A stretch of DNA of 38,170 bases from Selaginella moellendorffii. Its lineage: Eukaryota; Plantae; Lycopodiophyta. Every line of letters begins with the position of its first letter. Positions within the stretch are counted from its first letter, which is position 1. A program made the translations under genes and the position numbers. The DNA is taken from contig NW_003314433.1 of assembly GCF_000143415.4 (NCBI RefSeq), forward strand, positions 46,928 to 85,097. The letters are read 5' to 3'. The notes under the pieces were generated by a model. The model had not been told where the DNA came from, ran no database searches, and saw only the letters and a program-made list of their open reading frames with translations. This document shows, in pieces, positions 1 through 38,170 of this stretch.

Positions 1-1949
1 TTTCCCAGCGAGACATGGGTCGCGGAGTCGCGTGGATCCATCTCGCCAAGCCGCAGCGCGGCATTCCAGGCGCGATCGACGTCGCCGTGGATCTGGCAAG
101 CGCTGAGAATCTCCCCCCACATCGCGGCATCTGGCTCGAATGGCATGGATTCCATGAGCTCCTCGGCGGCATCCAGCATTCCCGCCCGGCCGAGCCCTAG
201 CAGCATCGAGCAGTAGTGTTCTTTCGCTGGATCGAGGCCATAGTCTCGCCTCATGGATCGGAAGTACTCTCCAGCGCTTGCCACGAATCCGTCGTGGCCA
301 CAGGCGCCAAGAACCGCCACGAAGGAGATTCCATTCGGCGCCACGCCCTCGAGCTGCATGATCGCGACCACCGCCATCGCTTGGCCGCCGTTCTCTTGCG
401 CCATCAACGCGGTCCAGGCCATGACATCTCTGTGCGGCATTCTCTCCAAGATCTCCCTCGCCTCATCCAGATCGCCGCTCTGGGAGTACGCCGCGATCAT
501 CGTGTTCCACAGGATCGCATCGCGGCTGTGGAGCTCCACCACATCGAAGAGCGATCTGGCCTGTTCTAGATCCCCGTTCCGGGCGTATGCATGGATCATC
601 GCGGTTCTCGCGACAATATCTTCTTTCTCGGCCATGGAATCGAAAATCTCCCTAGCGCTCCCGACATCGCCATCGCCACCGAGAGCCGCGATCATCTCCG
701 TGCACGACACTGCGCTGTGCCGAGCCATCTTCGCAAAGACACTCTTGGCCGCCGGGATTTCCCCGTTCCGGGCAAGCACGAACAAGATCGTGTTCCACAG
801 AATCGCGTCTCGATCGCGCGCTTGATCGAACAGCGCCTTCGCCAAAACGGCTTGATCGCGCTCCTGGCATGCCCGGACAAGGATTGTCGATAGTCCCGCG
901 CTCTTCTCTGGCATCGATTCTAAGGTTCTTGCCGCTATCTCCAAATGCCCCATCTCGGCATAGGCTTGGATTAACACTCCCCACATTGATGGATCCCAGC
1001 TAGGGCTCTTGTGGAGCATCGTCTCGGCGTGGATTGGATCTATGTGAGCGAAGGCGACGATCATGGCGCTCCAAGAGGAGGCGCTATGCTCCGGCATTTG
1101 ATCGAACGTGTTCTTGGCCCTGGAAAGATCCCCCTTTGCGGCATTTGCGGCCACAATCGCTCGCCATGATGCGATGCTACGCTGTGGCATTCTCTCAAAG
1201 TAGCGATCCAAATCATCAATTTCAATCTTCTCGATCGCCAGCATCGCATTCCAGGAAACCTCGTTCTTCTCTGGCATCGAATCGAACAGCGCTTTCGCTG
1301 GATCAAAATGCCCAGCGTCGGCAAATGCCAAGATCATCGAGTTGCAGCACATCGTGTTGCGCGCTGGGATCTTTCCAAACATCTCCTCCGCGCGATCGAT
1401 TCTCCCGCTGCCAGCGTAGCTTTGGATCATGCCAGTCCACGAGATGAGATCGTGCTCCGGCATCTGGAGAAACGCTCTGGATGCCTCGTCCCAGTTCTTG
1501 GCGTTCTTGTGGGCGACGAACACTGTGTGGAAGGAAATGACGCTCCTCGCGGGCATCCTGGCGAAAATCTCCTCCATCTCCTCGATCCTGCCACTCTCTG
1601 AGAAGCCTTTGAGCAAGATCGTCCAGGAAACCACGTCGTGGCAGCGATTGAGCGCCATCGCATCGAAGACGCGCTTGGATCCATCGAAATATCCATTCCG
1701 CGCATATGCCGAGAGGAGGAACGTCCAGGAGAAATTGTTTGGGTCGGGCATGGAATCGAAGAGTGCCTGCGCGCATTCCACCGCATCGTGTCGCCCATAG
1801 GCTTCCAGCAAAAGATTGGAGAGATAGGTGCTGCGTTGCTGCTCCACTCGCGGATGGATCTGCCTCACCTCAGACAGGCTCTTCGATCGCTTCAAGGAGC
1901 TGGCAATGCGATCGATCACGCCGGCATTCGATGTTCTTCCAAGAACCAT
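1..1949 (-). CDS. PLS-class pentatricopeptide repeat protein with E domain (3' end beyond the window)
   Basis: Manual translation of the minus strand from ATG 1949 (first Met after an in-frame TAG) stays open to position 1. It gives PPR motifs (LFDSMPDPNNFSWT, FLQMPEHDLISWTGMI, LERMPHRDVMAWTAL) and an E-domain signature (HYCSMLLGLGRAGMLDAAEELMESMPFEPDAAMWGEILSACQIHGD). Absent from the ORF track, probably because no stop lies inside the window. Confidence 0.93.
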   Translation of the reverse strand, partial: MVLGRTSNAGVIDRIASSLKRSKSLSEVRQIHPRVEQQRSTYLSNLLLEAYGRHDAVECAQALFDSMPDPNNFSWTFLLSAYARNGYFDGSKRVFDAMALNRCHDVVSWTILLKGFSESGRIEEMEEIFARMPARSVISFHTVFVAHKNAKNWDEASRAFLQMPEHDLISWTGMIQSYAGSGRIDRAEEMFGKIPARNTMCCNSMILAFADAGHFDPAKALFDSMPEKNEVSWNAMLAIEKIEIDDLDRYFERMPQRSIASWRAIVAANAAKGDLSRAKNTFDQMPEHSASSWSAMIVAFAHIDPIHAETMLHKSPSWDPSMWGVLIQAYAEMGHLEIAARTLESMPEKSAGLSTILVRACQERDQAVLAKALFDQARDRDAILWNTILFVLARNGEIPAAKSVFAKMARHSAVSCTEMIAALGGDGDVGSAREIFDSMAEKEDIVARTAMIHAYARNGDLEQARSLFDVVELHSRDAILWNTMIAAYSQSGDLDEAREILERMPHRDVMAWTALMAQENGGQAMAVVAIMQLEGVAPNGISFVAVLGACGHDGFVASAGEYFRSMRRDYGLDPAKEHYCSMLLGLGRAGMLDAAEELMESMPFEPDAAMWGEILSACQIHGDVDRAWNAALRLGEMDPRDSATHVSLG

Positions 1950-2166
1950 GAAAGAACCCTCATTCTTGCGAGAATATTTCTAGAGAATATATCACAATCG
2001 TTGTCGCTGCCAATCCAGGTTTGCAATCCATTGATCACTTGCATTGCAGCATCGCATGCGTGGATCGCTTGGATTCCATCGATCAATCGCTTGCATTGAG
2101 GAAAATCTTTCACAACTCCACACAAGAAGAAAGAATTTGACTATCGACACAGTGTTCTTGGCTAGC

Positions 2167-3613
<1,447 letters not shown>

Positions 3614-3663
3614 CACTCCGAGGTATGCTGGATCCACAAATGTTCGTGAGCTTCCCAGCTAAC

Positions 3664-3674
3664 TTTTTTATATA
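3664..3674 (-). promoter_or_regulatory. TATA box of the peroxidase gene
   Basis: TATATAAAAAA on the minus strand about 55 nt upstream of ATG 3613. Confidence 0.6.
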
Positions 3675-4318
3675 CGTGGGTTTGGTGCAGACACGAAATG
3701 GTGGCGGTCACTTTTGACTGTTAAATAGCGATGCTTGTTTAGGGACGAGTGGGCACTCGTGATATCAGCAAGGACTGGCTTTTGACCCCGACTTTTCTCA
3801 AGCCAGCCGGATGAGAGCTCTGATCAAGCAAAGAAAAAAAACAAGGTGAGATTTTTTCTTCTTTCTTTCTTTCTTTTCGTTCGTTGTTGCTTCGATCAAT
3901 GCGTTTTAAGTACGTGATGGTGACTCGAGTATGTTGGACATTGCAGGCTTTTTCGCTATGCAGGTCTCTCTTTCCGTGCTCTGGAGGTAAGTACGCTCTG
4001 CGCTGCGGGCTAGCTAACTTTCCATGTGAATCGTCTCTCGTGGTTGCAGAGGGCATCTTCCCAAAGGACGTCCAGCTTGAAACTTTGTGTCGCCTTGCTC
4101 CAGCGACATGATGGGAAACTCGCAACCAAAAACTGTCCGCTTATATGGCTAGCCCGGAGGATCTGTGGCAGCCACTCGCATAAACTTCTCGGACTCGTCC
4201 GGGTAAGGCTCAAAAGCTCTTTCCTTTCTTGTCAATCGCTTCGCTTCCTTCCCGGCGCTGATCCACAGTGCTTTTGGTGCTTTTGTGTAGGTCCCGAGAA
4301 GATCTAGAAATACAAGGA

Positions 4319-4849
4319 ATGGGAACTTCTGCGAATGGTGTCGGTGGTGGTTCTGCGATTCTTCTCTGGATTTCGGTGTTGACAATCCTCCTCGGAGCTG
4401 CTGCCACTGTTGCCGCGAGGTCCACACTGGTCGGAGCAGCCACCGAAATGAAGAACGAGTACTTCCACCATCCTCCACTCGAGTTTCCAAAGCCGCCACC
4501 GTTCGAGTTCAAAGAACCTCCGTATGAGCTGCCCAAGCCTCCGCCATTCTCGTACAAGGAGCCACCGTTTGATCTTCCAAAGCCACCGCCACTCTCGTAC
4601 AATGAGCCAGAGTTTACTCTTCCAAAGCCTCCGCCATTCTCATACAAAGAGCCACCGTTCGATCTTCCAAAGCCGCCACCATTCTCGTACAAAGAGCCAC
4701 CATTGGATCTTCCCAAGCCGCCGCCAATCTCCTACAAAGAACCACCGTTCGATCTTCCAAAGCCGCCACCGTTCTCGTACAAAGAGCCACCATTGGATCT
4801 TCCCAAGCCGCCGCCAATTTCGTACGAGGCTTCATTTCACCACCACTAG
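4319..4849 (+). CDS. Secreted proline-rich cell-wall-type protein with eight 15-aa repeats (consensus LPKPPPFSYKEPPFD)
   Basis: ATG 4319; hydrophobic signal (ILLWISVLTILLGAAATVAAR); 45-nt tandem repeats with synonymous variation; stop at 4847-4849. Confidence 0.88.
   Translation: MGTSANGVGGGSAILLWISVLTILLGAAATVAARSTLVGAATEMKNEYFHHPPLEFPKPPPFEFKEPPYELPKPPPFSYKEPPFDLPKPPPLSYNEPEFTLPKPPPFSYKEPPFDLPKPPPFSYKEPPLDLPKPPPISYKEPPFDLPKPPPFSYKEPPLDLPKPPPISYEASFHHH
4484..4830 (+). repeat. 45-bp coding tandem repeat, about 8 copies
   Basis: Recurrent cttcc(a/c)aagcc(g/t/a)cc...tcgtacaaagagccacc unit. Confidence 0.9.
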
Positions 4850-4936
4850 CATGGTAAATAGTAAAAACTGTACTTTGTGTGTGTAAATCTCAAAGAACGT
4901 TTATAATTTAAAAAAGCGATTAGGGCTCTAGGCGCG

Positions 4937-6468
4937 ATGGCTATGGCGTTGGCGATGGCGCTCACGGCGTCTCCTTCGTCTCACCTCAAATTCCAGCTCT
5001 CCAGGGGACCGGCATTTCATTCCTTTCGCGTCAGCTACGCTAATGCGGCTGCCGCTCCAGCGCCTTGGGCGAGAGAAGCAGTGTCTCGTCGTCCCGATCG
5101 GGAAAGAATTGGAGCGACTGGAAATCGCAAAGGAAATGCTCCTGATGGGGACAATGAGGTAAGCTACACGAATTCTTGTCGTTTCTCTTCTCGTAGTCTA
5201 CAATCTTTGGTTTGTGTAGAGCCTAGCGTTGAAAATTCTCCGGCTTGATGGGTGGGACGTTCCGTGGGGGTATGGAGTGACAACGCTGGGATTGCTGGGT
5301 TGGCTGGTCAGGTCGGTAGAAATCAAAGCTTGTTCCTGATTGCTTTTGTTGATCGATGACACTACAAGCGCAGCTTTTTTGTGACAGGCTTGGCTACGGC
5401 AGTGCTCGGTCATAATCTGGGGATCGATAGAAGAGAAATCCTCGACATGGACGAACAAGCTGCGTTCATACTTTTCAGCCAAGTGTAAGGAGTTAGAAAA
5501 GTTGCGATCAATCTTTCATGAAACTTGGCCTGTGAAGTTTGCAGACAATTACAGGACTTGGCACCATCAATCTCGTTACAACCAAGTACCAGCCTTTGCC
5601 TTCCGACATGTTCGTGTATGGTATGCTTTTATCGTTTCTCTCCTTCGTAGTTACGCTTAACACGACTTTAGATTTTAGAAAACCATTTGATTTGCAGCGA
5701 GGATGGCTGCTTTGGTCTGGAATTGGCATACTTTGCGCTGGTGGAGCTGTGGTTCTAACCAGTATCATCGTTTCATCTGTTAATGGTGAACTGCCACCAC
5801 GGGAGGTTGGTTCTTGGTTGCTATATCCCAATGCACAATTGATTTCGGTTTTTATCTTTGTCAGGACAACGATGCGCTATCACAGTTGCTTCCGCTCATT
5901 GGTGTCTCGCCATTAAGGTTAGCAACGAGGTTTCTCAGTTGGATGTGTTGTGATTGATTCGCTGGTCATTTTTGTAGCACAGCGTCATTGATTGTTGTGA
6001 CCGGTGCTTTGGCTCCACTGCTAGAAGAGACTGTTTTCCGCGGCTTTCTCCTGACATCTCTAACTAAGAGGTGAAAAACTGTGCTTTTACACGATCTTAC
6101 ACTACTGGATTCTCAGGTTGCCAGTTCCAGTTGCCGTGGTTTTGAGCGCCGCTGCGTTTGCTCTCGCTCATCTAACTCCGGGAGAATTTCCACAGCTCTT
6201 TGCGTTGGGTAAGAAATCAAGTGGATTGCCATTGCTGACACTTCCCACACAGGCATTGTCATCGGTTTTGCGTACTCTAAGACACACAACATGCTCACGC
6301 CAATTCTAATCCACGCGACCTGGAATTCTGGAGTGGTGGTAGCGCTCACAGCACTCAGTGTAAGTAGCACCAGCCTTTTTTCTTGATCTTCCAACAGAGT
6401 TGTTTGGATGGCAGTTTCAAGGATACGATTTGAGCCAAGTGCTCTCACTTATCTTAATGGGATCATAA
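4937..6468 (+). CDS. CAAX amino-terminal protease (CPBP/Abi) family membrane protein, probably plastid-targeted, multi-exon
   Basis: Ser/Ala/Arg-rich transit-like N-terminus; WDVPW motif; APLLEETVFRGFL, AAAFALAH and IHATWN CPBP motifs; short GT-AG introns (e.g. 5159-5219, 6360-6414); last exon FQGYDLSQVL...stop at 6466-6468. Confidence 0.9.
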
Positions 6469-6508
6469 TTAAACCTTAAATGGCATCATTTGAATTTTAG
6501 GGCTACGT

Positions 6509-6517
6509 TTTCCCGCC
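6509..6517 (+). promoter_or_regulatory. E2F-binding site upstream of DPB2
   Basis: TTTCCCGCC about 40 nt before the ATG of a DNA replication gene; a telobox-like TTAGGGTT follows at 6530-6537. Confidence 0.8.
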
Positions 6518-6557
6518 AATTGGTTGGGGTTAGGGTTCTAAAGCAGGGATTTTGGCG

Positions 6558-8819
6558 ATGGAGCAGCAGCAGCGAATGCGCAAGGCGCAGCTGAAGTTCA
6601 AGCTCCGGGGACTAACCCTCTCGGTGGATGCGCTCAAGGCTGTTCTTGGCTTCCTAGATGAGCAATACTTGCCGGACGAGGAGGCGCTCCAGCATCTTCT
6701 GGCCGAGGTCGACAAAATCTCCCGTGAGTTGTTCTTCTTTTTGCTAGCGGCCTGTCTCATAGATGATTTCAGTGAAGAGCAATGTGCTGTCCAAGGAAGC
6801 AGCGGTGGAACTCATTTCAGCGGCCACAGGCGTGACTAGCAGCGAGCAGAATGCTCTTATTGTTGTCGATGCCTTCAAGCTTCCAAGATTTTGCTACGAT
6901 CCAATACGAAAAATGTTCTACAGGTAACGATCTCTCGCTTGGATTTCTTAGTTTTCTCGCTGTCACTGGGTTCTTTTTTCTTTTCTTTTTCGAAACTCCT
7001 TTTGTACGCTTCTACAGGTATAACAAAACACCTTCCGTTCACGGTGATGCTCGATCCAAATCTGCTCTTTACAAAGATAGGCTCCAATTGCTACATCAAC
7101 GTCTTATCAGAGATAGACACTTTGCAAAGCCTGCATTTGACATGGATGGAAGCCGATCGGGGACTTGTGAGGTTTGCTTATTTTTCTTTCTTTCTTTTCT
7201 TCTACGTCTTTTCTTAAAACGCTCAATGCAGTTGTCGTCGTTGCAATCGCTGCTAGGATGCATTGGCAGAAGATGGGTTATGGGGATCGTCTCCCAACTG
7301 GAAGACGGCCGCTATTATTTGGAAGACTTGTCTGCTACAATACCGATTGATCTTTCGCAAGCTATATCCTTTGGAAAGTTTTGTTTGTACGATAAGCAGA
7401 GCTTTTGTTTTTTTTAACTTGCAATTTCGCACAAGATCACGTCAGGATTTCTAACGGAGAACTGCATAATTGTTGCGGAAGGATTGCTGCAAGCAAACGG
7501 CATTTTTCAGGTTCGTTCCTTGTTTTAAAAGACTCACTTCCTGAAGCGCAACTTTCGACAGATCTCTACGTGTGGCTTCCCTCCATTGGAAGGAAGAAAC
7601 ATCTCGTTAAGTGTTACGGCTGGGCTCGACTTCTTCGGCGCAGGAGCGCTTTCTTACGATGAGATCGTATCCTTTTTTTGCTTGATTCCTTCTTTGTGTC
7701 CTTAATGGCTGTTTGTAGAGCAGACTAGAAGTGCTGGAACGCAAAGCTGTTAACGACATGTTTGTTGTTATCTCTGACGTGTGGCTGGACGATGAACAGG
7801 TAACGTATTTTCCTGCCCAAATTTCTCACATACTCTTCTGTTTGTTGGTATCCAGACTATGCGAAATCTTGAGGTCGTGCTGGATGGATTTGAAAACGTT
7901 GACGTTGTGCCATCAGTCTTTATACTCATGGGAAATTTTTTGTCACGCCCTTGCAATCTCTCTTTCCATAGCTTTGGGGAGCTTCGGTACTTTCAAGTTT
8001 TAAACATAAGCTTTGCTCTTCATGTGCTACATTGTTTGGCAGTATAGTTCGCACTTTGATAAGCTCGGCACATTAATCGCGTCACATACTCGGATCAGCT
8101 CGACCAGCAAGTTTGTCCTAATCCCGGGTCCTGAAGATCCAGGTATCGTTTTGTTTTGTATGACTTCCTGGTTTGCTAACTCAATTGTCCAGGCCCGAGT
8201 AGCGTTCTTCCGAGGCCTGCCTTGCCGAGCTATTTCACAAAGGAGCTGGCCAAGCACGTCCCCAATGTGACCTTTGCAAGTAATCCATGCAGGTAACTCT
8301 TTGTGTAATGCTGACTTTAGGATAACGAGTATCACGCAGGATTCGCTTCTTCTCGCAGGAGATAGTTCTCTTCAGGGAGAACTTGCTGTACCGCATGAGA
8401 AGGCTATGCATTGTTACACCGTCAGACGAGGAGACAACAGAGCCATTTGAGCACGTAAGTCCCCTTTGCCATCGTTTTTCCTGCTCCATAAACTCCATTT
8501 CTTGCAGCTTGTAGCGACAATCACACATCAAAGTCACCTGTGTCCTCTACCACTAACTTCGCAGCCCATTGTCTGGGAGTATGATCACGCCATGCGGCTC
8601 TATCCAACGCCTCACACTGTAAGTGTGTTGGAGGATCCTTTCCTGTTCGTCCTTGATCTATGCTCCCAATCTTTCCAGATTGTTCTAGGCGACCGCACGG
8701 AGCAAAAGCTTTTCAAGTATATGGGCGTCACGGCCTTTAGTCCGGGATCGTTCTCGGTGGATGGAACTTTTGCTGCCTACAGGCCAGCGACTCAAGAAGT
8801 AGAACTCTCTTCACTGTAA
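6558..8819 (+). CDS. DPB2: DNA polymerase epsilon subunit B (non-catalytic), multi-exon
   Basis: [106 protein letters not shown] and PGSFS motifs of POLE2/DPB2; ATG 6558, stop 8817-8819. Confidence 0.95.
7364..7432 (+). other. U12-type (minor spliceosome) AT-AC intron in DPB2
   Basis: Donor ATATCCTT, branch-like TTTTTAAC at 7411-7418, terminal AC; removal joins ...DLSQA|[11 protein letters not shown] in frame. Confidence 0.9.
7667..7718 (+). other. U12-type GT-AG intron in DPB2 (52 nt)
   Basis: Donor GTATCCTT, branch TCCTTAAT at ~7699-7706, AG at 7717-7718; joins ...YDEI|[15 protein letters not shown] in frame. Confidence 0.88.
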
Positions 8820-9539
8820 AACTAATGCTATGATCTTGCTCAAACTCGTTGTCTCGTATCGGTTTTAGAATATACTCAGCTCCCCTAAAATTAGGAGAGG
8901 AATGGATGGCTAGTATGGATAAATCATGGAAAAATAAGTTTCCATACGTACATCTAATACTTACATGAGACCTGGCGTTCTCTCGTTTATTCTCTTTAAC
9001 AAAGCCCGGAGTCGTACTCTACGGCTACTATAAATCTCTTTCTAGTTTATTATACGCCTTTTTCGTAGAGTCTACGGTGGGGGGTTCGAATCCCGGTCCG
9101 TGGCTCGAGCATGACGAGGAGCGCTACACCTTCGCTCTTCTCTCTCGCGCGGATCTTGATGCGCTAGGCCATCGATTTTCGTCGATCGCTCGCAGCGACG
9201 GTGGTATTGATCCGACCCCAGGCGGGAGAAGCTAATGTCTAGAATACCTGAATCCTCCTCGCTCACGACCACGGCATCACATCCCTGCTGCGTGGCCTTC
9301 TTCTGGAGCTCCTCGTCGTCGTCTTCATGCTCCTCGTCTTGATCTTGATCGTGGGAAGGATCACGGAGGCGTCTATCCGCTCACCAGGTTCGTTTTTCCA
9401 CTGCTGGACAAGATCGTCAACACAAGGAGCAGCAGCACCGCTGTGAGAAGCTGCGCGATCAGACGCTTGGATTCCACAAGGAAGGATCTGAATATCCATA
9501 CGTTGCTGCTCCAGCAAATCCAGCTCTTGGTGGTGATGG

Positions 9540-9776
9540 TGCTCGAGGAGTTTTCTCTACGATCACGCGTGCGGTCTCCTATAGCGATTCTTAAGTCTGC
9601 GACAAGTACTTGTGCGCAGTGGATAGCCAGATTGGAGGGAGCTTACGCAGATTTGCTGGTGCTAGACAAGAATCCAATAGCAGATCAACCTGGTTATGAT
9701 CCGAGAAACTGTGAAGCTGCCAAAGGGACTGGCGACCAAGATAGATGGCAGAACCGTTGAGAGCTCGACCAAGTAA
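9540..9776 (+). pseudogene. C-terminal fragment of a metal-dependent amidohydrolase
   Basis: EEFSLRSRVRSPIAILKSATSTCAQ...LEGAYADLLVLDKNP resembles the amidohydrolase C-terminal motif (ATxxxA...GxxADLlvlDxNP). A KIDGRTV segment follows in another frame; no N-terminal metal-binding region is visible. Confidence 0.6.
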
Positions 9777-9993
9777 GCACGTGTTTATGATGTTCTTACA
9801 GTGTGAATCTGTAGAGGATGACCCTTGAGGGAATGTAATACTCTGAGAAGGTGTTATGTATCATTCATTTAAAGTTGACGGTACGATTCGGCGTTTTTTC
9901 TTTGCGATCCTTCTATTGAATCACGCAAAATCAATATTGACGTTTTGTTGCTAGCGCTTGTGGCCATCTTGTCACAAGATGCTTCTGCCGCTG

Positions 9994-10000
9994 TATAAAT
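9994..10000 (+). promoter_or_regulatory. TATA box of the amaranthin-aerolysin gene
   Basis: TATAAAT followed by a probable 5'UTR intron (GTAAGT 10048 ... TTGCAG 10109) and ATG 10123. Confidence 0.55.
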
Positions 10001-10122
10001 TTTAGCTGCTAGTCTTCATACAACATCATCCTATTGCATTTCAAGCTGTAAGTTGCTCCATGCATTGCTCTTATGCTTTACTCTCGGTAACAATTTTCTT
10101 GGTTTGCAGATCACAAGGAGGG

Positions 10123-11667
10123 ATGACGTCCAACACCAAACCAGTGAGGCTCCCACACTACTTCACGCTGAAAAATGCCGAAGGGAACTACCTGACACTG
10201 AGTGCTGTTTTGAACTACCTCCCTTTCAACTTCTCCTCCAAGGAGAGAACCCGTCTTTCAACATATGAAGCTCTCTACAACTCCAAAGACAACTCGGATT
10301 CGATGGTGATGATCCGTGCTCCAAACAGCCGCTTCTGGAGGAGATTTTACGACAATTCTTCGCCAGGAACAATTCCGTCAGACCATGAAGAGCCCAAGGA
10401 TCCAAGCGACAAAGCTTATCATTTCCAGATCGTCGAAGCTCCCGATGCCAAGAACAAGATCGTTATCAAGTCCAGAATCGACGGTCTCGACGTTTTCCCA
10501 GCGGCCGAAGTGCAGAGCGCCGAAAGCCTTGCTCTCAACTTCCCGACTTTCTTAATGCTCAAGTCTTCGGGAGATGGTCGTTGCGGTGCAACATGGACAG
10601 CCGCGAGCTCGAGGGAGCTTTCCAGGCCACGCCACTTGTGGACGGGAACTTTATCTTCCAGAGCGTTACGGGCAAGCTCTTCTGGCGCCGGGACACTGGC
10701 AACGATAGCTGGATCATCGCAGACAGAGAAAAAGAAGCCGCTCTCAAGGATCCCCGATGCCACTTCAACGCATCCAGAGTGAGCAAGAACATGATCACCA
10801 TCCGCTGCGTCGGAGACGACTCCGACCTCTTTGTCATCCGCAGTGACAAGGACCACAAGCTCAAGGCCACCGCCACGAATGTCGACAACGCTGCGACACA
10901 CTTCATTGTCTATGAGGGATCCAGCAACAAGCACATCTTCAACGTGAAGTACCTGCTCGGGCTTGCGGAGGTGACGGATATCCGTCCTCTGATCGTCGGC
11001 CAAGGCTCGGTGGTGAACAACGGTTGGCCAGAACGCCGACCTCCAGGTTTAAGTCAGCTTCACCGAGTCCGTATCAACGAGCAACCGCTGGATGACGTCC
11101 CAGACGGTGGGACTGGAAACCAGCCTGACCGTGAGCGCTGGAATCCCCGAGATCGCCTCCGTAGAAGCCACCGTCACAGTCGGGGTGGAGAAAACCACCG
11201 AGACCGAGCTCGGAAAGGAGATGACCACCCTGCTTACGTTCCAGTCCGGCTATCTCATTAAAGACGTGCCTCCCGGAGGAGCGGCGAGAAAGTTTTCAAG
11301 CCTCAGGCTCATTCAATTTGATTCTTTTCCCCTTTCTTTCTTGCTCCAGGCCAAGGTGGCAGAGGAGTGTACCAGGGGAAAATGCAGAGTTCCCTTCACG
11401 TACTCCACCAAAGCTACTCGACTCGACGGCATTGACACGAAAGTGGAGGACGAGATCGATGGTGTTTACGAAGGTGTGTCCATTTTCAACGTCAGGGGCG
11501 TGATCAGTGGCTCGGCTCCATCCAAACCAGCCGCTGCTTCCAAACCAGCTACTGGTAGTGGTGGTCTTGTGGGTTCTGTTGTTAGCGGAACGGGAACTGT
11601 GGTTAGTGGAGTTACCAAGGGCACTGAGAAAGTCGTGGGTGGTGTTGTTGGTTCCCTGTTTGGCTGA
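10123..11667 (+). pseudogene. Amaranthin-like agglutinin (2 domains) plus aerolysin-type pore-forming domain (Hfr-2-like), disrupted
   Basis: Agglutinin motifs LPHYFTLKNAEGNYL, NSRFWRR, KLFWRR...WIIAD; aerolysin-like Ser/Thr-rich beta-hairpin (WMTSQTVGLETSLTVSAGIPEIASVEATVTVG) and CRVPFTY...DGVYEGV. Frameshifts near 10579 and 11025, in-frame TAA at 11050-11052, and a probable intron 11284-11349 with a GC donor. Confidence 0.85.
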
Positions 11668-13987
11668 TGAGAGTTTCATCGACTAAAAAATTATGGTGAG
11701 TTTTATGTAAAGCTAAGCTCCATTGGCAGGAAAGGTGGAGTGCAGCGATTTGACGGTACGAATCGAAAATGGCGTCTCGTCACTCATTTTGTCTGTCGCT
11801 TATTTTGTTTTGCAGGCGATAGGAAAAATAGGCGAAAAATCGTACCTTTCGCTGGAAAGAACAAACAGAGACCTGGGAGCAAGAAGAACTCGGCAATATC
11901 CAGAGGACAAGACGAAGATAAGCTTGCATTTTTACGCTGTTTCGTATCACTGGCGATTGTAAGTTGATTTTAAGTTCGCTGGAGTCAGTGGACTGTTTGT
12001 TTTCTTGATCCCAGGTTGGCAATTCGAGAGTGTCGTGGTTGCCTAGACGAGGCTCAACACAAACGATGATACAGGAGAAGACTACAAAGAACCGGAAAGT
12101 TAAGCTTACAAGATCTTTTCTAGCAACTCTAAAGCCCGGAATGGGATCCTCCACTCTCGCGAAACACGAGCGACGGGAAGACCGCGGCAACGGAGCCCAA
12201 GAACACGCCCATGCCGATCCCAATCTTCCACCGGCTGCTCATCGAGGACGGTGCTGGGATCGACAATGGGAGTTTTGGGGAATGGAGCGGAGCTCGGTGG
12301 CGATGGCGGAGAGGTCGCTGCCGCTGGCACAGTGACTTCGTAAGAATCTGGAGCTGCAGCTGGAGCTTAGGAGCTGGGTCTGGAGCTCGAGATGTTGTTA
12401 CCTGGAGGGAATTGAAGGCTACCACCCGCTGTGGATCATCCTCTTGTCCCTTGCTCGAGGGCTGTTTCTCTCGAATCTCGATCCAGAGAAAGATTTTCAG
12501 TGTTTGGTCGATCAAATCGGTTCCCGTAATTGTGGTCGCTGCCGTTATGATTTTCAAATGGAAAAGAATACGCCCTTAAGAATTTCCTAAGGGGAATTTG
12601 GAAATGGATCATTCTGATGGTAAATATCATTCATTTAAAGTTGACTGTAAGGAACTGCTTCTTTTAGCCCATCCTTAGAATTGCACAGGATCAACGTGAT
12701 GGTTTGTTGTTATCTGAGAATTATTTGCCTTGCTTGTGGTGATCCATAGCTCCACCTTCTCATCTATAGGTATACATATTTACTGCCTCTGAGATCTCAT
12801 CTTGTCGTGCAAGCATTTGGACTGTTGATCTGATTGCTTATGCTTGGGGAGGTTGCCCAGATTCTGGTGCTGCACTGTTGGGCTGCCCCACCACCTTGTT
12901 AGCCATAACTGTTGTGATTTGAGTGATTGATTGTGATCAATTGAATGGGAGTAAGTTATGAGGTGCGTGGCAATGGACCATTTGAGATCGCAGTCAAGCT
13001 GATGTTGGTGAGATGTTCTTGATTTGCCTAGAAATATAGCTAGTTTGCTTATGGCAATACATTAATAGAATGTGTGATAATGCAAAAAGCTAAAAACCAT
13101 TAAAGAACAAATTAACTATCATCAAAGATTATCAATCATCTATTTAATAAAGGTGCATAATCACTATTATAGAATAATTTACCATCCCAAAGATCAATTA
13201 TTACCAATAATTACTATATATAAATACTACCTTTAACATTAGAACTAAAGAGATAAAATGCCTTTCCTGACAACTCCTAGCAAATGGAATAATGAACATA
13301 AGAACTTAAGACTAAAAACTTGAAGAAGTCTATAAGTAAATCATGATCATAAATCTTGTATTAATTAGCTTCAGTGCTAAAGAATAATTTATGGTATAAC
13401 CCACAATATCTTCCTTGACACATTTATAAGCCAAACTTTATAATGCAAAAGCTAATGAAAAATATATTTACATCAATTTAAAAGCCAAGACACAACTATA
13501 CTCAACAAATGATCACTAAATTAATTTTTCATGAATACATTTATCTATAGCAAGACTTAACTCACTCTATAATATGAATCATCAATAATCAATATAATCC
13601 CAACTCAATCCAATGAAGATTTAATAACTTCAATTGATTATTAAATTTTTATTTTGTAAAGTTAGCATAACCTATCCTAATTCACTTTTTAAGGAAAAGC
13701 CAAAATTTAACCTCTATTAAACAATCTTGTTTAAAACAAGATTAACTCAATTTGTCACTCAGCATTTAAATACCAATTAGCAAATGCACAAATGTTAACA
13801 ACACAAAACTAAAGCCAAATTATCAAACTAATGAAACAAAATGTTAATTTTCAATGAACCCAACTTATCACTAATCATTTGAATAACCACAAATTAAAAT
13901 ATCTAACTTCCTTAGTATACTTATAGAGAAACATCTCATCTCACTTAGATCTTAATTTAATTAATCTTGATATTAACACATCACTGA

Positions 13988-14070
13988 TCAAGGGATGACC
14001 ACTTATGGATGGATAGCCTAGTCTTTGAGAGATGGGACGGTGATGCAGGTGGTCTTGGACTACTGATATG
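13988..14070 (+). repeat. Dispersed ~85 bp repeat, copy 1 (probable retroelement PPT/LTR-junction remnant)
   Basis: Aligns by eye with 16733-16815 (caa.ggatgaccact.atgg...agtcttt.a.aga.gggac..tgatg...tactgat). Confidence 0.6.
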
Positions 14071-15130
14071 CTCTCTAACAATTAAGCTAATTAAAATCAA
14101 AGATACTATATTTAGTATCTGAGATTAATCCTTTAATAATACTTAGTTATAGATAAGATATTATCAAGGAATGAATCACCATATTTAAAACTCAATACAA
14201 TCCAACACCATGTACTAAATGCTACCAGTCAATATTGATAGAGGTGGAATTGACATATCAATATGGAAAAATTATGCAAATCCAATGGCACAATCCTTCG
14301 CAACACCATCTAATATAGTAAGCCTATCACTGCTAAATTATCATCGAGTTAAGTAAAGTATTAATAGCCCTTGACCAGTCTACAAATAATCATCAATCAT
14401 GAGACAACCAACAATCATTTTTTGACTTGTCTTCATAAACCCAAAAATAAAACTCATATCATCAAGTCATATATTTCTTTAGTGAGAAGGTAAGGTAACA
14501 CTCTAAATACAATATATAGGAACATAAATAAAATGACTACTCAAATTTAATCAAATTGCAATAAGTTTGGTATTATATTTAATTAATAGCTTTGAGCACG
14601 ACTGTAGGGGCTAGCTATAAATGATTAATACTCAATTGAAATTGAAATGAAGACCATGAGATGGACTCATTTAGGTACACAACCTCCTATTAAAAAAAGC
14701 TAAGAAAAATAGAAATATCACTATTCTAGAAGTACAACAACAACTTTTCTACTCCAACTTCTATCCAACCCCAAAAGTTATGTATTATATAAACTACCTA
14801 CTAAGGTTTAATATAACCAAAGTCAATTTCAAACTTTCTCCTTTCTACAACTTTCTATAACTTTATATACATTCACCTCAACATAATTTCTTATGACCTT
14901 CTACCAACAATCTTATATCCAACACTATTAATCACCTTTAAAATCTAATGTAAAGTCAAAATACTAACAAGAAAAATGACATGGAAAATCACACTTTAAG
15001 GAAAAATTTTCATCATTCTAATATCACAATGCCACTTCTACTAACACAAGTGCTTTGCAGCATTATGCTTGGTGGTAGATTACTCTTTACATTTATTTAA
15101 ACTTTATCATTTTGACTTGGTTATAATGGC

Positions 15131-15425
15131 TATAATGCTTTATTTCGTTAAAGTGGAACTTATTCAGTAAAGTGGGACATTAATTAGCATGTGTCCACAT
15201 GCCATTTCCTAGTACTTAATTAATATTTATTAATATTTCTATCAGTTTTTTAATTTATTTTTTATATTTCACAATATTATAACACAAAATCATATGAAAA
15301 GTTTTTAATTTATAAATTATAAAGCTAAAACTTCAATTTTTTATTGTTGTTATAAAAATGGCATGTGGCCACACACCATAAGTGGGATAATGAAAAATTC
15401 CACTTTAACGAAATAAAGCATTATA
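15131..15425. mobile_element. MITE (~295 bp) with perfect 28-bp terminal inverted repeats, probable TA target site (Tc1/mariner-type)
   Basis: TATAATGCTTTATTTCGTTAAAGTGGAA (15131-15158) is the exact reverse complement of 15398-15425. A sub-terminal inverted motif (tgtgtccacatgccattt / aaatggcatgtggccaca) flanks an AT-rich core. Confidence 0.88.
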
Positions 15426-15756
15426 CACTTTAGCTAAAGATAGTGATGTTCAACTTAGTTGTTTGCAATTAAAGTGTTAATATATGTTCTATAGCAATGT
15501 GAATACCTCAATTACATACTTTTGTGAGACACAAATTCTTAAGCCCCAAAGTGGAGCCAAAAAGGTGCCATGTGGTAGTGGCCGAAGTGGAAGCTAAACG
15601 AGTGTAACACATTTGAACTAAAAACTTCAACTTGGATAGTCGAGAGTGGGAGTGAAACTCCCAAGGAAGTGCTTGAGGAACGAGCACGAAGCAAGCAGTA
15701 AGTGAATCTTTAGAAAAGGGACACAAGAGGACCAACACATAACACATGGAAATGTT

Positions 15757-16072
15757 GAGATAGAGTCCGAAATAGAGTCCGAGAAAGAGTCTAAAATAGA
15801 GTCTGAGAAAGAGTCCAAGATAGACCCGAGAAAGAGTTTGAGATGGGCCTGAGAAGGAGTTTGAGATGAACTGAAGATGGAGTCCAAAATGGAGTCTGAG
15901 ATGGACCTGAAATGGAATCCGAGATGGACCCAAGATGGAGTCCAAAATGGAGTTTAAGATGGAGTCGAGATGGAGTCTGAGGTCAAGACTGAGGCCAAGG
16001 CTGAAACCAAGATTGAGACCGAGGCTAAGACCAAGACCAATACTGAGACTGAGACCGAGTTTGAGTTTGAGG
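15757..16072. repeat. Degenerate 12-bp/6-bp tandem array (GAGTCCGAGA.. / GATGGAGTCC.. / GAGACTGAGACC)
   Basis: Visible periodicity; flanks (about 15440-16820) look like decayed retroelement sequence, but no domain is recognisable. Confidence 0.7.
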
Positions 16073-16732
16073 GTAAAAGCCTAAAGCGTTCGTCTCCTAG
16101 ACCTTAGGGGGTTTGGTGCGCTCCAAGAGTATAGTAGAGGGAAGACTCAAATAGAGCTAATTTGGCTAAGAAAGGCTAGTGTGACCAAGGAAAGTTATAC
16201 CCACGTGGTGGGTGATAATAAAACTATTGAGGAGTCCAAGGTTAAAGTAAATATTGATAGACAAATGGGGTAATTTGGTGAAGTGTTCAAGAACTGACTC
16301 TAGCTCCCTTGGGAAATCGAATGGTTGATGCTCCCAATCCAAGTGTGGGTGGCATTACTTATTTGGATACTTGGCATGGCTCATTAAAACCTCACTCTAG
16401 CCATATGGCTAGGGCACTTAAAGGCGGAAGGTGGGGACAGTACCCACAAAGCTCACATAGGGCCACGGTGTTTTGAAATATTGTCTCGAAGTCCCAAACT
16501 ATGGAAAGGAAAAGGAGCAGTCCTCTAGTGTAAGTGACCAAAAATACAGTTACATAGTGAGGAAGTCCCAGAGGATAGTGGGACTTAATAGTCGGGCCTT
16601 TGGCCATTGATCCAGTGGCAGTGTTGGTGAGCACGGCCGTGGATGAAGAGGAACTTGGTGGGGATGGAAAAAAGGATATTGGGGAAGGGTGTTCCCCATA
16701 TCTCTAGGCATCTTAAGGGTGATAAAGTGTGG

Positions 16733-16815
16733 TCAAAGGATGACCACTCATGGGCAGATGGCCCAGTCTTTAAAAGACGGGACTATGATGTAGATAGTTT
16801 TGTATTACTGATGTA
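16733..16815 (+). repeat. Dispersed ~85 bp repeat, copy 2
   Basis: Direct-orientation homologue of 13988-14070. Confidence 0.6.
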
Positions 16816-17289
16816 ATATGGGTGAATTAGCATAATATACTGATGTTGGTGGTACCTTTGGGTGTCAATCATGGGATTGAACACGTGGACCACTTGGACC
16901 AAGTGCAAAAGCTAAGTGGCATAGATGTTATTCATAGGGTTAACAAGTCCCAAGTCAAAAATAAGACTTATAGAGGTTGTGAACGAGACTCCTTCAAATG
17001 GTTAAAGGTGTGATTAAGTGATTAAAGTAGAATGGAAAATTTAGTTATTTATAACTTTCTCTATTTAACAATTTACTCTAAGTGTTAATGGATAACCAAC
17101 AAATTATAGCAAATAAACATTAAAACTTTTCCAATACCCAATGGGCAAATTCTCAAGGAACCAAGATACTAATACTATCTTAATATATAATGGATCATTT
17201 TGAACATTGAGTCAAAGATACCACACTATTATTATTTACAAGTAAACTAGCATCATTATCAACCACTTTGGGGCAAGGAATTGTCCTCC

Positions 17290-18035
17290 TAAAAAATAAT
17301 GACTATTTAGTCAAGGTTGATCTTGGTGATCTTTCCAGCTTGAAGTGTTGATTTCTCATGTTTGTCAAGAAAAATCTTCAAACTTATTGGTTTAAGATGA
17401 ACTTGGTAAAAGTTTAGAAGTTGGTCCCAAGACTTGCAACAATCTTAATTATCAAACTTTTACTTATGACATGAAATCAACAACTACATCTTTGGCCAAG
17501 GAAGCATATGTTGCACCCTTCAAAAAAACGTGAAGAGCATCACAATCAGAAATTATATATTTAACAAAAAGTAAAAGAGTGATTTTTCTTGAAGAGAAAG
17601 AAGAACAAACTTATTGCATCCCCACCTATATTGCATTAAATTTGTGAGCAAACTTTGATTAACACAAGTCAAAACACTATTCACTTAGTTGTAGGAGCAT
17701 ATTATACTATTCACTCGGGCAAGTTGGAAAAGTAAGTTGTAAGAGTTAATTAAGTTTTATTCACTCACCTGCGAAAAACTTACAAGTGAAAGCATTTTTC
17801 TCACTACATAGTGAAAAATAATAAAAAGAAGATGAAAGGAAGAGAGAGAAGTTCAGGACTATACCTTTTCATTGAAAGTAGAAGAATATAGAGTTAAATG
17901 AAGCCACAATGGGTATCAATAGTGGAAAGATTGTAACAGCTAGAGTAAGATTGCCAAATTAGACTCTTGGACTAAAAACTACACCATGGAAAGTTTATTG
18001 CCACCATTGATAGCTTGGAATTCCTAGTTGTGTGA
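17290..18035 (-). pseudogene. Heavily decayed GH3 beta-D-xylosidase (BXL-like) fragment
   Basis: Minus-strand translation gives QLGIPSYQWWQ*TFHGVVFSPRV*FGNLTLAVTIFPLLIPIVASFNS (cf. RLGIPxYxWWxEALHGV...ATSFP...AASFN), IISDCDAL (catalytic nucleophile motif) and FLDKHEKSTLQAGKIT; multiple stops. Confidence 0.75.
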
Positions 18036-18859
18036 GTAGTGATAATTTAAAAGTCACAAACCTCTAGATTTGAGTTATTATCTATCATTTATTCTTTAAT
18101 AGTAAAGATTAATGTCTTGGACTAAATTAATTTTGAGAAAATATAAGTTATCTTTATAAAAAAAATGGACTATTTGTCTTTTTTTTTCTAAATTCATTGT
18201 GTGTAAATAAAACTCCATATTATATGTTTTTCTGATAAAAATTATGAACATACCTCCATTAAGTTAGATAATTTTAGCCTTCCATCAGCTCTAAAATCAA
18301 TTTCAGTATTTCAGAAGAAATAATTTCTAATATAATTTATGTGTAACATGAGAATAACTATTAATATCTACATAAAGTTTTCCTTTAGAACTATGATACT
18401 ACCAAATTTGTTTTGTAAATTTCATATATAGTTTTAAGAGTGTGAATATTCACCATATTTATGTCATTTTATATGAGTTTGTTATAAATGTTTTGCTAAC
18501 ATTTTCAATTTTTGTTGTTAAAATAAATAAAGTTTAAGAGTATTTCCCTGGAGATTATATTTACTTCACAGTTTCAATTTGTAAGCTTAATATTTTTAAA
18601 ACACATTAATTTTAGTGATTGATGCTAATTTTGAATGTTTCTGTTGCAGGTTGTGGTTATCTTCAGCTTTAATTTCAAAAAGATAATACTATAATTAATA
18701 GTCTTATTTATGATAAGTATGCATTATTATAATATTATTTATCAAAATATTAATTAAAAATATCATTTTCACATCCTTTAACTAGCTTATTTCACTAGCG
18801 CCATGAAAATTAAACCACAGACCTCCATGCCATATTCACTGTTGGCCAAGATTTTGGAG

Positions 18860-19115
18860 ATGGTGGACAGCGATTACAACGATTTTGATGGTGGCGGAGA
18901 GGAGTCAGTTCTGCCCTTCCATCGTCTAATGCTGTGTATTGCGATTACGATGAGCCTGTGGAGCCCGAGGTAATATTGTTCTGCTCCATTTCAAGCAGCA
19001 ATTTTGTGCCTTGGATTGCTCTTCCAGGAAGAGGTTGAAGAGCAAGAAAACAATGAGGAAGCACTGGAATTTGACCAAGTATAAGAGAGCTCGCGTGCTT
19101 GGGACATGGGCTTCT
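18860..19115 (+). pseudogene. RPB6: RNA polymerase common subunit RPB6 5' fragment
   Basis: MVDSDYNDFDGG...DYDEPVEPE|EEVEEQE acidic N-terminus with intron remnants, then LTKYKRARVLGTWA (cf. MTKYERARILGTRA); frameshifted and truncated. Confidence 0.75.
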
Positions 19116-19729
19116 TGGTCTTGCTAGTGAGAACTCTTAAGTTCTTTTTCTTTCCTGATTGAACAACAACAGTATGAATGATGGTGGAACTGGAGGGTGA
19201 GACAGATCCATTCGAGCTATAGAAACTCTGAAAAGGAATTTGTGTGGAGCGACTCTTGAATGTTCTTTGCAGATTTCTATGTGAAGGGAAGATCCCTTTT
19301 ACGATTCGGCAGTATCTCCGAATGAGAGAGTGGTCCTCTTCGTGCGTTTCTAAGAGGTTACGAGATTGGGGAGGATTCTTGGAAGAGACAAGTTGAGAAA
19401 AATCTCAAAAGATTCGTGGGATACTATGCATATGCTTTTAGGGTTCTTTGTAGATTAAAAATTCGCTAGGGTTTTCTTTCATTTGTAATGGAGGGGGCGC
19501 GGATCATCTCTGATCTCGATGGAACAATGGTACGCATCGCAATGCCGCTCGTTTCTTCTTCAATGCGCTCTGGGCCGCAGATTATTTCCATGACTCACTT
19601 CTGGTGTTCTCAACTGGAAGATCGCTGACGAGGTATCGCCTGGTGAGGCGGGAGAGGCCGCTGCTCACGCCGGAGGTCACGATCTTGTCTGTGGGGACAG
19701 AGATTATGTATGGCGATGCCATGGTTGAT

Positions 19730-20422
19730 GGGTAGAATGCACAATACAGCACCCCCTTTAATTTAGGGTGGGCCCCATTTGCTTATTCAGATTTGCATGC
19801 CACCTCATTGTTTACATAGGCATGCCACCTCATTACTGAAAATTAAAGATTATCATTAATCAATGGCATCTTTCACATTCTCTCTCTTCTGAAAGAAGAC
19901 CAATTGTAATACAAAATGTAAAAGAATTTACCTTACTATTAGTTTTCTCAATAAAATTAGAAAAAGAAAGAATACTATCTTGAGCATGATTTACATATTC
20001 CAATCTAGCCATAATACTAAAGAGAATGAATAAAATAAGAAAGAAAATATAAAGACAATGAAGAAAAGCCTAAAGCTATATACATATAAATTATAGCCGT
20101 TCATTCATTGGCTAATTATAAAATTATAGTCGTTAACATATCTGTTAACAACACCTACTAATTAAAATTTAACATTACTAATTTAGAGTTAATCTTTAAA
20201 CATTTAAGGTGCACAGCTGGACATGATGAAGCGCNNNNNNNNNNNNNNNNNNNNNNNNNNNNNNNNNNNNNNNNNNNNNNNNNNNNNNNNNNNNNNNNNN
20301 NNNNNNNNNNNNNNNNNNNNNNNNNNNNNNNNNNCCGCGATTTCCAGCCCGAGCCTCGTCTGAGTGTGGCAAAAGGGCAGCCACATAAGAGAGGGGGGGT
20401 GCTGTATTGTGCATTTCTCCCC
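19730..20422. mobile_element. Mutator-like TIR element (spans an assembly gap)
   Basis: AATGCACAATACAGCACCCCC (19736-19756) is inverted at 20395-20415; termini begin GGG on both ends; AT-rich interior; no TSD seen. Confidence 0.65.
20235..20334. other. Assembly gap (100 N)
   Basis: Run of N. Confidence 1.
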
Positions 20423-21149
20423 AGCTCATGAGGGAAGGCAGAGCTCCTCAGAAAGTTCTTGTGATGCTGAGCTCTTTGCCGTCAAAGACGTTTTTGGAGT
20501 GATCGTAAGTTCTTGAAGTCGATTGATCACTCACTCACTCACGGACGATCTCAGGTTGGGAATGCGTTTGAAGATCTTACGCAGTGGTACCTTGATAATG
20601 CCAAAGACAATCCCAAGATCTTTCGTGGCACTGAAAGATGCGCTTCGGGAATCTTACAAGTTCAAGTTTAATCCTTGTGTTTCGCCCAGGGATGCCGGCC
20701 TACTGAGCCAGCTCAGTGCTGGAGGGTACGTGGCGCTACTGTGTGAGATGGTTATGAGGCGAGGTTGAAAGCTGCCACGGGGTGATTGAGCACTTGAAAA
20801 GGCCAATGGTAAGTTCCTCGTGTTTAGTAGTTTTGGATGCTTGAGCAACAAAATGGCTGGCAGGCCCCTGACTCAACGCTGGTCACTCTGACTAGAAGAC
20901 AATCTTCGTAGAAGCGTTGACATTCTATGTCCCGTCCACGGTATTCACAGATGTGGGTGGTTGTCAAGTTTGATAAGTGGCAGCGAACTGGTACGTTCCG
21001 TGTTTCAATATAAGGTGGCGTTCTTATGGTTGTTTTGGTGGAGTTATTCAGCTTTGCTTCTCTTACAGGATGGCATGTCTTATGCGAGACGAAACGTGGC
21101 TTGATGGTTATGCGGGAAGACCTTTGGTCCTAATGTAGGAGGCACAGCC

Positions 21150-22150
21150 AACGATTGGCGAAAAATAAGCAGGGACGAGTCACCAAATATATTCCAGGTT
21201 TGCTGAGATTGAAAATCGAGACAAATGCGCACTCAGTGATGGAGCCCGTAGTGCGACGATCCATGGTCGAGGTCGACTTACAACGCATTGAAAAGGAGCC
21301 AGTTCTACACTTAATGGAATGGCATGTGGATCCAAACGCACACGCGTGTACATTCCACCTATGATCGACATTTGCGACAAGACGAGGGTATGTTTACGCA
21401 TTTATACTCATTCATTCATGGTGTAGAACAGGGTGACATCAGGATCAAAAGCGAGAATAAGACACACTCAGGTCGGAACGACAGGGATCAAACTCTCAGT
21501 AGCAACGGAGAGGTTTGTATTCTGCGTCTCTCAACAAGCTTTCGAAAATGGAAGGAGAAGCTTTCACTCCAAAGGTTCAAGCTTTTGCCTCCTAAAGGAC
21601 ATACCAAATTATGGCGTGACATTAATAGTTCATGCGTTTCAGCAAAACCAAGAAGAGAAACACTGCTAACTTTGATGCGTAAGTTCTTTGAGGAAATTTC
21701 TTTCTTATTTAGTACTTGTTCCTTATTTCTTTCTCTGGCAGGACACTAGAGAAGTACAGAAGCAACTACACGCACAGCTGGAGGTAACGTTTTCTCTTTT
21801 TTCTTTCCGGTGTAAAACTCTGGGTCCTGTTCTTTTCTCCAGCTCCAAATCGAAGCACAAGCCAAGAACTTGAAAAACATGTTTCAGTTCCAGCAAAAGG
21901 TTGAGGTGAACCAGCAGTGCAAGAAGGAGCCAAAGGAGGCTGCTCCAGCAGCACTGCGGTCGACAGAAACCAAGGCTGCAGCTCAGACGCCAAAGTGCCT
22001 TGAACCGGCCTCCAAGAAATCCAAGATTTCAGAAGAGCAAAGGCAAAATTCTATCACCATTGATGATGGGACGCAGAGATTGTATACTAGTTGTTTCATT
22101 GGCATTGCCTCTAGAAAAGGAGAGCACTCACCATACCTCTGGGAATAATT
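21150..22150 (+). pseudogene. Unidentified intron-containing gene fragment
   Basis: Several short GT...AG intron-like segments and Lys/Glu/Gln-rich open stretches (e.g. 21870-22148); family not recognised. Confidence 0.3.
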
Positions 22151-22199
22151 GTAATCTATTCATTTAATTTTCAGCTAGAACTTTCAGAGATCACGGACC

Positions 22200-24722
22200 T
22201 TATCGTTTCTTCTTGCTGCGCTCTTTGGAAGGTTTGGTAGCCTCCTCTTCAGCGTTGTGGTCGGCTTCAAGTCTCGCCAGCTGCAAATCAAACAATGCTG
22301 TTGTGAGGATTCCTTCTTGAGACACCACTTTACCTTGTGAAGGACGGGTTTAAGTTCTCTGTAGCGTGTCTTTGCCAAGTCAAATCCATCCTTCCTGAAC
22401 TCCTGATAGATGCATAGAGCATGAAGAACGAGCGAAAGAAAACCTGCGTTGTCACCTTTCCAGTGTGTTGGGTGTGATCATAAGGTGCCATTTGCCAATA
22501 CATGATCGTCCAAGAGAAAAAATCTCTCAGCGTTTCTCCAGGCTGAAAGACAAATCAATAACAAAACAGGAAGATGACTCACCAAAAGTGTTTGTTGGGA
22601 ATCAGCCAGGCCCAGCTCGGATCGATCTTTAATTTCCGTGCTTTCTGTGTCAGCTTTTTGCCTTCGCCCCTAAGAATAGCAGCTGCCTCTTCACAGTGAC
22701 TCCACTGCATCCTAGAATACAAAAGGAAACCGACAAGTTTTCTTACATCCTTCTTTTTTACTACCTCGTCATCGTCCTCTTCGTCTTTTCCTTTATTAAT
22801 CGATCCAGCATCACTGTTGTCACCATCAGTTTCGCCTTTCTCCTTACTAGCTTCAATCCACGCGCTTTGTGTTTCCTGCTTGAGACATTAGTATGAGGCT
22901 GGATGATGGCTCGATCATACTAACCTCAATAATGCTCGAAGGTCCAGCGAGGAAAGGTCGTCGTGTCACTTTTTTTTTGCCGACTTCTTTCATACCTCCA
23001 TACAGAAACAAAGTATCCTTTCCAACGACCATTCCAGCATTTATTCTTCCACAAGGCAACAACCTTCAAGCAGAACGCTCAACGTTGAGACGCATTTTCC
23101 ACATTTGGATCAACCACTTTCTTCTGCTTTGGATGCACACTTAACCACTACACAATCTCAGATTGCCATACCTTAATCTTTAGGCTCTTTGGCTTGCGAA
23201 GCTCCAAAGGATACCTGCGAGCGATGGTGTTTAGATAATTTTAAAAAAATCGACGAGATACAAACCATCTGGAAAGCATATACATCTCGATCATAAAAAC
23301 GCTGTGCAGGGAATCACCTGCAAAAGACATTAGTTTTTCCAACGCATGCATTGAAACCGTACTCATCAGCATCAACTACACCACCAAACAAGATGTGGAC
23401 AAAAATCCTGCTCTTGGCCAGGAGCCAAACCGGATTTTTTCACCTTCACAAAACACATTGAAAAACTAAAACTCCAAACGAGAATGTAAAACAAGCAAAC
23501 CTTGTCCCACTCCCAATCCGTGGATCTAACGTCCACATATCTGCGAGCACTACAGCTTTGTCGGATTGATCTTTGTCAGGGGCAGGCTCTTTGAAATAGC
23601 CACCGTACAAGAAAATCTAGAAAAGAAAAAATGTTCACAACACGCAAAACTATACTTTTAGTAGACAAATACCTCATCTAAATAAACAGCAAGCTGAGAA
23701 CCAGTTCCAGCTGAAGGCCAGGCAGCTCCAAGCTTGGGTTTTATCTCTTGCCACTGCAAAAGGAAATCAGTTTAGTTGTTAAAAAACAAGGAAGAACGAT
23801 GAGCGACAGAAACAAACCTTATAATCGTCTAAATCCAGCACTTAAAGATTATTGAAGTACCTGTGTCAAAAATTCAATACTAAACATCTACACTGCTGAA
23901 ACAGCCGACCTTTCTTCCCTCAGCGTGTCATAAAATCCACCAAATAGAATAAGTTTATGTTTCTGTGGCAAGAAAGAAAAAAAAGATTATGTTTAGAAGC
24001 GCAATACATACCAATCTATGTCCGGAACGAGCACCTGGACAGCATTTTAGTTGAAGCTGCTCCTGCCAGATATTTGTGTTTAAATCCAGTCTCCATAAAT
24101 CCTGCAAGAACTCTCTTGTAAGTCAGCTCGAAACACACCTTATAGTGATGAAACCAAATTCACCACCTACACTGCCAAAATCAAGAGAAGTCCTGGAAAA
24201 ATACATCATACCAAACATGAAGAGCCAGTTTTTCCACGCAACCGCCTGGTGAGCGCTTCTCGGTGACAGGCTTCCACTCGTTCTTCTCGATGTTGTATCG
24301 GTAGAGATCGCCATAAACGTAAAGTCTAGCATAGCAAACACGAAGGTTAAATCACCGTAGCAAAACTAATCACAAACCTTGTCACCATTGTTGTATTCAC
24401 CTCCATAGACGATCAGCGCAGTGTCCTTGACGGGATTTACAGTCACCTGAAACGCAAGGAAAGAAGAATTCTAGAGAATGTGAGCTTCCAGAGTGGAGAT
24501 TTCAATCGAGTTCTTACGCACAGAGCAATTGCATTGTGGTGAAGGAGCTGCTACATTCTCATCGCCATGAATTTCGCTCTTCTTTGCTTTCTCCTTGTGG
24601 AGTTTAGCCTGACAAGAAGGAAAACGATTGAGAGTCTTTGGCCAGAGCTTTCCTTACCAAGATCGCATCAATATCATCCTCGTCCCACACCTTCCTCTCC
24701 GCCGCCTTGGCCGTCTTGCTCG
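22200..24722 (-). pseudogene. KLHDC4: Kelch-domain protein KLHDC4-like (Kelch repeats + DUF4110) pseudogene
   Basis: KTAKAAER..EDDIDAIL, PSPQCNCS, LIVYGGEYNNGDK, YGDLYRYNIEK, PRSAHQAVAWKN, PCGRINAGMVVGKDTLFLYGGMKE, FRKDGFDLAKTRYRELKPVL; many short introns. The start Met is missing, with internal microdeletions, frameshifts and a premature stop (NNL*VLDL). Confidence 0.88.
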
Positions 24723-24764
24723 AAGAACCCTAAAACCTAAATTAACTCTTGCTTGTACTGTCCG

Positions 24765-24912
24765 CTTTGCTTCCATACGATGGCTTTGCTTCCACAGCTG
24801 GCATATGCTTTGCTTCCACTTTCTTAGTGCTTTGCTTCCACAGCTGGCATATGCTTTGCTTTTCTTCCACAGCTGGCATACTTTCTTTAGTGCTTTGCTT
24901 CCACTGCTGGCA
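24765..24912. repeat. Imperfect tandem repeat with core GCTTTGCTTCCA(CAGCTGGCATAT), about 6-7 units
   Basis: Directly visible; lies just upstream of the Roco ATG and is absent upstream of the second Roco copy. Confidence 0.85.
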
Positions 24913-24952
24913 AGGTTCACTTTTACAAGTTTACTCGTGCTCTCAAACTTCC

Positions 24953-27900
24953 ATGGAGGAGGAGCGACGAGAGTTGATCCACTGTTCCTCTGTCAAGGAG
25001 ATCAAGGAGGCTCTCGCAGCGAAGCGGGACAACAAGCGGCACTTCAATGCGATTCGGTTTTATTGTGGGGAGATCTGGAGGCTGGAGGCGCTTGACGCAT
25101 CCAAAGGTGAGTTTGTTGATGAGGTGAGTGCTACCGTTGAGGGGTTTGGAGGCACAGAGGAGGATCTGATTGGTGTGCTCAACTGGTGCATTTCAAATTC
25201 ACCCTGGTCAGACGAACCGGTTTAGACAGGGCTCTGGATGTGGGAGATGCTCCTGGTGATGGCAGTTCGTCTGCTGCTGCTGCTGCTGCTGCTCACATTG
25301 ACATTCTCAAGGCCGCTTTGGTACCACAGCTCGACATCAGATTCATCCACATCGCTGCCAGGGTCGCTTGTAGGTTGGGCATTCCCAGTGATCGAATGCA
25401 AAGGGTGGCAGAGGGCATTGCTCCTCCTCAGCAGGGACAGGATATTCGCCAGATTGAGGTGCAGAGGTTTGCAAAGCTACTGACGATGACAGAGGAATTC
25501 AAGGTCTTGAAAGAGCTACGTTTCGAATGGCGAGGCAAAGACATCCTCACACCACCTCAGGAGCTTGAGTTGGCCTTTGCTCAGCTCGACTGCTTGACAG
25601 AGCTCAGGTTGCACAGGGTTGGGAACCCAGAGACTCTCCTTAGCCAACTCCTTAGGAAAGCAGGAAACAACTTGAAACATCTCGTGTTGGAGATGAACAG
25701 GATGACAGTGGAAGGATTTGGGAAATTGAGTAGGGATCTGGCAAGTCAGGAGTGCAAGGTGGAAATTTTAGTCATCTTTGATAAGGACATTGGCAAGGAA
25801 GGGTGGGAACAGGCATTTCAGAATGGCATTTTCAATAAGCTAGTGGCGCTGGTGGCATGGTTTCCAGAGGGGGCAGGTGAGGCACTCTTCAAGGCACTCA
25901 CTAGTCCAAGCTGTTCGCTGCAAAGACTAGACCTATCTTGGGAAAGTGATGCTGGAGTGTTGCCATGGGTATGCAAGGCTCTTCAGGAGGGCACCCGCCT
26001 GTCAGTTTTAGGTTGCCGAAGTGAGGACCTGAGCAATGCAACGGGCCTGGGTGAGGCCCTGAGCAGCGCTAAGTGTGGCTTGGAGGAACTCATCGTTACT
26101 CTTTATCCAGGTGATGGTGGTGGATGGTTGGGCAGAGCGCTACAAAATCCCAATGGCAAGCTGATCAAGCTTCATCTTTATGTACTTGATCGGCTAAACG
26201 AGGGAGGAGGAATGGTCTGTGACAGCAGTCTGTGGTCAGCTCTCTCAAGTCCACATTGTAAGCTGCGCCATTTGGTAATAAGTGGTCGTAGCAGGACAGA
26301 GTTACCGTTGGAGATTGCCAAGGGCATAGAGAAGAGCCAACTGGAGCATTTGGGTATACGGGAGTGCAAAATCACGAATGGGGAGCTCTTTTGGAAAGCT
26401 ATCACCAGCTGCAAGTCTCTGAAAGCTTTGTCATGTAACTCGGAACTGCCATGGAGGTGCCTTTTGGGAAGCAGCATTGAAGACTTGGAAATACGTCAGG
26501 AAGAAATTGAAAAGCTGGAAGAGCTTTGCCAGTTGCTGGGGGATCCAAAATGCAAGGTGCGCAGATTCAGGGCTCTTCTTCTTAGAAGTGATGCACAGAA
26601 AAGACAAATTCTGGCTGCCCTGGAGGAAAACTACCAAAGCCTTGTGGAAGAGCTTGATATAGGCAATGATTCCGAAGCTTCTGAAGCATTCAAGCAGAGG
26701 TGTTCTGGTCTTTTAGAGCGGAATGCAATCTTCCAGCAGAGTGCATTCAAAGACTTTGACAACCCGTCAACAGCAAAGCTCTTCTTGTGTGGTGCTAGCA
26801 GGGTTGGAAAGACCACAATAAAAAAAAACCTCTGCCGCAGAGTGTCTTGGTTTCCATCATGTCTCCAAAGGCATGCTTCAACAGCAGGCATTGAGCTGCA
26901 ACCACTTGTCTATGCGACCACCAAACAAAAGCTGCTCATTTGCGACCTGGCTGGACAGGAAGAGTTCCATGCTTTCCACCAGTACTTTCTCAGAGGAAGT
27001 GAGAAGGATCTCTTCTTGATCGTATGCAAGGTGGAGGATGACAATTGTGACGTTTTCAAGCAGAATTTGGTTTACTGGCTGAGGTTCATCGCTTCACATC
27101 AATCAGCCTCACCCAAAAGGAAGCCCAGGGTCTTGATTGCCTTGAATTTTTTCACTCGAAAATGCAGCTATGACCCAAAGAAGGTGGTTTCTGCAATAAT
27201 CTCCGACAAAGACAAAGGCTATGGGCAAGTACTTGAGTTTGGGACAGATCCTTGTTTTAAGGTGGTGGCCACTCAAGTGAAAGATTTAAGGGGGATAAAA
27301 ACCATGTTGGGGAGTTGCTTGCACGAACTGCTGTCATCCCAGCAACAAATACCATGGGAATGTCTCGAAGCAAAGAGGAAACTGGTACAAGGTGCCAGTC
27401 AGAAGAAGGTCATACCCCTAGACAAAGTTGACGAAATCCTCTTGCCTAACAGCAGTTTCAAAAGTGAAGAAGCCTGGAAGAATGTTATTAAATTCGTCTT
27501 GCAGTTTCTACATGATTGTGGAGATGCAATTTACTTTGGCTTGGGACATGAAGAGGGTGACATTGTGTCTCAATTTGTCATCTTAGATGTCCAATGGTTT
27601 ATGAGGGATGTGGTGCAACTCTTCATACCTACAGGGAAGATCAGCAAATTCAAAAGTCAAATGGAAACACACCAAGTTGAACATCGATTGCAAGAACAAT
27701 GTGGGAACCAAGACAAAATAGTGGAGTACATTCTTGGAGTGCTCCATGAGATGGGACTGATATTGCCTTGGGATGAAACATGGGATGGGAATTGGCATAA
27801 CTTGCCCAAAAAGTTGAAAATGCCAACACTATTGCAAGAAGAATATTCACCTCCAGAATATTTATCATTGCCATCAGTGCCAATTGACACTCAAAAAAAC

Positions 27901-29313
27901 CACAACTACTGGGGCAGGAGGTTTGAATGCAAAGACAAGGACTTGAAATTGTTTCCTGCAAGTATTTTCACAAAGATCCAAGTTAAACTTCACAAATTAA
28001 GCAAGAAAGGTTTTAGGCCTGGGAATGGATGGGTGGCTTTGAAAGAGAACCTTATCGAGACAATTGTGAGAGTTGGGGGAGACACAGGCAATTGGAAAGA
28101 TAGGCAATGGGTTGATGTCATCATCTATTACCCAAAAGAGGTAGAGAATGCACCAAGGCCAGATTTGGAAAAAGAAGCTGAAGGATGGATGGAAAAAATT
28201 AGAAATTGCATTATTGGGGTATGTATGGAGGATTGCCCATCTTTGGAAATTGAAGAAAATGTGATGAGACGTGGTTATGTATGGAGAAGGATACTAAATA
28301 AGGGGGACAAATTAGAATTATGGGCTTCAGTTATTTGTCCACTAAAGGAAGTCAAATGTGAAGCAAAAGAAAGAGGTTTAGAATACTCCCACACTTGGAA
28401 TTATTCACATGAAGTAGAGGATTGGGATGTGAATAATGATTTGAAGGTCTCAGATGAGAATGCTTTGGCTAAGCTATTGATGCCCAATGAGCAAAAACAT
28501 GAACTGGTGAATAAGTTTGTTGAACTTCATGAACTCTTGAAGGACTATGACGAGGTTGGAGAAGTCACAATTCCCAAAGCATCATCAGATGTTGTTAAGT
28601 TTCCAAACATTGAAGACCCAAAACTTGATGCAATCCTCATATATATTAAGAAGATGTTTGATAAAATGGAGAACCGTTTTGACAAGTTGGATACAAAACT
28701 TAATGACATTGAAGTAAGCGTTAACGAGCTCAAGAATGGAATCAAGTTTATCATGGATAAAGTGAATGCAATCCATACAACGTGTTTTCAAGTATTATTG
28801 AAATTGGAGACAGATTGCCCAAAATATCCATATATTCTTGATGAGAATAATAGGTGGAAAAATTACAGCAAAATATTGGGAACACATGGTAGACTTCACT
28901 ATTTGTGTGAATGGCCTGAAGGAACTTCTAAAGGTCATCAAGTGAAGAGTTCTGAAGGTGTTGAATTGAATATCCCACCAAACTGGCTCGAGAAATTTGC
29001 TCCAGTACTTAAATATACATTGATCCTATTATTTATTGGGGCCAAAGTTGGAGGACATTTTGCTGGTATTGGAGAGATAGTGAATGCAATAGTGGATGAG
29101 ATCAAGGGAAGCCTCATAAGTTTTTTGGATTCATGTCTTCTCAAAAGCAAGCTAACTACAAATCCCAAAGCAGAAGATGTGCAAGAGATATTTAAGCTAG
29201 TGACAACTAAATTTGGGAAAGAAGAAAAAGAGGAGACAATCATGGAAAAATATTTTGTTCTTCATCCCATAATCTTGGAGGGAAAACAAATATGGGTCTG
29301 CAAAGGTATTTAG
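24953..29313 (+). CDS. LRR-Roc-COR (Roco) protein, TORNADO1-like, copy 1, probably intact; proposed exons 24953-25123 and 25465-29313
   Basis: 1375-codon ORF containing RI-like LRRs (CSLQRLDLSW, CGLEELIV, CKLRHLVIS), Roc GTPase (LFLCGASRVGKTT, STAGIE, CDLAGQEEFH), COR (FLHDCGDAIYF, LDVQWF), a coiled coil and a TRN1-like tail (CPKYPY, RLHYLCE, hydrophobic segment, WVC). The N-terminal exon is shared with the paralog; the intron model is inferred. Confidence 0.9.
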
Positions 29314-30480
29314 CATTTAAGTTTTTTGTTTTATCTAACAAACACCATTCTAAAGCAGATCATTAATCTATATTTTTATAAGGTGGGTTAGCAAAATGAA
29401 GGTAAATAAATATGCTTTATATAGTTATTACTATATATCTTTGGTATGATTCAGGTCTATTTTGTAGTTGAAGTTAATGAGGTAAGTTTGTATTATAGCT
29501 TTAAATTATCCTTTCCTGCTTATTTTAATGTTTCAAGTTTATTTCAGTGTTGAATATCTAATATTTTAAGTGAAGGAAAAGCTACCAAATATTTTATTTT
29601 TTATCCCATAATTTTGATGATAAAACAATATATATTTACAAAGGTATTTTATATTGAAATATATCCATGCTTTTAATTTTATCTAATAGAGGCTATATAG
29701 GGCATTTGAAGTAAATCATTAATTATATATTTTGCTCTTCATCCCATAATCCTGGATGAAAGAAAAATATGGATCTGCAAAGGTATTTAACATTTAAGAT
29801 TTTAGTTTTATCTAACAAACACCATTCTAAAGCAGATCATCAATATATATTTTTACGAGGTAGTTTGGAAAGATGAAGATAAATGAACATACTTTATATA
29901 ATTATTACTATATGTCTTTGGAATGATTGGGTTATATTTTGTAAGAAAAGTTGATGAAGTAAGTTTTACATTATTGCTCTAAAATATTATTTCACGTTTA
30001 TTCTAATGTTTGAAGTTTATTTCAGTGTTGAATTTTTAATAATCAAAGTGAAGGAAAAACTCATCAAATAATTTCATATTAATGATATTTCGATATGAAA
30101 ACAAAAATTGTGAAAGAAATTGACCATAAGACAATCATGGCCAAATATTTTAATATCCATCCTATAACCTTGGATTATAAAATAGTATGGATTTACAAAG
30201 GTATTTTACATTGAAATATATCTATGATTTTAGTTTGATTTAACAAAGACTATGTAGGGCATTTAAATAAATAATTGATTATATTGATTTTTGAGATTAT
30301 TTAGCAAAGCAATGATAAATCAAATGTCCTCTATATTGTTTTAGCTATGGCAGAATGTTATTTGTACTATGATTATGCTACATTTCCTTATATAAGTTGA
30401 TGAAGTATCTTTACATATTGCTCTAAAATAATTTTTATATTTATTCTGATGTTTCTGTATTGAATGCTTTAAAGAAAAGC
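29240..30480 (+). repeat. Degenerate tandem duplications of the Roco C-terminal coding end plus 3'UTR
   Basis: The unit atatttt...catcccataat..tgga....aaa.aaatatgg.t.tgcaaaggtattt recurs at about 29250, 29590, 29728 and 30145. Confidence 0.85.
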
Positions 30481-33400
30481 TACTAAGATGATTTCATGTT
30501 AGAGGCATTTTTTATTTTGGCATCTTTGGTAAAACAATTCTAGGAATGAAGTTAATTAAAATTAATAAACCTTTTGAGGTAATGCATTTCAAAACTAAAT
30601 ACAAGTGCTTAACTGTTATTTATCATCACATACTATAGGAGATAACTTTATATTATCTTTACCAACTTCAACTTATTCTTTAAATTAATGTTTAGCTAAA
30701 ATATGTTACAAACTACAGTTTAAAGTCTTATGAAAATTGTCATTATTCACAATTCCATTTACTTACTAAACTCTATATAGAAATTTGTTTACTCTCCTCA
30801 ATTATATATATATGTCATCCCATAAAACTAAACACTGTATTGTGCTTTAACTATTGTAAGCAATAATTTAACAAAAAAAAGTTTTTGAGTGTTTGTAGAC
30901 ACTTTTTACAAAATACAAAATATGTATTAAACACCATTTATATTTATTTTAAAAATGAAGTATAAAGATATTTTTTACTATGAAATCATTTGCAACACAT
31001 CAAGTGTTACTTTGAGAGTAGCTCTAATGAAAATGCTTTCTAAATACTTATTTTGAACATTCTAGTAAATATTCATTTTTGAAAGGTTGTTTAATTTTAA
31101 ATTGTTTTCTTTCTTGCTAGGTTCTTTACAAATATTAACTTATATTATTTATGGCACTATAATCTTCTGAATTTGGGCTTTCTAAAAGGTCATCTAACCC
31201 AATACTATTTAAAGATGCTTAATCTAAAATAACCCAAAACTTATAACTAATTGGAACAAAGGGTACATTTCTATATTTAAAACAATATTAATAATTTTTT
31301 AAGTTATTATCTTTGGTTGTTTATAATCCATCATGCTTTTTTGGAAGTTCATGCCTTCGTAAATGGAAGTTGAAAGTTGCAACTCTTCGAAGAGTCCTGC
31401 TCTTTTAACACCTTACCCCTCGAGTTGAAATTGGAGTAAACTAAACTTAATAAATATCAATCTTAACATGTGGTGTGATTTCTTTAATCAATTAATAGAG
31501 TCACACTTTAGACTTCTCTAATACCAAATATAAGTTTTTAAATTTGGACTTCATAAAAGGTTATTTAGCCATTTGGGTATCCAAAAGTGGAATTGGACAC
31601 ATAGAGCATTTAAACTAAGTACAAAGTTGATGTGGTTACAAGAACACATTTTAAAGTTAGCAAACACCCAAATTAATATCAGGGCCTATAGAGATTATGA
31701 GTGAGACTCCTTTAGATGATCCTAAAGTAAAAAAAAATTAATCATTTATAAAGATGCCAAAAGCATGGTGATGGTTGCGATCACCACCACCATAACAAAA
31801 ATGACAAGCCATAATTATAGTATACTGCTATTTACATTGCCTTGATAAGCATTTATGACATGCAAAAATTCAAAAATAAACTTTATCGAAACCTTTGCAA
31901 ACTCAACCAAGTTTATGAGCTAAATGAAGAAGTTTGGTTTAGAGATGTTTGCCTAAGCTCACTCCCAATCTTTATCTCATCCTTGTCTAGAGAACCAACA
32001 TCTCAATCATTTATTATACCTTGTAAATTGGCAAGAAAAAGCTTCAAATTATCACTAATATACTGGTTTATATGTTTTTCTCAAATTTTTGGGCTAGTAT
32101 TTAGTATTAGGTTGCTAAGATTTTATGCCAAGCTAAGTAATTTCTCAAGAGAAAGATTTAAGTGAATTTGAAATAAACTCTTTGTAGACAATAACTTACA
32201 AAAGAAAAAAGGGTAAGTCACTATATTATTTATATATGGAACTTATTAAAGAGGACCTGCTCGATAAAAAATACATTGTCCAACTTAGGGCTTTATGTAT
32301 TGATTGAGTGGAGATAGATTATCAAGCAAAGATGAACATTTGGCTAAAGCTTTGATTTATTAATGGTTTTGTTGAGATTGGGCAAAATGTTATTATAAAT
32401 TTATAGTTCATTTTGTAAGTGATTGGATTAATTTTTGTTACTCTTTACAGTTGGACAATCTCAAGAGTTTCCTCTTTTGCTTTTGAAGGAGAACTTTGTT
32501 TGTGCTTGTACAAATAAGTTAAGTAAGACAATCCAAATACAAAAGGAATCCATATGACCGCTGCCACGTGTATCAAAAAATTGTAGCTTTTCTTATAATT
32601 ATTTTTAGCTGTGCATCATTTACAAAACTTACACTCTACAAATCTCACTCGCAAGAGGTTTTTACTATATCACCAAAGTTGTTAGTAACCTTGTGTAAAA
32701 TTGATAGCTTGTCCTTAAATATCAACAATGGATTGTATTTCATTTTCATATCCAACATAGAAACATTTATGGATGCCTTGTGGTACTAAGTATTTACCAA
32801 ATGACCACTTAATTCTAGATTCAATGTTTGTATTACAAAGAAAAAAAAGCAAGAGAAGGAATATTTGGATTTTATGCTCCAAAAGTAATAAGAGTGAGAG
32901 TAGCACCTTAGAATATCTAAACCAAATAACACTTGAGATTCATTAATTGTCCTTGAAAGCCAAGATATCAACAAAAAGTAGTGATCACAAGAATAATAAA
33001 ATAAGTGGTTGCATTTGAAATGTTGGAGATAAGTTAATACTACATTCTCAAAATAAATACTATAAATAGAGAATGTTATTAGGTGACTGGAGTCTGGCAG
33101 TTACCTCAAGATGGTCGAAAACTCTCACTTTGCAACGTCGGACAAGGTGTGAAGAAAGGACTCACCATACCTCTGGGAATACCTGTAAATACCCTTCGAT
33201 CCAGGGCAAACTTCCATGGAGGAGGAGCGACGAGTGTGGATCCCCTGTTTGTCTGTCAAGGAGATCAAGGAGGCTCTCGCAGCGAAGCGGGACAACAAGC
33301 AGCACTTCAATGCGATTGTGTTTCATTGTGGGAAGATCTGGAGGCTGGAGGCGCTTGACGCATCCAAAGGTGAGTTTGTTGATGAGGTGAGTGCTACCGT

Positions 33401-34173
33401 TGAGGGGTTTGGAGGCACAGAGGAGGATCTGATTGGTGTGCTCAACTGGTGCATTTCAAATCCACCCAGTTTAGACGGGGCTCTGGATGTGGGAGATGCT
33501 CCTGGTGATGGCAGTTCGTCTGCTGCTGCTGCTGCTCACATTGACATTCTCAAGGCCGCTTTGGTACCACAGCTCGACATCAGATTCATCCAGTTCGCTG
33601 CCAGGGTCGCTTGTAGGTTGGGCATTCCCAGTGATCGAATGCAAAGGGTGGCAGAGGGCATTGCTCCTCCTCAGCAGGGACAGGATATTTGGCAGATTGA
33701 GGTTGCAGAGGTTTGCAAAGCTTCTCATGACAGAGGAATTCAAAGTCTTGAAAGTGCTACGTTTCAATTGGCAAGGAGGCAAAGACATCCTCACACCACC
33801 TCAGGAGCTTGAGTTGGCCTTTGCTCAGCTCGACTGCTTGACAGAGCTCTGGTTGTACAGGGTTGGGAACCCAGAGACTCTCCTTAGCCAACTCCTTAGG
33901 AAACCAGGAAACAACTTGAAACGTCTCCAATTGCTGGGGAACAGGATGACAGTGGAAGGATTTGGGAAATTGAGTAGGGATCTGGCAAGTCAGGAGTGCA
34001 GGGTGGAAGAGTTAGTCATCGAAGATAACCACATTGGCAAGGAAGGGTGGGAACAGGCATTTCAGAGTGGCATTTGCATTAAGCTAGTAAAACTGGTGGC
34101 AACGTTTCGAGAGGAGGCAGGTGAAGCACTCTTCAAGGCACTCACTTGTCCAAACTGTTCGCTGCAAAGACTA

Positions 34174-34871
34174 TACGGGCGCGGACCATACTTGAGCTCA
34201 CGAGTTGAAGAGTTGAGCTCACGAGTTGAGGTCAATTTTCAATTGTAATTTAGTACGAACATTATAAATTTTAAAATTTTAAGGTTATGGCGAACCTAAT
34301 AATTTAATAACTCTCTATATATTATATAGATAAAAATGTTCTAAAGAACACATTTTGTTCTAATAATTTAAATATTTACTACATGCAATGATAGGGACAT
34401 TTGTTAGAACATAAAATAAAATGTTTGAAAAAAGAGTATTCTTGTCACTTCTTTAAATTTGTACTCTATACTTTTTGGCTAGTAAATATTAGGTTTGTCA
34501 GAATTAAAAAATTATTAAATTTGAAATAAGATTCTATGTGAAACCATATAACCGTTTGAAAGGAAAAAAAATAACCGTTGATGTAAGTTTATTGCATATA
34601 AAAGAAAGACTTGGTTCTTTGTAGAATACATTCTTGAGGGGTTTGTCGTAGCATACTGTCTAGAATTTATAGATCTTCATTCACACTCTCATTCAAAAAA
34701 AGGGAAATACACCCACAAATGTCTATGGGTTCTAGTGTTGGTAATTTTAACTCTCACAATCTTTCTTCCCAGGGCTCAAGGGCTAGGAGATGCAATAACT
34801 ATCCCATTGCACAGCATAACCAAATCACACAGAGAAGGACCAGCCTAGTATCACTCCTCCGGCCTTTTTTT
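34174..34871. mobile_element. Insertion (probable DNA transposon end) in Roco copy 2
   Basis: Homology to copy 1 stops at ...CAAAGACTA|, followed by TACGGGCGCGGACC, a duplicated TTGAGCTCACGAGTTGA and AT-rich DNA; the other end is hidden by the gap. Confidence 0.55.
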
Positions 34872-34971
34872 NNNNNNNNNNNNNNNNNNNNNNNNNNNNN
34901 NNNNNNNNNNNNNNNNNNNNNNNNNNNNNNNNNNNNNNNNNNNNNNNNNNNNNNNNNNNNNNNNNNNNNNN
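34872..34971. other. Assembly gap (100 N)
   Basis: Run of N. Confidence 1.
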
Positions 34972-36639
34972 TACAAGTGATGCACAGAAGAGACAAATTC
35001 TGGCTGCCCTGGAGGAAAACTACCAAAGCCTCGTGGAAGAGCTATATCTAGGCAATGATTCCGAAGCTTCTGAAGCATTCAAGCAGAGGTGTTCTGGTCT
35101 TTTAGAGCGGAATGCAATCTTCCAGCAGAGTGCATTCAAAGACTTTGACAACCCGTCAACAGGAAAGCTCTTCTTGTGTGGTGCTAGCAGGGTTGGAAAG
35201 ACCACAATAAAAAAAAACCTCTGCCGCATTGTGCTTCAACAGCAGGCATTGAGCTGCAACCACTTGTCTATGCGACCACCAAACAAAAGCTGCTCATTTG
35301 CGACCTGGCTGGACAGGAAGAGTTCCATGCTTTCCACCAGTACTTTCTCAGAGGAAGTGAGAAGGATCTCTTCTTGATCGTATGCAAGGTGGAGGATGAC
35401 AATTGTGAGGTTTTCAAGCAGAATTTGGTTTACTGGCTGAGGTTCATCGCTTCACATCAATCAGCCTCACCCAAAAGGAAGCCCAGGGTCTTGATTGCCT
35501 TGAATTTTTTCACTCCAAAATGCAACTATGACCCAAAGGACGTGGTTTCTGCAATAATCTCTGACAAAGGCTATGGGCAAGTACTTGAGTTTGGGACAGA
35601 TCTTTGTTTTGAGGTGGTGGCCACTCGAGTGAAAGATTTAAGGGGGATAAAAACCATGTTGGGGAGTTGCTTGGAAGAACTGCTGTCAGCCCAGCAACAA
35701 ATACCACAGGAATGTCTCAAAGCAAAGAGGAAATTGGTACAAGGTGCCAGTCAGAAGAAGGTCATACCCCTAGACAAAGTTGGTGAAATCCTCTTGCCTA
35801 ACAGTAGTTTCAAAAGTGACAAATTGGAAAAATTAGGTGGAAAAATTACAGCAAAATATTGGGAACACATGGTAGACTTCACTATTTATGTGAATGGCCT
35901 GAAGGAACTTCTAAAGGTCATCAAGTGAAGAGTTCTGAAGGTGTTGAATTGAATATCCCACCAAACTGGCTCGAGAAATTTGCTCCAGTACTTAAATATA
36001 CATTGATCCTATTATTTATTGGGGCCAAAGTTGGAGGACATTTTGCTGGTATTGGAGAGATAGTGAATGCAATAGTGGATGAGATCAAGGGAAGCCTCAT
36101 AAGTTTTTTGGATTCATGTCTTCTCAAAAGCAAGCTAACTAACTATCCCAAAGCAGAAGATGTGCAAGAAATATTTAAACTAGTGACAACTAAATTTGGG
36201 AAAGAAGAAAAACATGAGATAATCATGGAAAAATATTTTGTTCTTCATCCCATAATTTTGGAGGGAAAACAAATATGGGTTTGCAAAGGTATTTAGTATT
36301 TAAGATTTTTGTTTTATCTAACAAACACCATTCTAAAGCAGATCATTAATCTATATTTTTATGAGGTGCTCTAGCAAAAAGAAGGTAAATAAATATGCTT
36401 TATATAGTTATTACTATATATCTTTGGTATGATTCAAGTATATTTTGTAGCTGAAGTTAATGAGGTAAGTTTTATAAAATTATTCTTTCCTATTTATTTT
36501 AATGTTTCAGGTTCATTTCAGTGTTGAATATTTAATATTTTAAGTGAAGGAAAAGCTACCAAATATTTTATTTTTTATCCCATAATTTGGATGATAAAAT
36601 AATATATATTTACAAAGGTATTTTATATTGAAATATATC

Positions 36640-37450
36640 TATAGCGCACCTTATCTCTCTCCCCTTAAGCCAACTGGAAAAGGGGCAATTGCTTGATGAG
36701 AGAGCCCTTAGTGGCTATTTTATCCCCATTTATCCCTCAAGGTTCCAAAGATCCACGGTGACAGTATATTTAAATCTCATCCCATGATCACATGTGTTAC
36801 ACTCACCCCCCTTCAGAGATGTCAATGTCCTCATTGACTATTGACTAGCAACCCCTACTGAGCTAAGGGGAACCAGCACCTCCATTTCCGCACTCAATCT
36901 ACCAATCCTTCCATTGACTATTGACTAGCAACCCCTACTGAGCTAAGGGGAACCAGCACCTCCATTTCCGCACTCAATCTACCAATCCTTCCATTGTATA
37001 GACCAGCTATTCCATGTGAGGCAACTAGTCATCCACCCGTACCGCAGTCCTACGGTGGATACCTTCGTCCGTGGATACTCCACACAAGAGGAAGGACATC
37101 CGCAGTCCCACGGTGGATACCTTCGTCCGTGGATACTCCACACAAGAGGAAGGACATACGCATGGATGCCCAATACGTACGATTTCAAATTTAGGGGTAG
37201 GAATATACCTTGCTCAAGGGTATATTATACTTTTAAGTAGCCACTAATCAATGAGAATCGAACCCGCGCCATTTGCTCCGATACCAACTGTAGCGCACCT
37301 TATCTCTCTCCCCTTAAGCCAACTGGAAAAGGGGCAATTGCTTGATGAGAGAGCCCTTAGTGGCTATTTTATCCCCATTTATCCCCCAAGGTTCCAAAGA
37401 TCCACGGTGACAGTATATCCAAATCTCATCCCATGATCACATGTGCTACA
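36640..37450 (-). mobile_element. Complete TRIM (miniature non-autonomous LTR retrotransposon), 811 bp
   Basis: 162-bp LTRs at 36640-36801 and 37289-37450 (TGTAGC...GCTACA); 5-bp TSD ATATC (36635-36639, 37451-37455); PBS TGGTATCGGAGC (minus, 37286-37275, tRNA-iMet type); polypurine tract on the minus strand at ~36802-36815; empty site present at ~29661 in copy 1. Confidence 0.95.
36832..37157. repeat. Internal tandem repeats of the TRIM: 2 x 80 bp (36832-36991) and 2 x 58 bp (37042-37157)
   Basis: Near-exact duplications visible directly. Confidence 0.9.
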
Positions 37451-38170
37451 ATATCCATGATTTTAGTTTTATCTAACAGAGGCTATGTAGGGCATTTAAA
37501 GTAAATCATTAATTATATATTTTACTCTTCATCCCATAATCCTGGATGAAAGAAAAATATGGATCTGCAAAGGTATTTAACATTTATGTTTTTAGTTTTA
37601 TTTAACAAACACCATTTTAAAGTAGATCATCAATATATATTTTTACGAGGTAGTTTGGAAATATGAAGATAGATGAACATACTTTATATAATTATTACTA
37701 TATGTCTTTGGAATGATTGGGGTATTTTTTTTTAAGAAAAGTTGATGAAGTAAGTTTGCATTATTGCTCTAAAATATTCTTTCATATTTATTCTAATGTT
37801 TCAAATTTATTTCAGCGTTGAATTTTTAATAATCCAAGTGAAGGAAAAACTAATCAAATGATTTCATATTAATGATATTTCAATATGAAAACTAAAATTG
37901 TGAAAGAAATTTACCAAAAGACAATTATGGCCAAATATTTTAATATCCATCCTATAACTTTGGATTATAAAATAGTATGGATTTTCAAAGGTATTTTATA
38001 TTGAAATATATCTAAGATTTTAGTTTTATTTAACAATAACTATGTAGGGCATTTAAAATAAATTATTGATTATATTGATTTTTGAGACTATTTGGCAAGG
38101 CAATGATAAATCAAATGTCCTCTATATTGTTATAGCTATGGCAGAATGTTAGTTTTACTATGATTATGCT

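Follow-up and report, generated by a model that had tools for sequence, protein, structure and literature searches.

Among the closest described systems to the genes reported here are those of brown algae, where positively selected concave sites have been noted in the LRRs of ROCO proteins and an immune role has been proposed (passages of PMC3341825 and PMC11378527, in which Selaginella is not mentioned); PMC9579050 likewise holds no Selaginella passage. In plants, one or two ROCO genes are recognized in part of PMC11378527, and PMC4104024 places these genes in flowering plants only; TRN1 is reported to be present as one or two genes and to have a role in leaf patterning (PMC4104024; PMC11378527, in part). 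For NLRs, sections of PMC8226289 set ten positions above 1.5 bits as the criterion of the highly variable class, and state that the known direct-binding NLRs are all highly variable and the indirect ones never so. The proposal in an initial annotation of this DNA that the lineage has few NLRs agrees with the approximately two given for S. moellendorffii in a portion of a 2013 review (PMC3782705), an old count; the lycophyte NLR surveys of PMC11218826 and PMC12512272 may contain higher counts.

The Selaginella moellendorffii genes considered here, two copies of which lie in the window (the whole 38,170-nt stretch of contig NW_003314433.1 that was analysed), resemble the LRR-ROCO genes of Ectocarpus and Saccharina in their LRR-Roc-COR order, their clustered expansion and the fast change of concave strand residues; for the algal proteins, recognition inside the cell has been proposed. 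Unlike the algal genes, in which each repeat is a 72-nt exon and exons are shuffled, the Selaginella LRR lies in one exon and is built of irregular ribonuclease inhibitor (RI)-type units of 19-34 residues. Its diversity takes the form of substitutions, small indels behind the strands and exchange between genes, and the two host lineages are unrelated. With TRN1 the family shares an RI-like LRR, Roc, COR, a coiled coil and a homologous C-terminal domain in the same order, whereas TRN1 forms a separate clade and retains a T-H-x-D G4 motif. Highly variable NLRs of the RPP1 and RPP13 types are similar in their periodic entropy spikes on LxxLxL strands, clustering, mosaicism and pseudogenes, but the Selaginella proteins have no NB-ARC/NACHT, TIR or N-terminal CC, their switch would be Roc-COR and their LRR is N-terminal. 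LRRK1, LRRK2 and the Roco proteins of Chlorobium and Methanosarcina have the same LRR-Roc-COR fold but are conserved single-copy genes, and the Selaginella family has neither kinase nor WD40 and a degenerate G4. Outside subscription journals, and in the portions of the literature covered, including a Marchantia pangenome study, no description of hypervariable land-plant Rocos was found. The copies of the spikemoss cluster vary sharply at exposed strand positions next to fixed structural ones, as immune receptors typically do, and likely encode candidate sensors of pathogens, similar to those proposed in brown algae and apparently undescribed in land plants, although the genome paper may report the expansion itself.

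Organization of the two copies

Both copies lie on the plus strand and both are frameshifted, contrary to the initial assumption that copy 1 is functional. By family alignment, copy 1 begins at an ATG at 24953, and its 5' frame (24953..25225), which encodes two N-terminal strands that are hypervariable across the family, runs for only 89 codons before a premature stop. The cause is a 14-nt insertion at 25206..25219 (edges approximate), apparently a local duplication, which shifts the frame and closes it at 25225. To get round the insertion, the RefSeq model places an extremely short intron in a stretch that is coding in every paralogue, and uses a frame that none of them shares. The 14 nt are missing from contigs of runs X15, X16 and X19 and from one contig of the DNA run X2; a second, short X2 contig seemingly carries them, its flank being too short to bridge the insertion. 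A start at 25396 could yield a shortened protein.

The main open frame of copy 1 (25225..29305; XP_024523220.1, 100% identical over the LRR region searched) encodes a helical region, the LRR, Roc, COR, a coiled coil and a C-terminal domain. Fifteen RI-type LRR strands occupy 25507..26676, with positions x5, x7, x8 and x9 hypervariable and x3 less so. The first core residues of strands 1-8 are encoded at 25507, 25594, 25672, 25759, 25840, 25918, 25999 and 26080, and those of strands 9-15 at 26161, 26263, 26341, 26419, 26476, 26557 and 26644. The LRR region is one continuous frame, and three RNA runs show no joint of the intron type between 25225 and 27400. Roc (26776..27114) matches Pfam PF08477 above the cut-off (E=1.9e-10), G4 lying slightly downstream; COR-A (27364..27762) matches PF16095 under the curated cut-off (E=2e-5), and by structure COR extends further. 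A predicted coiled coil and then the domain common with TRN1 follow at 28663..29305 (boundaries approximate). The annotated C-terminus ends in Asp-His because of a terminal GT-AG intron of 53 nt (29306..29358), which fits the protein models, its splice not being observed in reads, followed by a last exon at 29359..29366.

Copy 2 is a pseudogene. The N-terminus and LRR strands 1-5 (33216..34173) contain a +1 frameshift near 33702; the LRR piece is 97% identical to that of P0010, a member located on another scaffold. Unrelated AT-rich sequence (34174..34971, including a 100-N assembly gap at 34872-34971) then replaces repeats 6-13. The last repeats, Roc, the start of COR, the C-terminus, the terminal intron and the last exon follow at 34972..36349, with a 31-nt deletion in Roc near 35229 and one of about 1.4 kb in COR near 35819.

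Domain composition and predicted fold

PF08477 was matched in 25 of 26 aligned relatives, the remaining one being a fragment. The profile of these relatives retrieved ribonuclease inhibitor (E=1e-25) and NLRP LRRs, together with Methanosarcina Roco2 (E=1.5e-11) and LRRK2 (E=1e-9). The predicted models gave the same division, the LRR resembling RI/NLRP and the core resembling LRRK1, LRRK2 and Chlorobium Roco (Foldseek E=6e-15 to 4e-13); against the C. tepidum COR, residues 512-887 of the model gave Z 13.2 and rmsd 4.2 over 270 aligned positions. No Pfam match to NB-ARC or NACHT was obtained in copy 1 or the 26 relatives, and the P-loop domain is Roc.

The features of Roco membership found are thus a Roc domain with COR directly after it and, in the family of copy 1, intact G1, G2 and G3 (GxxxxGKT, the switch-I Thr and DxxG); a canonical G4 is absent. 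The canonical motif is T/N-H/K-x-D, its Asp specifying guanine. The family has N-F-F-T/S in its place, and the Selaginella and Adiantum relatives compared likewise lack the Asp, which weakens the 'GTPase switch' put forward initially. Such a motif would lower the prospect of a conventional GTP switch, not that of Roco descent.

In the C-terminal part, Pfam recognized no signalling domain in copy 1 or the 26 relatives. The domain homologous to that of TRN1 has conserved Cys/His residues, which could bind zinc, and a moderately hydrophobic helix; an Atlas search gave no usable match for it, and the fold searches barely covered this part.

Family size, exchange and phylogeny

At least 13 family loci, 12 annotated plus copy 2, emerged from three protein searches combined with look-ups of individual members, which supports the expanded lycophyte Roco family proposed at first. 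Seven lie on a contig of 1,658,729 bp, two on one of 315,748 bp, three (copy 2 counted) on one of 175,582 bp and one on one of 4,298 bp. The assembly contains two haplotypes, and near-identical LRR pairs occur (P0016/P0004, 99%; copy 2/P0010, see above), so that the family is probably a modest one of about seven genes per haploid genome. Full-length open models were found at seven of the 13 loci, the redundant P0016 among them, and about half are broken or partial; with both window copies broken, gene birth and death are evident in the cluster.

The members are mosaics. P0016 is 99% identical to P0004 in the LRR and 85% in COR, while against copy 1 its LRR reaches 84% but its COR and C-terminus reach 98-99%. 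Between P0017 and P0006, likeness rises from 89% in the LRR to 99% at the C-terminus. Among nine sequences with 131 informative sites, neighbouring sites were incompatible in 0.16 of cases, compared with 0.35 when all pairs are taken (permutation p=2e-4).

A search of 50% representatives returned 235 proteins at E <=0.001, and a tree was built from 42 Roc-COR rows hand-picked from a first FastTree. The family clade (support 99) sits in a larger group that also contains Adiantum proteins and three further Selaginella lineages (SH-aLRT 99); liverwort Rocos (Marchantia, Riccia, Calypogeia) form a separate group (support 97) and Ipomoea TRN1 a third (support 91). An AU test, with one TRN1 sequence under LG+G4 and the group named after the first tree was seen, rejects a grouping of the family with TRN1 (p=2e-47). 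TORNADO1 orthology was accordingly rejected, and the case for TRN1, the comparator used at first, as a direct one is weakened. At least four Roco lineages occur in Selaginella alone, including this fast-turnover cluster with its direct-binder signature, in contrast to the one or two genes of the PMC11378527 passages and the restriction to flowering plants of PMC4104024. Five other Roco pairs were inspected by eye (P0026/P0173, P0025/P0172, P0023/P0024, P0031/P0176, P0035/P0177); two Adiantum pairs have extra change near strand ends and the others little, two sequences each being too few for a pattern.

Variation in the LRR

The motifs, codon changes and aligned segments first quoted for the two window copies were all found in the sequence. 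Copy 1 (25462-25929) and copy 2 (33706-34173) were compared over 155 aligned codons, with x positions defined as x3, x5, x7, x8 and x9 of each strand. The 24 amino-acid differences fall in 15 of 25 x codons, none of 15 core codons and nine of 115 elsewhere (Fisher p=8e-9; 15/25 at x against 9/130 others), and all eight multi-nucleotide codon changes are at x positions, which bears out the claim that exposed positions differ, often by whole codons. Between them lie long runs of identity in the helical and linker parts, the longest being 72, 62 and 47 nt. The x set was partly picked after this pair had been seen, and was therefore tried on repeats 6-15, absent from the first comparison: across the family, 18 of 47 x columns there reach at least 1.5 bits against one of 201 others (p=7e-14).

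At x codons dN is 0.59 (pN 0.41) against a dS of 0.19, the latter inflated by path averaging. Background dS is 0.041 over the 717 other codons of the two copies, and the duplicated 3' non-coding flank, with 18 mismatches in 352 columns, gives a neutral yardstick of about 5%. Gene conversion can depress background dS and so inflate dN/dS; alone it cannot alternate variable and fixed codons. Within the aligned segment outside the x sites, dS (0.07) exceeds dN (0.034). The earlier statement that synonymous changes are rare is consequently misleading, the pooled dS of 0.04 being at the level of the 3' flank: the signal of the pair is a surplus of replacement at x sites. Of the 22 synonymous sites in the 30 unchanged codons of the same strands, only one differs (P=1.5e-4 under the x-site rate, 0.05 if the rate is set to 0.2), a scarcity that speaks against a local hotspot or a pasted tract of old divergence. 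The near identity claimed for the Roc core and the C-terminus holds (differences in 1/92 and 4/152 codons) but does not extend to the end of Roc and the start of COR, where 11 of 103 codons differ.

The same pattern was found across the family, represented by 11 sequences whose LRRs are distinct, isoforms being excluded along with P0016 and copy 2. Columns of at least 1.5 bits make up 32 of 72 x positions, none of 45 core positions, three of 271 other LRR positions and none of 129 in Roc. Mean diversity is 0.63 at x5 and 0.66 at x7, with peaks including x8 and x9, compared with 0.00-0.06 in the core and 0.034 in Roc. A protein-level lower bound for the family puts pN at no less than 0.28 at x against 0.03 elsewhere. 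In the six intact full-length models taken alone, at least three residues occur in 35 of 74 x columns but in only nine of 319 others, so the differences are not confined to the pseudogenised copy, and pseudogene decay was rejected as their cause. Small indels also bunch right behind the LRR strands; in all members the variable sites lie on the strands and the loops just behind them and are not scattered.

Over the whole alignment 53 of 1422 columns reach 1.5 bits and are periodic on the LxxLxL strands, as against the ten required of highly variable NLRs (PMC8226289, in part), the entropy here being that of paralogues and probable alleles of one assembly and that of the NLRs being across ecotypes. 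Ten of these columns are N-terminal, 35 in the LRR and eight downstream of it; the last eight count against a receptor reading. Four of the ten N-terminal columns are on or beside two predicted strands (8-11 and 33-38) of the P0010 model, and the variable face may therefore take in the N-terminus. In the LRR model (mean pLDDT 56.5), which is weak over its last 190 residues (pLDDT <50), variable sites coincide with predicted strands or occupy the first few residues behind them. From the alternating pattern and this predicted secondary structure, we infer that the variable residues would form one concave binding face.

Transcripts and other samples

Intron-type joints in the upstream gene, absent from the DNA run X2, established that X1, X3 and X4 (three studies) are RNA. 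Contigs of all three span LRR and Roc with a likeness of at least 80%: family members are transcribed, and which ones is not fully distinguishable. This expression was seen in runs without known pathogen treatment.

Over 25306-25720 (415 nt, four runs), 20 of the 31 variable places, among 40 of 42 variant rows, lie in the 45 bases of x codons (p=2e-14). In single contigs read by hand, strand 1 of X19 has the states of P0019, and that of X15 and X16 has Gly, Gln, Tyr and Glu at x3, x5, x7 and x9, residues that none of the 12 reference strands compared combines in this way. The X15, X16 and X19 variants may be paralogues and not alleles of copy 1. An assembly artefact was rejected, the variants recurring in other runs and scaffolds. 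A metagenome scan for the locus found none.

Interpretation

The concentration of replacements at the x positions very probably reflects diversifying selection on a binding surface, judged from sequence comparison. Given such selection, the ligand would quite probably be foreign, and there is good reason to favour a signalling receptor over a direct inhibitor. An intracellular pathogen-receptor role, suggested by the parallel with brown-algal Roco genes and highly variable NLRs, is given a probability of roughly 0.6.

In this reading the recently expanded, recombining LRR-Roc-COR cluster would supply a suite of receptors inside the cell, acting by direct contact with pathogen proteins that keep changing. 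Exposed LRR-strand residues, together with the two N-terminal strands, would form one concave binding face that has diverged far faster than neutral sites, and the selective agent would be a co-evolving microbe or pest. In other Roco proteins, release of the LRR from Roc-COR changes the nucleotide or dimer state. Ligand binding might act here in the same manner, possibly with a looser choice of nucleotide, given the missing Asp of G4, and the coiled coil and conserved C-terminal domain might relay the signal. Between neighbours, sequence exchange would homogenise Roc and the C-terminal half, and selection would maintain the differences of the LRR faces.

An arms-race protein that does not signal, either blocking or coating a foreign protein as do ribonuclease inhibitor and the immunity-related GTPases or being an effector target that escapes, would leave an identical selection signature. 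The RI type of the LRR, the degenerate G4 and the lack of a Pfam signalling domain of known type all suit such a protein, but the conservation of G1-G3, COR, the coiled coil and the C-terminal domain exceeds the needs of a plain inhibitor, and this explanation is considered unlikely. Somewhat less probable again is an endogenous conflict or self/non-self recognition, as in gametophyte compatibility or against selfish elements. Self/non-self systems also yield hypervariable binding faces, and a pathogen link was not found for the Selaginella family; tandem duplication, mosaicism and frequent pseudogenes are nevertheless closer to resistance-gene clusters than to single-locus recognition genes. 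Expression does not discriminate between the pathogen and self-recognition readings.

Relaxed constraint, local hypermutation, gene conversion or pseudogene decay might produce variation with no positive selection, and both window copies are indeed broken, surface residues are tolerant, conversion is evident and only 12 of the 24 copy-2 states were found in intact paralogues. Relaxation would nonetheless limit dN to about 0.04-0.07, far below the x-site pN of 0.41; the interleaved codons are nearly devoid of synonymous change, equally exposed helix and loop positions are near invariant (3/271), and the intact genes keep the pattern, which makes these neutral processes highly improbable. TRN1-like developmental regulators whose copies have subfunctionalised to different host partners would account for the TRN1 domain order and C-terminal domain and for the RefSeq names 'protein TORNADO 1', but hardly for a family outside the TRN1 clade with many copies lost, new residue combinations between individuals and saturating change on one face among genes 83-99% identical, which is unexpected with fixed host partners; this reading is as improbable as the neutral one.

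If the pathogen-receptor reading is correct, the brown-algal hypothesis of Roco immunity would become testable in land plants; the family would also suggest where TORNADO1 may have come from, and would exemplify in nature a kinase-less LRRK-like switch serving recognition. Domain swaps and ligand screens would be straightforward, since apart from a few dozen mapped sites the members are 83-99% identical. A broader and more speculative proposal, judged less likely than not, is that seed-free plants possess a second, NLR-independent intracellular immune system of direct binding built on Roc-COR, with a G4-degenerate switch, repeatedly expanded in lycophytes, ferns and liverworts, of which the only survivor in flowering plants would be the conserved developmental gene TORNADO1. 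Several family members carry the RefSeq label 'protein TORNADO 1', and the source name 'ROCO family protein' indicates that the genes were known to annotators.

Length variation in the LRR

At the third LRR strand of copy 1, one of the two Roco (LRR-Roc-COR) gene copies in this window, contigs from run X3, shown to be spliced RNA, and from run X19 align with a net 15-nt insertion (25684-25694), which is absent from the reference paralogues compared and is possibly a longer-loop allele. Substitutions together with small indels near the LRR strand ends were also found in two close pairs of Roco proteins from the fern Adiantum nelumboides (P0023/P0024 and P0025/P0172, two sequences each), hinting that the same process may operate there as in the Selaginella Roco family.

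Surroundings of the two Roco copies

A spliced gene on the minus strand (22579-24720) lies head to head with copy 1, its start only about 250 bp upstream, and the gap between the two is filled with short tandem repeats of 19-29 nt (24764-24912). Pieces of this gene appear to resemble a kelch-repeat protein. The numerous variants and high depth over it in the DNA run X2 suggest that this gene is also multi-copy.

The terminal intron of copy 1 ends in a NAGNAG tandem acceptor (29352-29366), which would account for annotated isoforms with or without an extra Ala ahead of the C-terminal Asp-His. Behind both copy 1 (29250-30154) and copy 2, the pseudogene paralogue (36167-38170), the last coding codons and the terminal intron recur as a degenerate unit roughly 477 bp long. 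A small element (36639-37450) resembling a miniature LTR retrotransposon has inserted into this repeat behind copy 2 but not behind copy 1, with 163-bp direct terminal repeats that are 97% alike and with 80-bp and 58-bp tandem repeats inside.

Other genes in the window

Overlapping open frames on the plus strand (10006-11667) look, judging by eye, like a lectin fused to an aerolysin-like domain; their separate pieces gave zero Pfam matches at E 0.01. Near the start of the window lie a PPR gene (3-1979) and pieces of a class III-type peroxidase (2167-3658), both on the minus strand, and a proline-rich repeat protein on the plus strand (4262-4849).
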